Part shown: positions 1 to 64,000 of the stretch, one piece after another
Layout: each line of letters opens with the position of its first letter
How positions within the stretch are numbered: the stretch's first letter is position 1
Assembly (NCBI GenBank): GCA_000004695.1
Contig: CM000152.2
Location: 5,920,001 to 5,984,000, forward strand
Direction: 5' to 3'
From: Dictyostelium discoideum
Taxonomy: Eukaryota
DNA length: 64,000 bases
The notes under the pieces: generated by a model
Seen by the model: the letters and a program-made list of their open reading frames with translations, nothing else
What the model was told of the DNA's origin: nothing
Databases searched by the model: none
Made by a program: the position numbers and the translations under genes

Positions 1-582
1 GATTAAAAATAAAATCCCAAACCCACAGATCCAATTTTTAATTTTCTTTTTTTTTTTTTTTTTTTTTTCAAAAAAAAATTAAACCCAACATTTAACTTTT
101 TTTTTTATAAATAAAAAATTAATAAAGTAAAAATGAAAAATAATTGTAGAAAACTTTTTTCTTTTATTTATTTTTTACTTTGTTTAAACAATAGTTAATT
201 TAATACTAATTCATTATTAGAAAACATTGACTTTAATTCTAATACCAATAATACCTAACAAACTAGCCATAATGTCAGAATTAATTAAACTTGGTAATGA
301 ATGACTACGTTGAAGACGTTCACTATTGAAACCTTATTTAATAATTATTCATTTAAATTTTAGTTTATGATTATTTGATTAATAATATGAGAAATGATGA
401 AATAAAAAAAAATTTTAAACAATTGGAATTTATATAAAATAAAATTGTAATTTTTAAAAAGTTTAAAAAAAAATATTAAAAGTATAAATAACATTTTCAG
501 ATTACAGTTTTTTATATAATGAATTATTTTAAATGTGGTAATTTTGCAATAAAATTAATTCATTCTGGTTTGATTACAATTT

Positions 583-629
583 AAAAAGCATATAAATTTA
601 TATGTTGCATATAAATTTATATGCTTTTT
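583..629. repeat. perfect 22-bp inverted repeat (aaaaagcatataaatttatatg / catataaatttatatgcttttt) with 3-nt spacer; hairpin/cruciform-capable
   Basis: Read directly: 583-604 is the exact reverse complement of 608-629. It lies about 520 bp upstream of the giant ORF start. Confidence 0.8.
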
Positions 630-1038
630 AAATAAAAAAAAAAAAATTTTTTTGGTTTTTTGAATCTTTTTATTTTTTTTTAATTTTAAAAATAGATATG
701 GATAATTGATCACTTTAGTTTTTTTGTTTATTTCCAACTTTCAAAATAATTAATTTAAACTTAATGTATTTTTTAGATTTTATTTTTTTAATGCGTATTT
801 GGTTTCGTTTTAATACTTTTTTTTTTTTTTGTTTTTTTTTTTTTTTATGAGTCATCTTTCACTCATTGATGCGAGCAATCATTTTTTTTGATCAAATTAT
901 TTTATTTATTTCGAATTAAATTTTTTTTTTTTTCAAAAATAAAAAAAAAAAATAAAATAAAAAAAAAAAAAACAAAAAAATCTTTTTTTTTTTTTTATAA
1001 AAAAACTTCAATGGTTAACAAATAGAAATAAATAAATT

Positions 1039-1040
<2 letters not shown>

Positions 1041-1071
<31 letters not shown>

Positions 1072-1073
1072 CA
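1041..1073. repeat. (ACAT)2(AC)n microsatellite
   Basis: acatacatac(ac)12 seen in sequence, about 75 bp upstream of the ATG at 1147. Confidence 0.9.
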
Positions 1074-1146
1074 TTTATATAAACATAGAATTTTTTTTAT
1101 TATTTTTTTTTTTTTATGATTTCCATTTTAATATTTGTAAAATACT

Positions 1147-10200
<9,054 letters not shown>

Positions 10201-10269
10201 TTAAAAGGTGATAATAGAAATTTTTTTAGGAATTTTTTTTTTTTTATTTTATTATTTATTTAATATATT

Positions 10270-12022
10270 TTATATTTTATATAATAATAAACCCATTACC
10301 TGTACACTATAAACTTTTAAATTTTTAATATCATTAAAATTTGTTGATTCTTGTTGATTATCATTATTTATGAAATTAAAATAAATTAATTCTTCATTTT
10401 CACCACCTGCTAATAATCTACAACCTTGAAGAGTTTCATCATAGTATGAAATTCTTTTAATATATGGGTAATCTTTATCAAGTTCAAATGTATGAATTGT
10501 AAGATTTGAATTTGAATTATCAAAGTTTACTAATAAATTACCATTAATAGTATGATCACCATTACCATTAAAAGTTTCATTATAAATTAAAAATTCATTT
10601 CCATGGAAATCTTTATAAAAACCTGCTAAAAATGAATTTGGGATAATTGGAATTTCTTGTTTAATAAGATAATTTTCAATTTGTTGAATTTTAGATGCTT
10701 CTTCATTTAATAGGATTTCATATATTGGTACTAAAATATCAATTGTTGAATTAATATAAATATCTGGTGAATTAATATCTGATAATGATGAAAAGAAGAA
10801 TCCTAATTTTAATGGTCTAACAAATGCCATATTTGAGTGGTATCCTGTTAAATCACCATTCTTTGCTGATATCCAAATTGAATTACTTGTATCATATGTA
10901 TGTAAAAAAGGTATACCATAAACACTAAATCCGTCTCTTAAAAGGTTCATTGGTGAAAATAATTCATTTAATGTTGTTTCTTCTAAATAAAATGATGATT
11001 CACTCTGTTGCTGATTTTCATCACTTAATAAGAAGATCATAAATTTAGCCATATCATTAGCAGTTGAAAAAATGCCACCACCTGGTGAATTCCAACCAGC
11101 TGGTGAAATTGGAGCAATTGAAAAACTACCATTACTCTTTTTATATAATCCAATTGCCATATTATCTTTAACTTTTTCATCATAATTAAATGTAGTATTA
11201 TCCATTCCTAATGATTTAAAAATATTATTTGTAACCCAGTATTCATATGCTTGTTGTTCTTTCATTGTTTTTTTCATTTTTAATGATTCACCTAAAACTC
11301 TACCAAGTAATGAAAATCCTAAATTTGAATAATGTGATAAAATATTTGGTTGTTTTGAAATTAAAAATTGTTTTGATAATTTTGAAAGTATGACTTTATC
11401 ATTACATTTATTTGTTCCATAATCAATTCTATCACATGGAGTCTCTCTTGCCAAACCACTTTGATGAGATGCCAATTGTCTAAATGTAATTTTTTCATTT
11501 CTTTTATCTTTATAAATTGAATTAATTTTAAATTGTGGGAAATAATCACGAATATCATCATCCAATGAATTTATAATACCTTGATCTCTTAATTTAAACA
11601 TCATTAATGATGTAAAAGTTTTTGTAATACTTGCAATTCTAATACTTTTGAAATATAAAAAAAAATAATAAAAAAAAATTATTATTAAAAATATAAAAAT
11701 AAAAAACAATTTTTTAATATCATAAAATTATTTCATACTTATTATTAAGAGTTAAATTTAAAGAATTTTCATCTAATGGATTTATTTTTCCATATGCTTT
11801 AGAGAAAATTATTTCATCCTTGTATACGATAGTGGCAATAAATGATGAAATATTATCTGATTTCATTTTTGTTTGAATTAAATTATCAATTTCATTATAT
11901 GCTTTTAATAATAAAGGATGATTTTGATCAATTTTTATTGGTTTTGGATATGTTGGACATGTTTTAAATAAATTTAAAAATGTAAATATTAAAATTATTA
12001 TATATTTATAATTTGTATTCAT
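10270..12022 (-). CDS. secreted beta-lactamase-like serine hydrolase (class C / family VIII esterase-type), 2 exons: 12022..11739 and 11644..10270
   Basis: Exon 1 carries a signal peptide ([19 protein letters not shown]). Donor aat aa|gtatga at 11738 and acceptor ttcaaaag| at 11645 are in phase and give ...[30 protein letters not shown], with the S-x-x-K nucleophile motif (SITK) and a YSN motif (HYSNLGF). The intron position is identical in the paralogue next door. The ORF-track start at 11709 is a non-ATG artefact. Confidence 0.8.
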
Positions 12023-12393
12023 TTTTTAATTTTTTTTCTTTTTATTAAATTTTTTTTATTATTTAATTTTTTTTTTTTTTTCTTTCTTTTTTTTTTTAAA
12101 AATAAAATAAAAAAATTTTTTAATAATTAAATTAATTTAATAATTCCATGAAAGTTGAGGGGTGATCAATATTTACACACACACACCCACTTGGTAAACA
12201 GTTACTTTTTTTTTGTGTGGGTTTTAGTGGTAAAGTGTAAAATCTCATTTTTATCTTTTGGTGATGTTTTATAAATAAATTAAAAAATAAAAATAAACAC
12301 CCCAAAAGTGAACAGAAAAAAAAAAAAGAAAAAAAATAAAATTAAAATTTATTTTTATTATATTTCTATTATTAGAATAAAAACTATTTAAAA

Positions 12394-12797
12394 CTATTTA
12401 AATAATAAAGAACCCATAATTTGAACACTATAAACAAATAAATTATTTATATCAATATTTTGATTATTATTATTATTATTAAAATCAATAATTGTACCAT
12501 TAATATCTTTAAAAGTGAAATAAATTAATTCATCATTACTTCCACTAGCTATTGTTCTACAAGTTGGTATTGATTCATTATAGAATGAAATTCTTTTAAT
12601 ATATGGATATTCATTATCAAGTTCGAATTTATTTAAAACTAAACTTGCACCATTATAACTTACTAATAATCTATTTAAATAATCACCATATGTTGTTTGA
12701 TTTAAAATTAAAAATTTATTACCATAATCATTTGTATAAATTCCAATTAAAAGTGAATGAGGGATTTTTGAAATAAAAATAGATTCCATAGTATTAT

Positions 12798-12844
<47 letters not shown>

Positions 12845-14183
12845 GAATTTGAACTTGTTGTTGTTGAATTAATTACTGAATCTATTGCTGCTTGTTCTAA
12901 TAATTTTTTATAAACTGGTATTAAAATATCAATTGCAGCATTTGTATAAACATCGCTACTACTAACACTTGTTAATGATGAAAAAAATAAACCTAATTTG
13001 TATGGTTTTACAAATGCAATATTTGATACATATCCTTGTAAGTCTCCATTTTTTGATAAAATCCAAAGAGAATTATTGGTACTATACGAATGTAAAAATG
13101 GCATACCATAGGAAGCAGACCCATCGTTTAACAAATTACTTGGTGAAAATAATTCATTTAATGTTGATTCTTTTAAATAGGATGGTGATCTTATATCTAG
13201 TGAATTATTATTCATACCTAATAAATGTATCAATAGTTTACCCATATCTCTTGCAGTTGAAAAAACACCACCACCAGGTGAATTCCAACCTGATTTTGTC
13301 ATTGATGGTATTGAATATTTACCATTATTATTTACTAATCCTGGTGCAGTATTATTAATAATATCTTCATAATTGAATGTTGTATTATTCATTCCCAATG
13401 GTTTAAATATATTATTTGTAACCCAATATTCATATGGCTCTTGTTCTTTCATTCTTTTCATTCTTAATGATTCACCTAAAGTTCTACCAAGTAAAGAATA
13501 TCCTAAATTTGAATAATGTGATAAAGTAGTTGGTTTTGAAATTAAAAATTGTTTTGATAATTTTGCTAAAATAATTTTCTCTGTACAATTACTTGTTCCA
13601 AATTCATTTCTATGACATGGTGTCTCTCTTGATAAACCACTTTGATGTGATGCCAATTGTCTAAATGTTATAAACTTTTCTTCTTTTTTTTTAAAAATTG
13701 ATTTAATCTTAAATTTTGGGAAATAATCACGAATATCATCATCTAATGAATTAATTATACCTTGGTCTCTTAATTTAAACATCATTAATGATGTAAATAC
13801 TTTTGTAACACTTGAAATTCTAAAACTAAATAATAATTATTTTAAATTAAAAAAACATATAAAAGATTTTTTTAAAATAACTTTTTAATTTCTTTAAATA
13901 CATACTTATGATCAAGAGTTAAATTTGGTGAGTTAATATCTAAATAGTTCAATTTACCATATGCTTTTGAAAAAACAACTTTGTCCATGTAAACAATAGT
14001 TGCAACAAATGATTTAACACCATCAGCTTTCATTTTACTTTGGATTAATAAATCAATATCATTATAAGCTTTTAATAATAATGGGTCATTTTGATCAATT
14101 TTAATTGGTAAAGGATAAGTTGGACATGAATATAATAAATTAGCAAATGTAAATAACAAAAATAAATATAAATAATATTTCAT
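12394..14183 (-). CDS. tandem paralogue of the beta-lactamase-like hydrolase, 2 exons: 14183..13906 and 13825..12394
   Basis: Signal peptide [17 protein letters not shown]. Donor cat aa|gtatgt at 13905 and acceptor tatttag| at 13826 give ...[30 protein letters not shown], collinear with the neighbour. SVTK and HYSNLGY motifs present. A (CAA)n-encoded poly-T tract is inserted at 12790-12850. Confidence 0.8.
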
Positions 14184-14888
14184 TTTTTTTTTTTTTTTTT
14201 TGATAATAATATAATAATTATTTTATTTTTCATTTAAATAGTTAATTTTTTTTTTTTTTTTTATTAAATTGAATTGATTATAATAAATTCGAAATCCTGA
14301 TTAAAAAATTTGTTCGAATTCATCTTAGATAGTTGTAAATTTGTAGGTATTAAATGAGAAATCTATCTGATCTTATTCTAAACTAAAATTTTATTAGAAA
14401 TCCATCATTTTTATTGTTTTAATTTTGTTGAAAAAAAAAAAAAAAGTGTTTTGGGCAATTGAATATTATTGGTCAAAACAAAACAAATCTAAATGTTTTC
14501 AGTTGGACTCTTAGTGGGACGAATAAAAAAAAAAATTAAAAAATCTATTTTTGTCATTTTTTTTAAAATTTGAAAAAAAAAATTTTTCATTTTTTAATGT
14601 TGAAAAGTAAATTCTAGAACACCCAAAAATACACGATAATATAAAATGTAAAAAAATGGATGAGATCATATAAAAAAAAAAAAAACAGAATAATCTAATT
14701 CATATTTTTTAAAAATTTATTTATTTTTCATTTTTTGTAATTGTTATTATTACTTAAAAAAAAAAAAAAAAAAAAAAAAAAAGTAGTTGTAACTATTTAA
14801 TTAAATCTTTTTTTTTTTTTTTTCTTTTTTTATTTTCTTTTTAAAAAAAATAATAAATAAATAAAAAAACTATAAATTAATTTATTAT

Positions 14889-16399
14889 TTAAAAATCGAA
14901 TTGACCCTTTGTTAAATTAAATTCATCAATTATGGTATTATTGATGTTTGCAACAAATTGCCAATTTAAGGTTGTTGAATTAATTACATTTAATAAACCA
15001 AATCCATTGATCGAAGTTCTAAGACCAGTTGTCCATTGTTGAGATGGTTGCCAAATCATATCTTCACCTTCAACATCGCCACCAGTACCAACTACAATGT
15101 GAACTGTTGCTTTTGGTGATTCAACGTCACCCATAATTTTATTTTTAAAAACTGGTAAAGTACGTTCATAAGAATGAGCATGACCAGAAATAAATAAATC
15201 TACATTATATTTATATAATAAATCTTCTAATGACCATAAATATATTTTTTTACTTTCAACAACATCTATATTTGAACACCAATCCCAAACTACTGAACAA
15301 TAAAATGGACCTTTAAAAAATTAATATTATTAATAACCAAACACTTTTAAAAAAATCTTTTTTTTTTTAAAAATTAATTTAAATTTTTTATACATACGAT
15401 GAGAATACATTACAATCCATCCATTTGGATTTGATTTACGATATTGTTTTAAATCATTTTCAATCCAAGTATGTTGACTTGATAATGGGAAATAGTCATG
15501 TTCACTCGAAAATCCAACAAAATGAATACCATTATAATCATAAGAATACCATGAATCACTTTCAAAATCTACTGGCATTTGCCATGTTTTTGTATAAACT
15601 GATAAATCTATAAATCTATCATGATTACCTTTTTTTTATTATTTAAAAAAAAAAAAAAAAAAAAAATCAGTAAATCTATAAATCTGACAATGACCAACTT
15701 TTTTTTTATTTTTAAAAAAAAAAAAAATAAAAAAAAAAAGAAAAAATAATAATTACCTGGACATGTTAAATAGGGTAAATGAGAAGATAATGGTGAAATT
15801 GAATTTTGAAATTTATTCCAAATTGTTTGATTACCTGGTAAATTATATGGTTTTTGTTTATCAGCATAAGCAATATCACCAACATGATGTAAAATTTGAA
15901 TTTCATTTATACGTGATATTAAATTATCAACAGTGTAAACATCTGAATTTAAACTATCACCTTCAATCCAACCCATATCACCAAAGAATGATGTTGTGAA
16001 TGGAATAACTTTACCAAATGGTGCATCGAATTGATTGGTTGTAAAATTAAATATTGAACTCCAAATATTCAAACTCTTATCACCAACACAATAGAAATAC
16101 ATTGTTGATGGTGATAATGATGACATTACAGCTGTATTAATTTTACCATCAAATCCAATCGTATCATAAGAAATGATTTCACCAATTGATGTGAATGATG
16201 AATCTTGAATTGGTTCAAACATCTCTGTACTAAATAAAACGGTTGGAGCTTTGGTTTCATTAATTGTATACCATGTTACTCTCATTTGATCTTTTGATTT
16301 TGTAAAAGCCAACTTTATTGATTCAGGTATTACATTTTCTGTAAATACATTTGAAATATTTAAAAATAAAAATAAAAATAAAATAATAAATTTATCCAT
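14889..16399 (-). CDS. purple acid phosphatase (metallophosphoesterase), 3 exons: 16399..15757, 15628..15398, 15310..14889
   Basis: Signal peptide MDKFIILFLFLFL. PAP metal-binding motifs GDIAYAD, GNHD (split across intron 1: ...LTCPG|NHDRF), and GHAHSYER in exon 3. Junctions cca g|gtaatt...aaaag|gtaatcatgat and cat c|gtatgt...tttaaag|gtccatttt are phase-consistent. Confidence 0.85.
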
Positions 16400-17206
16400 T
16401 TTATTTTATTTCTTTAATAAAAAAAAAAAAATTAATAATTAAAAGTTGGAGAGAAAAAAAAAAATAAAAATAAAAAAATGGGTTTGGTTTGTTTTAGGCC
16501 TAAAATAAATAAATTAAATATCTTAAAAAAAAACATTTGGCCAAAAGTTTTTTTTTTTTTTTTTTTACATTTTTCGGTATAATCGGAATAAAATTTTAAT
16601 TTTGTTTTGTTTGGGGTGTGAAAATGAGAAAGCGGTGTGACTTTTTTTGAGGTGATATTTGCAGTATTTGGGAAAATAAAAAAAAAACATTTTTTTGAGT
16701 ATAATTCTTAGGAAATCTTATCACAAACATTAAAAATAGATTTATTTATTAATTTTTTTTTAATTTTTTAATTTTTTTTTAATTTTTTTTTTTTTTTATT
16801 TTTTTTTTTTTTTTTTGAGCAAGGGTCGAAAATATCAGCGAACTATACCAAAAAAAACAAAAAAAGCTTTTTTTATTTGTTTTTTTAATGTAATTAATTG
16901 ATTTGTAATTTTGAGGACTATTGGAAAAAATAATATTTTTAAAAAGAGTTTGTGGCTTCAAATTAAATAATAATTATAGTGTGAGAATTTAAAAAAAAAT
17001 AAAAAAAATAAAAGTGATTAAGTCTTATAACCTTTTTAATTTTTTTTTAATTTTTTTTTTTTTGTTAAAATTAGTTTCATAAATAGAAAAAATATCTAAA
17101 TAATTTGTCCATATTTTTTTAATTAATTTTTAATTTAAGATACAATTATAATTTTGATTAAATTTAAATAGAGATTATTTTTGGTCTAGTACAACTAAGT
17201 TTTAGG

Positions 17207-17217
17207 GGAATCGAACC
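17207..17217 (-). promoter_or_regulatory. extra B box (GGTTCGATTCC) about 30 bp downstream of tRNA-Leu
   Basis: Minus-strand GGTTCGATTCC matches the Pol III B-box consensus GGTTCGANTCC. An extra B box downstream of tRNA genes is a known Dictyostelium feature. Confidence 0.5.
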
Positions 17218-17247
17218 TTTGATTCAAAGAGCATTCTTAAAAATTAT

Positions 17248-17329
17248 TGTAAGCTAAGGGATTCGAACCCTTGTATCAATGATATTGCAGCCTTAATGCA
17301 ACCCCTTAGACCAGCTCGGGCAAGCTTAC
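17248..17329 (-). tRNA. tRNA-Leu (anticodon AAG), 82 nt, type II with long variable arm
   Basis: Hand-folded: acceptor GTAAGCT/AGCTTAC+A, D-loop GGTCTAA, anticodon stem TTGCA/TGCAA with loop TTAAGGC (U33, AAG, G37), variable hairpin TATCATTGATAC, T-arm AAGGG-TTCGAAT-CCCTT. Confidence 0.85.
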
Positions 17330-17339
17330 TTTTTTTGAA

Positions 17340-18025
17340 ATTTTATTAATAATATCCTGTTAAATATAGGTTTTTTTATAATCAATAGCAAACACCTTCC
17401 ATTTAAAGAAATTAAAAAAATAATATACATGAAAGGTAGAGACCTATTATGGAGATACACACTTAAAGCACTACCAAAAATATACAACATGCCATGCCAA
17501 CAGTGTCGGGAAGATGAGACTTCAGAACATATATTCTTCGACATCAAAAACACACAAGAAATCTTCAACTACACCTTAACCAAGTGTGGACACCACTCAC
17601 ACCTGGAATGTTAAGATTTTAAACCATCTACAAATTGCACTAATAGCCAATTTAATAGCTATTATATTCGAAAAAATTTGACACAAAAGAAACAAACTCA
17701 TCCACGATGAAATAGAAATAATAATTCATAGACAACAAGTCATACGTGAACTATTTAAAACACAAAGAGCTGCATGGGACAGAACACAAGCGGCTATAAA
17801 CAAAACATTAAAAATCAAATCAAAGCAACGGCAAGAAGAACAAAATAAATTAGACTCATTAATCTCGCTAAAGCTATTACAATTTAGCAGACAATGGAAC
17901 TCACCTCTTCACGCAATAGCACTTTCCAAACATCTCAAAAAATACAATAATTCACTCAGTACTCTCTATAAATAAAAAAAAATAAAAAAATAAAAAAAAA
18001 ATAAAAAAAAAAAAAAAAAAAAAAA
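17340..18025 (+). mobile_element. 5'-truncated non-LTR retrotransposon 3' end (ORF2 C-terminal Cys-His motif + 3' UTR/C-module + oligo(A)), TRE5-type position beside the 5' end of tRNA-Leu
   Basis: ORF 17429-17614 ends in a C..C...H..F..C-type motif (CQQCREDETSEHIFFDI...CGHHSHLEC) typical of L1-like ORF2 C-termini. Non-AT-rich 3' UTR with GCTGCATGGGACAGAACACAAG, terminating in an A-rich tail at 17970-18025. It is head-to-head with tRNA-Leu; its 5' boundary is inferred, not read, but the nearest element-like sequence begins within about 50-100 bp of the tRNA 5' end. Confidence 0.6.
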
Positions 18026-18041
18026 CCTGGAACCCAAGTTA

Positions 18042-18343
18042 ATCAGAAAATTTCCAGATTTTTAACTTTTTAAAGTAAAATAAAAAAAATAGAAAGAAAA
18101 AAAGATGAAAATTACAAACAACACCACAAATATAAAGCAACACAAATGCCTACAAGAAATAAGTGAAATTGTGGATAAAACTCAACCAAAAAAAAACCAA
18201 TTCAAATACGTCATAAACATCAATCATGAAGCTGATGATAAAATAAAAAAAGATTTAGAAAAAAATTTGGACAAAAAAGATGTTTTAATCAAAAGTAATA
18301 ATCCAATTCAAAATTCGAAACAAAAAAAAAAAAAAAAAAAAAA
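18042..18343 (+). mobile_element. short A-tailed element fragment beginning with the 29-nt motif ATCAGAAAATTTCCAGATTTTTAACTTTT (motif also upstream of tRNA-Thr)
   Basis: Sequence-complex segment with a small ORF (18105-18347) ending in A22. The 29-nt 5' motif is identical to 61631-61659. Confidence 0.35.
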
Positions 18344-18397
18344 GTAAACTAACCCCTCTTTTAGAGACCCTGTAAAAAAAAAAAAAAAAAAAAACTA

Positions 18398-18625
18398 AAA
18401 ATAAAATGAGATCTAGCATCTCAAGGAGAAGCAACTTTTTTTTTTTTTTACCTAAAAGCGGTGTATTGTTATATTTTATTACATTTTTAAATTTTTAGAT
18501 TTTAAATTTTTAAATTTTTATATTAAGGAGAAGCAACTATTTTTTTTTTTTTACCTAAAAGCGGTGTAGGAGAAGCAACTTTTTTTTTTTTTTACCTGTG
18601 ATCAGACCTTCAAGGAATGTCCTTG
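18398..18625 (-). repeat. array of oligo(A)-terminated retroelement 3'-terminal modules (minus strand: ...CCGCTTTTAGGT-A14 / ...TGATCACAGGT-A14), each followed by AGTTGCTTCTCCT
   Basis: Three copies of aggagaagcaact+T13-15+acct(aaaagcggtg|gtgatcagacc) on the plus strand, i.e. poly(A)-tailed ends on the minus strand. The same modules recur at 20237-20435. Confidence 0.6.
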
Positions 18626-18692
18626 TGTCTTTTCGGCGGTGTTTGTTAAACGATTTTATTTTTATTATTCAATTGTATTAAATTTTTTAAAC

Positions 18693-18740
<48 letters not shown>

Positions 18741-18745
18741 ACTAC

Positions 18746-20236
18746 TTAAATTTGAAGAGGGTTCGGAAATGCTGGGGTTTGCCAGGCTTTGTTGAATTTG
18801 TATTTGTGAAGATCTTGATTGGTGTTTTTTAGTATTGCTTCGTCGTGTTTGATTTTCTTTAGTGTGATGAATTTTTCAGTTTCGATGAGATTTAGTAATT
18901 CTGTTTCTATGACCTTTTGCTCGAATTTTGGCTCTGGTTTGCTTTCATCAGTGTTGAACAATTTGTGACAGATTATCTTCCATAATTGGTGTGCTATTAT
19001 TCCTATGAGATTGGGGAAGATTCTCTCAGTTCTGTTGTATTTTGATATGTCTAAGGTATCCATTGACCATCTGTGGATTTTGATGAATGATAATTTGTTA
19101 ACTGTTGATATGATGGTTTTTTCAATATCTAGGATATCTTGGCATAGAGTGAAGAGGTGAGAATAAGGGTCTCTGAATAGGTGGCCACAGATCTTGCATC
19201 TGGTGTCTCTTTCGTGGTTGATACCTGGAAGTGATCTTGAGAAGAATCTGAAGAGGGTGTTTCTACCTTTTTGGTGAGAAATGCTGTTGATGTTTATGAA
19301 TACTTTGGGTATTGCTGTGTTGTATCTCACCGCCCATAACTTCTGCCATTCTGTTCTTCTTGGTGTTGGGTGTCTGTCTTTGATCATGAGTTCGTAAATT
19401 TCTTTCAGTTTTAGTGGTTCATCATTGTCGTTTCTTATACAGTCTGGAAGTTCATTTATCTTTGGATGATTTTGGTAAAATTTGACTCTGAATACACCCC
19501 AGTGTCTGCACATATCGTTGAGGGTTGAAGTGTGGGCTTTTTTCTACTTAATTGCTCCATGTACCATTCTTGTAAAGTATTGTTGTTGTTGTTGTAGTTG
19601 TTATGGAGTAGCCTGTTCATGTACCAGATTTTGAATGCTATATGTCTTAGTTCTATATCCCATAATTTTATGCCTCCTTCTTTCCAATCTGCATATGCTC
19701 TGTCTATTTTCATCATAGTTTTGTATTTTCTCTCTTCTGTATATGTATTCTTAACTGAGGAGAATAAGAACCATCTGGTCATGTTATTTATTTCCTCAAT
19801 TTGTTCTTCATTTAGATTATCCATGTATTGATGGTATGTTAATTTGGATAGAACGTATGTTTTGAGAATTGTCATCTTTGCCTTCATCGTTATTGCTTGT
19901 GATTTCCATTTTATTAGATTGTTTTTCATTTCTTGGATTAAAGTGTTGTATTTTGAATTTAAACCTGTTTTGGTGAAATTGAGGCCAAGATATCTTTCTG
20001 GGACTGTACTCTCTTGGAATGGTAGATCGTGTGGTTTATCTCCTATTGCCATCATTACTGTTTTCTCTTTGTTTAACGATGATGATGTTGCTGAGCAGTA
20101 CTTTTGGATTTTAGTATTAATTTTCATTAGTTCTTCTGTGGAGTTTGTAAAGGTTGCTATGTCGTCAGCAAATGCAGTGAGTTTTAATGATTTGGAATTT
20201 GGTAGAGTGAAGCCTTTGATTGTATTATCATTGTAG
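18746..20236 (-). mobile_element. non-LTR retrotransposon ORF2 remnant (RT thumb + C-terminal CCHC region), frameshifted/5'-truncated; TRE3-type position downstream of tRNA-Val
   Basis: Two overlapping-frame minus ORFs (18746-19513, 19456-20127) with L1-like RT C-terminal motifs (YLGLNFTKTGLNSKYN..., CKICGHLFRDPYSHLFTLC). Same strand as tRNA-Val and starting about 80-270 bp downstream of it. Flanked by the poly(A)-module repeats. Confidence 0.7.
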
Positions 20237-20435
20237 GAGAAGCAACTAATAATTGCGTTATCTTTTTTTTTTTTTTACCTAAAAGCGGTATATTGTTATA
20301 TTTTATTACATTTTTAAATTTTTAGATTTTTAAATTTTTAAATTTTTATATTGTTATATGTTGATATTTTTGGTTATATTATTATAATTGCGTTATCCAA
20401 TTTTTTTTTTTTTACCTGTGATCAGACCTTCATGC
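20237..20435 (-). repeat. second copy of the oligo(A)-terminated terminal modules (AGTTGCTTCTCCT / CCGCTTTTAGGT-A15 / TGATCACAGGT-A14)
   Basis: Near-identical to 18398-18625, including the 70-nt taatataaaaatttaaaaatttaaaa(a)tctaaaaatttaaaaatgtaataaaatataacaata block. Confidence 0.6.
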
Positions 20436-20506
20436 GTTATCCAATTCAAAAAAAAAAAAAAATATAGGTTTTTTAAATGTAAATTTAAATGAAAAATATT
20501 AGTTTG

Positions 20507-20580
20507 TATTCAGAGCGGGAATCGAACCCACGACCTAATCCGTGTTAAGGATTCGTGATAACCGACTACACCATCCGAAC
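20507..20580 (-). tRNA. tRNA-Val (anticodon AAC), 74 nt
   Basis: Hand-folded: acceptor GTTCGGA/TCTGAAT (two G-U) + A, D-arm GTGTAGTCGGTTATCAC, anticodon stem AATCC/GGATT with loop TTAACAC, variable AGGTC, T-arm GTGGG-TTCGATT-CCCGC. Nearly identical in D-arm and anticodon arm to metazoan tRNA-Val(AAC). Confidence 0.85.
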
Positions 20581-20599
20581 TAATCGATATTTTTGAAAA

Positions 20600-20800
20600 A
20601 ATTTAGCTTGTACCGGTTTTTTAAAAACAAGGTTTAATAATCAAAGATCAAATAATAAACGAACTTAAAAAGAAGCAGCATGGGACAAAGCAAAATCTAA
20701 CATCAACAAACTAATTAGACAACGAACCAACATTCAATTCCGTCAACACACTTTTTAGATAAAAAAAAATAAAAAAATAAAAAAAAAAAAAATAATAATA
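20600..20800 (+). mobile_element. retroelement 3'-UTR (C-module-like) fragment + A-rich tail, element-like sequence begins within about 20-90 bp upstream of the tRNA-Val 5' end (TRE5-type position)
   Basis: Contains AAAGAAGCAGCATGGGACAAAGCAAAA, clearly related to 17764-17790 (AAAGAGCTGCATGGGACAGAACACAAG) in the element next to tRNA-Leu. Ends in an A-rich run at 20760-20800. Confidence 0.5.
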
Positions 20801-21282
20801 AAATTTTAATAAAATTATCAAATGTACTTGTCCAATTCAAAAAAGCTAGATAAATCATTGGAGGAGATTTGTTTTGTGAAAAATGTAAATTGTGGGGTGA
20901 AGACTTATTAATAAAAAACATTTTCTTATAATCTTAAAGCAATTCAAAGATCTTCTCCAGCATTTTATTCTACTATATAATACTAACTGTGACCCTTGGT
21001 CAGAATTACTATAAATAAATGATAAAATTAAAAGTAAAACTAATAGGAACCATAATGGACTTAATATGGTATATATTAATACAAAACTTTTTAAAAACAA
21101 AGTAACAATAAAAATTATTTTTTTATTTTTTTTTTTTTTGTTTTTTTTTAATATTTTTTTTATTTATTTAATATCTAGTGATGGAAAAAAAAAAGACCTT
21201 TTTCATATAAAATATTTATATAATATTATAATTTTTTTTAATTTTTTTTTTTTTTTTTTATAAAAAGTCGAGTAGTAAATGT

Positions 21283-23136
21283 TTAACCATTAACAATTTT
21301 GGAATAACCATTTCTTCCTCTACTAATTTTACGAATGATTAAAATCAAAACAGTTGCAATGATAGCAGCACCAATTATAACACAAATTACGATTGCAGCC
21401 ACTTCACCAGGAGATAGTAATGATGGTTTATCAGGTTGATAATCATAGGAACAACTATTTTGAAATTGTTGATCACCTTGAATGGAACAAACTTTACCAG
21501 AACCACAACCAATACCATTTGGAGTTGGTATTGATGAATCGGTATTATTGTTAAATGTCATATTACTAAAGTTTATATTTGAATTTAAACAATAAACTGA
21601 TGAACCAGCAACCGCTTCATTATTTAAGAATTGACAACTGTAGAGATATAATTGACCCTCTTGAGAGAAAATAGAACCACCAATATCGGTTGCATTATTA
21701 CCATTAAATACTGAATTATAGATTTTTACATACTGTTCAGGTAATGAACCATTCATTTGAATTGCACCACCAATGGCTGCTCTATTATTGATGAATGTGG
21801 AAGACTCTATTATAATTGAAGAATCAATGATATTAATTGCACCTGCCGACTCTGTCAATGATTTACTATTGTTATTATTTGAAAATAAACATTGATTGAC
21901 CAATACATTTGAGAAGGAATTACTTAGAGATAATGGTATGGTATTAACATTATCACTAAAGGTACATTGTTGAAAGGTTGTAGTTGAATCAGAACCAAAA
22001 ACAACAAACCCTACACCACCGATTGCATTTGTAAATGTTGTATTTGATATCAAGAACAATGGTGAACCTGTACCCATACCACTTATTGAATTGAAAAAGA
22101 ATGCTGGTGAACAATTACTACCTTCAATCAATGAATTATTCATCACTAAATAACCTGACCAAATATAACCAATACCATTATTACCACTATTATTAAAAAA
22201 TCTACAATCATTAATTGTTATTAGTGTTGTTGAATTTGAAAAAATTATACCACCAATTGTTGTTAATTCTTTTTTAATTTCATTTGATTGATTTTGATTA
22301 TTATTATTTAATATTGTTGTTGTTGTTGTTGTGGTTGTATTAATAAAACTTGAATTAATTATAGTTAAAGTACTATTAATTGCACCAGAACCACCACCAC
22401 TATTACCAATACCATTAATCATTGCAAAACTACCACCAACTTGACTTGCACCATTATTAATAAATGATGATTGATCGATTGTAATATCTACCCAACTACC
22501 TTGATTTAAAATTACTGAACCACTTGATTGGTTACCATTTTTAAATGTAATACCCAAAATATAAATGGTCGTTAAATCATTACTCTTACTTGGTTTAATA
22601 TTTATAAATGAATCAATTGCATCTGTTAAATCAATTATAACTTTATTTGATAAAATAAATGGTGGTGATGATGATGATGATGATGATGTTGTTGATGTTG
22701 ATGTAGTTGAATCATCTGATGATATAACTTCTTTTTTTGAATGTGATTTTGATGAAGGTGAAGAAGAGGAGGAAGAAGAAGAAGAAGAAGATGATGATGA
22801 TGTTGAATCATTATTTATAATATTTATAGTTTTATTGGTTAAAATACCAAAAGTTGTAGTATTTATATAATAAGTACCAGGAACTATTGTTAGGGTAATT
22901 TCTTGATAAGAAGGATTACATGATTGAATTGCACTAAATATTGTTGAACATGGGAAATTCAATGTACCACAACCAACTGAGGAATTTGAACTCGAATCAA
23001 CATATGTATTGCATGTTATAATTTGATTATTACTACCATTATTACTACTACCACTATCACTAATAATATCATTACAATTAACCAGTGAACTTGTAAAATA
23101 AATAATAAATAAAATAAAAAATAATTTTATAATCAT
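21283..23136 (-). CDS. type I membrane protein with Pmp-like (GGA[IV]/FxxN) parallel beta-helix repeats, signal peptide and C-terminal TM anchor
   Basis: True ATG at 23136 (MIIKLFFILFIIYFTSSLVNC). The track start at 23202 is TTG. Repeats with IGGAIQMNGS, GGSFAMINGI, FINN/FLNN/FSNN. Ser-rich linker. TM segment VAAIVICVIIGAAIIATVLILII + RKISRGRN. Confidence 0.8.
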   Translation of the reverse strand: MIIKLFFILFIIYFTSSLVNCNDIISDSGSSNNGSNNQIITCNTYVDSSSNSSVGCGTLNFPCSTIFSAIQSCNPSYQEITLTIVPGTYYINTTTFGILTNKTINIINNDSTSSSSSSSSSSSSSSPSSKSHSKKEVISSDDSTTSTSTTSSSSSSSPPFILSNKVIIDLTDAIDSFINIKPSKSNDLTTIYILGITFKNGNQSSGSVILNQGSWVDITIDQSSFINNGASQVGGSFAMINGIGNSGGGSGAINSTLTIINSSFINTTTTTTTTILNNNNQNQSNEIKKELTTIGGIIFSNSTTLITINDCRFFNNSGNNGIGYIWSGYLVMNNSLIEGSNCSPAFFFNSISGMGTGSPLFLISNTTFTNAIGGVGFVVFGSDSTTTFQQCTFSDNVNTIPLSLSNSFSNVLVNQCLFSNNNNSKSLTESAGAINIIDSSIIIESSTFINNRAAIGGAIQMNGSLPEQYVKIYNSVFNGNNATDIGGSIFSQEGQLYLYSCQFLNNEAVAGSSVYCLNSNINFSNMTFNNNTDSSIPTPNGIGCGSGKVCSIQGDQQFQNSCSYDYQPDKPSLLSPGEVAAIVICVIIGAAIIATVLILIIRKISRGRNGYSKIVNG

Positions 23137-23375
23137 TTTTTTTTTTATTAAACAAATAAAAAAAAAAAAAAATAAACAAAAAAAAAAACTTAATTTGATC
23201 AATTTATATTTATTTTTTTATTTTTTTATTATTTTTATTTTTGTGTGTGAAAGGATTTGAAAAAAAAAATAATAAAAATATAAAAAAAAAAAAAAGAAAA
23301 AGGAATAGAAAAAAAAAAGAAAAAAAATTAAAAATAAAAAAAAATAAAAAAAAATTAAAATTAAATAAAAAAATC

Positions 23376-23406
<31 letters not shown>

Positions 23407-23855
23407 TTTTTTTTTTTTGGGACCACCCACTTATTAATTAATTTTTATATGCATTTTTTTTTTTTTTTTTTTTTTTTTGAAGTTTGCAGATCATATTTTA
23501 AGGAAAAATATTTTATTTTATTTTTATTTTTTTAATATTTTTTTTTTCACAAACTGAACACTTATCAATGAACTAAATGATATAAAATTCTATTATTTAG
23601 TTTTTTTTTTTTTTATTTATTAATTTTTTTTTTTTTTTTTGTACATTCTTAAGAATCTTACGAAAATATTTTTTTTTTTTAAATAAACAATAAAAAAATT
23701 AAAAAATAATAAATTAAGATATTTATTTTTTGGGAAAAAATATCTCCTTTTTGGAAAATTTAGCGGAGTTTTTTTTTTGTTTTTTTTTTTTTTTGGATTA
23801 AAAAAATTATATTTAAGTTTTTTTTTTTTTTTTTTTTTTTTAACAGAGATAAAGA

Positions 23856-24914
23856 ATGAACAAAGAATTAGTTGATTTAAATAGTTTAATAGAATTTAAA
23901 AGTTTAAAGGAACTTCAAGAATATCCATTCAAAGAATTTATAACAACATTAGTATATAGAGGTTCAGAAGTTTTAACAAAAGAAGATTTACCAAAGAATG
24001 AGAATGGTATTTTAAAAGTTATTAAATTAACTGATATTAGTCAATCCAATATTAATGTTTCAATTATACCAGAAGGAGTTGAAGAATTACATTTCCCATT
24101 CGAGAATGAAACAGTTACAACAAATTTAAAAAATGGTGGTTCATTACCAAAATCAATTAAATCAATTTATAATTTCAATATAAACAGTGAAATTGATTAT
24201 TTAATTGATTCAACTACAATTCCAAATCATATTACAACATTATCATTTAGATGTTATTCAAATTTTAATGGTAATATTAGTAATAATAATAATAATAATA
24301 ATGAAAATTTTAAAATACCAACAACAATAACATCATTAACATTTGGTGATGATTGGAAAAATGGTGGTCACCAATTAAAAAGTGGTGATTTTCATGAAGG
24401 TTTAAAGAATTTAGATATCATTGGATACGATAAACCATTAACAAGTGGTGTTTTACCGCAGTCACTTGAATCTTTATCAATTGGTCATTCAAATGATTAT
24501 ATATTACCACCATCAATTTTTCCTATTAATTTAAAGAAACTATCAATTAGTAGTCAATTTAATAAAGGATTAACCGTACCAACTAGTTCAATACCAAAAT
24601 CAATTACATCATTAAAATTAATGTCAACTGGTTTTGAAATTGATGAGTTTTTATATAGAAACTCTACAATTAAAAATTTAGAAATTTATATATCTTTAAA
24701 AGATCCAAAACAAATCATTACAAAAGAAATGTTACCTTCAAATTTAGAATCATTAACAGTTTCAACTGAATCAAATATAATTGAAAATAATTCATTACCA
24801 ATCACTTTACAATCATTAAATTATTCAATTCAAAATTCAAATTCAAATATTTATGAATTACTTAATAATGGTTTCTTAAATCAAGGTTTAAAAAAATTAA
24901 TTATTAATTTACCA

Positions 24915-24987
<73 letters not shown>

Positions 24988-25484
24988 TTAATAATAATAA
25001 TAATAATAATAATAACATTGATGATAATTGTATCTTCCCAAATTCATTAAAAGAATTAACATTTGGAAATGATTTTAATATTAATTTAAGTAATGGTGGA
25101 TTTTTCAATGAAGGATTGCAAGTATTAAAATTTGGTTATTCATTCAATTCTGAAATTGAATTAGGTTTATTACCAAAATCTTTAAAACATTTAGAAATTG
25201 GTGGTTGTTTTAATAATAAAATTAAAATTGGATGTTTACCAAATGGCTTAAAGATATTAAAATTTGATGAATGGGGTAATTTTAATCAACCTTTTGAATT
25301 TAATGTTTTACCAACTGAATTGGAACAATTATTTTTACCAAAATGTTATAATCAACCATTATTATCACCAGGTATTTTACCATTAACATTAAAAGTACTT
25401 CAAATTCCAAAAAAATTAAAAACTGATAATTTAATTAATGATTCTTCAATTCCGTCATCAATTTTAATAATTAAATTTAATTAA
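23856..25484 (+). CDS. FNIP-repeat protein (Dictyostelium-specific repeat family)
   Basis: About 10 repeats of the LP(K/Q/S)S(L/I)(K/E/T)SL.F...FN pattern (e.g. LPKSLKHLEIGGCFNNKI, LPNGLKILKFDEWGNFNQ). Poly-N tract encoded by (AAT)n at 24915-25010. Confidence 0.85.
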
Positions 25485-25974
25485 AAAAAAAAAAAATAAT
25501 AAAAAGAAAAAAAATAATAATAATAATATTATATAATTCACCACATTCAAATATTTATTATACAATTAAAAAACCCTATTTTAATAAAAAAATAAAAAAA
25601 ATAAAAAAAATAAAAATTAAATTTTACAATCACATAAAATAACAATAAAAAAAAAAAAAAAAATTTATAAAAAAAAATAAATTAATAATAAATATAAAAA
25701 AAAAAATCAAAGAATGTTCTTTCGTGAAAAAAAATAAATTCAATATTTTATAAAAACATAAACCTCTTTTTTTTTTAAAGAGATAAAAAAAATATATTGA
25801 ACAAACTAACCCCCACTAATCTAAATATTGTGGTAAATTTAATATGGATTTTTCCATTAACTTAAAATTATAAGGGAAAATATAAATTTCAATTTCAAAT
25901 TATTTTCCCTTTAATTCAAAAAAGTATTTAAACATAAAAAAAAAAAAATTTATTATTATCAAAAATAAAAAATC

Positions 25975-26173
25975 ATGTTTAATAATTATAATTTTAAAAC
26001 TAAAAATATAACAATAAATGGAGATATTACATTCTTTACCATTGATATCGTTTTAATATTCTTATATATTTCTCTATTAATTTTTACAACTGCATATACA
26101 AAAATAAAAAGTAAATAAATATACATTTATTAAAAATAATATTATAGCTATTAACAAAGTTTACCTTTTTTTT

Positions 26174-26211
<38 letters not shown>

Positions 26212-27124
26212 GAATTACATTTTTTTTTAATATTGGGGATTTTATTTAGAATTTTATCTTTTTCTCTATTTATAGTTAATAGAGAAGGATTAATTCATGA
26301 AAAATATATAGGAGATATACTCTATGTAGTTCATACATTGGGTACATTATGTTTGTTAACTTTATTTTCATGTATTTCACTTTTACTGTAATTATCATTT
26401 TCAATAAACATAATTAATTAAATTATAAATTTATTAATAGAATTTATTATTTTTTTAATATATAAATAAATATAGATTTTCAATATACAATAGGGGGAAT
26501 TGTTATAATATTGATTTGAAATTATATAAAAAAGGAGTAATAATAATAAATTTGGTGGTATATTTTATTGTATTTTCAATGATTTTTTATGAATTAATGT
26601 TTTCTCTAAAAGAAATGAAATCATTTAATACACTACCCTACTCAAAACCTCAAAAAGCAATTCAATTTTTTGTATCCGTAATATATTTATTTTTTGGTGT
26701 TTTATCATTTTTTATTGGTGACATGTATGTATATTCTATAGTATTAAAAAAAAAATAAAAATAAAAAATTACTAATTAATAAAACATTTTAAGGTCTTTA
26801 TTTAAAATTGTAAAAGAATTCAATAGAGATGATGGGTATTACATCAATTCATTTACAAAATTTAAATTTAAATTTGGAAAAGTTTTAATATTCAGTATGT
26901 TATATTTCTTTGTTCGTTTTATTATTACAATAACATTAATTTTCACACCAATCGAACAAACACATGGTATTTTTGAAATTATTTTCTATAGTTTATTCGA
27001 AATTCTTCCAATATCACTAGCAATATGGATAATAGACAAACTTGAAAATGAAGCAATTGAATTAAAAGATTCAAATGAAGAACCAGATAAATTCTCTCAC
27101 TTAAAAGAAGAAGAAAAAATATAA
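25975..27124 (+). CDS. predicted 4-exon gene for a ~275-aa six-TM membrane protein of unknown family: exons 25975..26110, 26276..26387, 26476..26724, 26794..27124
   Basis: Not in the ORF track as a single ORF. Four open segments join through canonical sites (aaaa a|gtaaat...tttatag|; tta ct|gtaatt...tatag|; gac at|gtatgt...tttaag|) with fully consistent phases (1, 2, 2). Six hydrophobic ~22-aa segments. Confidence 0.5.
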
Positions 27125-27253
27125 GAAAAAGTACTCACACACATATGGAATTTAAAATGCTTTACTTACAATTTTAATAAATAAATAAAAAAATTTGGAT
27201 AATAGTTTTTTTTTTTTTTTTTTTTTTTTTTATTTATAGTTTTTTAAATTTAT

Positions 27254-30200
27254 TTATAATAATTTTTGAGATCTAATTTCTTCTAATTTTTTAATAACTT
27301 CAGAAGGTGATCTTGATAATTCTTCAGAGATTGATAATTGTTTTTGATAATTTAAAGTTGAGAATTGTTCACAAAGGTCACCATCGATAATATTTTTAAC
27401 TGGGAAATAATAGGAACGATAGGCAAGATGATCACGACCGCATAATGGTAGACAATCGGATCTCATATTCATTTCTAATGTTGAAAAGAAATCTACGTCC
27501 TCTCTTGATGTGAAGGGGATTAAGGCACCAATGGCACCACTGATGGTTGTGTATAGTATAACCTCTGGTCCACCGACTACCAATGAAGTTTTATTTAAAG
27601 TTGTAACGGTATCACCAACAAAGAAATTAGCTATATGGTCCAATTTATGAGGGGCGCCGTTTAAAGTGCCACTTTCAAATTTCAATTTAGTGCCAGTTGG
27701 ATCCTCTTCAACCTCATCAGAGATTAGTAATGGTAAACGTAATACAAAGATATTACCAAACTTATCGGCACCCGCAACCGTATCATAATCCAACATAACC
27801 GATGAAGTCATCCAACGTGGTGCTAAATCATCTGCAAACACATATAACATATTCTCTGATCGTTTATACTTTATGAAATGAATGCTCTCTTGGATGTCAC
27901 CAACCACCAACCTGTCGCCTAAACTATGAATATTGACGATTGTATTTGGTAGATTCTTTGTCTCACATTTTCTAAGTAATTTCTTTTTACCCATATCATA
28001 GATACGTATTGATTTACCAACACCACAAACCAATTTACCTTGAAACTGTGCCATTGCATAAACTGGTTCCTCCACCTCGGTCTTATAAAGTAACTCCAAT
28101 TTCTTACCACCATCAATGAAACGATAAAGATTTAAATGTGCACTCTTATGACTCTTTGGATTTAATACCATATCAGTTACACAACCAACCACTAAAAATA
28201 TCTCACCACTTTCACCAAATGAACATGTACAAACACTAAATCCTGCCTCACCATCTTCCAACATCAATGACTCTAAAGATTCATGTGTAATTGGATCCAT
28301 AATTTTAATATAAGATTTCCATTTACCTTTACCAGCTTTTGGTTTAAATAATTTTTTAAATGGTTCAATTTCATTATTATTATTTTGATCATCATCATCA
28401 ATATCCATTTCTTGTTGTAACTCTTTTTGTTTTTCTAATAATAATTTTTCAGATTGTTCATTAATTTTATCAATATCAATATTATCTGTATTATAATTTG
28501 TTTCAGTCTCTAAAATTATGATATAACTTGTTTGTGGATGAATTATAAATCTTTTTGGTGTTGCATTTAATTTAATAGTTTCTTGATTGAATAAATCACC
28601 CAATTTATCAATTGAGAAAATTATGATTTTATTTTCACTTGTTGCTACAATACTCTCTGCTGATTGTTCCGATGAAAGATTGGATGCATTCTCTAATGGT
28701 TCAATTGATAATGGTACAATATCTAATTTACCTTGATTAATATAATTTAACCAAACTCTACTTGATAATGCTAACATTGCATTTGAACCTCTAACTTTAA
28801 CTTTAAATAATTTCACCGGTTTTCTACCTAATAATCTTGTTCTAATATCTGATAATTCACCTGTAACACTATCTAATGTTGCACGTTTAACAACACCATT
28901 TTTTAAACCAACAAATAAAAATAATGATCCACCACTTGTGACTGAACTACTTGCTGATGAGGTTGAGGTTGTTGTTGTGGTGGTTTGACCAGTTTGTGAT
29001 TGTGATTTTTTAGTTTCAATACCCATTTCATTTAATTGCATTTCAATAATTGATAAACTTTCAATATAAACTTTATCAGTATCTAACATTGAAACTTGAC
29101 CTAAACAATTATCACGATCTAATGAAAGAACTCTAATTGGACCTTCCCAATCGGATACTGCAATGAAACGTGCCATATTTCTACCTTTTGGAATTGGTGA
29201 AATTTCAATGCATGCTATATCTCTTCTAAGATCTTTTTTAATGATTTCAATTAAATTTGATGCTTGATCCAATTCGAAATAAATGATTTCACCACCACTT
29301 AATGCAATCGCCAATTGTGATTGATTAGCTGATGCACGTACAATGGTTTTTCTGCCTGGTGCTCTCCATTCATTAATTCTTAAATCGGATTTAATATGAC
29401 GGAAACCTGTTGGGAACACTTGAATAATTGCATCGTCTCCCATTGATTTCACTAATAGTGTGGTTGTAGTCTCCAATATACCACTCTCATGATTCTCTTG
29501 AATGGTATCACCAACACTTAACACTGATGTAGTACCAACGAATGATACAACTATATATTTATCAGTTTGGTCGATTGCATTGGGTGAGGTTGATTTTGGT
29601 ACTGTCCAAATTCCACTTGGCACACCAGGTAAATTGGCAGTGGTGATTGTGGTAACCGATAGGCCATGTCGTAACACCTTCAATGACGAATTCAAGCCAG
29701 TACCACATAATGAATAGAGTTGAGGGTTCTCTTCCCTAACTAAATCCAAAACTTTGAAATCGATAATGGGTGACAACGATGATAAATGTGATGTTGGCTC
29801 CAAATTCTTCAACTCCTCCATTTTAGTACCACATGAATTTCTAGGAGTGAACCAAAGATGGCCGTCCTTATCCTCCAATCTCTTGGCTTGGCCCTCTTCC
29901 TCCTCGTCACCAATCGATTTGAAAAAGTATAATGTATGATCACCAAATTCTGATGCAGCGAAAAGGAAGCCGTTCTTCAATACGGTTAAACAATTTGCCA
30001 ATACTATCGTGTCGAAATAGTTTACATTCACCTCTGAAACCTGGTCACCCTGGTAGTCCAATGTGATCTTGTAAAGATCTCCATGCTCTGATTGCACTAA
30101 AAAGAAGAACATTCCCTTTTGTTTATGTGATGAATGAGAGATTATCAATACTCCTTTATTGGGGTCACTACCATATCTACGTGGTATTCTAGAACGCACC

Positions 30201-30680
30201 TCTGCATGATCTTGGTTACGATACACTATATAATCCTCTGATGCTACCAATACACCACCTGGTCCCTCTGTACCACCTGGTACTGTCATCACTATGTTTG
30301 CACTGTCGTCAACTTGATCACTCCATTTTCTAACAACATTATTTAAACCTAAATCCAATTCATAATAAGTCAACAATTTCTTTTTCTTTCCAATATCTTC
30401 ATCCATCATCTCCTCAATTGATCCACCACCACCACCACCACTACTACTATCCTCCTCTGTATAATCAACTGATATGGTTGCAAATATTGGGTTATCAAAT
30501 CCAACATCAACACCACACATTGAAAATACAATTGTATTTGATTTATGTGCCTCCAATGGTGATGAAATTGTTAAATTTGCTGATGAATCTCTATTTAAAA
30601 TATAAACTAATTTTTGTTTTTCAATTGCACCTAAAATTATAATTATAACATATAGTGTATTAATATATATATTTATCTAT

Positions 30681-30711
<31 letters not shown>

Positions 30712-31124
30712 TATAATATATAAGACATACCAATCATAAAAGCTCTTCCTTTTGGATCAACTGCTAAATATTGACCAGGTACAATACGACGACAACCTGA
30801 ACGACCAAAAGTTTCTTGATGAATTTTATCAAATTGATTCTTTTGTGAATTATATTCCAAGATTACAACACGACCAGAATCTGAACCTACGATAATATAA
30901 TCTTTAGTACCACTTGTTAAACGAAATGGTATTATTGATCTAACTATACCAAATACTTCTGTATATAATACTGATTGCATTTTACCATTTTCATCATATC
31001 TAATCAATTCTAATGATCTACCATGATTTAATACTATTTCAACTTGTTTTGTACCTGAAAAATTACCACTAATCGATTGATATACCGATGTTGGTCTTTG
31101 TAATGTTAAATTATATAAATACAT
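27254..31124 (-). CDS. sf3b3: splicing factor 3B subunit 3 (SF3B3/SAP130/Rse1), 2 exons: 31124..30731 and 30630..27254
   Basis: N-terminus MYLYNLTLQRPTSVYQSISGNFSGTKQ... matches metazoan SF3B3 (MFLYNLTLQRATG...). C-terminus ...IIDGDLCEQFSTLNYQKQLSISEELSRSPSEVIKKLEEIRSQ also matches SF3B3. The 100-bp intron 30631-30730 (gtatgtctta...ttttag) restores ...GRAFMIG|AIEKQKLVYILNRD. Confidence 0.9.
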
Positions 31125-31285
31125 TTTATTTTTTTTTATATATGTAAATATATATTTTAAATTTATTTATCTCCTACCCCTTTTATTAAGGCGATATTAA
31201 TAAAAAAAATAATTAAAAAAAAAAATATAAAAAATTTGGAAATGAAAATGAGAACGTTCAAATTATAAAAAATGAGATCATTTTC

Positions 31286-31317
<32 letters not shown>

Positions 31318-32907
31318 CAATTTTTTTTTTTTTTTTTTTTTTTAAATTGTTTGTGAAAAATTCTAAACAGAAATAAATTAAATTTAATTCATCCAAATCC
31401 AGGACTTCTTTAATCTTAAAAAAAAAATAAGTTCTGAAAGTAATTTTCTTATTCAGTTTTTATTTTTATATAATAAAACAAATAAAAAAATAAAAATAAA
31501 AAAGAAGAAGAAATAAATGAAAATAGGAAATTTATAAACTTAAATAAAAAAATAAACCTTTTTTTTTTTGAATTGGATTTAAAAAAATAAACCAATTCAA
31601 ATCAAATTAATTTCCCTATTCATTCTTCTTCAAAATTAAAACAATTACAAGAAATGAATGGTAAATAATTAAATTCTAAAAAAAAAAAAATTGATTAAAG
31701 GAAAAAAAAAAAAAAAAAAACATAATGATTACATCCATTTTTTTATATTTTATATCATTTTGTATTTCTGAGTGCTCTATTTATCTATTCTAAACCCATG
31801 TTAGAAATAAATAAAATTAAATCATTGTTAAAAAAAATATTAAAAATAAAAAGAATAAAAAAAACATTCGACTGTAAACCTTTAATATTGGTTGAATTTA
31901 TTTGAAACAACATTATAAAAAATTTATATGTGTAAGTTTGTTCAAATTAAAAAATAAAAATAAAAAAATAAAACAATCAGTTTGTAGGATGGAAATTGAA
32001 TTTATATTAATTTGTAAAAATAAATTCCTAATTACACACCACACACAAACACACAACAGTTTTTTAAAACAAATTATATGTATAGTTTTTGGTTCCGAAA
32101 TAATGATTTTATTTAAAATTTACCATATCCACCACACCACTTTTTTTTATTTTATTTTTTTTAATTTTATTTTTTTTTTTTTTTTTTATTTATTTCTTTT
32201 GTGTATTATTTGATTTAATTTAATTATATTACTTTTTTAATATAATCATTTACCAATAAACAGCCGTTATTTTTTTTTTTTTTTTAAAGTTGTTATACAA
32301 TTTATTTTTATGATTTTTAAAATTTTATTTTGAAAATATTAATTCCAAAAATAAACACAAAATTACAACTACTCCATTGTTTCTACAACATGTATTTTTT
32401 TTTAATTTTTATTTCAATTTTATTTTATTTTTAATTTTATTTTTTTTTTTTTTTTTTTATTTTTTTTTTTGAATGATTAATCCATTTACGTTTTAAGAGT
32501 TTAAATTGACCCACATGCAAACTTACACTCAACCACCACTACCACTTAATTAATTTGAAGTATATCTGTATGTGAATTTATAATTATAATTATAATTATT
32601 TTTATTATTTTATTTTTTTTTTTTTATTCTCAAAATTCTTTTCTTTTAATTTTTTTTTTATTTTTTCATATTTAAATAATTTTTTTTCTTTTTTTTATTT
32701 TCAAAATAAACATATTACAATTATTAATTTTTTTATTTATTATTTATTATTTATTTATTATTTTAAAAACTAAAGTTTTATAGGTACATTTTAATTTTTT
32801 TTTTTTTTTTTTTTCTTTTTTTTTTTTTTTTTAAAATTAACAATTAGAAAATATTAATATTTTTTTTTTTTTTTTTTTTTTGAAAAAAAATTAACTAAAA
32901 TAGAAAA

Positions 32908-33252
32908 ATGGAAATGCAAAGAAATTGTAATTATATAAGAGATTTACTTTTAGTAAAAAAAATTATAGATTATAATAATGGATTCATTAACACAATGATG
33001 ATGCATTGTGCCGATATAGAAGTTTTCAAAACTCTTTACCAAAGAAATGATTTACAAGATTATAATACATTTTTAAAATTATTAAAATTAATTATTAAAA
33101 AAGATAACATATTTGCATTATTTGCATTTAGTGAATCATTAAATATTATTTTAAAAGAAAATATTCAATTATTAAAAAAATGGATACAAAAATATAATTC
33201 AAATAATTCTAAATTCTTTATGAGATTTTATTTAAATATTGAATTCCAATAA
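32908..33252 (+). CDS. small ORF (114 aa), hypothetical protein
   Basis: ATG-initiated ORF with non-repetitive composition in an otherwise ORF-poor AT-rich intergenic stretch. No recognisable domain. Confidence 0.25.
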   Translation: MEMQRNCNYIRDLLLVKKIIDYNNGFINTMMMHCADIEVFKTLYQRNDLQDYNTFLKLLKLIIKKDNIFALFAFSESLNIILKENIQLLKKWIQKYNSNNSKFFMRFYLNIEFQ

Positions 33253-33339
33253 AATAAAACAAAATAAAAAATTTATTTATTAAAATCATTATTATTCAAG
33301 CAAATAATACCAAATCATTATTTCTTTATTATTTTTATT

Positions 33340-33385
<46 letters not shown>

Positions 33386-33712
33386 GGTATTTGTTAAAAT
33401 TAATATTCAAGATTTATAAATAGTCAAAAAAAATAAAAAAAAAATAAAAATAAAATTGGTTTGGATTTGAAAAAACGAAATAATCGTTTTTTTTTTTAAA
33501 ATATTTTTTTTAAAATAAATTTTTATAATTTGTTTTTATTTTTATTTTTTTTTTTTTTTTTTTTTTTTCCTCCACATATTATTGTGATGTGTTGTTTTTA
33601 TTTTTATTAAATTTTTTTTTTTTTTTTTAAAGTTGTAAAATCACCTTTGACTTGTAAATACAATAAAAACAAACACTAACAATAATAATAATAATATAAA
33701 TAAATAATAATA

Positions 33713-34053
33713 ATGGATACATCAAGTGAAGGAGACCATGAATTAGCACCAAATGATATTTCATTCAATACTATACCATTTTCATTAAATTTTCATCCAA
33801 CTGAAGATTTATTAGTAGTATCAGATGCTGAAGGTAGATTAAAATTATTTAAATATTCTCTTGATGAAAATGAGGTTAAACTTTCATTAAGACCACATCA
33901 ATCAGGTTGTAGACAAGCAAATTTTTCAAGTGATGGAAAATGTATGTATTATTATTATTTTTATTTTATTTTTTTTTTAAAAAAAAAAACACACCTATTT
34001 CAAAATATCATATTCTAATAATTTAATTTTTTATTTTTATTTCTTGATGGATT

Positions 34054-34090
<37 letters not shown>

Positions 34091-34191
34091 TATTTTCACT
34101 GCATCATCTGATTGTTCAATGAAAGTAATTGATATTAATACAGGTTCAATTTTATATACAAGAGAAGAAGCACATGAGTATGTTAATTGAT

Positions 34192-34245
<54 letters not shown>

Positions 34246-34263
34246 CTTCCACTAACAAAATAT

Positions 34264-34299
<36 letters not shown>

Positions 34300-35298
34300 T
34301 TATCCAATAAATTGTTTAGTTAGTAAAGAATTTATGGTTTTTACAGGTGATGATGAAGGTACAATTAAAGTATGGGATATGAGACAACAAAATATAGTAT
34401 GTGAATTTCAAGAACATGGTGATTTCATATCAGATATTACAACTATTGATGATAGACATATAGCTGCTACATCTGGTGATGGTGGTGTTTCAATTTATAA
34501 TTTCGTTAGAAAATCAATGGATGATATCTCTGAAAAATCTGATAATGAATTATTATCATGTCTTTCTTTAGATGTAAGTTTGATTATTATTTATATAATA
34601 ATCAATACGTTATATATTTTTAGATTTTAATTTTTTATTTTTTTAAATTTAATTTTTAAAAGAATGGTCAAAAATTAGTATGTGGATCACAAGATGGTTC
34701 AATTTTAATATACGATAGAAATAATTTAGAAAATGTTAAAAAGTTTGCAGGACATCCACAATCAGTTGATGCATTGGTTAAAGTTAATAATAATACATTT
34801 TTTTCAGGTTCAAGTGATGGTATCATTCGTTTTATTGGTTTGAGACCAAAGAAATTATTAGGTGTAGTTGGTGAACATTCAACATTCCCAATTGAACGTA
34901 TGGCAATATCAAGAGATAATCGTTATTTAGGTAGTATTTCTCATGATTTTAGTTTAAAGTTTTGGAATGTTGCTAGTTTCTATGAAGAGGATGAAAGTGA
35001 AGATGCTGATTCTGCAAATGCAAATGCAAATGAAATTGAAAATGACGATGATGATGATGATGATGATGATGAAATTGAAGATATTGAGAATGCTACTAAA
35101 GTCGATGATGATAGCGGTAGTGAAATGGGTGATGACGACGACGATGATGATGACGAAGAACAAGAGGAAGAAGAGGAATCTTCATCCGATGAAGATATTA
35201 AACGTAAAAAACCTCAACAAAATCCAATTAAAGCTCAACAAATTGAAAAACAAAAACAAAAACAAAATCAAAAAAGAAGTTTCTTTAAAGATTTATAA
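33713..35298 (+). CDS. wdr55: WD repeat protein WDR55/JIP5 orthologue, 4 exons: 33713..33941, 34090..34177, 34300..34573, 34663..35298 (409 aa)
   Basis: Collinear with human WDR55 from memory: LNFHPTEDLLVVSDAEGRLKLFKYS; FTGDDEGTIKVWDMR; SGSSDGIIRFIGLRPKKLLGVVGEHSTFPIERMAISRDNRYLGSISHDFSLKFWNV. Introns have GTATGT/GTAAGT donors and phase-consistent acceptors. Acidic D/E tail. Confidence 0.88.
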
Positions 35299-35329
35299 AA
35301 TAAAAAAAAATAAAAAAAATAAAAACAAA

Positions 35330-35363
<34 letters not shown>

Positions 35364-36033
35364 AAGGAGTGGAGTTGATCAATCATACATGTTCATATGT
35401 TAATCACAACATTTTTTTTTTTTATTTTATTTTATTAAATTTAAAATAAAAATAAAAAAGAATCAAAAAAAAGAATATATATATTCTACATTTTAACATC
35501 AAAAAAGTTAAAATAGAATATAAGTAAGGGGTTAAATAAAAAAGGAAAAAAAAAAAAGATCACTTTTATCCCATTTTTGGTATTTTAAAAAATTATTTCA
35601 GATATGGTAATTTTTATTACTTTCAATTTTTTTTTTATTATTTTTTATTTTTTTTTTTTTGGGAAATCGGATTTAATTAAAATGGAAATTTTTCCTTTTT
35701 TAATTAATAGAAATTGAAATATTATTTAGTATAAATAGTAAAAAAAAAAAAAAAAAAAAAAAAAAATTAAAATCATTTTTATCAAAGAAAACAAAGAAAA
35801 CAAAGAAATAACAAATAAAAAATAAATATAACTTTAAACAAATACATAAAGTTTTTCCAATGGTATCTTTTTTAAATTAAAAAAAAAAAAAAAAAAAAAA
35901 AATTTTTAATAAATCTAACATATCAATCTAATCAATATTAAAAAGTTTAATACTATTAAAAAATTTAGATATAGGTTTTTTATGGTTGCTTAATTGTAAC
36001 CAAAAAAAAAAAGAAATTTAAATGACTAAGGTA

Positions 36034-36151
<118 letters not shown>

Positions 36152-37237
36152 ATTAAAAAAAAAAAAGTAGTAATAAACTAATGGTAATTTTTTAATGGTT
36201 GCGAAAACCCTTTTAAAAATATTAAACTAAGAAACATTTAAATAACTATTAAAGTAAAAAAAGTTTAGATTGAAGTTTTATTACTGGATTTCTATAAGAA
36301 AAATTAAAAAAAAGGGGAGTTTCTTTAATAAAAATGTAGATGATTATGTAAGCGATACCTCTCCGATGATAATATATCGTTGAGATACCACCCTCAAATG
36401 ATATGATGCCGTTGAGATCTCTCAAATGATAAGATATCGTTGTTTGGTTCACCATATGATATTACAGATTAAAGTAAATCTAAGGGCGGGGCCATTGTTT
36501 GGGTTGGTAATATAAAATGAATCAATACTGATCAAATTTTAGAGAACTAAAATTTTGAAAGTAGATGACCATATATTTAAAAATATTACCACAATGCAAG
36601 CAATTTTAGAAATCCAGATAAACTTCAAAAAAATCTTACTGAAACCAATTGTACCCGTTTTGCCAGGCTAAAAATGAATGGTTTGGAAAACTCATCGTAA
36701 TGATAAATCAAATTAAAGAATATCTAAATTTTCAAAAATAAACACCAAATGGTGCCATTTAAAAAAAAAAAAAAATAAAAAAATAAAATAAAATAAAATT
36801 AAAAAAAGTGATTAATCCTGGTCAAAAAAAAAAAAAAAAAAATCTCTGTGTTTTACGAAAAAAAAAAATAAAAAAATAAAAAAATAATTTTATCTTTTTT
36901 TTTTTTTTACATTAATTAATTACATAAACACACACACCAACTCATATACATATACACATAAAAAGATGAATATAGAATAACAATAACACAATAAATAAAA
37001 TAATATAAAATATAATATAATATATGTAATAGTAATAATAATAATAATAAAAATAATAATAATAAAAAAAAAAATAAAAAAAAAAATAATAAAAAAAAAA
37101 AAAAATAAAAACATATATTAGTAAAAGTAAATTAATTGTATAATAAAATATAAATAAAATAATAAATAAAACTAAATTAAAATAATATTGTCAAATAGAG
37201 AGAGAAAAAAAAAGAAAGAACAATAATAATAATAAAT

Positions 37238-40200
37238 ATGGATGACGAAGATTATAGAAATTCTAAACAAATATTTTATTGGGGTAGAGGTGTTAATCAA
37301 GGTGATAAACATATCATTGAACCAATTGAAGTACCAGAATTAAATAAAAAGAATATTGTACAATTATCATGTGGATCAACACATACATTAGTATTATCAG
37401 ATTCTGGTGATCTATATAGTTGGGGATCATCCAATTCTAGTGGTCAATTAGGTCATGGTGATTCAAAAAATCAATATGGTAAACCTAAAAACATTAAAAA
37501 ATTCTCATTAATTAAAGCTTTATCTGGTGATTCAGTTATACAAGTTTCAACTGGTTTAGATTTTACATTTGTTTTAACTGACCAAGGTTCAATTTATAAT
37601 TGGGGTTCAAATATTGAAGGTCAATTAGCTTTAGGTCAACCTGTAAATAAAAATGAAAAAGAAAATAATATTAATAATAATACAACAAATAATAATAATA
37701 GCAACAGTAATAAAGAAGGAGGCGGAGGTGGTGGAGGTGGAGTTAAAGGTGGTAAAAATATATTATCACCAATACCGCAACCTTTAGATCAATTCTCTTC
37801 AGCATCTTCAACATCTTTATTAATTGATTCATTAACATCAACTTATTCAACTAGATCATATATAACATTATCAAATGAACAACAACAACAAAAAATACAG
37901 CAACAACAACAAAAATGGATAAATGGTAGAAAAAGTGTAAATAGTTCAACAATAACATCATCAAGTCCATTTAGTAGTGTTAGCAATTTTATAAAAGAAA
38001 TGGTTGGTAGTAATAATAATAATAATAATAATGAAAATGACGAAAATAATAATAATAATAATAATAATAACAATAATAATAATAAAAGAGGAGCAACATT
38101 AGGATCATTATCATCATCAACAACAACATCAAATAATTCAACACCAAACACAACAGCAAATAATAGTCCAAATTTATTATCATCATCATCATCATCATCA
38201 TCAGCAGCAACAAATAATGAATTAAAATTTAAACAAACTACACCAACTAAAGTATTATCATTTGGTGGTAGTAATGATAATAATTTTTTAGGTGGTGTAA
38301 TTAATAATGAATTACAAATGATGACAGATCAAATGAATTCAATAAAGATAATTCAAATATCATGTGGATCAAATCATATATTAGCATTGAGTGATCAATA
38401 TCATGTTTACAGTTGGGGTAGTGCTGAACATGGTAAACTCGGACATGGTGAAGATTATTCATTCGTTTCACAAAATCCACGTTGGATTAATTCACCTAAA
38501 AAGATTAAATCTCTACAAGAGAAAGGTGTGACAGTAATTAGTGTTTCAAGTGGTTATAGTCATTGTATGGCATTGACATTGGATTCAGGTATTTTAACAT
38601 GGGGTAAAGGCTCCGATGGTCAATTAGGTACAGGTTTCAGACATGATATTTGGTCACCATTTGAAATTAAACGTGTTATTGATAAAAATGAAAAGATTGT
38701 TCAAATTTGTTGTGGTTATTTTAATTCTTTCTTTATTACATTAGAAAAAAGAGAACTTTATCAATTTGGTTGGTCAATACCATTAGGTAAATCTGATGAT
38801 ATTTTAATACCAACAAAATTTATTTGGTTAAATCCTTTAAAAAATAAAAATAATAATAATGAAAATGAAGATAAAAAAGATGATGATGATGATAATGATG
38901 ATGAGGATGAAAATAATGATAATAGTAATAGAATTAAACAAATTTCAAGTGGTTATTCACATACATTAATTTTAAATGAAAATGGTGAATGTTTATCAAT
39001 TGGACAAGGTGAATTTGGTCAACTGGGTATTCCACTAGACCATTCATCAATTGATAAAGATTCATTTGTAAATTATCCAACAGTGATACCAGCATTATTA
39101 CCATACTTTGTTGAATCGGTGCAATGTGGTAGATGGCATTCGGTTGCAATAGTTTCAAATAGAAATTTAAGAGATCATTTAACAAATAGTAAGAAATTAA
39201 AAGAAAAACAAAAACAAAAACAACAAACAAATTTAGAGATTTTAGAAGAATTTGAATCAAATATTGAAGAGATTGAACGTATGATTACTGATGGTATTGA
39301 TGGTAGTAAAATTAATAAAAATAATATTTCTTCTTCTTTAAAAAGAAATAGTAAATCCATAATTAATAATAGTAATAGTAATAATAATAATAATAATAGA
39401 GGTAGTTTAGATGTATTTGATGGTTTATCAGTATCATTTCAATCATTTATTGATTTTGTAAATGATAAAAAGAATGAAGAACCATCACCTGATGCAATTA
39501 TAACTACAAATGATGAATTTGAAAAATCATTCTTTTTATTACAAAAAGATTATATTAGTAGTAAATCAAATGATTTAAATTGTAGTTTAAGTAGTTTAGA
39601 AGAAGGTGGTGGTTCTGGTGGAGGTTCCGGTGGTGGTAGTCGTAATGAAGAGAATGATAGTCATGAAGGTAATAATAATAATAATGGTGCAGGTGGTGGT
39701 TTTGAAACTATTAAAATTTCAAAACCATTTTATAGAGATTTAAATGATTTTCTATTCAAGAGTAAATCAACGTCACAATCATTATCAACAACTACAAGTT
39801 TACCATCGAATAATCCAATTTTAAATCAAATCGAATTATCAAGTGATGGTAGTGAAGAATCAACAGAGGAATTATTGATTCAAGTACTTTTAACTAAATT
39901 TTTACCAGATTTTGATAAAATGAAAACTAATAAAAAAGAATGGAGAGATCTATGGAGAAGAGGTTTTCCACCAACGATTCGTGGTATCATTTGGAAACGT
40001 GCAATTGGTAATAAATTGGAAATCAATGGTACGTTGTATCATGGTTTATTGGACCAGTTATCGGATTTACAAGATCGTTACAATAGGGATTTGGTATTGT
40101 TGGGTGAGGGATTCGAAGCTAATTTACCCCCAAATCTTCCAAAAGAGTATTCAACATTTATTAAAACATTCAATATGATAAAGGTTGATTTACCAAGAAC

Positions 40201-40822
40201 TTTCCCACAACTTCGTTTATTCAATCCTGCCGGCGCTTTACATGAACAACTACGTACAACTCTATTGCTATTCGCACTCTATACACCGCAAATTGGCTAT
40301 GTTCAAGGTATGTCCTATTTGGCGGCTGTTTTCTGTTTATTCATGGACCCATTCGAATCATTCGTTTACTTTACCAACCTATTGAATAATCATTTCTTTA
40401 ATAGTCTATTCAAAATGGATATTAGAGGTATAGTTAATCATGTAAAGATTTTCGACCTTTTATTCAAGAATCATGTTCCAAAACTTTATGATAAATTTCA
40501 ACAATTAGAATTATCAACTGAACATTTCCTATTGGAATGGATGATGACCTTATTCACAAAACAATTACCTCTAAATATTGTTTTTAGAATTTGGGATTCT
40601 TATTTCATGGAAGGTGAAGCTTTCATTTATTCAACAGCGATTGGTATCTTAAAACTTTGTAGAAACTTTATTATAGCTTCAAATTTTGAAGACTCTTTAG
40701 CAATCATAAAATCAACTCCTCATAATTTAAAAGAAGAAGATTTATTTGATTCAATTTCCGCCGTTCATATTCCAAAATTTATTAAAAAAATTATACTATT
40801 AATTAATAAAGATTTTATTTAA
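37238..40822 (+). CDS. RCC1-repeat + TBC (Rab-GAP) domain protein, single exon, 1194 aa
   Basis: N-terminal RCC1 blades (YSWGSSNSSGQLGHGD, YNWGSNIEGQLALG, YSWGSAEHGKLGHGE, LTWGKGSDGQLGTG). C-terminal TBC domain with Arg finger (IRGIIWKRAIGN) and YxQ Gln finger (YVQGMSYLAAVF). Confidence 0.88.
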   Translation: MDDEDYRNSKQIFYWGRGVNQGDKHIIEPIEVPELNKKNIVQLSCGSTHTLVLSDSGDLYSWGSSNSSGQLGHGDSKNQYGKPKNIKKFSLIKALSGDSVIQVSTGLDFTFVLTDQGSIYNWGSNIEGQLALGQPVNKNEKENNINNNTTNNNNSNSNKEGGGGGGGGVKGGKNILSPIPQPLDQFSSASSTSLLIDSLTSTYSTRSYITLSNEQQQQKIQQQQQKWINGRKSVNSSTITSSSPFSSVSNFIKEMVGSNNNNNNNENDENNNNNNNNNNNNNKRGATLGSLSSSTTTSNNSTPNTTANNSPNLLSSSSSSSSAATNNELKFKQTTPTKVLSFGGSNDNNFLGGVINNELQMMTDQMNSIKIIQISCGSNHILALSDQYHVYSWGSAEHGKLGHGEDYSFVSQNPRWINSPKKIKSLQEKGVTVISVSSGYSHCMALTLDSGILTWGKGSDGQLGTGFRHDIWSPFEIKRVIDKNEKIVQICCGYFNSFFITLEKRELYQFGWSIPLGKSDDILIPTKFIWLNPLKNKNNNNENEDKKDDDDDNDDEDENNDNSNRIKQISSGYSHTLILNENGECLSIGQGEFGQLGIPLDHSSIDKDSFVNYPTVIPALLPYFVESVQCGRWHSVAIVSNRNLRDHLTNSKKLKEKQKQKQQTNLEILEEFESNIEEIERMITDGIDGSKINKNNISSSLKRNSKSIINNSNSNNNNNNRGSLDVFDGLSVSFQSFIDFVNDKKNEEPSPDAIITTNDEFEKSFFLLQKDYISSKSNDLNCSLSSLEEGGGSGGGSGGGSRNEENDSHEGNNNNNGAGGGFETIKISKPFYRDLNDFLFKSKSTSQSLSTTTSLPSNNPILNQIELSSDGSEESTEELLIQVLLTKFLPDFDKMKTNKKEWRDLWRRGFPPTIRGIIWKRAIGNKLEINGTLYHGLLDQLSDLQDRYNRDLVLLGEGFEANLPPNLPKEYSTFIKTFNMIKVDLPRTFPQLRLFNPAGALHEQLRTTLLLFALYTPQIGYVQGMSYLAAVFCLFMDPFESFVYFTNLLNNHFFNSLFKMDIRGIVNHVKIFDLLFKNHVPKLYDKFQQLELSTEHFLLEWMMTLFTKQLPLNIVFRIWDSYFMEGEAFIYSTAIGILKLCRNFIIASNFEDSLAIIKSTPHNLKEEDLFDSISAVHIPKFIKKIILLINKDFI

Positions 40823-40961
40823 TTAATTAAAAAAACACATATTCCATAAAATAATTTACAATTTATTTTTTTTTATTTTTTTTTTTTTTATTTTAATAAT
40901 TATTAATTTTTAATTATATATGAATTATATGATTTGAAATTGTTTATTTTTTTTTATTTTA

Positions 40962-43900
40962 TTAATTATTTGATTTTATTTTATTATTTAAATTTATAAT
41001 TTTATAATTTTTTAATTCTAGATTTAAATGATTTGTTAAATAATTGTCATTTTCAAAACTAGCTATTAAATCTTTACAATTGTCTGGATCTAAGAAATAA
41101 TTAATAACGTGTAAACGATTTTTTTGAATTGCAACTGAACAAGCCTTTTTTAAAATTTTGAATTTTTTTGGGTAACTTTTTGCTATTAAATTACATAATT
41201 TAATATCGCCTCTTTTGAATGCTTCATTAAAAATATTATCCACACGAAAGTAATAAGTTTCAGATGATTTAATTCCAATTTTTTGATATTCATTGAAAAT
41301 TGAATTAATATAATCTTCTATTATATCTTGACCATTAAAAGAATTTTTAAAATCAACAAAGAGTGCTTCATATTGATAATTATAAGTACTAATTGGTATT
41401 TCTTGAAACATGATTCTATAATCTTTCTTTAAGTAACAACCTATTATTTGAATTTTATTTTCAGTTGGAGCTTCTAAAAAAGAATGAATATCACGTACTT
41501 TTCTAAGATAACAATAAAATTGAATTAAAAATGTTTCTTTAATAATTTTAATTTTTAAATTTTGTTCTTGGATTTTGTGTATCTCTGGATGAGTAATTTT
41601 ATCAAAATGATTTTCTAGCATATATTTTGCTTCACGATAAAAATCATAGTTTTCTTTTTGTTGTTTTGTTCTTTTTTTTATAAAAAAGAAATTTATACCA
41701 GTGATTTGAATTGAAAATTGTTCAACTAAATAATCAATAAAATCAAATCTATGTGATAGTAAACAACAATTTAATAATCTTTGAAGTAAAATCATTCTTT
41801 TATTCTTTTCAAGTGGTGAACAAATGAATTCAACGATTTGAATAAACTCTTGTAAATTCAATTTTAAACAAATTGAATTTAAAAGTGTTGGTTCAATGTT
41901 AAACCAAATCTTATCATATTTCGAATCATTTGAGAGTTTATTATAAAATTGATAAAAAAGATCAACTCTATTAATTTCTAAAAAGAAATTTAAATCATTG
42001 AAAATATTTTCAGATAATTTCAATGGTTCTGATTGATGTTGTTTAAGTGATAAATGCTCAATTAAATCAAAATAAATCTTTTCTAATGAATTATCTTGTT
42101 TAAATAAATATTTAAATGTGAAAACTTTTGTATTTAACCAATTTTTAATATCGTAAACTCCATTTGGCCCATAATTAATATTACAATCATAAACTCTGTT
42201 TCTATTATTTACTAATTTAATAACTTCAAGTATTCCAGGTCTAGACATAACATACTTTGTCAATTTAGTTGATCTATGATATAAATAAAAATAACACCGA
42301 TATAATGTATTTTCAATATGTATACCATTTGAAACGATATAATTGTGTACAAAATTAAGTTGTTTAATTTCAATATTACTAATACTTAAAAATAAATCAT
42401 ACATGTATTCTAAAATTGATTTGAAAATAGTTGTCATATTAGCTAATTTATACTCAGTAACACCTTGTTTCGATCTTAGTTGTTTTAAACCACTAACAAT
42501 ATCAACTATTTCTGTAATTATTGAAATATAATTTTCAATCAATTGACTATGGACATTGAATAGGTATGGTATATTATTTTGATAAATTATTCTATCTGAT
42601 CGTAAGTTTCCATCAGTGAATGGGGTTTCAAAATCAATGATTTGAATTAATCTTAGAAACAAAGTTGCTTTTCTATGTTCATTTTTATAATTAAAAAAAC
42701 TATTTGTTATAAAAGTAATTGGAAGAAATTTAAAATCTACTTTATCTATTACTTCTTGAATTGAAGTTGCATTTGATCTCCAAATTGATTCAATAAAACT
42801 TAATAAAAAATTAAAATGGCAAACATATTTTCCTTCTTTAATAAATCTTGATAATGATCCTAATTGATCAATTGTAAAACAATAATTTTCTGGTAATTTA
42901 AAATCATTTCCCAATTTAGTTATTCCTAATTCTAATGAATTCGCCAATTCAAATAAATCATCATTGCAAATTAAAATTGCAGAATAAAAAATTCTATTTT
43001 TAATTGATAGAATTGATAGAATTGACTTTTCATTACAACATTTTTCAATAACGCTCTTCGCAATTTCAGCTGAACTAAAAACGAATCTATCTTGAAATTT
43101 TGAAATAAATCTTAAACTAAACGGTCCAATTGCACCATTTGAAATCCAATCAATTGTTTCAAAACTATCAATTAATATATAATTTTCATTATATTGTAAA
43201 GTCATAATTGATGATAATAAAGAATTATAAGAAACTTGATTAAAATCAATTGTTTCAAATTCCTCTTCACAACACCAATTGAATAATGATAAATAATTAA
43301 TAAAAAATAGAATTTTATCATCATTAATTTTTGATTTTAAATTATTGGTCCAACTACAACCATCATGTTTGATATGATACTCTTCAATTGTTTCACCATA
43401 TTCTATCATATAATTTGAGTAAAAGTAATGAATTGATTTTGTTTCAATAATTACTAATTTTTGAAGTTCTTTTAAATTTTTATTATCTTTAATTATTTCA
43501 TTTATCTTTTCATTTATTTCATCTGGTATAAAAACTTTACCACAATCAAATGGACCTTTACCTCTATATTGAGTTTTAAAACAAAATAATAATTGATAAA
43601 ATGATTGTTTGAATTCTGGTTGAATCTTTTTAACACTTTTTTTTTCGAATAAACCATAATCTAACATTTTCACTTTTGTTTCAAATTCAATATTCCCTAC
43701 TAACATTTGTGGGAGTTCTAAGGTTGATATTAATTCTATTGAAAATAAATTTGCAAATTGTAAAATAAATTTTAATAATTCATTTTGATATGAAATATTT
43801 TTTAAAATTAATTCCAATGTAATTACTCTAATATTCTCTGGTAATTTAATATTTTTGAAATCTACTTCTTCTTCACCGCCGCTGACATTGATACAGGCAC

Positions 43901-44564
43901 TAACATCACCAATAACTTGGATCAGTTCTTTGTAATATTTTAAATCACAATTAGTTAGGGCATTTTCAACTGTGTAGTTATACATTGGCAAATTGTAAGG
44001 AGAAGATGTTAAAATCTTAAAGGGAATTACACTATTGGCTTTGGAAGTTGCATCAATTAGATCACAGGTTTGGAATTCAATTGTATACTTTGTCATTAAA
44101 ATTTCCAAACATTCTTTTAAGGTTTCAATTTCTATTGGAGTGGCATTATTAAATGATTGAAAGAAAACCTGTGGTGTTTTTTTTATGATTTTAATATGTT
44201 TTGTTTCTCCTTTCTTATTTTCAAGTTTATATTTTAATAAACCAAAATGTTTATTTTGAACCATCCATTCAACTGATTCAATTAAATCAATGTCAACACT
44301 ATTACTAGTTCTAATATCATAGATATTTTTTGATAAACAATAACTTTCAGTTTTAATAATTCCATAAATCTTTCTATTCAAGTATTTATTTCTATAAACT
44401 TTCCAAAATAATATTTCTTCAATTGATTCTTTTTCTTTACCACATACTTGTTCCTCCTCTTTTTTTTCTTCTTTTTCTACTTTTTCTTCCTTATTATTAT
44501 TATTATTATTATTATTATAATTATTTAAAATTTTTCTTTGATTCTTTGAGGTTTGAAAAATAAC
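40962..44564 (-). CDS. large protein of unknown function (over 1139 aa); frame open to 44564 with no in-frame ATG upstream of the TTG at 44381
   Basis: A 3.4-kb uninterrupted minus-strand ORF with complex, non-repetitive composition. The track start at 44381 is TTG. The frame stays open 61 codons further upstream (...NNNNNKEEKVEKEEKKEEEQVCGKEKESIEEILFWKVYRNKYL) without an ATG, so the true start is either an internal ATG or an unseen upstream exon. No recognised domain. Confidence 0.7.
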   Translation of the reverse strand, partial: VIFQTSKNQRKILNNYNNNNNNNNKEEKVEKEEKKEEEQVCGKEKESIEEILFWKVYRNKYLNRKIYGIIKTESYCLSKNIYDIRTSNSVDIDLIESVEWMVQNKHFGLLKYKLENKKGETKHIKIIKKTPQVFFQSFNNATPIEIETLKECLEILMTKYTIEFQTCDLIDATSKANSVIPFKILTSSPYNLPMYNYTVENALTNCDLKYYKELIQVIGDVSACINVSGGEEEVDFKNIKLPENIRVITLELILKNISYQNELLKFILQFANLFSIELISTLELPQMLVGNIEFETKVKMLDYGLFEKKSVKKIQPEFKQSFYQLLFCFKTQYRGKGPFDCGKVFIPDEINEKINEIIKDNKNLKELQKLVIIETKSIHYFYSNYMIEYGETIEEYHIKHDGCSWTNNLKSKINDDKILFFINYLSLFNWCCEEEFETIDFNQVSYNSLLSSIMTLQYNENYILIDSFETIDWISNGAIGPFSLRFISKFQDRFVFSSAEIAKSVIEKCCNEKSILSILSIKNRIFYSAILICNDDLFELANSLELGITKLGNDFKLPENYCFTIDQLGSLSRFIKEGKYVCHFNFLLSFIESIWRSNATSIQEVIDKVDFKFLPITFITNSFFNYKNEHRKATLFLRLIQIIDFETPFTDGNLRSDRIIYQNNIPYLFNVHSQLIENYISIITEIVDIVSGLKQLRSKQGVTEYKLANMTTIFKSILEYMYDLFLSISNIEIKQLNFVHNYIVSNGIHIENTLYRCYFYLYHRSTKLTKYVMSRPGILEVIKLVNNRNRVYDCNINYGPNGVYDIKNWLNTKVFTFKYLFKQDNSLEKIYFDLIEHLSLKQHQSEPLKLSENIFNDLNFFLEINRVDLFYQFYNKLSNDSKYDKIWFNIEPTLLNSICLKLNLQEFIQIVEFICSPLEKNKRMILLQRLLNCCLLSHRFDFIDYLVEQFSIQITGINFFFIKKRTKQQKENYDFYREAKYMLENHFDKITHPEIHKIQEQNLKIKIIKETFLIQFYCYLRKVRDIHSFLEAPTENKIQIIGCYLKKDYRIMFQEIPISTYNYQYEALFVDFKNSFNGQDIIEDYINSIFNEYQKIGIKSSETYYFRVDNIFNEAFKRGDIKLCNLIAKSYPKKFKILKKACSVAIQKNRLHVINYFLDPDNCKDLIASFENDNYLTNHLNLELKNYKIINLNNKIKSNN

Positions 44565-45523
44565 TTAAATCTATTTCCATTTATGGTAATTTTTTTTTTT
44601 TTTTTTTACAATTTTATTTTTTATTTTTATTTTATATTAGATTTTTTTTTTTTTTTTTTTTTGGTTATTTTTATATTTTATCTTAAAATAAAAATAATAA
44701 ATCTAATTTTTTTTTTTTTTTTTTTTTTAAGTTTTTTTTTTTTTTTTTTTAGTGTCAGAGAAAAAGAACTATATAATAATAATGAAAAATAATTGAATAA
44801 AAAAAATACAATCTTTTTACAATAAATAATTATTTACGAGAGCACTTACTTTTTTTTTTTTTTTTTTTGTTTTTTTTTTAATTTTTTTTTTTTTAAAGAG
44901 AAAAAAAAAAAAAAAAAAATTAAAACTTGACTCTTAGTTTTAAAAAACAATGTTTTAGTTTTTAAATTTTATTACGAACTTTTCTCTTGTCCTCAAGAAA
45001 AATCTCATCATGATTTTCATAAATGGACCAATCATGTTTTTTAAAAAAACTGAAAAATCAGAAAAAAAAAAATGAAATAAATCATGAGACATAAAAAAAA
45101 AAAAAAATTCTTGGCCTTTCAAGAAAGATTAATCCTATGCACAAAAAATAATTATAAAAAAAATAAAAAAAATTAAAATTGTATTTGTCAAATGATTTTA
45201 GGTCGTTTTAAAGTGAAAAAATATAAAAATCAAAAAGGATTTGGGTATGGTTGGGAACGAGATAAAAGCCATTCATTTCAGATAAAAAAAATTTTATATT
45301 TTTTTTTTTTATTTTTATTTTCATTTTTTTTTTTTTTTTTTTTCTTTTTTTCCACTAATATCTGGTCCAAATTTTGATAAAAAAAATTAAAAATTAAATA
45401 AATAAAAAGGAAAACTGAAAATAAAAACTTTTTAAGATATTTTAGTGTTTAACTTTGCAATGACTCTTTTAAAAAAAAAAAAAACATAAGAGCAACGTGT
45501 GTATGTTTGCATTGTACGAAAAT

Positions 45524-45556
<33 letters not shown>

Positions 45557-45669
45557 CTTTTTTTTTAATTGGACAAGATATGTAATGGTTTGATTTTAAT
45601 ATTTTTTATTTATTTTTTCTTTTTTTTTTTCTTTTTTTTAATTGGACAAGATATGTAATGGTTTGATTT
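45557..45669. repeat. direct repeat of a 40-nt unit CTTTTTTTTTAATTGGACAAGATATGTAATGGTTTGATTT (2 copies, 34-nt spacer)
   Basis: Copies at 45557-45596 and 45631-45669 are identical except for T-run length. Confidence 0.8.
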
Positions 45670-46743
45670 ATTTATTTATTTTTTTATTTTTCTTTTTTTT
45701 TTTTACGTAAAATTTTCATTGCTTTTTTTTTTTTTTTTCACAAAAACATATTTTTTTAATATTACACAAATTCTCCAAACATGATAGGCCAACACTAGGT
45801 TAGCTAATTAGAGTCAAAAATTTTTTTTTTTTTTTGGGGGCACATGTGTTGTTGATCACTATGATACTTGTAATTTGTTGGCCATCAGTGGAGGAGTGAT
45901 AAAATTTTAAAAAAACAAAGTGCGAAGCCCTTTTTTTAAACAGATTTATAATTCTGAAAAAAAAAAAAAAATGGAAAAATTGAAAAAAATTAAAAAAGAA
46001 AAAAATAATGAATACTTGTTTACTATTTAATTAAATAAAAAATAAAATAAAATAAATAAAAATAAATAAACTCTTATAATATTATTATAACATTTAAAAT
46101 AAAACATAAAAACCGCTTCTTACTGACATAAAGCCCATAAAAGGCAAAACAAAATTAAAAAAAAAAAAAAGAAAAGAAATAAAAAAGAAAAAAAAAAAAA
46201 AAAAAAGAAAAAGACAAAGAAAAATAAAAAGAAAAAATTAAAAAAATAATCCACTGTTCTTTTTAATTAGTTAATTATTTAAATAAAGAACATCAAATAA
46301 AACTTTTTTATTTTTTATTTTTTTTTATTAATTTTTTTATTGCAAAAAAATTGTTGGGTTTGGTGGTTCCCAAAAATTTTTTTTTTTTATTTTTTAAAAT
46401 TATTTTTTTTAAATTTTTTCTCTCCATAGCCTAAAGATTACGCCAAACCCCAGTGTTTTCATTTTTTTTTTTTTTTTTTTTTTTTTTTTATTTTTATTTT
46501 TTTTTTATTTTTATTATTTTTATTATTTTTATTTTTTTTTTTTTTTTTTTATTTTTATTTTTATTTTAATCATTTTTTTTATATTTATTTATTTAAATAT
46601 ATTTTATTTTATATTATTATTTTTTTTTTTTATAATTTCTATTAAAATTATTTATTAATAAAAATTATATAATTAATTACAATTAGTTTTTATTTTTTTA
46701 TTTGAAAAAAATAAAAAAATAAAAAAAAGAGTAATTAATAAAG

Positions 46744-48161
46744 ATGATGATGAAATTATTATTTTTAATCGCATTATTTGGGTGCGTAGTAAATTCAATT
46801 AGAATTAATAATGATAATGGTTTATCATTTCAAAGTAATTGTTTAGGTGGTTCAATTCAAATTGCTGAATCAATTCCATTAGCTCTTAATTTACAAAGTA
46901 ATCTCTCAACTCATGATGGTATGTAAAAATTAAAAAAAAAAAAAAAAAATAAAAAAAAATTAAAAAAAAATAAAAAAAAAATGAAAAACGAAAGTTGGAA
47001 ATGAAAATATATGTTGTACTAAAAATAAAAATAAAAAAAAAAAAAATAAATAAATAATAAAAAAAAGCATGGATGGAATTAATTACAAATGCAAAGAAAT
47101 CAATTGATATGGGTATTTTTTATATGACATTAACAGATGGCGGTCAATTAGATCCAGTTTATGGTGGACAGTTAGGTTTGGATATTTATAAAGCATTAGT
47201 TGATGCCAATTCAAGAGGTGTTAGTATTAGAATTGTACAAAATCAACCATCATCATCTATGCCAGATACCGATACTCAAAATTTAGCTAAATTAGGTGTA
47301 CAAGTCAGATCAATCAATTGGCCATCATTAGTAGGTGCAGGTATTTTACACACCAAGGTTATCGTAGTGGATCAGGTTAGTGCCTATTTGGGTAGTGCAA
47401 ATTTAGATTGGCGTTCACTTGCACAAGTTAAAGAATTGGGTGTGCTATTCCAAAACTGTCCATCAATGGTATCAGATACCGAGATTGCCTTCCAACAATA
47501 TTGGGATGCCGCAGTCGTGACAGAGTTGCCAAGCGACTGGGGAGTCCAATACCAAGCAGCCTACAACCAAACAAATATGGCTAGCTTACTATTGAACGGT
47601 AATGAAAAGTTTGAGATGTTTTTGGCCGTGTCACCCCCACAATTCGTTTCAACAGATCGTACAGGCGACATTGACGCATTGGTCAGCGCTATGAATGGTG
47701 CCACCAAAACTATTTGCATCTCTGTTATGGACTACATCCCTGCATCCTTATACAATTCACCAAACACTTTTTGGCCAGTGATGGATAACGCACTCCGTGC
47801 TGCTGCCTACAATCGTGGTGTTCAAGTTCGTATGTTAATCAGTCATTGGAATCACACAAACTATGCTATTCCTCAATGGCTACATTCACTAGATCAGGTG
47901 AACAATATCGATGTTCGTTGGTTTGTCGTCCCAGATTTCCCTAATGAACCACAAGTTCCATTCACTAGAGTTAATCATGCTAAATATATGGTTACTGATG
48001 AACAATCATATGTTGGTACTTCAAATTGGTCTGAAGATTATTATACAAATACTGGTGGTCTCTCTTATAATATTTACAATGATGAGTTCACTTCTCAACT
48101 TCAATCAATTTTTGATCGTGATTGGAATTCACCATATTCATTCCCAGTTACAACTTATTAA
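46744..48161 (+). CDS. phospholipase D3/D4-like (HKD superfamily) secreted/lumenal protein, 2 exons: 46744..46918 and 47068..48161 (423 aa)
   Basis: Signal peptide MMMKLLFLIALFGCVVNS. Two HKD motifs: ILHTKVIVVD...GSANLDWRS and VNHAKYMVTDEQSYVGTSNWSEDYY. The junction gat g|gtatgt...aaaaaag|ca gives ...STHDAWMELITNAKKSIDMGIFYMTL, matching the PLD3 AW..L......SIDI.SFYWTL block. Confidence 0.85.
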
Positions 48162-49797
48162 AAAAAATAATAATAATAATAATTAAGATATAGAAAAAAA
48201 AAAAAAAAAATTATCTTTTTTTTTTTTTTGTTTTTATTTCTTTTAAATATTTTTTTTTAAAAAATTATCTTTTTGTTTTTTTATTTTTTTTTTATCTAAT
48301 ATTATTTTTTAAGTATTTGAATTACATATATATAATTCATATATATAATTTTATAAAAAAAAAAAATATTAATAAATAAGTAAATAAACATTTTTATAAA
48401 TCAATTTAATATATGCATTGTTTTAAAATTTTAGACATGTTTTTCTTTTTTTTTTTTTTTTTTTTTCTTTATAATATTTATTATTTTTTTTTTTTTTTTT
48501 TAAATATTTATTTTATTTTATTTTATTTTTTTTTTCAAATTATTTTATTTTATTCTCAAACAAATAATTAAAATATATAAATAAAAGAGATGAATAAATT
48601 TAAAATAATAATTGATTTTATTAAAATTTTATTTAAAAAAGATCATTTAATTTCAATTTTTTTTATATTATTATTTATTTTAAAATTTGGTATTTTAAAT
48701 TTAATAATTTCACTGTGTTCATTTATAATTGAACTATTTTTAATCATTATAAATATTATTTTATTTTCAATAAATTCAGTATTACTATTTTTATATTATG
48801 TATTTTACTTTAATACAAATATAATATTCATAGTAATATTTGGTATACCTTTATTAATTAAATATATAATTCCAATAACAATTTCAATTTATTATTTTTA
48901 TTTTGGTTAATAATAATTCTGGAAAAAAAAAAAAAAATAAAATAAAATAAAAATAAAAAAAAATAAAATTCGATCCTAAATTAAAAAGAAAAAAGAAAGA
49001 AAAAAAAAAGAAAAAAGAAAAAAAAAAAAAAAAAAGTAATTAAAATGTAGGTTTTTAAAAATTTTAATTAAATTAAATTAAATAAAATAAAATAGAAAAA
49101 AAAAAAAAATAAATAAAAAAAAAAAAAAAGGACAAATAATATCAAGAATAATTGTGTATACTCTGGAACTAATACATGTAAAAAAAAATAATTTTTTTTA
49201 ATTTTTTAATTTTTTTTTTTTTTTTTTATTTTTTTTTTATTTTTTTTTTTTTTATTTTTTTTCAAATTTCATTTTGTTTTTTTTTTTTTTTTTTTTTACA
49301 ACAATAAATTTTTTTTTTATATTTAACTCTATATATCATATTTTTTATTTATTAGTTTTATTTCCTTCAATTTACGTTAATAAATAAGTTTTTTTATTAT
49401 TTTTTTATTATTTTTTTCATTTTTTTGGACTCCAATGTTAATACAGACACCAATTTTAGAAAAAAAAAATTAAAATTAAAAAAAAAAAAAATAAAAAAAT
49501 AAATTTCAAAGTTTTTAAAAAATCAAGTCGTCAACTAAACCACAAAATAGAAAAAAAAAAAATAGAAAAAAAAAAAAAATCCTCACAATAGTAGCAGTAG
49601 TAATAACACATTCACACAAATCAATCATACATACATACACACATACACACATACACACATACACGCACACCCTAAATAAATAAACCAAACTTTAATAACA
49701 ACAATAATAATAGTATAATACATAAAACTCAGATTCAAATTAAACATTTAATAATAACAAAAACCAATAAATAAATTATAATAATTAATAGATACCA

Positions 49798-49852
<55 letters not shown>

Positions 49853-49853
49853 A
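49798..49853. repeat. (AAAT)14 microsatellite in the 5' leader of the WDR45B-like gene
   Basis: Seen directly. An (ACACAT)n tract precedes it at 49620-49660. Confidence 0.9.
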
Positions 49854-49860
49854 TTAAAGA

Positions 49861-50188
49861 ATGAATTTAGCAAATTGTAAAGATAAACACCCAAATTTAT
49901 TATTCGCCAATTTTAATCAAGATTATAGCTGCTTTGCATGTGGTACAGAGAAAGGATTTCTTATATTTTCATGTGACCCATTTAAAGAAAGATTTGGTAG
50001 AGTATTCGATGGTGGTGTTGGTATTGTTGAGATGTTATTCAGATGTAATATTTTAGCAATTGTAGGTGGTGGTAAAAAACCAAGATACACACCAAATCAA
50101 GTTATGATATGGGATGATTATCAAAATAAATGTATTGCAAAATTAGAATTTAAATCAGAAGTTAAAGCAGTTAAATTAAGAAGAGACA

Positions 50189-50222
<34 letters not shown>

Positions 50223-50836
50223 AATATTCATTTTAAATTTATAATAGTAATAATACTAATATTTTCAATTATTATTATTATTTAGAATTGTAGTTGTACT
50301 TGAAAATAAAGTTTATCTTTATAATTTTTCAGATTTACAATTAGTTCATCAATTAGAGACAACAAATAATCCAAAAGGTATTTGTGCAATTTGTCCAGGT
50401 ACAGTAAATGTTTTAGCATGTCCTGGTTTGAAACCAGGTTATGTTCATGTTGAATTATATGACTTAAAACAAACACAAATCATTCCAGCACACGAAGGTG
50501 CACTCTCTCAAATTGCACTCAATAAAGATGGTACCCTTTTGGCAACTGCCTCTGAAAAAGGTACTTTAATTCGTATTTTTGATACAGCTACAGGTGAAAA
50601 AGTTAAAGAGTTGAGACGTGGTACCAATAGAGCAGAGATTTATAGTATTGCATTCAATAACGATTCAACTGCATTATGCGTTTCAAGTGATAAAAATACT
50701 GGTCATATTTTCGATTTATCAATGGCTAAACCATCACCAAAAGAAGAAGATACACAACAAAAAAATAGACAATCAACGTAAGTTATTTATTGGTTTTATA
50801 ATCATTATATGATTACCAGGATTAAAATTTTAATTA

Positions 50837-50870
<34 letters not shown>

Positions 50871-51133
50871 CTTCCTTCTCTCTCTCTCTCTATTATTATA
50901 GATTTTCATTTATGGGTGATATATTACCAACAAATTATTTTAAATCTGAATGGAGTGCTGTACAATTTCAAATCCCAGAATCAAGATCAATTTGTGCATT
51001 TGGTTCTACACCAAATTCAATCAATGTAATTTGTGCCTCTGGTATCTGTTATAAATATACCTATGATTTTTCAAAAGGTGAATGTAAAAGAGAAGAAAAT
51101 CCTCATCAATTCATTGAAAATGAAGAATCTTAA
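49861..51133 (+). CDS. WD repeat phosphoinositide-interacting protein (PROPPIN), WDR45B/WIPI3 orthologue, 3 exons: 49861..50189, 50286..50777, 50902..51133 (351 aa)
   Basis: Collinear with human WDR45B from memory. The block MNL...FNQD..CFACG..GF.......DP.KE......[30 protein letters not shown] is shared. [11 protein letters not shown]|IVVVL spans intron 1. The LRRG (FRRG-type) motif [17 protein letters not shown] is present. [26 protein letters not shown]...ICAFG spans intron 2. Confidence 0.9.
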
Positions 51134-51251
51134 TAAAATATAACATTTATATATTTTTTTTTATACTTTTTTTTTAATCTATACACAACTATCAAATAAT
51201 ACTTTCAATACTCTTTTTTAAAATAAATAATAATGATAATAATAACATAAT

Positions 51252-51289
<38 letters not shown>

Positions 51290-51903
51290 GAATAATAATA
51301 ATAATAATATTTATACAATACAATATAGCTAATATAATTTTTTTATATATTTATCAAAAAATGTATTTATAAATTTTAAAATCTCTAAACAAAAAAAAAT
51401 AAAATAAAAAATAAAAAATATTAAATAAAAAAAAAAAAAAACAAACCTCCACCTAAACTATATTGATAATGCAAATAAAAAAACCTTTTTAAAGTTTTTG
51501 TAAATTTGGATACTCTACAAACTAACTATTTTCTCATAAAGTTTTAATCAGCGATTGTTTTATATTGATTATCCATATTTTTTTTTTTTTTTTTTTTCTC
51601 ATTCAGAAATTAATTTCTGAAAACCCAATAAACAAAATATCTTCAAAAAAAAAATTTAAAATTTTAATTTATTTATTTATTTTTTATTTTATTTTTTGAT
51701 TGAAGAAGTAGTAGTATGTTACAAAAAGATTTTTATTGATCATTTTTTTTTTTTTTTTTTTTTTTTTTTTCATTTTTTTTTTTTTTTTTTTTATATACTA
51801 ATTATTTTTATACATTTGTGTGGAGATATTTATATTATTATTATTGTTATTATTATTATTATTATAATTAATTATTATTATTTTTATTACATTTTTATTA
51901 TTA

Positions 51904-52009
<106 letters not shown>

Positions 52010-52074
52010 CTATTAATTTTTTAAAAAATATATTTTTTTTAGTTTTTTTTTTCTTTGTTACTATTTATTAATGG

Positions 52075-52108
<34 letters not shown>

Positions 52109-52120
52109 CAAACTAAGGTT

Positions 52121-52331
52121 TTAGTTTTGGGTTTCAAGCTGTCTATTTTTGAAGAATTCTTCGATCATACCAACTGTAACTGATCTGTCTCTATCTGGGA
52201 CAGAAATTGTTTGAGATTCTATAGATTTTTTAAATATTGGGAAAAGAGAGGAGGAAAAGAAAAAAAAAAAAAGTACAGAAAAAAAAAAATCAGTATAAAT
52301 ATATTTATAAATACCCAAATAAAATAAAATA

Positions 52332-52363
<32 letters not shown>

Positions 52364-52733
52364 AAAATTTACCTTTATATTTTTTATAATCATCAGATTT
52401 CAAGAATAAAGGAATTGCATCAGTTTCCATATGTTTTTTAATATCATTTTGGATTCTAGCAAAAGTATCACTTGTGGGGGAATTTTTATTAATCTTTTCT
52501 TCTAAATCCTTTCTATCTTGAAAATTAAGATTCAATTCATATTTACTATCGGCAAGGAAATATTTGGCAAAGATTTCTTTGGATCTTACTTCCATTTCAC
52601 TCTTATCCAAATATTTATAGTTTTCAACTTCTAACCAGAATGAAAAGTTTTCATTATTAAATCTATTGTATAAAAATTGTCTGAAAACTAATGCCAAATT
52701 TCTGTCTTTTATAATTGTTTCTAATTGAGTCAT
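52121..52733 (-). CDS. small RGS-domain protein, 2 exons: 52733..52373 and 52218..52121 (152 aa)
   Basis: RGS-fold signature FRQFLYNRFNNENFSFWLEVENYKYL...IQNDIKKHMETDAIPLFLKSDDYKKYK. The donor aaa g|gtaaat at 52372 and a palindromic ctatag| acceptor give ...KYKESQTISVPDRDRSVTVGMIEEFFKNRQLETQN. Confidence 0.7.
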
Positions 52734-52996
52734 TGTGTGTGTTATGTACTTGAGAATTTAGGATTGATGGAAATTAAAAATAAATATATTTTTTTTTTTT
52801 TTTTTTTTTTTTTTAATAATTTAAATTGTTTAAAAAAAAAAAATAATTTAAATTTATTTAAAAATTAAATAATTTTTATTTTTTTTTATTATTTTTTTTA
52901 AAAAAAAGATTATGTTTAATTGTATTTTACCAATATAATGATAATAGTATTATAAAAAAAAAATAATAAAAAAGAAATAAATTTTTTTTTTCTATT

Positions 52997-53028
<32 letters not shown>

Positions 53029-53882
53029 TTTAATTAAATAAAAATAAAAATAAAAATAAAAATATTATAATTGGGAGTGCGTTAAAAATAAATGAGAGTA
53101 AGTGGGTGTTGAGTGTTTTATTTTATGTGTGAGTGAGAGTGTGTGTGTGTGTGAGTGAGGTGAGTGAGTTTATTTTTAAAAAAAGATATAAAAAACACTT
53201 GTGGGGCGGTTATGTATCTTTTTTTTTTTTTTTTGTTTGGTTTTATTTTTTTTTTTTTTTTTAGAAATTTTTATATTTAATTTTAATTTTTTTTTATTTT
53301 TTTTTTATTTTTTTATATTTTTTTTTTTTTTTAAATTTTTTTTATATTTTTTTTGATAAATCAAAAATAAGAGATTAGTGTGTGATTTTTAATGTGATTT
53401 TATGTGGGAGTTGATAATAATAATAAAAAAAATAAAAATAACTATTTAATTTTTTTTTTTTTTTTTTCTGGTTATGTATACAATATTGATGATAATAAAT
53501 TAATAAAAAAAAAAAAAAAAAAAATTCTAGTTTTATATTTTTTTTTAAAAATAAAAATTAATAAAAAAAAAAAAAAATTAATAAAAAAAAAAAGAAAAAA
53601 GAATAAAATTAATAAAAAAAAATAAAAAAAACAGGTTATTTTTAGATTCATTTTTTTTTTTTTTGTAAAATGGAAAAACTGAGTCGCCATTAATGGACAT
53701 TTTTTAATGATAAATATATATTAAAAGAAAAGGTTGTGTGAGGCAAACAAACGTTTTTTTTTTTTTTTTTTCATTTAAAATTTTAATTAAAAAAAAAAAA
53801 ATTATCATTGTAATTGGTAAATCTCAATTTAACCTCAATATAATTTATAAAGACTCTTTTTAGATTTGTAGCCCCATCAGCC

Positions 53883-53917
<35 letters not shown>

Positions 53918-55166
53918 TGATAAACAAGTCCGATATCTCAATATTTTTAAAATGAAAAAATTATTAATATTTAACTTATAAGGAAACTTCAACGTGGTTC
54001 CAATAATTTAAATTCCCATTTAAGGATATTAATTGGTGTCTCTTAATTATTTTATAGTTTTTTTTATTTTTTTTTTTATTCATTCTAAATTCTATTTCAA
54101 CGACTTTAAAAATTTACTATTTTCATACATATTATTAAAAAAAAAAAAAAAAAAAAAACACTTTTTATTATACTGAAAAGTCAGCTAATTATTTAATCAA
54201 GATAATTTTTTTAATAATCATGTGACCAGTTTTTTATTTTTATTTTTATTTTTTTTTATAAAAAAAATACTCTTTTACTTGGTTTATATAAAAATGGAAA
54301 TTTTTAGTTTTCTTATTATTTTATTATTATTTTTATTATTTTGATTTTTTTTTTTTTAATTTATTATTAATATAAATCAATGAGTGTGAAAAAGTGATCA
54401 AACCCACCCTTTTTTTTTTTTATTTTTATTTTTTTTAATTAGTTTTTTTTTTTTTTTTATTTATAAAATAACCTCAAAGTTAAGATTATTTTACAAATTT
54501 ACATTTTATTTAAATTTAGAAATTTTCATCAAACATGTTGTCTCTTAAAATTATCTTTATTATTTTTTGACCAATAGTAAAATTAATTTTAATTAGGGTT
54601 ATATTATTTGAAAAAAAATTGAGAAGTTTATTATTTTTTATTATTTTTTATTTTTTTATAAAACATTCAAAGAATTTGATTTGGAATTATATTAAATTAA
54701 AATAATAATAAAAAAAACAATTTTTACATTTCAATAAATTTAATAACACAATTTTTTAAAAAAAAAAAAAAAAAAATTGAAAAAAAATCTAAAAAATATC
54801 AAAAAATAATCTTTATTTTGTGATTTGTAAAAAAATATCAAACTTTTTTTTTAAAAAAAAAATATATTTTAAAACATAAAATATTTATCAAATTTTTTTT
54901 TTTTTTTTAATTTTATATGACATTTCAAAACTTATTTTGTAATGTTTTTATATTATTTTTATTTTACATTTTTTTTTTTTTTTTTTGATTAATCCAATTA
55001 GATTTTTTTTTTTTTTTTAAGCGAATTTTTGATTTGTTTTGTTTATATATAATACATTTTTTTTTGTGGATTAGTTTTTAATTTGTTTCCAAATAATTTT
55101 TTTTTTTTTTTTTTATGTTTTCTTTCTTCTCTGGTCAAATAAATAAATAAATATTAAATAAATAAA

Positions 55167-55485
55167 TTATAAAAGTTTACAGTCACTCACACCTTCACCA
55201 GAAACATGAGCAGAGAGTAAATTATCATTTTTAAAACTACTACCAATTGATGTATTGTCGTTTTTCATTTGTTTGGATCTCTTAATAACCGACTTTTGGT
55301 TAACAGTATTATTATTACTAAAACTATTATTTGAACCAAAATTTGAAATTGAATCTATTTTTTTTTTTTTTTTTTTTTGGAAAAAATTGGATTTAAAAAA
55401 AATTAAAAAATGAAATATTAGAATTTGTAAAATAAATAATTTAAAAATTAAAATTAATAAAATAAAACTTACTAATGATTGTCAT
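55167..55485 (-). CDS. possible tiny 2-exon gene (13-nt first exon ATGACAATCATTA|gtaagt; exon 2 55354..55167) encoding a ~66-aa Ser/Asn-rich protein ending in a CaaX box (CKLL)
   Basis: ATG followed after 13 nt by a consensus GTAAGT donor. Poly-pyrimidine T21 tract + tag acceptor. The 62-codon open second exon terminates ...GEGVSDCKLL*. It is absent from the ORF track because exon 2 alone is under 60 aa. Confidence 0.3.
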
Positions 55486-55948
55486 TTTTTTTTTTTTTTT
55501 TTTTTAAATAAATAAATAATTTTTTTTTTTTATAGTAATACAATTTTTTAAATTGAAAGTTAGTAAATAAATGAATATTTTTTTTTTTGGTTTAAATATT
55601 ACTTTTTTTTTTATTTATTTTTTTTTATTTTTTTATTTTTTTATTTTTTTTTAAATTTTAATTATTTGATATTTGTTTATTTTTTTATAGAAATAAAATC
55701 TGAAATAAAAAAAAAAAAAAAAAAAAAAAAAATTATTATAATGATTTATTAGTATTAGTAGTGGTGGTGGTAGTAGTAGTAGTGGTGGGGGGTCGTGCTA
55801 AATAGTAAGGGTGGGAGGTGTGTGATGTTGTAGACATTGTGTGTCAATTCAAATTCTATCCTATGATATAGTTTAAATCTCAAATAAAGAAATCTATTAC
55901 AAAAATATTATTTTTTTTTTTTTTTTTATTTATTTAAAATTTAAATAC

Positions 55949-55982
<34 letters not shown>

Positions 55983-56760
55983 TTTTTTAATTTTCAAAAT
56001 TATCTATTTAATTATTTTATAGTATATAAATAACCATTAATATCACCAAATATTAAAACATACACACTCAAAATAATAATATTTTTAAAATATTACCCAC
56101 CCCCTTCACCCCCTCCCACACCTAAACTATTAACTTTATTGTATTAATTAAGAACTGAAAAAATCCTATGATCATCTCAGGATTTGTGATATGTATAATA
56201 TAATTTATTTGTTTAATTTTTTAATTTTAATTATTTATCATTATTAGTTTTTTTTATTTTTTTTTTTTAATATTATAAAATTTCTGGTATATGAGGTTTT
56301 ACATGATGTGGTTCATAAATGGTAAAAAAAAAGGTTAAAGATATTCCTAAATAATAAAAAAAATATTTAAACCTCTCAAAGTATCACCTTTATTTAATCA
56401 TTGCATATATTTGTATTTTGGTTTTTTTTTATAATTTTTATTTTTATTTTTTTTATTATTTTTTATTTTTTTAATATTAAAAGATGGTTGTCACAAAACT
56501 TTTTATTAAAAGGAAGGTTTTTTGATAATGATTTATTTATGTTTCTATTATTTATTTTTTTAATTTTATTTTCGCCATTTATATCTTTTATGTGTGTGGG
56601 TTGATTTATATGTGGTTTTTTTTATCTGAAAAACTATCAATAATACAAAAAAAACAAGATATTATTTTACCAAATTAGAGGGTTTAGATAGTATTATTGA
56701 TAATAGGTTTTTTATTTTTATTTAAAATCTATTTTTTTTTTTTTTTTTTTTTTTTGGTAC

Positions 56761-56800
<40 letters not shown>

Positions 56801-57107
56801 TATTTTTATTTTTTTGATACTATTTTTTTTTTTTTTTTTATTACATTTTCAAATTAAAAATAAATTTTAAAATTGTTAAAATAAAAAAAAAAAAACTTAA
56901 ATACCAGCAATTAAAAGGAATCTTTGTTTTTTTTTTAAAATAAAGAGAGAGTGTAAATTAATCTTTTTTTTTTTTTTCATTTTTGAAATTCAAAATTGCT
57001 ATATTTGCATTTTTTTTTTTAAAAATAATTCTTCGATTATCGTCATGAATTTATGACCAATAAAAGAAACATATGCCTTAAGGGTCATTTTCTTTTATGG
57101 AGATTGA

Positions 57108-57139
<32 letters not shown>

Positions 57140-57220
57140 TTAATTAAATATTAATTTTTTGAGGAGGATACCCCTTTTTTTTATATTTATACATAAACAT
57201 TTTTTTTTATTTTTTTTTTA

Positions 57221-57251
<31 letters not shown>

Positions 57252-57291
57252 TTTTTTTTCTGTTTTCTACACAATAATTGGATGTTTTAAC

Positions 57292-57322
<31 letters not shown>

Positions 57323-57757
57323 GTCACTTTTTCATTTTCCTTCTCATCAATAAACCTCAAAACTATATCTCACGCGTACATAAAACCTTCCTCACTTTAT
57401 TATAAAAAAAAAAAACGTTATATCTTTTTCCCCTCTTACAAGTATACACTTACAAAACCATATACACCACTAAATTCCACATGCATTCACACACATGCAC
57501 ATGCACAAGTAAGCCAAAAACAAAACAAAACAAACAACAAACCCAAAATAAATTACTTTATATCATTATACAAGTAAAATACAATTAAAATACAATTAAA
57601 ATCAATTAAAATACAAAAAATAAAAAATAAAAAATAAAAAAGATTAAATAGATTTGTATAATTTAAAAATAAAAATAAAAAATAAAAATAAAAATAAAAA
57701 TAAAAATTAAAATAAAAATAAAAATAAAAATTTAAAATATAAAAAATAAAATTTAAA

Positions 57758-58198
57758 ATGAATAAGATAAGAAGTAATTCAATTGAATCTTCAACATCAT
57801 TATCAATATCAAATTTTATAAAATATTATTGGATTAATATAATTATATTTGTATCGATTTTATTGATATTGGGATTAAATTTAATTTCAGTGATAATGGA
57901 GACAAGGGATCATTTTGATATTACTCGATTAATAACTTTATTTGATAAAGAACAATGGCTACTAGCTTCAACAGTTTCACCATTAATTAAAACTATCAAT
58001 AATAGACAGCGAGTTTCACTATTAACAAATACTTTTATATTAGTAATCGATTTCGTTTTATTTGCTTTCTTATGTGCTTTAATTTTAAAAAGAAATTTAT
58101 TCACAAACAAATCATCAAATAATAATAATAATAATAATATTAAAAATGATCACGAGAGGGATCGTTTAATTCAACCTAAACAAACTAATAAATATTAA
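57758..58198 (+). CDS. small membrane protein (146 aa, two predicted TM segments), unknown function
   Basis: ATG-initiated ORF with hydrophobic segments WINIIIFVSILLILGLNLISVIM and FILVIDFVLFAFLCALIL. Downstream (58200-58301 and 58389-58628) there is further exon-like open sequence in another frame, separated by a canonical 87-nt intron (see findings). Confidence 0.55.
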   Translation: MNKIRSNSIESSTSLSISNFIKYYWINIIIFVSILLILGLNLISVIMETRDHFDITRLITLFDKEQWLLASTVSPLIKTINNRQRVSLLTNTFILVIDFVLFAFLCALILKRNLFTNKSSNNNNNNNIKNDHERDRLIQPKQTNKY

Positions 58199-58838
58199 TA
58201 TTGGTAATAATAGTAATTTTAATAATAATAATAGTAGTATTTTTTCATTAAGCCATCATAATAATAATAATAGTAATAACAATAATATTGGTTTTGAAAG
58301 AGTATGTATGGTTATATTTTAATTCTTTTATTAAAGCTATATTAATATTTTTTTGTTTTTTTTTTAAATTAAAATTAATTTTCTAAAGGGATCAATATTT
58401 TGTGAAAGTTCATTATATGAACCATGGAATGAGATAACAATTGAAAAGATTGCTGGTTCTTCTGATGATATAAAACCAATAGATAAAATAAGAAATACTT
58501 ATTATAGGTATGGTATAACTGCTGCAAAATTAATATATGATAGAGTTTTATTTTTCTTAAGTCCTGATGAAAAAAGGGAAGTTTTTATATTATTTGGGAT
58601 GATCGATCCTCAAGAGAAATTAATTTAAAAATATTTAATCTATACTTACATTCGAATGTAAATAATAAAAAATAAAAAATATATAAATATAAAAATATAA
58701 AAATAATATATAGTGTATAGTACACACTATATGTATATAAATAAAAGTAAATATAAATAAAAAAACATAATTATAAATAATATAGGATTTGGAAATGAAT
58801 GTTTATTTTTTTTTTTGTTTTTATTTAATTAATTAAAA

Positions 58839-59513
58839 TTATTCAAGAATGATTTCATTAATTATTAATTGAGCAGGATTATTACCACTTTTAATATAAC
58901 CAAATGTATAATTTGACATTGAATTAATTGTTTGTTGATATTGTGGTAAAATTAAAATATTTTCTTTTGAATCAGAGATAACCATATTCCAAAGTGATTT
59001 ATCATCACGTAATGATAATGATTCATCATAACCAATGTAAATTTGTTTAATATTTCTATCAGAACCATTTTCAATTGTGATATCGAATTGAGTGAAATTA
59101 TCCCATGAATTTACAAGTGTTGGTAATAATTTAATTTTTAATGATTCTCTTGGAACACAATTTGAATTTGTTGACGAGGTGGTTGAATTATTCTTTTTAT
59201 GGCATTCACAATCACAATTACAATTACAATTATCATCTGATTTTTTATCTTTACCATCACTACCACTACCTAATGTCTTTAAACAAACTTCAATTTCTAA
59301 TTTACATGATTCATTTTCAGTGCATGTATAATTTGTATATGTAGTGTTATTATCATTGTTTATAGTTGAGGAATCTAATGAGGTTTCTGTTGTTGAATCA
59401 AGAGAGGAAGATAGTGTATTATTTTCTTTTGATGATTCAATTGAACTACCACTACTGACATTGTTTAATGTTAATAATAAACAAAGAATTAAAATGAATT
59501 TTAAAATTTTCAT
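58839..59513 (-). CDS. secreted Ser/Thr-rich protein with Cys-rich spacer (CNCNCDCEC) and ~110-aa C-terminal globular domain
   Basis: Signal peptide MKILKFILILCLLLTLNNVSS. S/T/N-rich linker. Then CVPRESLKIKLLPTLVNSWDNFTQFDITIENGS...YTFGYIKSGNNPAQLIINEIILE. The domain family was not identified from sequence alone; a carbohydrate-binding role is a guess. Confidence 0.7.
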   Translation of the reverse strand: MKILKFILILCLLLTLNNVSSGSSIESSKENNTLSSSLDSTTETSLDSSTINNDNNTTYTNYTCTENESCKLEIEVCLKTLGSGSDGKDKKSDDNCNCNCDCECHKKNNSTTSSTNSNCVPRESLKIKLLPTLVNSWDNFTQFDITIENGSDRNIKQIYIGYDESLSLRDDKSLWNMVISDSKENILILPQYQQTINSMSNYTFGYIKSGNNPAQLIINEIILE

Positions 59514-59879
59514 TTTATAATTTTTTTTTTTTTTTTTTTTAATTTTTTATATTATAAAAATATATATTTAGTTTGGACATTTAAAACAATAACTTTTGTT
59601 GGAAAAAAATTGAAAAAAAAAAACCTTTTTATAGTAAAAAAAAAAAAAAAGAAAGAAAAAAAAAAGGTTAAAAAACCAATTTAATTTCAATATTTAATAA
59701 GTGACGATTGGTGTCGAATTTATGGCATAAATGAAAAATAATTATTAAAACCAATTTTAAAAAATTATTTTGTCCTTTAATGGTCTAAATATGAATAGAT
59801 GAAAATTTTTTTATTTTTTTAATATTTTTTTTTATTTTATTTTTTATCCTTTTTTATAAAATTATTTTTTGTTTTATTT

Positions 59880-59940
<61 letters not shown>

Positions 59941-60058
59941 CATAATGGTTTAATAAATAATTACTAATAAAATTCAAATTTTTATTTTATATTAATAATT
60001 AAAAATGAATATAAAAAACATGTTTTTTTTTTTTTTTTTAATAATTATTTTATTTATA

Positions 60059-61149
60059 TTATTTTTTTGAGAGTATTAATAATTGTGGTTGTGTAACATT
60101 ATTAATTGAATCAATTTTAAAATCAGATTTATCACATAATTGTTTCCAATCATTTAAAGATCTTTCTCTTGAATTAAAAAAATGGAAAACAGTTACATCT
60201 AAAAATAATGACAATTTTCTATAATCATTTGGATCAATGATTTCATCAAAAATAAAAATTTTACTATTTTCTTTCATTGATTTTGAAATTGTTTTTAAAA
60301 TTTCTAAACATTTTTCATCATCCCAATCATGTAATATATTTTTTAAAACATAACAATCTGCACTTGGCACTGATTCGAAAAAACTACCTGAAACATATTC
60401 AATTCTTGGATGTTTAATTTTTTCAATAGATGAATTAATTACAGTCTCTAAATCGAAAACAATTCCATTTAAATTTTCATATTTTTTTACTAATTCACCA
60501 ACAATTCTAAAAAAAAGAAAAAAAAAAAAAATTAATTTCAAATTTATTAAATATTATATTAATTATTTAATGATTACCTTCCGTGTGAACCACCAACATC
60601 AACTACAGTATTAAATGAACTGAAATCAGTATTTTTAATAATTGTTGGTATTGATAAATTTGAAAATTCTCTCATTTCTTGATTAAAAGAATATTTAAAG
60701 TGTTCATTTGTTTTGACAATATCCCAAAAATCATCGAATCCAAATGAAGATGGTCCCAAATTTTTATTTTGTTCAAAAGATTCAGGAATTGTTGAATACA
60801 ATTTAAAATAATCATTTGATGAAAAAAAAGTACATAGATTATAAATACCACCACTTTTTATTAATTTTTTACTTTTATTGGTTATTGAAAATATTTCATT
60901 ATTCTCTTCAAATAAACCATATGGTACAAAGTATCTTAATAATCTATAACATGAAAATTCATTAAAATTTATTATTTTTGCAATTTCTTTATAATGTTTT
61001 GGAGATTCATTGATCATATCAAAAATTGAATTATTCATTAAAATATTAAATAATTTACTTGTTAAATGACCCATTCCAAATGTCATTACTAAATCCCATG
61101 ATTCATTCCAATTTTCCAAACTTTCTTTATTTAAATCATTTGATTCCAT
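60059..61149 (-). CDS. SAM-dependent O-methyltransferase (plant COMT-like family 2), 2 exons: 61149..60578 and 60506..60059 (339 aa)
   Basis: SAM-binding motif VVDVGGSHGR|IVGELVKKY spans the intron (gga ag|gtaatc...ttttag|a). LKNILHDWDDEKCLEIL is the characteristic OMT motif. The N-terminal dimerisation-domain-like region is present. Confidence 0.85.
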
Positions 61150-61777
61150 TTTTTTTTTTAGTATAAAATTAATTTTTTTAATATTAATTTTATTTTTTAA
61201 TATTCTTTTTCCTAATGTTTATAAATTATAATTTTTAATTTTGTTTTGATTTTTTTTTTAATATTTAAAATGTAATTAATTTAATTAAAAAAAAATAAAA
61301 AAAAAAATAAAAAAAAAAAAAAAAGTCATTTTTGTATTTTAATTTATTTTTTTTGTTTTTTTTTTTTTTGTTTTTTTTATTGGTGGGGTGATAACTTTAA
61401 CGCTTCAATTTAATTTTCCTTATAGATAAAAGGAATTGAAAAATTATTTTATAAAATAATAAAATATATAAATTAAATTAAGATATTGTTAAATAAATAG
61501 AATTAAATTAATAAAATAATTATATATTTTTAAATAAATTAAATAAAAAATAGACTAAATTTAAATAAAGTCCTAGCATTTTTGTTTAATTGAATGATAA
61601 CCCTTCTAAACTATCCAATTCCTTTTGGCTATCAGAAAATTTCCAGATTTTTAACTTTTCATTTTAAAAATAACAAACCTTTTTTTTTTCAATTGGATTA
61701 AAAAATAACTTTTTTTTTTGAATTGGATTAAAAAATAACTAACTTGTATTTCTAAAAAAAATGGAAATTGCAAAAAT

Positions 61778-61849
61778 GGCTCCTTAGCATAGTGGTATTG
61801 CGCTTCCCTAGTAAGGAAGAGGTCATGAGTTCGATCCTCATAGGAGCCT
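61778..61849 (+). tRNA. tRNA-Thr (anticodon AGU), 72 nt
   Basis: Hand-folded: acceptor GGCTCCT/AGGAGCC + T, anticodon stem CTTCC/GGAAG with loop CTAGTAA, T-arm ATGAG-TTCGATC-CTCAT. Confidence 0.85.
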
Positions 61850-61877
61850 TTTAAAATAATCCACGACAATGGTTGCT

Positions 61878-61888
61878 TGTTCGACTCC
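61878..61888 (+). promoter_or_regulatory. extra B box (TGTTCGACTCC) about 30 bp downstream of tRNA-Thr
   Basis: Matches GGTTCGANTCC at 10 of 11 positions, at the same relative position as the tRNA-Leu extra B box. Confidence 0.45.
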
Positions 61889-62779
61889 TTGTGATTTTAA
61901 CTTAAAAAAAATGTTTATATATTCTCCAAGACCAAGGATGCCCACGAATTAACGGTTCCAAATTTGAGAAAGCTCTCCTCAAATATGCAATCCTAACAAA
62001 AATATTCAATAACATTGTCCTAAAATTAAAGAACCCATACAAAGACAACAGATTTCACCTAAGTGTTTACCTTTTAACTATATCCATAATAAACAATGTT
62101 GTACTCTTTGCAATGAAAATCTAGAAATGGTTAGAATATTGCAAATCTTAAATTCCACAAAGAATATTTTGAATGGGAATATAAATGTGTAATCAATTTA
62201 ATTTTTATTATTTGTTTATTTCTTTTTTATTTTAAAATTTTTTATTTTTTATTTTTTTATTTTTGTAAACCTAAATAATTAAATAAAAGATTGGCCAAAA
62301 AACCTATACCAATTTTTTTTTATATAATATGTTTTATATTTTTTATTTATATTTTTTTTTTAGATCTTGAGAAATAAGATGTTTATTAAGGTTTTTTAAA
62401 AAAATCGGTGTCGAATTTATGTCAAAAACTAAAATTAGCAATACTTCAGAAAAATAATATTATAAAAAAAAAAAAAATAATAAAAACATATTCTTATTCA
62501 TTTATAATTTCTCTACTAATTTACCAACAATTTTGAAAAAAATAATAATAATATTTTTATTTTTAATATTTACAATATAATAATAATTAAAATAAAAAGA
62601 TAAAAAATCAAGGATATTATGGCCCTTTTAAAAAAATAAAATAAATAGAATTTTAATATTCTTTTTTGATTTAGATATTAATATTGTTTCTTTGAAATAT
62701 TAAAATATAATTTTTTTTTTTTTTTAAATGATAATTTTTAAAAAAAAATAAAATTTCATTTCAAAAACAATTTTTTTTT

Positions 62780-62908
62780 GGAGGGCAACGGGATATCGGT
62801 TACTTCGTTAAATTCTTAATTTGTAGGTTATTAGATCGACACTAATTTATGGTATCACCATAATGGCCCAATTGGTAGGGCGACAAATACACTCTCCGAT
62901 TCTGCAAC

Positions 62909-62958
<50 letters not shown>
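62780..62958 (+). ncRNA. candidate Pol III-type small RNA: ~130-nt GC-rich island ending in CCCC followed by a ~47-nt T run
   Basis: GGAGGGCAACGGGATATCGG...GGCCCAATTGGTAGGGCGACAAATACACTCTCCGATTCTGCAACCCC then T47. It contains a tRNA-like D-arm (GCCC-AATTGGTA-GGGC) but does not fold as a tRNA by hand. No homologue recognised. Confidence 0.2.
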
Positions 62959-62959
<1 letters not shown>

Positions 62960-63137
62960 AATTCTCATCCGAACCTCGTATTTCGGACACACAAAGAGAT
63001 TAAACTTCAGCAAAGCGCTTCAAAGACCAATAATTAAAGTGGATCATAAGCACACAACAAAACAGATGAGGTCAATATCAAAAAAAAAAAAAAAGAAAAA
63101 AAATTAAAATTAATTAAAATTTATTTATTTATTTATG

Positions 63138-63794
63138 TTAATGTTTTGCTAATCTATCAGATATTGTATATTTTCTATCAGTATCTTGAGTATCGAAACC
63201 ATCCTCAGCCAAATATTCCCAACGAGAAGAAGGAAAGATATGTTTATTTCTTTCATACCAAGAGGATTCCACCATTTTAGCGGCATGAGATTCCTCCTTT
63301 TCGACGGTAGCATCATTAACCAATCTAACATCCTCATGAACATCGAATCTGAATAACGGGCCACTCTTACCTCTTGCCTTTGACAACATTAAATCATAGA
63401 ATGAATAATTGTGTGGTATTATAATATCCTCCTTTATAAACATTAATTTATCGACACTGACACCTCTCAACTCTTTGAATTCCTTTCTGGCATTCTCTAA
63501 AAACCTCTCGATCGTAGTTCCTTTTGAACATTTCATTGAACGTCTATGACCTGACCCATCCCAAAAACTGTATGTAATTTCAAATTCCTCTGATTTAATT
63601 CTCTCTTGTTGATCTAACCATTCCTTTGCTAATTTCTCTCTTTCCAATTTCTCTAATTCTTCTCTTTCAATGTCTGGTAAAAAATCGGTATTTACACTTG
63701 GATCTTTACCAAAATATTTAATTTTATTATTATTATTATTATTTACATTATCTTCGTCATTTTCTTTATCATTTTTATTTTCTTCATTATTTTC

Positions 63795-63825
<31 letters not shown>

Positions 63826-64000
63826 TTATTTTCACCATCACCATCACCATCATCATCTAATTCAAATGATAATTTACTTTTTTGAGTAATTTTTAATTTT
63901 TTATTTACAATTGATTTCTTTTTAATTTCTTTTTCAGTTTGTCGTTTGTTATTTATATTTTTAGAATCATTTAAATTATTTTGAGATTTTATATTATTAT
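63138..64000 (-). CDS. XAP5/FAM50 family protein, 3' part (N-terminus lies beyond the window end)
   Basis: C-terminal domain matches FAM50A from memory: [85 protein letters not shown]. The same frame is open, without any start codon, from 63647 to the window edge (...[34 protein letters not shown]). The track start at 63647 is therefore a TTG artefact. Confidence 0.85.

Follow-up and report, generated by a model that had tools for sequence, protein, structure and literature searches.

The window analysed here, a stretch of 64,000 nucleotides of Dictyostelium discoideum DNA, contains two neighbouring genes whose products resemble beta-lactamases. What kind of enzyme do they encode, how old is the pair, and is the adjoining phosphatase gene linked to it in function? 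A first-pass annotation had described the locus as a recent tandem duplication of secreted hydrolases next to a secreted purple acid phosphatase (PAP).

Gene models and secretory-type features

Both gene models proposed by the first-pass annotation, minus-strand paralogues of 552 and 569 aa, were reproduced from the sequence. The two genes, designated A and B, lie head-to-tail:

12394-14183, minus strand: gene A, predicted 569 aa, two exons and one intron
13906-14183, minus strand: exon 1 of gene A, with the start codon, a hydrophobic signal-like N-terminus and the mature N-terminal helix; its 3' end is the AA of the split Asn93 codon
13826-13905, minus strand: intron of gene A, 80 nt, GTATGT..TTTAG, phase 2
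12394-13825, minus strand: exon 2 of gene A, including the stop codon; catalytic domain, helical linker, then predicted C-terminal beta-barrel domain
13812-13801, minus strand: motif S98-V-T-K101 of gene A, to which Y197-S-N and K351-N-G are added further on
12798-12845, plus strand TTG, coding (minus) strand ACA/CAA: (TTG)16 repeat, a perfect microsatellite in the inter-domain linker of A
12023-12393, minus strand: A-B intergenic spacer, 371 nt, very AT-rich
10270-12022, minus strand: gene B (DDB_G0282555), predicted 552 aa, two exons and one intron
11739-12022, minus strand: exon 1 of gene B; its 3' end is the AA of the split Asn95 codon
11645-11738, minus strand: intron of gene B, 94 nt, GTATGA..AAAAG, phase 2
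10270-11644, minus strand: exon 2 of gene B, including the stop codon; catalytic domain, linker helix and predicted C-terminal lipocalin-like barrel (about aa 425-552)
11631-11620, minus strand: motif S100-I-T-K103 of gene B, to which Y200-S-N and K356-N-G are added further on

Both introns are of the GT..AG type and in phase 2, and they split an Asn codon (AA/T) directly 5' of FRISSVTK in A and of IRIASITK in B, which confirms that they interrupt the same codon just before the SxxK motif. The spacer must contain the terminator of A and the promoter of B; when it was compared with the region upstream of A, only low-complexity A/T runs were alike, and no other similarity was found. At the protein level, A and B are 58% identical (BLASTP, E = 0), or 62% over 536 aligned codons, and their DNA is 74 to 90% identical in register, at a spacing of about 2.17 to 2.19 kb. 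They are paralogues.

One copy had been credited with a poly-Thr linker at 12790-12850. The perfect (TTG)16 found in A at this place encodes most of a run of 15 Thr. The A orthologues of other strains and species have 3 to 7 Thr at the same linker position, and the (TTG)16 poly-Thr tract was not found in the other Dictyostelium sequences compared.

The N-termini of A and B consist of a hydrophobic stretch followed by a conserved Cys-Pro-x-Tyr-Pro, and hydropathy revealed no further hydrophobic segment in either protein. In each protein there are four cysteines, conserved in position, and 7 to 13 N-x-S/T sequons. These features, with signal peptides assessed by eye and by hydropathy, fit the secretory pathway, in line with the secreted type first proposed.

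Family placement, predicted architecture and nearest bacterial families

Similarity to the beta-lactamase/transpeptidase fold, on which the first reading of the pair depended, is clear: the two proteins match the Pfam family Beta-lactamase (PF00144) with 126.9 and 124.7 bits (cut-off 27, E about 1e-36). The first motif, SVTK in A and SITK in B, is aligned with SxxK in nearly all of 46 family members. For the second, [SY]-x-[NT], both proteins have YSN (residue 197 in A, 200 in B), of which Y and N are invariant in the family alignment; SxxK and YSN are conserved across all dictyostelid members. At the position of the third motif, A and B have K-N-G, and K-[NAG]-G is found across Dictyostelia, so that Lys and Gly are retained and the residue between them, neither Ser nor Thr, departs from the canonical [KH][ST]G.

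The product of gene B is identical to XP_640123 (DDB_G0282555, UniProt Q54SB6, 'Beta-lactamase-like protein 3'), and the next accession, XP_640124, is presumably gene A. The exact 569-aa sequence of A had no match in the protein collection, its 90% cluster being made up of other strains only. XP_640123 and XP_640124 were both placed in 'LACTB-like protein 2', a group that includes vertebrate proteins, by Peitsaro et al. (2008, BMC Evol Biol 8:26, PMC2266909). This phylogeny is the only relevant paper found on A and B; biochemical, expression or proteomic data on them were not found in the literature. Sponge homologues named 'putative beta-lactamase-like 1' (LACTBL1) by NCBI match the gene A orthologue at 1.5e-41, and sponge relatives and the A orthologue match each other ahead of every bacterial-named match. 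Judged by sequence, A and B are PBP/beta-lactamase-fold serine hydrolases (PF00144, MEROPS S12-type) of the LACTB-like protein 2/LACTBL1 lineage, a lineage placement drawn from the literature listing and the sponge matches.

The statement that this fold is rare in eukaryotes was too strong. Full-length relatives occur in all sampled Dictyostelia, in sponges, in EukProt protists and in Naegleria, and four PBP-fold genes are listed for D. discoideum (PMC2266909). Beside A and B there is a third paralogue (P0128). In the protist and sponge relatives, query coverage is 90 to 95% and the architecture is shared from end to end. Recent horizontal transfer from bacteria into Dictyostelium is not indicated, since full-length relatives are present in several unrelated eukaryote groups and since all eukaryote members stand apart from the bacterial outgroup in the neighbour-joining (NJ) tree.

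An AlphaFold model (a prediction, pLDDT 84.5) gave 547 PDB fold matches at E <= 1e-3, the best 50 of which were all PBP/beta-lactamase-fold proteins. The top Foldseek matches were the two-domain proteins Pab87 and IS11, with about 540 columns aligned. The C-terminal domain, which is invisible to Pfam (no match at E <= 10 for six dictyostelid members, DUF3471 (PF11954) included), is modelled as an eight-stranded lipocalin-like barrel. By sequence, the PDB matches were 3ozh, Flp, Pab87, alkaline D-peptidase, IS11 and R61.

Among curated bacterial families, the best-scoring one was the AmpH DD-carboxy/endopeptidase (NCBIfam NF007943, E 2e-30 and 6e-29). The scores of 105.7 and 100.8 bits are well below the equivalog cut-off of 266 bits, and A and B are therefore not AmpH orthologues. 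The class C beta-lactamase model (NF033085) matched at E 1.6e-7 and 2.6e-14, that is, with 30.5 and 52.8 bits for a cut-off of 415. Three assignments had originally been left side by side, namely class C beta-lactamase, family VIII esterase and LACTB-like. The last one stands, as the LACTB-like protein 2 lineage with AmpH-type enzymes nearest among bacterial families, while class C does not.

It is very improbable that A and B are true beta-lactamases, secreted against beta-lactam antibiotics in soil. They do share the fold and the SxxK and YxN motifs with class C enzymes, and many AmpC/ADC structures match the model at a TM of about 0.8 relative to target. However, the class C score is low, the KTG motif is altered, and a barrel domain like the predicted one is characteristic of peptidase, esterase and cyclase relatives rather than of AmpC; moreover, the amoeba has no peptidoglycan target needing protection.

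Age of the duplication and fate of copy A

The duplication proved to be older than first thought. D. dimigraforme and D. citrinum each have separate orthologues of A and of B, arranged PAP-A-B as in D. discoideum, and in D. firmibasis B is accompanied by a remnant of A's 3' end (L006, 7459-7649). In NJ trees, A and B split after D. purpureum and before D. firmibasis, D. dimigraforme and D. citrinum (bootstrap 98 to 100). The A-B dS is 0.48, as large as the dS between D. discoideum and D. dimigraforme orthologues (0.40 to 0.52); these are NG86 values, which probably underestimate dS in an AT-rich, codon-biased genome. The shared intron had been taken to mark the duplication. D. dimigraforme A, three P. 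violaceum genes and C. fasciculata also have it before the catalytic serine, at the same codon and in the same phase; on this distribution, it is ancestral to Dictyostelia.

By the same NG86 method, dN/dS is 0.32 between A orthologues, 0.25 between B orthologues and 0.55 for A versus B, which indicates purifying selection on both copies. Copy A evolves about 1.6 times faster, with a dN to the D. dimigraforme orthologue of 0.165, compared to 0.100 for B. One may ask whether A is degenerating into a pseudogene, with B as the only functional copy. The higher rate would agree with this, as would the expanded microsatellite in the linker, the reduction of A to a 3' relic in D. firmibasis, and the truncated A models in two other assemblies of the D. 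discoideum complex (P0002, 464 aa; P0126, 211 aa). These truncated models may, however, be assembly or annotation artefacts, the D. discoideum copy is an intact frame of 569 aa with all catalytic motifs, and the dN/dS between A orthologues is that of a gene under purifying selection. We therefore regard decay of A as improbable.

The history that emerges is as follows. An intron-bearing gene was tandemly duplicated at the DNA level after the split of D. purpureum and before D. discoideum diverged from D. firmibasis, D. dimigraforme and D. citrinum. Both copies were retained under purifying selection; A gained its microsatellite-encoded poly-Thr linker and was mostly deleted in D. firmibasis. 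The relic found there means at least one loss of copy A. Stated jointly, the family, the architecture and the evolutionary history of the pair are in our opinion highly probable.

As a separate observation, A-B dS is low in codons 151-240 (0.16 to 0.22), and third-position identity between A and B over 90 sites is 0.83 within a genome versus 0.73 to 0.78 across species. Gene conversion between A and B is not established by this, as the difference amounts to a handful of sites.

The PAP gene lies upstream of A on the same strand, and a three-exon model was confirmed for it:

14889-16399, minus strand: purple acid phosphatase gene, 431 aa; exons 16399-15757, 15628-15398 and 15310-14889, introns of 128 and 87 nt

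Its product has a hydrophobic N-terminus and matches PF16656 (Pur_ac_phosph_N, 71 bits), PF00149 (Metallophos, 43) and PF14008 (Metallophos_C, 62), all above cut-offs; the metal-ligand motifs GDMG, GDIAY, GNHD and GHAH are visible in the translation. The three genes had been viewed as a 'secreted-hydrolase island', which may be worded as a co-regulated functional cluster for prey digestion. They do share strand and orientation, and the order is kept as PAP-A-B in D. dimigraforme and D. citrinum and as PAP-B in D. firmibasis. Among such closely related species, however, synteny would be expected in any case. Of the species sampled, the four from the D. discoideum clade are the only ones to show the adjacency, D. 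purpureum lying outside this comparison because its contig stops 1.4 kb upstream; the orthologues of T. lacteum, P. violaceum and C. fasciculata are flanked by other genes, with no PAP among them. A common upstream sequence was sought and not found, nor was any functional link between PAP and A or B. A cluster of this kind is thus quite improbable, slightly more so than the decay of A.

Proposed function and comparison with known systems

With moderate confidence, we favour as the best overall explanation a tandem pair of secretory-pathway PBP-fold serine hydrolases with a D-peptidase-like role. Ser98 of A and Ser100 of B, the serines of SxxK, would form the acyl-enzyme with help from the Lys and from the Tyr of YSN, and the barrel domain would probably restrict access to small substrates. 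The role would be the cleavage of D-amino-acid-containing peptides, for example peptidoglycan stem peptides of ingested bacteria, in endolysosomes or in the medium. This substrate class, proposed from sequence comparison, is tentative, and we place it a little short of even.

With a different specificity, A and B would be family VIII-type carboxylesterases or lipases whose substrates, in the endolysosome or the medium, are lipids or other esters. IS11, a thermophilic two-domain esterase, is among the best matches by both sequence and fold, and weak NCBIfam matches point to AcmB, a methyl acetate hydrolase, and to LipL, an esterase/beta-lactamase. On the other hand, AmpH scores 1e-30 against 1e-6 to 1e-8 for AcmB, and D-peptidases dominate the PDB sequence matches, although neither scores nor matches settle specificity. 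We consider the esterase alternative unlikely, though less so than those weighed above.

The pair is already known, its genes being annotated in a model-organism genome and its family placement having been published in 2008, and as it stands the importance of the locus is small. What is added here is that the C-terminal third, which Pfam does not see, is predicted to be the barrel typical of bacterial two-domain PBP-fold enzymes; that the duplication is old, the intron older still and copy A dispensed with at least once; and that AmpH-type DD-peptidases, not class C beta-lactamases, are the nearest bacterial family. A and B would be convenient knock-out and expression targets for the old idea that bacterivores use PBP-derived enzymes to digest the peptides of peptidoglycan. 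In a wider and rather doubtful extension, phagotrophic eukaryotes may use their LACTBL1-type enzymes as dedicated peptidases for digesting bacterial cell-wall D-amino-acid peptides. If so, the repeated tandem expansions, to two copies here and to three in P. violaceum, and the faster evolution of A would reflect prey-driven diversification, and the amoeba pair would be a tractable model for a first biochemical function in a family with vertebrate members (PMC2266909), for which no demonstrated activity was found in the literature.

Among known systems, AmpH of E. coli, with the related protein 3ozh of Y. pestis, gives the best PDB sequence match (4e-15), in an alignment that spans all three catalytic motifs. 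AmpH lacks a C-terminal barrel and has KTG as motif 3, whereas the amoeba proteins have a predicted barrel and KNG, and are eukaryotic and intron-bearing. A lipocalin-like barrel, as modelled for A and B, accompanies the catalytic domain in several bacterial and archaeal enzymes, namely the Pab87/CubicO peptidase (2qmi), the D-aminopeptidase DAP (1ei5), IS11 (7spn), SurE (6ksu), Ulm16 (8fek) and the C-terminal domain of Rv0907 (4whi), but sequence identity to these two-domain enzymes is only 11 to 17%. Their activities vary, and the architecture does not fix the chemistry, since the same layout serves a peptidase, the esterase IS11 and the peptide cyclases SurE and Ulm16. Many bacterial 'CubicO' matches carry DUF3471, which was not detected in the amoeba domain. 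Compared with class C (AmpC) enzymes, A and B have an added C-terminal domain and an altered motif 3. LACTB has the same fold and motifs, and the fold search with the model gave human LACTB structures at E about 1e-19; it is, however, mitochondrial and filament-forming, whereas A and B have secretory-type N-termini and an extra barrel domain, and D. discoideum has a separate LACTB orthologue, Q55CN2 (PMC2266909). The name 'LACTB-like protein 2' carries no function, as no member with demonstrated activity was found; the group shares SxxK and YxN with A and B, and nothing essential separates the two proteins from it.

Gene structures and neighbourhood

The window has a G+C content of about 22%; its reading frames are long and rich in Asn/Gln, its introns short and AT-rich. 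Gene models were obtained by splicing the minus strand at the only sensible GT..AG pairs.

Features of the locus (coordinates, strand, description)
17248-17329, minus: tRNA-Leu(AAG)
20506-20580, minus: tRNA-Val(AAC)
61778-61849, plus: tRNA-Thr(AGT)
16399-14889, minus: purple acid phosphatase (PAP) gene upstream of A, three exons, 431 aa, its product carrying all three PAP-type Pfam domains
14183-13906, minus: gene A exon 1, spliced at GT..AG
13905-13826, minus: gene A intron, 80 nt, phase 2, GT..AG
13825-12394, minus: gene A exon 2, product 569 aa
12022-11739, minus: gene B exon 1, spliced at GT..AG
11738-11645, minus: gene B intron, 94 nt, phase 2, GT..AG
11644-10270, minus: gene B exon 2, product 552 aa

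Just before FRISSVTK (A) or IRIASITK (B), the phase-2 intron cuts an Asn codon (AA|T). The two coding sequences form direct repeats, 74 to 90% identical and spaced by about 2.17 to 2.19 kb; their flanks have only A/T runs in common. Protein identity is 58% by BLASTP, or 62% over 536 aligned codons, and nucleotide identity is 75%. The first-pass annotation had reported two paralogues of these lengths, an intron conserved at the same codon before the SxxK motif, an adjoining PAP gene on the same strand and a poly-Thr tract in one copy, all of which are borne out by the models. The tract is a perfect (TTG)16 at 12798-12845 and accounts for the greater part of 15 consecutive Thr in A; other strains and species have a much shorter run (3 to 7 Thr), so that of the window is a local microsatellite expansion.

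The same annotation viewed the three genes as a 'secreted-hydrolase island'. Orthologues beyond the D. discoideum clade (D. purpureum, T. lacteum and P. violaceum) have other neighbours: in D. purpureum, an HTTM-domain gene lies downstream, with 1.4 kb of contig left on the upstream side; the P. violaceum neighbours are two further paralogues and a dehydrogenase. This comparison across Dictyostelia gave no evidence that PAP, A and B form a functional unit, and the island reading is not supported.

Other elements of the locus were recorded. A 68-nt unit is present in 1.9 copies, at 85% identity, in PAP intron 1 and the start of exon 2 (15603-15735). The 3' end of the intron with the first exon 2 bases reads aaaaaaaaggtaatcatgatagatttatagatttatcag, and its degenerate intronic copy aaaaaaaagttggtcattgtcagatttatagatttactg; a decayed pseudo-acceptor and exon start came out of this small internal duplication. 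A single 3017-aa open reading frame (ORF; 1147-10200, plus strand) converges with gene B and ends 70 nt from its stop codon. It has a ubiquitin-conjugating (UQ_con) domain in its C-terminal part (E 3e-25) and weakly matches, with a score under the Pfam cut-off, a CCCH zinc finger at its very end; genes of 2984 to 3048 aa are similarly placed in D. dimigraforme, D. citrinum and D. firmibasis. Short ORFs adjoin the tRNA-Leu gene (17326-17614); of these, 17429-17611 was scanned and gave no match in Pfam.

Age of the duplication and fate of the copies

The duplication, first described as recent, turned out to be old. The order of the window (PAP, A, B, convergent 3000-aa gene) recurs, with orthologues of both A and B, in D. 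dimigraforme and in D. citrinum. D. purpureum has one gene (L002, its locus sequence, 1412-3019), intronless and in a different-looking locus. In neighbour-joining trees, A and B form a clade with 100% support, outside which D. purpureum falls, and the A and B clades, each including its orthologues, are likewise supported at 100%. Trees and synteny together place the duplication after the D. purpureum split and before the D. discoideum clade radiated. At 0.48 (NG86), A-B dS is not below that of D. discoideum-D. dimigraforme orthologues (0.40 to 0.52), in a genome where NG86 dS is probably near saturation.

D. firmibasis has only PAP and B, separated by a 630-nt spacer in which two short stretches (L006, its locus sequence, 7459-7649) translate to A residues 504-527 and 536-569. 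The first is 79% identical to A compared to just 46% to B, and the two stretches are a relic of an A copy deleted after the duplication.

The single genes of T. lacteum, P. violaceum, C. fasciculata and A. subglobosum fall together with a third D. discoideum paralogue (P0128, 44% identical). The P. violaceum locus (L005, 625-5779) holds three tandem paralogues of 530, 502 and 517 aa with a common phase-2 intron, a tandem expansion that this other dictyostelid lineage underwent independently. In all three, and in C. fasciculata, this intron lies in the codon before [VI]RIAS, from which it follows that the A/B intron comes from the ancestral dictyostelid gene; its presence in both copies shows only that duplication occurred at the DNA level. 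The T. lacteum orthologue has an intron elsewhere, at about codon 66.

Both copies are constrained, as indicated by dN/dS values of 0.32 for A orthologues, 0.25 for B orthologues and 0.55 between A and B; amino-acid change is about 1.6 times faster in A than in B. Gene A models deposited for D. discoideum-complex strains (among them P0002, P0125 and P0126) measure 559, 555, 464 and 211 aa, with two internal segments absent from that of 464 aa; either A is truly decaying in some strains, or the variation is noise from annotation or assembly. Over codons ~151-240 (13090-13360 in A, 10900-11170 in B), A-B synonymous divergence is 0.16 to 0.22, compared to 0.4 to 0.9 elsewhere, and third-position identity is slightly greater within one genome than across species. 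This segment, with its few sites, may be an old gene-conversion tract.

Protein family and putative function

Both proteins match Pfam Beta-lactamase (PF00144) with E about 1e-36, in agreement with the fold first proposed. The YSN Tyr and Asn do not vary among 46 aligned sequences, of which at least 90% keep the SxxK Ser and Lys; the D. purpureum nucleophile motif reads S-C-T-K, with a Cys beside the catalytic Ser. Among NCBI curated bacterial families, AmpH, a DD-carboxypeptidase/endopeptidase, was by far the top match (E 2e-30 and 6e-29), although its 101 to 106 bits stay under the equivalog cut-off of 266. The class C beta-lactamase model scored merely 30 to 53 bits for a cut-off of 415. 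Of the identities initially left to choose from, class C is thereby ruled out; by sequence, A and B are nearest to low-molecular-weight DD-peptidases, and by literature they belong to a LACTB-related eukaryotic lineage.

The pair is indeed already annotated and classified. The gene B translation is identical to XP_640123 (DDB_G0282555) of D. discoideum AX4, and is UniProt Q54SB6, 'Beta-lactamase-like protein 3'; from this match and its composition, the window is D. discoideum nuclear DNA. Peitsaro et al. (2008, PMC2266909) grouped XP_640123, XP_640124 and XP_641364 with vertebrate proteins as 'LACTB-like protein 2', Q55CN2 being the true LACTB orthologue, and proposed that bacterivores like Dictyostelium retained and duplicated such genes for peptidoglycan digestion. 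Our similarity searches agree with this placement. Full-length relatives (30 to 35% identity, 90 to 95% coverage) came from sponges, under the NCBI name 'putative beta-lactamase-like 1', and from eukaryote sequences of metagenomes and EukProt; next were bacterial sequences named 'CubicO group peptidase' (24 to 30%). PBP-fold genes are therefore patchy in eukaryotes, not rare as initially supposed. A literature search found no published expression, localisation or activity data for A or B. Directly upstream of the T. lacteum orthologue lies a gene (4646-5599 of L004, the locus sequence) with an SLT (lytic transglycosylase) domain, another bacterial-type peptidoglycan-active fold; it fits the peptidoglycan-digestion idea, though the adjacency may be chance.

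The A, B and PAP proteins have a hydrophobic N-terminal stretch and no other membrane-like segments. In A and B alike, four cysteines occupy conserved positions and N-glycosylation sequons are numerous, features that point to the secretory pathway. Past about residue 385, Pfam gave no match even at E <= 10. An AlphaFold model of gene B (46 homologues, pLDDT 84.5) has there a long helix, then a beta-rich domain; the C-terminal 126 residues, modelled separately from 14 dictyostelid sequences, reached pLDDT 75. For the gene B model, the best Foldseek PDB matches, over ~540 aligned columns, were the two-domain Pab87 (2qmi) and IS11 (7spn). Family and architecture are assigned with high confidence.

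A and B have intact catalytic motifs, the predicted two-domain fold, purifying selection and secretory-type features. They would be acylated at the SxxK serine and act as hydrolases of small peptides that contain D-amino acids, for instance peptidoglycan stem peptides freed from prey, with the barrel, their predicted C-terminal lipocalin-like domain, restricting access. This substrate class is our tentative preference, at somewhat under even chances. The closest PDB structures by sequence were 3ozh (Y. pestis 'beta-lactamase/D-alanine carboxypeptidase'), S. aureus Flp, Pab87, alkaline D-peptidase, IS11, D-stereospecific hydrolase and R61 DD-peptidase. IS11 is an esterase, and esterase activity of A and B, the main rival, seems distinctly less probable; true beta-lactamase activity is unlikely. 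As third motif, A and B have K-N-G, other Dictyostelia K-[NAG]-G and bacterial relatives KTG, HGG or HSG. In DAP, Pab87 and SurE, the barrel packs on the catalytic domain, where it influences how substrates enter or how the enzyme oligomerises, and by analogy that of A and B would pack and act in the same way.

Follow-up and report, generated by a model that had tools for sequence, protein, structure and literature searches.

A probable nested pile-up of TRE3 retrotransposons in the tail of a TRE5-A remnant between two tRNA genes of Dictyostelium discoideum

The window analyzed here, the whole 64,000-nt stretch of Dictyostelium discoideum DNA (GCA_000004695.1, contig CM000152.2, positions 5,920,001 to 5,984,000), contains two tRNA genes placed on the minus strand by ARAGORN: tRNA-Val(AAC) at 20506..20580, whose B box (GGTTCGATTCC) starts at tRNA position 53, and tRNA-Leu(AAG) at 17248..17329. 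Between them lies a 5'-truncated, plus-strand TRE5-A remnant (17377..20462, delimited by alignment to genomic copies), which is split by five TRE3 insertions. The older remnant is associated with tRNA-Leu; the five insertions, all on the minus strand like tRNA-Val and distributed over three neighbouring cut sites, are associated with tRNA-Val. The names TRE3 and TRE5-A are assigned by architecture, position, and literature descriptions, with genomic copies (L001 to L006) rather than type sequences as the objects of comparison. Including its duplications, the array of insertions occupies 18424-20444, a correction of the span 18398-20435 given in a preliminary description. An independent assembly (L004; GCA_054883475.1) carries the identical array, and over 17200-20650 the two sequences differ only at four SNPs and in the length of one homopolymer, by 6 nt; the arrangement is therefore not an assembly artefact.

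The insertions appear as five oligo(A)-terminated modules with two types of 3' end. Type 1 (...GGTCTGATCACAGGT-An) occurs twice, in I1 (1.65 kb) and X1 (19 nt + A13), and type 2 (...CCGCTTTTAGGT-An) three times, in X2, I2, and I3. The two types represent distinct TRE3 subfamilies, with ORF2 DNA only ~67% identical, and in both a single internal A33-35 run separates the terminal module from the ORF2 stop. Every insertion is 5'-truncated, retaining between 15 nt and 1.64 kb of element with five different 5' ends, and all five carry tails of A13-A14; runs of A14-15 had been reported because the first A of an adjoining 13-mer was counted with them.

The longest insertion, I1 (18581..20234, minus strand), is a type-1 element truncated within its RT domain. 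It was delimited by similarity to L002, L001, and L003 and by its RVT_1 match. Its ORF2 remnant contains a single frameshift, near 19520, and is closed by the stop codon; beyond this come the internal A33 run (18704-18738), a terminal module of 108 nt, and A13. Identity to the D. citrinum copy L002 (6863-8506) is 97.6% over 1654 nt, and to L001 and L003 98%. The minus-strand ORF remnant (18746-20234) aligns with the last quarter of the Pfam RVT_1 profile (positions 146-204 of 205, E 2.7e-7) and retains a FADD motif and a C-x2-C...H-x4-C finger, in agreement with its initial recognition as an RT/CCHC remnant; the motif CKICGHLFRDPYSHLFTLC was also read in I1. The full TRE3 ORF2 combines an APE endonuclease, RT, and C-terminal zinc finger (PF03372 is listed for P0003, the type-1 copy of L003, and RVT_1 for P0005, E 3e-37), of which the window retains only the RT C-terminus and the finger.

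The remaining insertions, likewise on the minus strand, are short. X1 (20401..20432), identified from its 3' end, is an extreme 5' truncation (TGAAGGTCTGATCACAGGT + A13) that matches the type-1 3' ends in L001, L002, and L003 at 100%. The other three are type 2 and were identified by similarity to L001. X2 (20263..20383) is a terminal module of 107 nt + A14, and the segment that contains it (20413-20263) shares 92.7% identity with the 3' UTR of a type-2 element in L001 (7658-7805). I2 (18539..18567) is another extreme truncation (ACACCGCTTTTAGGT + A13 + T), with a 100% match to L001 7776-7804, and I3 (18437..18525; 76 nt + A13) is a terminal module 98.9% identical to L001 7716-7805.

Three of the insertions are separated and bounded by a 13-mer, AGTTGCTTCTCCT, in the layout T-I1-T-I2-T-I3-T, where T is the 13-mer. 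As previously counted, there are exactly four copies, all on the minus strand, as compared with 0.03 expected; four were never reached in shuffles. Copy 1 (20235..20247) was located by C-module alignment and lies within the TRE5-A C-module, antisense to it; copies 2 (18568..18580) and 3 (18526..18538) were found by motif search; and copy 4 (18424..18436) runs on, by alignment, into the remaining C-module. All four are read as target-site duplications, and three insertions at the same staggered cut would leave four such copies. The claim that every module abuts the 13-mer holds for three of the five oligo(A) ends, one of them with an extra T that fits a 14-nt duplication (TAGTTGCTTCTCCT) at I2; the other two abut TTGGATAACGCA and GATAACGCAATTAT. 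The first of these sequences flanks X1 (20444-20433 and 20400-20389) and the second X2 (20397-20384 and 20262-20249); the two duplications differ and overlap each other. All three flanking repeats are far more frequent than expected by chance, and the duplications at the five insertions measure 12, 14, 13, 14, and 13 nt.

The sequence into which these elements inserted has the anatomy of TRE5-A (DRE). In order, it comprises the C-terminal part of ORF2 with its zinc finger (17429-17614), then an A-run and a 3' B-module that holds a duplicated ORF1 start (ORF 18105-18347, MKITNNTTNIK...), followed by A22, a C-module, and a terminal A15 (20448-20462); 43 nt (20463-20505) separate this A15 from the tRNA-Val 3' end. 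Both the B- and C-modules end in ATCCAATTC + A-run. The 5' end (17377) lies 47 bp upstream of tRNA-Leu (17329), head-to-head and on the opposite strand, and target-site duplications TATAGGTTTTTT can be read on the plus strand at 17365..17376 (left) and 20463..20474 (right). TRE5-A is known to insert ~47-50 bp upstream with its 5' end facing the tRNA, and has the structure AB-ORF1/ORF2-BC, the 3' B-module being absent from TRE5-B and TRE5-C (PMC3159450). The remnant shows both this upstream distance and orientation and a 3' UTR of B-module plus C-module, and other TRE5-A copies lie 50 bp from tRNA-Val (L001) and 48 bp from tRNA-Gln (L002). Its terminal 54 nt, with three small predicted stems (−11.1 kcal/mol, z −2.0), also resemble the described C-module (PMC3159450). 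L005 has two copies of a B-module homologue, one on either side of a 444-aa ORF1 (starting MKITNNTTNIK), and behind the second copy comes the end of the C-module; this B-ORF1-B-C layout, with the C-module reduced to its last ~85 nt, is as described for TRE5-A.2. Unlike an intact TRE5-A, the window copy is dead, 5'-truncated, and divided into four pieces by the TRE3 insertions.

An empty site was reconstructed in silico by deleting the five insertions and one duplication copy for each. Over their full length, positions 2-1094 of the emptied sequence are 90.9% identical to L006 5493-6586, a collinear stretch of 1,093 nt. Alignment of the window C-module with six other copies identifies AGTTGCTTCTCCT as the antisense of a conserved C-module stretch, AGGAGAAGCAA(C/A)TAATAATTGCGTTATCCAATTC. 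All four window 13-mers carry the C variant, and A is found in three other D. discoideum C-modules; a shared variant is what would be expected if a single local template had given rise to all four. L001, L002, L005, and L006 carry the predicted empty site, GAATTGGATAACGCAATTATTA(G/T)TTGCTTCTCCTTGAGATGC, without interruption. The question raised earlier, whether the 13-mer belongs to the element or to the pre-integration target, is thereby answered in favor of the target, a TRE5-A C-module. By these sequence comparisons, the 13-mer is identified as target sequence that was duplicated upon integration, not TRE3 sequence and not a priming motif of the element. What the TRE3s hit was not plain intergenic DNA but the C-module of a TRE5-A remnant that is older, lies in the opposite orientation, and belongs to tRNA-Leu.

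An element with internally repeated 3' modules had also been suggested; the locus would then be a single composite TRE3 whose consensus includes these oligo(A)-terminated modules together with the 13-mer. Some modularity is real, as the single internal A33-35 run in both TRE3 types attests, and the 13-mer is in frame with ORF2. However, in independent copies from three loci and two species (L001, L002, and L003) each module occurs once, and the single terminal module is followed by unrelated local duplications: the type-1 3' ends in L001, L002, and L003 continue into TTGATGTTGATGATGT, TTAATAAATTGAGG, and TTTCACCCACAGTTAAA, respectively, none with the 13-mer, and the type-2 3' end in L001 into GTTTTGAGGTTGAT, each of these sequences being repeated at the 5' junction of its own element. 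The two module types go with ORF2s just ~67% identical, and the 13-mer is present in the TRE5-A C-module of other loci without TRE3. The 5' junction of I1 is also inconsistent with a composite: the window reads SCFSY|NDNTIKGF, as compared with ...LLIDII|NDNTIKGF in intact relatives. These comparisons refute a single composite element, which we regard as vanishingly improbable. The 13-mer had also been considered as ORF2 coding sequence, since it reads SCFS in frame; this was rejected, as intact relatives have LLIDII there, including D. citrinum relatives (97% identical) in which LLIDII precedes NDNTIKGF and DNA homology begins at 20233.

A second possibility is that the array arose in only one or two events, either because RT switched templates between RNAs within a single integration, or because the oligo(A)/13-mer repeats left by one or two insertions underwent slippage or unequal crossing-over. 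I2 and I3 are of the same subfamily and identical over their last 15 nt, and oligo(A) plus 13-mer would provide ~27 bp of homology for slippage. However, template switching would leave no target-duplication copy between segments; I1, I2, and I3 differ in subfamily or truncation point; and the short I2 lies upstream of the long I3, an order unlike that of a tandem duplication. The 14-nt duplication of I2, with its extra T, fits a separate nick one base away, and X1 and X2 have their own distinct, overlapping duplications. An origin in so few events thus appears unlikely, though less so than a composite element.

Together, these data support a nested accumulation of known non-LTR retrotransposons that target tRNA genes, with five TRE3 events in a TRE5-A tail, a reading to which we assign a probability of roughly 93%. 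The preliminary description had anticipated successive 5'-truncated TRE3-type insertions downstream of tRNA-Val in the tRNA's orientation, as is borne out by the truncated matches, by the insertions' own duplications, and by the restoration of the TRE5-A tail upon their removal. Its further proposal of one family at one target stands only in part: three events share one site, but two subfamilies and three neighbouring cut sites are involved.

In empty-site coordinates, the TRE3 cut sites lie +62, +65, +79, +80, and +80 bp from the end of tRNA-Val, or ~84-102 bp from its internal B box; the cut used three times is 102 bp from the B box, and the two further hits are 15-18 bp closer. All five insertions are downstream of the tRNA gene and in its orientation. 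[quoted passage not shown] Related TRE3 copies are found at +36 and +57 (L001, tRNA-Val), +53 (L002, tRNA-Gln), and +73 (L003, tRNA-Phe), the +36 site being slightly under that range. A repeated motif, TTGAATTGGAT, was considered as an external B box and rejected, because it corresponds, read in antisense, to the end of the TRE5-A modules (ATCCAATTC + A-run).

Use of one site three times by two subfamilies might suggest that the TRE3 endonuclease/RT behaves like that of R2 and other site-specific elements, recognizing the 13-mer, or priming on it, wherever this sequence occurs. However, unrelated duplications flank six other TRE3 integrations (X1, X2, and four in L001-L003), and uninterrupted C-modules with the motif or a one-base variant persist in L001, L002, L005, and L006. 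Reuse of a position is moreover expected from distance-based targeting, and is documented for TRE5-A (PMC5391098). Such a recognition site is very improbable, only slightly less so than a composite element. The 13-mer had been proposed as either a target-site or a priming signature; it is retained as a target-site duplication and not as a priming motif of the element.

In the history that we propose, tRNA-Val and tRNA-Leu, both on the minus strand, were originally separated by ~80-95 bp. As the anatomy of the remnant shows, a 5'-truncated TRE5-A integrated 47 bp upstream of tRNA-Leu, head-to-head and flanked by TATAGGTTTTTT, and its arrival put the C-module ~45-160 bp downstream of tRNA-Val. 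Five separate TRE3 integrations from two subfamilies then followed by target-primed reverse transcription, each 5'-truncated and each duplicating the 12-14 bp of C-module between two staggered nicks; three of the five used one pair of nicks. Geometry alone suggests an order of I3 and I2, then I1, then X1 and X2. If distance from the tRNA gene sets the target and every insertion displaces the distal T farther, later events would hit the tRNA-proximal T; X1 and X2 were likely last, since X2, once present, would put the 13-mer site >250 bp away from the tRNA. In the one further assembly of the locus that was compared (L004) the array is the same, and a protein search for an orthologous locus, with the neighbouring purple acid phosphatase exon as query, returned no match at E<=1e-30.

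TRE-TRE tandems at tRNA genes are ordinary, already described biology: a TRE that reaches a tRNA gene already occupied by another forms a tandem with it, and insertion of one TRE into another is not typical (PMC5391098). The TRE3s inside TRE5-A are an exception to the latter rule, explained by the geometry of the tRNA-Val/tRNA-Leu pair. In other respects the insertions do not differ in kind from the TRE3 elements of D. discoideum (TRE3-A/Tdd-3, -B, -C, -D). They share the same L1-like ORF2 (endonuclease PF03372 in the L003 copy, RT, zinc finger), the oligo(A) tail, 5' truncation, 12-17 bp target-site duplications (in the window and in related copies), integration 36-80 bp behind four different tRNA genes in the tRNA's orientation, and tandem stacking at an occupied tRNA gene. 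Unlike the usual case, the array lies within another TRE rather than beside it, and one cut site was reused exactly by three insertions. Independent TRE5-A events at bait tRNA genes have likewise been found to coincide to the nucleotide in their position with respect to the tRNA; those were upstream and in experimental populations, whereas the window insertions are TRE3, downstream, and fixed in one genome (PMC5391098).

That three insertions used exactly the same cut site adds a modest piece of evidence on how precisely TRE3 is targeted. To our knowledge, TRE3 targeting, unlike that of TRE5-A, has not been experimentally profiled. As a tentative and rather doubtful proposal, TRE3 cleavage may be set at near-nucleotide precision jointly by tRNA-bound Pol III factors and local features of the DNA; if so, the published 40-150 bp window would reflect different anchors (internal versus external B box) and not loose targeting. 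More speculatively, TRE 3' UTR modules could derive from read-through transcription of tandem arrays like this one, a reading drawn from the internal A-run plus terminal module of both TRE3 types and the ATCCAATTC + A-run ends of the TRE5-A B- and C-modules.

The locus is of value mainly for annotation, and as a clear example of TRE stacking at tRNA genes in a compact genome; it also indicates that a TRE5-A tail can be a harmless TRE3 landing pad where two tRNA genes adjoin. Protein names for B-module matches were only those of short "hypothetical protein" models, and the B-module was identified through L005. The gene model DDB_G0282561, a match at 100% identity that places the window on AX4 chromosome 3, is spurious, corresponding to the duplicated ORF1 start in the B-module. 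A second spurious model, ACTFIT_004581, fuses two TRE3 remnants that lie side by side.

Read along the minus strand from tRNA-Val(AAC) (20580-20506), a 61-nt spacer leads to the first of a series of duplications, TTGGATAACGCA (20444-20433), which is followed by the insertion X1 (20432-20401; TGAAGGTCTGATCACAGGT + A13) and a second copy of TTGGATAACGCA (20400-20389). This right copy overlaps the left copy of the next duplication, GATAACGCAATTAT (20397-20384 and 20262-20249), which brackets X2 (20383-20263; 107 nt ending in CCGCTTTTAGGT + A14). After a single T (20248), four copies of the 13-mer AGTTGCTTCTCCT (20247-20235, 18580-18568, 18538-18526, and 18436-18424) alternate with I1 (20234-18581; 1,641 nt + A13), I2 (18567-18539; ACACCGCTTTTAGGT + A13 + T), and I3 (18525-18437; 76 nt ending in CCGCTTTTAGGT + A13); the flank, from 18423, begins with TGAGATGCTAGATCTC. 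The repeated 13-mer, noted in the preliminary description together with oligo(A)-ended modules, far exceeds expectation (4 copies vs. 0.03 expected), as does GATAACGCA (3 copies inside the array vs. 0.07 expected for the whole window), so that the observation is real. The accompanying claim that the 13-mer adjoins every oligo(A) end holds for only three of the five ends; the remaining two have separate repeats of their own on either side. X1 and I2 retain just 19 and 15 nt of element, respectively, plus an A-tail, and repeat annotation easily overlooks truncations this extreme. An independent assembly of the locus (L004) is identical in arrangement, with differences limited to 4 SNPs and one homopolymer.

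All five insertions are of TRE3 type and fall into two subfamilies. Translation of I1 yields the C-terminal part of a reverse transcriptase, which carries FADD and matches RVT_1 profile positions 146-204 of 205. I1 also has a long C-terminal region with a C-x2-C...H-x4-C finger, and its reading frame shifts once, near 19520. Its closest protein relatives are from Dictyostelium, and the DNA around three of these (loci L001, L002, and L003) was compared with I1. Identity is 97.6% over the full 1,654 nt to a longer D. citrinum copy (L002 6863-8506), and ~98% to the L001 and L003 copies, which come from another D. discoideum assembly. These relatives share with I1 and the 19-nt X1 the 3' end GAAGGTCTGATCACAGGT-A(n) (type 1). 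X2, I2, and I3 have in common a second module (type 2), the 3' UTR of a different element whose ORF2 DNA (L001 6199-7805) is only ~67% identical to I1. At all related loci a tRNA gene (tRNA-Val, tRNA-Gln, or tRNA-Phe) precedes the element, which is inserted in the orientation of the tRNA at +36 to +73 and is bounded by its own 14-17 nt duplication. This arrangement agrees with the published definition of TRE3, which integrates 40-150 bp downstream, oriented like the tRNA and with a B box at a distance of about 100 bp (PMC5911963). The earlier proposal of several successive 5'-truncated, TRE3-type insertions behind tRNA-Val, in its orientation, is supported, with the refinements that two subfamilies are involved and that the sites span +62 to +80. 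A second TRE3-TRE3 tandem, with two different duplications, occurs at L001 5971-8611 downstream of another tRNA-Val; there, the gene model for protein P0001 (ACTFIT_004581, 545 aa) is chimeric, joining a type-2 remnant (5971-7810) to an adjacent type-1 remnant (7847-8611).

Three independent lines of sequence evidence agree in identifying the 13-mer as target rather than element sequence. At the 5' junction of I1, the window encodes ...SCFSY|NDNTIKGF where intact relatives have ...LLIDII|NDNTIKGF, and DNA homology to the relatives starts at 20233; a reading of the 13-mer as ORF2 coding sequence was therefore rejected, its frame being coincidental. At other loci, what follows type-1 and type-2 3' ends is an unrelated local duplication (TTGATGTTGATGATGT, TTAATAAATTGAGG, TTTCACCCACAGTTAAA, GTTTTGAGGTTGAT), and the 13-mer occurs singly in L001-L003, not adjoining a TRE3. 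Finally, when the five insertions are taken out together with one copy of each duplication, the result is an empty site, T15-GAATTGGATAACGCAATTATTAGTTGCTTCTCCTTGAGATGCTAGATCTC, that is found uninterrupted in L001 (one mismatch), in D. citrinum L002 (exact 13-mer), and, by alignment, in two further related loci, L005 and L006; over its full length of 1.09 kb, the reconstructed segment can be aligned with L006 5493-6586 (90.9%). All four window copies carry a local variant C, as expected if one template was copied, vs. A in three other D. discoideum copies. The suggestion that the 13-mer marks a target site is borne out, and the question of element or pre-integration target is answered in favor of the latter: it is a target-site duplication derived from a TRE5-A C-module and used three times.

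The paralogues that lack an interruption are elements truncated at the 5' end; they lie on the opposite strand to a tRNA gene, with 5' ends 48-50 bp upstream of it and duplications of their own (ATACGATTAAATC in L001, CAATATTCCATAA in L002). Their window equivalent is a TRE5-A remnant (17377-20462, plus strand) comprising an ORF2 C-terminus with zinc finger (17429-17614), an A-run, a ~290-nt module with the ORF start MKITNNTTNIK (ORF 18105-18347), an A22 run, and a terminal module ending in ATCCAATTC-A15. Copies of TATAGGTTTTTT at 17365-17376 and 20463-20474 border the remnant, whose 5' end sits on the upstream side of tRNA-Leu (17248-17329, minus strand), at a distance of 47 bp. In L005, a 444-aa ORF1 stands between two copies of the ORF-start module, the second of which leads into the final ~85 nt of the terminal module; this agrees with the B-ORF1-B-C layout and shortened C-module of TRE5-A.2 (PMC3159450). 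[quoted passage not shown] Folding prediction for the final 54 nt of this module gives small stem-loops, and the 13-mer complement, AGGAGAAGCAACT, falls within them. DDB_G0282561 of D. discoideum AX4 matches the 80-aa ORF at 18105-18347 with 100% identity; this annotated gene ("hypothetical protein," window 18105-18347, plus strand) corresponds to the duplicated ORF1 start in the 3' B-module of a dead TRE5-A, and is probably a spurious gene model.

Initially, tRNA-Val and tRNA-Leu stood about 80-95 bp apart; integration of TRE5-A between them put its C-module about 45-160 bp behind tRNA-Val, and TRE3s later integrated there by target-primed reverse transcription. Measured from the tRNA-Val end, the TRE3 sites lie at +62 (X1), +65 (X2), +79 (I2), and +80 (I1, I3), or 84-102 bp from the B box, which begins at tRNA position 53. 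In each event, the 12-14 bp lying between the pair of nicks became duplicated; the additional T behind the I2 tail is consistent with a first-strand nick displaced upstream by one base and a duplication of 14 nt. Because a large insertion pushes the distal duplication copy beyond the reach of TRE3 targeting, we infer that I2 and I3 came before I1. X2 most likely also came later than the 13-mer events, because X2 in place puts their site >250 bp away.

The array agrees with published TRE behavior in two respects: where a tRNA gene is already occupied, incoming TREs build TRE-TRE tandems, and TRE5-A integrates repeatedly at exactly the same position (PMC5391098). The sole atypical point is the presence of TRE3s inside a TRE5-A, attributable to the paired tRNA genes. 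For Dictyostelium, every component and behavior has been described before; what remains curious is that two TRE3 subfamilies reused a single cut site to the exact nucleotide.

Upstream of tRNA-Thr(AGT) (61778-61849), 61631-61739 (plus strand) contains two tandem units, T10-(C/G)AATTGGAT-TAAAAAATAAC, with the right end (61739) 38 bp upstream of the gene and the last ATCCAATTC fragment starting 49 bp upstream. On the minus strand, these read as two 9-nt TRE5-A-type 3' termini (ATCCAATTS + A10), each adjoining GTTATTTTTTA. Here too a single target site seems to have been reused, in this case by TRE5 insertions with extreme truncation; a B-module-like stretch of 47 nt (61631-61677) lies beside them.

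In both TRE3 types, an internal A33-35 run immediately follows the ORF2 stop (window 18704-18738; L001 7630-7670 and 8443-8481; L002 8358-8382; L003 8436-8459) and leads into a terminal module of 105-125 nt that has an oligo(A) of its own. The TRE5-A B and C modules both end in ATCCAATTC + A-run (window 18301-18343 and 20439-20462). Speculatively, 3' UTRs built of modules in this way might have arisen through read-through of tandemly inserted elements. About 30 nt downstream of tRNA-Leu, GGTTCGATTCCCC (~17205-17217, minus strand) resembles an external B box; similar boxes lie downstream of tRNA genes at L002 6274-6284 (GGTTCGAATCC) and L003 ~5950 (GTTCGACTCC).

Follow-up and report, generated by a model that had tools for sequence, protein, structure and literature searches.

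The 64,000-nucleotide stretch of Dictyostelium discoideum DNA analysed here (positions 5,920,001 to 5,984,000 of contig CM000152.2, assembly GCA_000004695.1), which we call the window and number from its first letter, has an extreme AT content. At 25975-27124 on its forward strand lies a four-exon gene flanked by an FNIP-repeat gene and the gene for SF3B3/RSE1. This position had been proposed in a preliminary description of the sequence, and it is borne out by the open reading frames and by the domains recorded on syntenic orthologues. The upstream neighbour (23856..25484, forward strand) is a single-exon gene encoding 542 residues, and its syntenic orthologues carry the FNIP domain PF05725. 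The downstream, convergent neighbour (27254..31124, reverse strand) encodes SF3B3/RSE1; the orthologous product, of 1255-1256 residues, carries PF10433, PF23726 and PF03178. The SF3B3 coding sequence lies in two large open reading frames on the reverse strand (30705-31124 and 27254-30556), consistent with one short intron near its 5' end, at about 30557-30704. Farther upstream, a 639-residue open reading frame at 21283-23202 on the reverse strand has an N-terminal signal-like segment, tracts rich in Ser, Thr and Asn, and a C-terminal hydrophobic anchor. In a second D. discoideum assembly, GCA_054883475.1, the gene call overlapping this frame has 1100 residues. The corresponding chromosome of that assembly (CM142509.1) is 99.9% identical to the window over 11.6 kb, with four indels and one mismatch in this comparison. 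No tandem paralogues of the gene were found within the window.

The four segments proposed for the gene (25975-26110, 26276-26387, 26476-26724 and 26794-27124) are all flanked by GT...AG, and the intron lengths of 165, 88 and 69 nt hold. When the exons are joined, they give an 828-nt coding sequence that stays in frame, and its sole stop codon is the terminal one. The product has 275 residues with the acidic C-terminal tail as described, ending in ENEAIELKDSNEEPDKFSHLKEEEKI. The gene had been called unannotated. An exact-sequence look-up showed instead that the 275-residue sequence is DDB_G0282567 (EAL66143.1, XP_640131.1, Q54SA8), named [quoted passage not shown] in the databases, so that the proposed model equals the AX4 reference gene model residue for residue. 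The annotation of GCA_054883475.1 also has a 275-residue gene at the same position. The locus is a real spliced protein-coding gene, annotated before as a hypothetical protein. The preliminary description was right that the gene exists and right in its strand, start and stop and in introns 2 and 3, while the acceptor it assigned to intron 1 is most likely wrong.

Exon 1 (25975..26110) starts with the ATG at 25975, encodes the N-terminus with an NIT sequon and the first transmembrane helix (TM1), and ends in phase 1. Its ATG context and its GTAAA donor are the same in the orthologue alignment, where exon 1 is 127-142 nt long and of phase 1 throughout. In the revised model, intron 1 has 102 nt (26111..26212; gtaaat...tataag) and contains a poly(A) run (26178-26206) and a branch-like TATTAAC at 26149-26155. 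In GCA_054883475.1 the poly(A) run is shorter by 5 nt. The next 63 nt (26213..26275), intronic in the AX4 annotation, most likely encode TM2 as (K)LHFFLILGILFRILSFSLFIV, with an Arg conserved in the family. The remainder of exon 2 (26276..26387), which was the whole of exon 2 in the preliminary description, encodes the loop between TM2 and TM3 and TM3 itself. The revised exon 2 thus covers 26213-26387 and has 175 nt, compared with 178 nt in orthologues. Intron 2 (26388..26475, 88 nt; gtaatt...atatag; 6.8% GC) keeps its position in all orthologues. Exon 3 (26476..26724, 249 nt) encodes the end of TM3, TM4, a predicted luminal loop and TM5, and all four orthologue models have precisely this exon length. 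Intron 3 (26725..26793, 69 nt; gtatgt...tttaag; 10.1% GC) contains TACTAAT at 26770. Exon 4 (26794..27124) encodes the predicted cytosolic loop 3, TM6, TM7 and the acidic tail, including the family invariants R228, E256 and P259, and closes with a TAA stop at 27122-27124. All of these parts are on the forward strand.

At least five other group-4 Dictyostelium genomes have a syntenic orthologue, and every intron position is conserved. Two genomes of D. cf. discoideum, together with D. firmibasis, D. dimigraforme and strain ACTFIW, carry the gene in the slot between the FNIP gene and SF3B3. Pairwise dN/dS ratios are 0.30-0.57, and the gene is under purifying selection. A pseudogene or a chance open reading frame is ruled out by the synteny, the conserved intron positions and the dN/dS values below 1. 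The identities to the window protein are 81% and 70% in the two D. cf. discoideum genomes, 47% in D. firmibasis and 46% in D. dimigraforme. In the same four genomes and the same order, SF3B3 is 98%, 98%, 92% and 93% identical, and the FNIP gene is 86% identical, not detected, 68% and 72%. DDB_G0282567 is thus the fastest-evolving of the three genes. Outside group-4 Dictyostelium its clade was not found. The family has a third, intermediate sub-clade (P0008, P0028 and P0011; about 35% identical to the window protein), which occurs in D. dimigraforme, D. citrinum and D. cf. discoideum. Intraspecific hypervariability, as suggested by P0027, was ruled out: the "D. discoideum" strain concerned is about 93% DNA-identical across the whole region. 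In several new Dictyostelium annotations the gene call starts at an internal Met and covers only the C-terminal half, as in KAM9964048.1 (P0027, strain ACTFIW, L007:6354-7519), P0003 (D. citrinum, 168 residues) and P0009 (161 residues). The L007 DNA encodes a full orthologue, TM2 included.

Comparison with the orthologues led us to a different 3' end for intron 1. An acceptor at 26212/26213 (tataag/AATTAC) in place of 26275/26276 adds 21 in-frame codons (LHFFLILGILFRILSFSLFIV) and gives a stop-free product of 296 residues. With this product the identity to the orthologue P0001 rises to 81%, and the segment of 21-22 residues is aligned. P0001 and P0002 have 296 residues and P0006 has 292; all three carry the extra 21-22 residues between TKIK and NREG, and exon 2 is 178 nt long in each of these annotated full-length orthologues, whose gene models are themselves predictions. 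The annotation of D. dimigraforme is like the AX4 model, but a conserved upstream AG allows a 178-nt exon 2 encoding FFYYLLLSGIIFRLFLFSLFIV. The annotated D. dimigraforme protein (KAN0031234.1, P0007; L004:6001-7320) has 264 residues, uses the distal intron-1 acceptor and is without TM2; the upstream AG at 6239/6240 of L004 restores the 178-nt exon 2. The 286-nt "intron 3" of P0007 also removes some of the TM5 that all the other orthologues retain.

The 63-nt segment itself has the properties of coding sequence. Among five species, the differences in the segment number 56/22/82 at codon positions 1, 2 and 3, a coding pattern. Its GC content (15.9%) is that of an exon, compared with 15.4% in exon 1 and 8.8% in the remaining intron 1. 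Only 12.8% of the local non-coding stretches of 63 nt are free of stops. The segment is open in D. dimigraforme and in strain ACTFIW, and in the latter, residues 46-104 align in one unbroken frame. In tblastn searches with the distant paralogues P0008 and P0028, the exon-2 alignment begins at 26212. All five species compared have the proximal AG. In D. discoideum and the two genomes of D. cf. discoideum, a TA[CT]TAAC motif, which may be the branch site, precedes this acceptor by 53-58 nt. The TM2 motif G..xR..SF is found in all 15 aligned sequences except two models that splice TM2 out. Since it is shared across the family, this motif lends independent support to the revised exon 2. We infer that intron 1 most likely ends at 26212 and not at 26275, that the D. 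discoideum product has 296 residues with an additional TM2 bearing the conserved Arg, and that the reference AX4 model probably omits one transmembrane helix. The only short public contigs with parts of the gene, those of Logan, run collinear with the locus through the introns and represent unspliced genomic DNA.

The distal acceptor of the AX4 annotation could serve in D. discoideum, alone or alternatively. If it served alone, the 275-residue protein with six helices would be the true product, and D. discoideum would have lost TM2 relative to its sister species. The site is a canonical AG that keeps the frame and is preceded by a good pyrimidine tract (ttttctctatttatag), and it is the one chosen in both the AX4 reference and the newer assembly annotation. 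The distal AG (26274-26275) is conserved in three of five genomes, including D. dimigraforme and L001. It is missing in two species, reading AA in L006 (D. cf. discoideum) and TT in L005 (D. firmibasis). Moreover, two earlier AGs (26211 and 26248), both downstream of the branch-like motif, would have to be skipped to reach it. The 63 nt before it have an open frame and the base composition of an exon, and they specify the conserved TM2, Arg included. Loss of a single helix would also invert the topology of the other six, including R228, E256 and P259. We therefore consider exclusive use of the distal acceptor unlikely.

Use of both acceptors is somewhat less probable still. In-frame alternative 3' splice sites 63 nt apart would then yield seven- and six-helix isoforms, as would be compatible with two canonical sites in the same frame and with the conservation of the distal AG in three of the five genomes. 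The six-helix isoform, however, would have a scrambled topology and would probably not function. Alternative splicing is not known to be common in Dictyostelium, and this also argues against two isoforms.

The preferred reading, a single 296-residue product, alters the predicted topology. By Kyte-Doolittle analysis its hydrophobic segments are at residues 18-40, 47-67, 79-105, 122-145, 163-185, 214-236 and 246-268. The six transmembrane segments first described are thus probably wrong, as the in-frame acceptor at 26212/26213 gives a seven-helix protein matching the orthologues. Seven helices without accessory domains are a property of the revised model only; the 275-residue model has six. Lys and Arg total 16 in the predicted cytosolic loops, compared with 7 in the others. 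The N-terminus with the NIT sequon is predicted to be luminal or extracellular, and the prediction puts the Lys/Arg-rich loop 186-213 and the acidic tail in the cytosol.

The fold was modelled on the orthologue P0001, which is 81% identical to the window protein. From a shallow alignment of 14 sequences, AlphaFold2 predicted seven long helices with a pLDDT of 74.9 and a pTM of 0.72; with a 3-sequence alignment the P0001 model was unusable (pLDDT 48.5). The seven-helix bundle of the model can be superposed on solved G protein-coupled receptors (GPCRs), and the fold is accordingly described here as a predicted GPCR-like one. No sequence-level match to any solved structure was found in the PDB, and the identity to classical GPCRs (TAS2R, class A, Ste2 and GABA-B 7TM domains) is only 4-11%. 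Resemblance of fold to GPCRs does not by itself imply G-protein signalling.

The preliminary description had recognized no family and had suggested a small transporter or a receptor-like protein. The relationship emerges when the relatives of the protein are considered. The THH1/TOM1/TOM3 family (PF06454, formerly DUF1084) gave no match to the 275- or the 296-residue protein even at E<=10, its gathering cut-off being 25 bits. An hmmsearch with a profile of the orthologues against 1.84 billion representative proteins found 15 relatives, with E values of 6.9e-13 for P0012, 2.7e-8 for P0015 and 1.7e-5 to 3.4e-4 for P0016-P0019. The PF06454 cut-off was passed by 6 of the 15 aligned relatives, P0012, P0015, P0016, P0017 and P0019 among them. 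P0012 is the D. discoideum protein DDB_G0287239 (Q54KM4), which UniProt names "THH1/TOM1/TOM3 domain-containing protein", and the matches in Cavenderia and Tieghemostelium have the same name. Comparison of the close clade with the canonical set by hhalign gave 270 collinear columns with a probability of 99.8% and an E value of 2e-29. In the 15-sequence alignment Y174, R228, E256 and P259 are invariant. Of the conserved polar signature of the family, the window protein has R58, Y174, R228, E256 and P259, while the WW[KL]D that belongs to it, before TM7, is replaced in this clade by HGIFE.

Word-indexed searches were uninformative. With the 15-sequence profile only four matches were returned, as AT-rich words swamped the candidates. 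With P0015 three unnamed PF06454 proteins were returned, so that these searches did not connect the protein to any named TOM1 or GPR137 sequence. The profile search, the PF06454 hits of the relatives and the hhalign comparison together argue that the protein is a divergent, fast-evolving paralogue in the THH1/TOM1/TOM3 seven-helix family; a small transporter without a family is rejected. Several orthologues and the canonical members end in S/T-P-[LI]-[LI] (SPLL, SPLI, SPII or SPIF), which might be a sorting signal; the window protein has SHLK at the equivalent position.

The only Pfam match of the window protein itself is to DUF2975 (PF11188), at 16.1-16.3 bits and an E value of about 0.01, below the 27-bit cut-off of this 130-position model. 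The protein might on this ground be a lineage-specific orphan or a DUF2975-type protein unrelated to TOM1/THH1, with the family hits produced by hydrophobic, AT-biased composition. P0001 scores 28.8 bits against DUF2975, marginally above the cut-off, and P0002 bears a precomputed PF11188 label. This match covers only residues 160-281, that is TM5-TM7, whereas the THH1/TOM1/TOM3 alignment is collinear through all seven helices. The E values in the 1.8-billion-protein library are graded from 1e-13 to 3e-4, and the polar residues Y174, R228, E256 and P259 are invariant across the family. We regard an unrelated origin as very improbable and the DUF2975 match as probably a compositional false positive. 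The DUF2975 label on the orthologues could propagate into automated annotation.

Taken together, we put at about three in four the probability that DDB_G0282567 is a real gene whose 296-residue product has seven helices and a GPCR-like fold and is a fast-evolving THH1/TOM1/TOM3 paralogue. Like the plant members of this family (TOBAMOVIRUS MULTIPLICATION 1/3 and THH1), the protein has about 290 residues and seven transmembrane helices without extra domains, shares the predicted GPCR-like fold, and places an Arg in TM2, a Tyr in TM5, an Arg in TM6 and E..P in TM7. It differs from them in scoring below the Pfam threshold, in having HGIFE for WW[KL]D, and in the acidic tail KLE.EA.EL..S..EPD, which is conserved within its own clade. 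The paralogue DDB_G0287239 (294 residues), the canonical family member of D. discoideum, is from the same species and has a similar length and the seven-helix layout. Its identity to the window protein is only about 28%, and it passes PF06454 with an E value of 8.6e-9. Between D. discoideum, D. citrinum and D. firmibasis, DDB_G0287239 is conserved to 90% or more, whereas DDB_G0282567 is 47% identical in D. firmibasis. A literature search found no papers mentioning either DDB_G0282567 or DDB_G0287239.

GPR137 and GPR137B are metazoan lysosomal GPCR-like proteins that regulate Rag and mTORC1. They are small seven-helix proteins without extra domains, as is the window protein, and GPR137 is a possible functional analogue. 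GPR137 has been described as a lysosomal seven-transmembrane regulator of mTORC1 with homologues in D. discoideum, in a survey that treats GPR137 and THH1/TOM1/TOM3 as separate families (PMC12716839). In plants, TOM1 spans the membrane seven times, resides in vacuolar and other organellar membranes and co-purifies with the lysosomal-type small GTPase ARL8 (PMC3234234).

By analogy with plant TOM1, we propose that the window protein serves endolysosomal or vacuolar membranes as a scaffold, or in a receptor-like way, and is not an enzyme. Loop 3 and the conserved acidic tail would be its contacts to cytosolic partners. Both the localization and the partners are suggested purely by distant homologues. 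On a further, tentative proposal, which we hold to be possible but rather doubtful, DDB_G0282567 and the group-4 orthologues would form a young, fast-diverging offshoot of the ancient TOM1/THH1 family. The replacement of WW[KL]D and the gain of the acidic tail would then suggest that this offshoot was recruited as a receptor or scaffold with a lineage-specific task, for example in social development or in the handling of intracellular bacteria.

What is new here is a probable error in a reference gene model and a family assignment; general concepts are unchanged. The lack of TM2 in the AX4 and D. dimigraforme gene models changes the predicted topology and blocks recognition of the family. If our reading is true, the AX4 model without TM2 hid the relationship to TOM1/THH1 for two decades. 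A "hypothetical protein" would gain a family, THH1/TOM1/TOM3, and a GPCR-like predicted fold. Dictyostelium would gain a second, fast-evolving paralogue to set against the conserved DDB_G0287239 in the study of endolysosomal seven-transmembrane proteins.

Follow-up and report, generated by a model that had tools for sequence, protein, structure and literature searches.

The locus described here lies on the minus strand of a 64,000-nt stretch of Dictyostelium discoideum DNA (hereafter the window, meaning the whole stretch that was analysed) and consists of a two-exon micro-gene together with a conserved region upstream of it. A GTAAGT donor directly abuts the 13-nt coding part of the first exon, and the spliced coding sequence of 201 nt encodes a 66-aa protein, MTIINSISNFGSNNSFSNNNTVNQKSVIKRSKQMKNDNTSIGSSFKNDNLLSAHVSGEGVSDCKLL, with CKLL as its C-terminus. 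In the order of transcription, the features are:

55752 to 55899, minus strand: block of conserved upstream sequence bearing CA/C-rich runs (ACACACA, CACACACC, CCCCCCACCAC and CCACCACCAC), candidate GBF-type boxes
55707 to 55743, minus strand: putative core promoter about 220 nt ahead of the ATG, TATAATAAT and then a T26 run
55473 to 55485, minus strand: coding part of exon 1, 13 nt, ATGACAATCATTA, encoding M T I I and the first base of codon 5
55355 to 55472, minus strand: intron, 118 nt, phase 1, GTAAGT to A21-TAG, 8.5% GC
55167 to 55354, minus strand: exon 2, 188 nt with the TAA stop (55169 to 55167), 27% GC, encoding residues 5 to 66
55170 to 55181, minus strand: codons of the CaaX box, TGT AAA CTT TTA (C63, K64, L65, L66)

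The 66-aa product is identical over its full length (100%) to the hypothetical protein DDB_G0282585 of D. discoideum AX4 (NCBI/UniProt). The two-exon protein-coding gene is confirmed as real; it is already annotated and hence not a new discovery. The original prediction of a micro-gene with a 13-nt first exon had all coordinates right, and its model is that of the annotated gene. A T21 polypyrimidine tract had also been described ahead of the acceptor. This was mistaken, as the T21 is found on the plus strand only and the pre-mRNA has a 21-nt poly(A) before the TAG acceptor. The further statement that no other ORFs lie between 53 and 57.7 kb holds for convincing ORFs, but the same stretch contains several conserved non-coding islands. 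GC content is 27% in exon 2, 8.5% in the intron and 6% in the 5' leader (6–12% over leader, intron and 3' flank), and this rise at exon 2 supports an exon on compositional grounds.

Whether splice signals and an ORF of this kind could arise by chance was addressed with a pattern scan of both strands for an ATG, at most 40 nt, GTAAGT, an intron of 50–250 nt, TAG and at least 60 spliced codons. The real 64,000-nt window gave 4 hits at 3 loci, and the remaining two loci resemble ordinary genes. After shuffling in 300-nt blocks, the mean was 0.49 hits per window, with at least one hit in 65 of 200 shuffles. The splice and ORF signals by themselves are not beyond chance, and the verdict on the gene therefore depends on comparative evidence, namely the identical annotated protein and a syntenic, constrained ortholog.

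This ortholog is RB653_006452 of Dictyostelium firmibasis, a protein of 63 aa. Colinearity of the window with the D. firmibasis locus (L001) extends over 20 kb, and in each genome the gene is flanked by a CBM49 gene on its upstream side and an RGS gene on its downstream side. Conservation of the ORF and the CaaX box in another dictyostelid, proposed earlier as a check on the gene, is borne out here: RB653_006452 keeps the 13-nt exon 1, the position of the intron, the GTAAG and ATAG splice signals and the CKLL end, its structure being ATGACAATTATTA, GTAAGA, a 101-nt intron ending in ATAG, and ATTCAATTTC. The exons 1 of the two species are identical at 12 of 13 nt, and the sole change, ATC to ATT, is synonymous; the interior of the intron (118 nt in D. 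discoideum, 101 nt in D. firmibasis) has diverged, and the 5' leader is also conserved. In the annotation of D. firmibasis, MAKER was supplied with transcripts as well as the D. discoideum proteome (PMC11193728). The D. firmibasis gene model is for this reason not independent proof of splicing, whereas the sequence conservation itself is independent. Exon 2 of D. firmibasis is without an in-frame ATG, so that the start codon must come from the 13-nt exon and the splice is required. An intronless start at the internal Met34 of D. discoideum is ruled out by the same frame, in which this residue is Ile.

Indels between the two species are multiples of 3. The CaaX codons of D. firmibasis are TGT AAA TTA TTG followed by a stop, so that both Leu codons have been altered synonymously (CTT to TTA and TTA to TTG), and in this comparison with one ortholog CKLL is exactly C-terminal in both species though indels occur elsewhere. 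Substitution rates against D. firmibasis (Nei-Gojobori) were as follows:

Whole coding sequence: pS 0.52, pN 0.13, dN/dS 0.17
First 11 codons: pS 0.29, pN 0, dN/dS 0
Middle of the coding sequence: pS 0.54, pN 0.26, dN/dS 0.33
Last 26 codons: pS 0.60, pN 0.07, dN/dS 0.06

This pattern marks a translated gene under purifying selection, in which both ends matter most. In the protein, the segments that are invariant with respect to D. firmibasis are the N-terminal MTIINSISNFG and the C-terminal LSAHV(S/T)GEGVSD.

The upstream region was compared by blastn of the interval against L001 with the dust filter, as an unfiltered run was swamped by A/T runs. A block of 763 nt (55899 to 55137) aligns to positions 9605 to 10327 of L001. 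Its best-conserved core spans about 85 nt (55899 to 55815), in which approximately 76 of the 83 aligned positions agree by manual count. Dictyostelium promoters have a core composed of a TATA element and oligo-dT. We read TATAATAAT and the T26 run as a putative core promoter of this TATA/oligo-dT type, and the ...CACTAATACTAATAAATCATTATAATAAT and T-run are conserved in D. firmibasis. Inside the conserved block, 5 matches to (T/G)G(T/G)G(T/G)G(T/G), the GBF element, are present at 55784 to 55844, although the motif is degenerate and has 78 matches window-wide. GBF-like boxes have been reported in sigN promoters (PMC2257962), and developmental regulation of the GBF type is tentatively suggested for DDB_G0282585 as well.

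DDB_G0282585 is a hydrophilic protein (GRAVY −0.56) with a Ser+Asn content of 38%. Its hydropathy peaks at 0.81 for stretches of 9 residues and at 0.19 for stretches of 19, and no segment is fit for a signal peptide or a TM helix. The AlphaFold2 prediction is devoid of secondary structure (mean pLDDT 59, pTM 0.12). With these properties, the protein is expected to be cytosolic and disordered. The earlier view that the product is not a G-gamma subunit stands, and we give that identity practically no chance: a GGL/G-gamma domain, or any Pfam match at E ≤ 10, is absent, and so is any predicted helix.

Relatives of the protein were sought in two large collections. A word-indexed search of 5.8 billion proteins returned only DDB_G0282585 itself and D. 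firmibasis RB653_006452, and an exhaustive HMMER search of 1.84 billion representative proteins found the D. firmibasis ortholog as the only true relative; one extra HMMER match (P0003) was rejected as a spurious repeat-protein artefact. A metagenome scan gave 600 pattern matches, of which 0 were confirmed. Across the two protein collections, the relatives are thus confined to Dictyostelium, and since the D. firmibasis ortholog is the sole one found, the evidence of conservation comes from a single species pair. No expression, proteomic or literature record of DDB_G0282585 was found, the gene id being absent from the literature full texts searched and from the supplements of PMC6198379 and PMC12821622.

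The architecture of the gene points to the hssA/2C/7E/sigN small-gene family, whose hallmark is a first exon of 13 nt together with an N-terminus of the MTI..SIS kind (PMC2257962; Kin et al., 2018, PMC6198379). D. discoideum has 96 sigN-related genes encoding proteins of less than 120 aa (Vicente et al., 2008, PMC2257962), and the exon-1 length and phase seen in DDB_G0282585 are common to 89 of these 96 (PMC2257962). For comparison, members of PF05710 (Pfam 'Coiled') were fetched from D. discoideum (P0004, DDB_G0273025), D. purpureum (P0006 and P0007) and D. dimigraforme (P0005). All four match PF05710, P0004 to P0006 at 35–70 bits. Three adjacent PF05710 genes of D. purpureum (L002) have the same 13-nt exon-1 architecture, with ATGACAATATTAG, ATGACATTAATTG or ATGACAATATTAA as exon 1, GTAAA or GTATAG after it, GTTCA or GTACAATTTCG at the start of exon 2, and introns of 63–81 nt in the two genes with resolved models. 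Between DDB_G0282585 and the family genes, 9–10 of the 13 nt of exon 1 are common, and over the first 36 nt of coding sequence DDB_G0282585 is identical to the D. purpureum genes at 19–24 positions, as compared to 25–27 of 36 among the D. purpureum genes themselves. The pattern ATGACNATNNTNNGTAAG occurs once in the 64,000-nt window, at this gene, with 0.1 occurrences expected. At the protein level, the N-terminus is MTIINSISNFGS in DDB_G0282585 vs MTILSTISSIGN in D. purpureum, and MTIINSISNFG fits MT[IL][IL]xS[IVL]SS[IML][GS], the corresponding family sequences being MTILSTISSIG, MTILGLISSIS and MTLIGSVSSMS. The N-termini compare as follows:

DDB_G0282585: MTIINSISNFGSNNSFSNNN
D. purpureum: MTILSTISSIGNVRSISKSSN
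D. purpureum: MTLIGSVSSMSNLSFIYKTN
D. discoideum P0004: MTILGLISSISNVKSISKSNN

Similarity to the family ends after approximately 12–20 residues. With hhalign, residues 1–12 only were aligned to the family (E 0.0024, probability 12%), and a family HMM, a thin profile built from 5 sequences, gave DDB_G0282585 8.0 bits, a score equalled by 9 of 2000 shuffles. Neither PF05710 nor any other Pfam model matches the protein at E ≤ 10, and the complete published 96-gene table holds no chromosome-3, 66-aa, 118-nt-intron entry, DDB_G0282585 being unlisted. The body of the protein contains 4 Gly and 1 Cys where P0006 has 16 and 3, and its 19-residue hydropathy peaks at 0.19 where that of P0006 reaches 1.48. 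Because of the missing PF05710 match, the weak profile scores, the absence from the list and the differing body, we do not file DDB_G0282585 as a PF05710 member and describe it instead as built like the class.

What it shares with hssA/sigN genes is a 13-nt exon-1 ORF, one short phase-1 intron, an exon 2 of about 200 nt, an MTI(I/L)xSISxxG start, a size below 120 aa, a Ser/Asn-rich first half, upstream G/C-rich boxes that are candidates for the GBF type, and restriction to dictyostelids. However, the Ser/Gly/Cys-rich body of family members includes a hydrophobic stretch of Gly/Val, predicted as TM at about residues 54–76, that DDB_G0282585 is without; DDB_G0282585 is single-copy and lies outside any tandem cluster; and its end is a canonical CaaL box in place of the ..GCN or ..CGCN of family members. 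On these sequence comparisons, DDB_G0282585 has probably descended from the hssA/sigN class, the body encoded by exon 2 having diverged beyond profile recognition.

GGTase-I acts on boxes with Cys at position −4, a permissive a1, an aliphatic a2 and Leu or Phe as X, and the C-K-L-L-stop end of DDB_G0282585 satisfies this rule. CaaL substrates of the enzyme in Dictyostelium include G-gamma, RasG (CTLL), Rap1 and Rac1A; Cys66 of G-gamma has been found by mass spectrometry to be geranylgeranylated and methylated, and the RasG box CTLL fused to GFP confers geranylgeranyl-dependent behaviour (PMC6219514). CKLL and CTLL differ at a1 only, and the 66 aa of DDB_G0282585 bring it close in size to G-gamma, in which position 66 is the prenylated Cys. 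The protein resembles GGTase-I substrates in being predicted cytosolic and hydrophilic, but differs from them in having neither a GTPase nor a G-gamma fold and no polybasic or palmitoyl second signal by the box. The residues preceding Cys63 are acidic (..VSD) rather than basic, and the sequence shows no obvious second membrane signal. By analogy with these substrates and from the sequence of the box, geranylgeranylation of Cys63 is slightly favoured over its absence.

A possible mode of action would run as follows. GGTase-I would recognise the conserved CKLL in the cytosol and geranylgeranylate Cys63, the KLL tripeptide would be cleaved off and the new C-terminus methylated, and the resulting 63-residue peptide would be anchored at a membrane on the cytosolic side. 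LSAHV(S/T)GEGVSD, next to the membrane, would be a likely interaction surface, and the N-terminal MTIINSISNFG may be another. The lipid anchor would occupy the place that is taken in the family by the hydrophobic Gly/Val segment. Our overall reading, held with somewhat better than even confidence, is that the gene is an offshoot of the hssA/sigN class encoding a disordered, hydrophilic, CKLL-prenylated micro-protein of 66 aa.

Several other explanations bear on whether a protein-coding gene is present at all and on how its product originated. That a chance ORF and chance splice signals coincide where there is no gene would be in keeping with the comparable configurations found in about a third of block-shuffled windows and with the lack of any expression record found. 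This is effectively refuted by the syntenic ortholog, which keeps frame, start, splice sites and stop under purifying selection, and the contrast in GC between the intron (8.5%) and exon 2 (27%) and the conserved promoter block speak against it as well; we consider it hardly credible. A function at the RNA level with an incidental ORF, as put forward for hssA, whose suppression of a mutant persisted in a frame-shifted construct (PMC6198379), would agree with that precedent and with the conserved 5' leader. It is nevertheless very improbable, as a dN/dS of 0.17 (0.06 C-terminally) at a pS of about 0.5 indicates selection on amino acids and the indels come in multiples of 3. Rfam gave 0 matches at E ≤ 1 in 52800–57800, and a ncRNA was rejected in favour of the coding gene to which dN/dS points. 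An independent origin, in which DDB_G0282585 would be a lineage-restricted orphan sharing the 13-nt exon and MTI start with hssA/sigN by coincidence, deserves more attention. The profile tests fail or are marginal, the gene is outside the 96-gene list, and the composition and hydropathy of the body are unlike those of the family. Against coincidence stand the agreement in exon-1 length and sequence, intron phase, first approximately 12 residues, size and candidate GBF-like boxes, together with the uniqueness of ATGACNATNNTNNGTAAG in the window, and we regard separate ancestry as unlikely.

The other two alternatives accept the gene and concern the fate of its C-terminus. CKLL may not be prenylated, with the last 16 residues forming a linear binding motif or the Cys serving in a disulfide, in palmitoylation or in metal binding. 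The constraint spans the entire last 26 residues and hence extends beyond the box, hssA-family tails often have a Cys near the C-terminus in non-CaaX contexts (..GCN, ..CGCN, ..GCY), a few CxxL ends are expected by chance in a 13,000-protein proteome on a rough composition estimate, and our literature search for a CKLL box found no report. However, the box obeys the GGTase-I rules and departs from the working RasG CTLL at the permissive a1 alone; a hydrophilic protein without a signal peptide is exposed to cytosolic prenyltransferases; and indels elsewhere have not displaced the box from the very end of the protein in either species. An unused box is accordingly the less probable outcome, though one carrying appreciable weight. 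The C-terminus could alternatively belong to an a-factor-like precursor of a developmental lipopeptide, prenylated, N-terminally trimmed and ABC-exported, that has arisen from the hssA/sigN class. Known lipopeptide pheromones are farnesylated, and those of the fungal a-factor type have A, M or S as X, are usually shorter and are N-terminally trimmed. DDB_G0282585 is likewise small and disordered, without a signal peptide and with a conserved CaaX end, and its C-terminal segment is strongly conserved while the middle is variable. In contrast to a-factor, its X is Leu, which predicts geranylgeranyl, and its N-terminus is conserved as much as its C-terminus, an invariance of 11 residues not expected of a discarded pro-segment; processing and export are unsupported. 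The chance of a lipopeptide precursor is accordingly small, and if true, it would mean an a-factor-like system in a social amoeba drawn from the hssA/sigN micro-gene class.

For the favoured reading, a lipid-anchored offshoot of the hssA/sigN class, the kinship of the DDB_G0282585 architecture with hssA/sigN and the conserved CaaL box seem to be unreported and would be what is new beyond the literature found. As the diagnostic architecture is present in a gene outside both the published list and the Pfam model, the class may extend further, and have diverged more, than its catalogue suggests. The redundancy of the known members is considerable, in that deletion of thirteen sigN genes or of six other members gave no phenotype (PMC2257962; PMC8554618). 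If the box is used, the class, whose function has resisted genetics owing to redundancy, would have in DDB_G0282585 a lipid-anchored relative present as a single copy; if it is unused, the gene would be one further uncharacterised lineage-restricted small protein. Its single-copy status could make DDB_G0282585 useful for locating where such micro-proteins act.

Micro-exons of the hssA/2C/7E class are evidently overlooked by some annotations. Three hssA/2C/7E genes are packed inside 2.2 kb of Dictyostelium purpureum (GL871327.1, locus L002, 4163-6345), and the annotation of the middle one, on the minus strand, lacks the 13-nt first exon. The product called for this gene begins within exon 2, and the omitted exon lies 69 nt upstream:

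~5031-5043 of L002, minus strand: ATGACAATATTAA, followed by a GTATAG donor

Around the CKLL-ending micro-gene DDB_G0282585 of D. discoideum, comparison with the colinear Dictyostelium firmibasis locus (L001) revealed conservation on both sides. Upstream, the presumed 5' leader is unusually long and unusually conserved among Dictyostelium leaders, with several short motifs kept in D. firmibasis (GATTTTATTTCT.TAAAAAAATAAA, TAATATTTAAACCAAAA and TTCATTTATTTACT.ACTAA). Further away, upstream of the promoter and within the spacer that separates the micro-gene from the CBM49 gene, stands a longer conserved block in which no convincing ORF was found. This spacer measures ~3.35 kb in D. discoideum versus ~1.55 kb in D. 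firmibasis, and in D. discoideum it also holds an ATG ORF. For this ORF, tblastx against the syntenic interval of D. firmibasis yielded no counterpart, and Pfam gave only a sub-threshold match. It may represent a gene specific to D. discoideum, or an insertion.

55486-55700, minus strand: presumed 5' leader, ~215 nt, 6% GC
56368-56785, minus strand: conserved block, ~400 nt, corresponding to L001 8881-9305, 76-78% identity between both species
57758-58198, plus strand: ATG ORF of 146 aa with a hydrophobic stretch, MNKIRSNSIESS...IIIFVSILLILGLNLISVI...

On the other side, towards the RGS gene, three islands are conserved between D. discoideum and D. firmibasis:

53862-53908, minus strand: short non-coding island, L001 11704-11750, 98% identity, AAGTGGCTGATGGGGCTA.AAATCT
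53804-53846, minus strand: short non-coding island, L001 11824-11866, 91% identity, ATTGAGGT.AA.TTGAGATTTA.CAATTACAATGAT
53651-53705, minus strand: conserved island, L001 11999-12054, 93% identity

In the two-species comparison, the last of these starts with ATGTCCATTAATGG(C/A)GACTC, reading MSINGDS..., contains two synonymous-looking differences and precedes the ATG of the RGS gene by ~0.9 kb. It could be a small ORF in its own right, a further micro-exon, or an exon belonging to the RGS gene and lying upstream of its ATG. The two non-coding islands are embedded in an AT-rich spacer that is otherwise diverged between the species, and neither matched Rfam at E<=1. Both are candidates for regulatory elements or for an unannotated small RNA.

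Across the whole window there are 78 matches to the GBF-type heptamer (T/G)G(T/G)G(T/G)G(T/G), compared with 26.7 expected from dinucleotide shuffles. The majority of these matches are clustered; among the clusters are the (TG)n runs found at 1049-1073, 12175-12189, 49637-49659 and 53140-53152.
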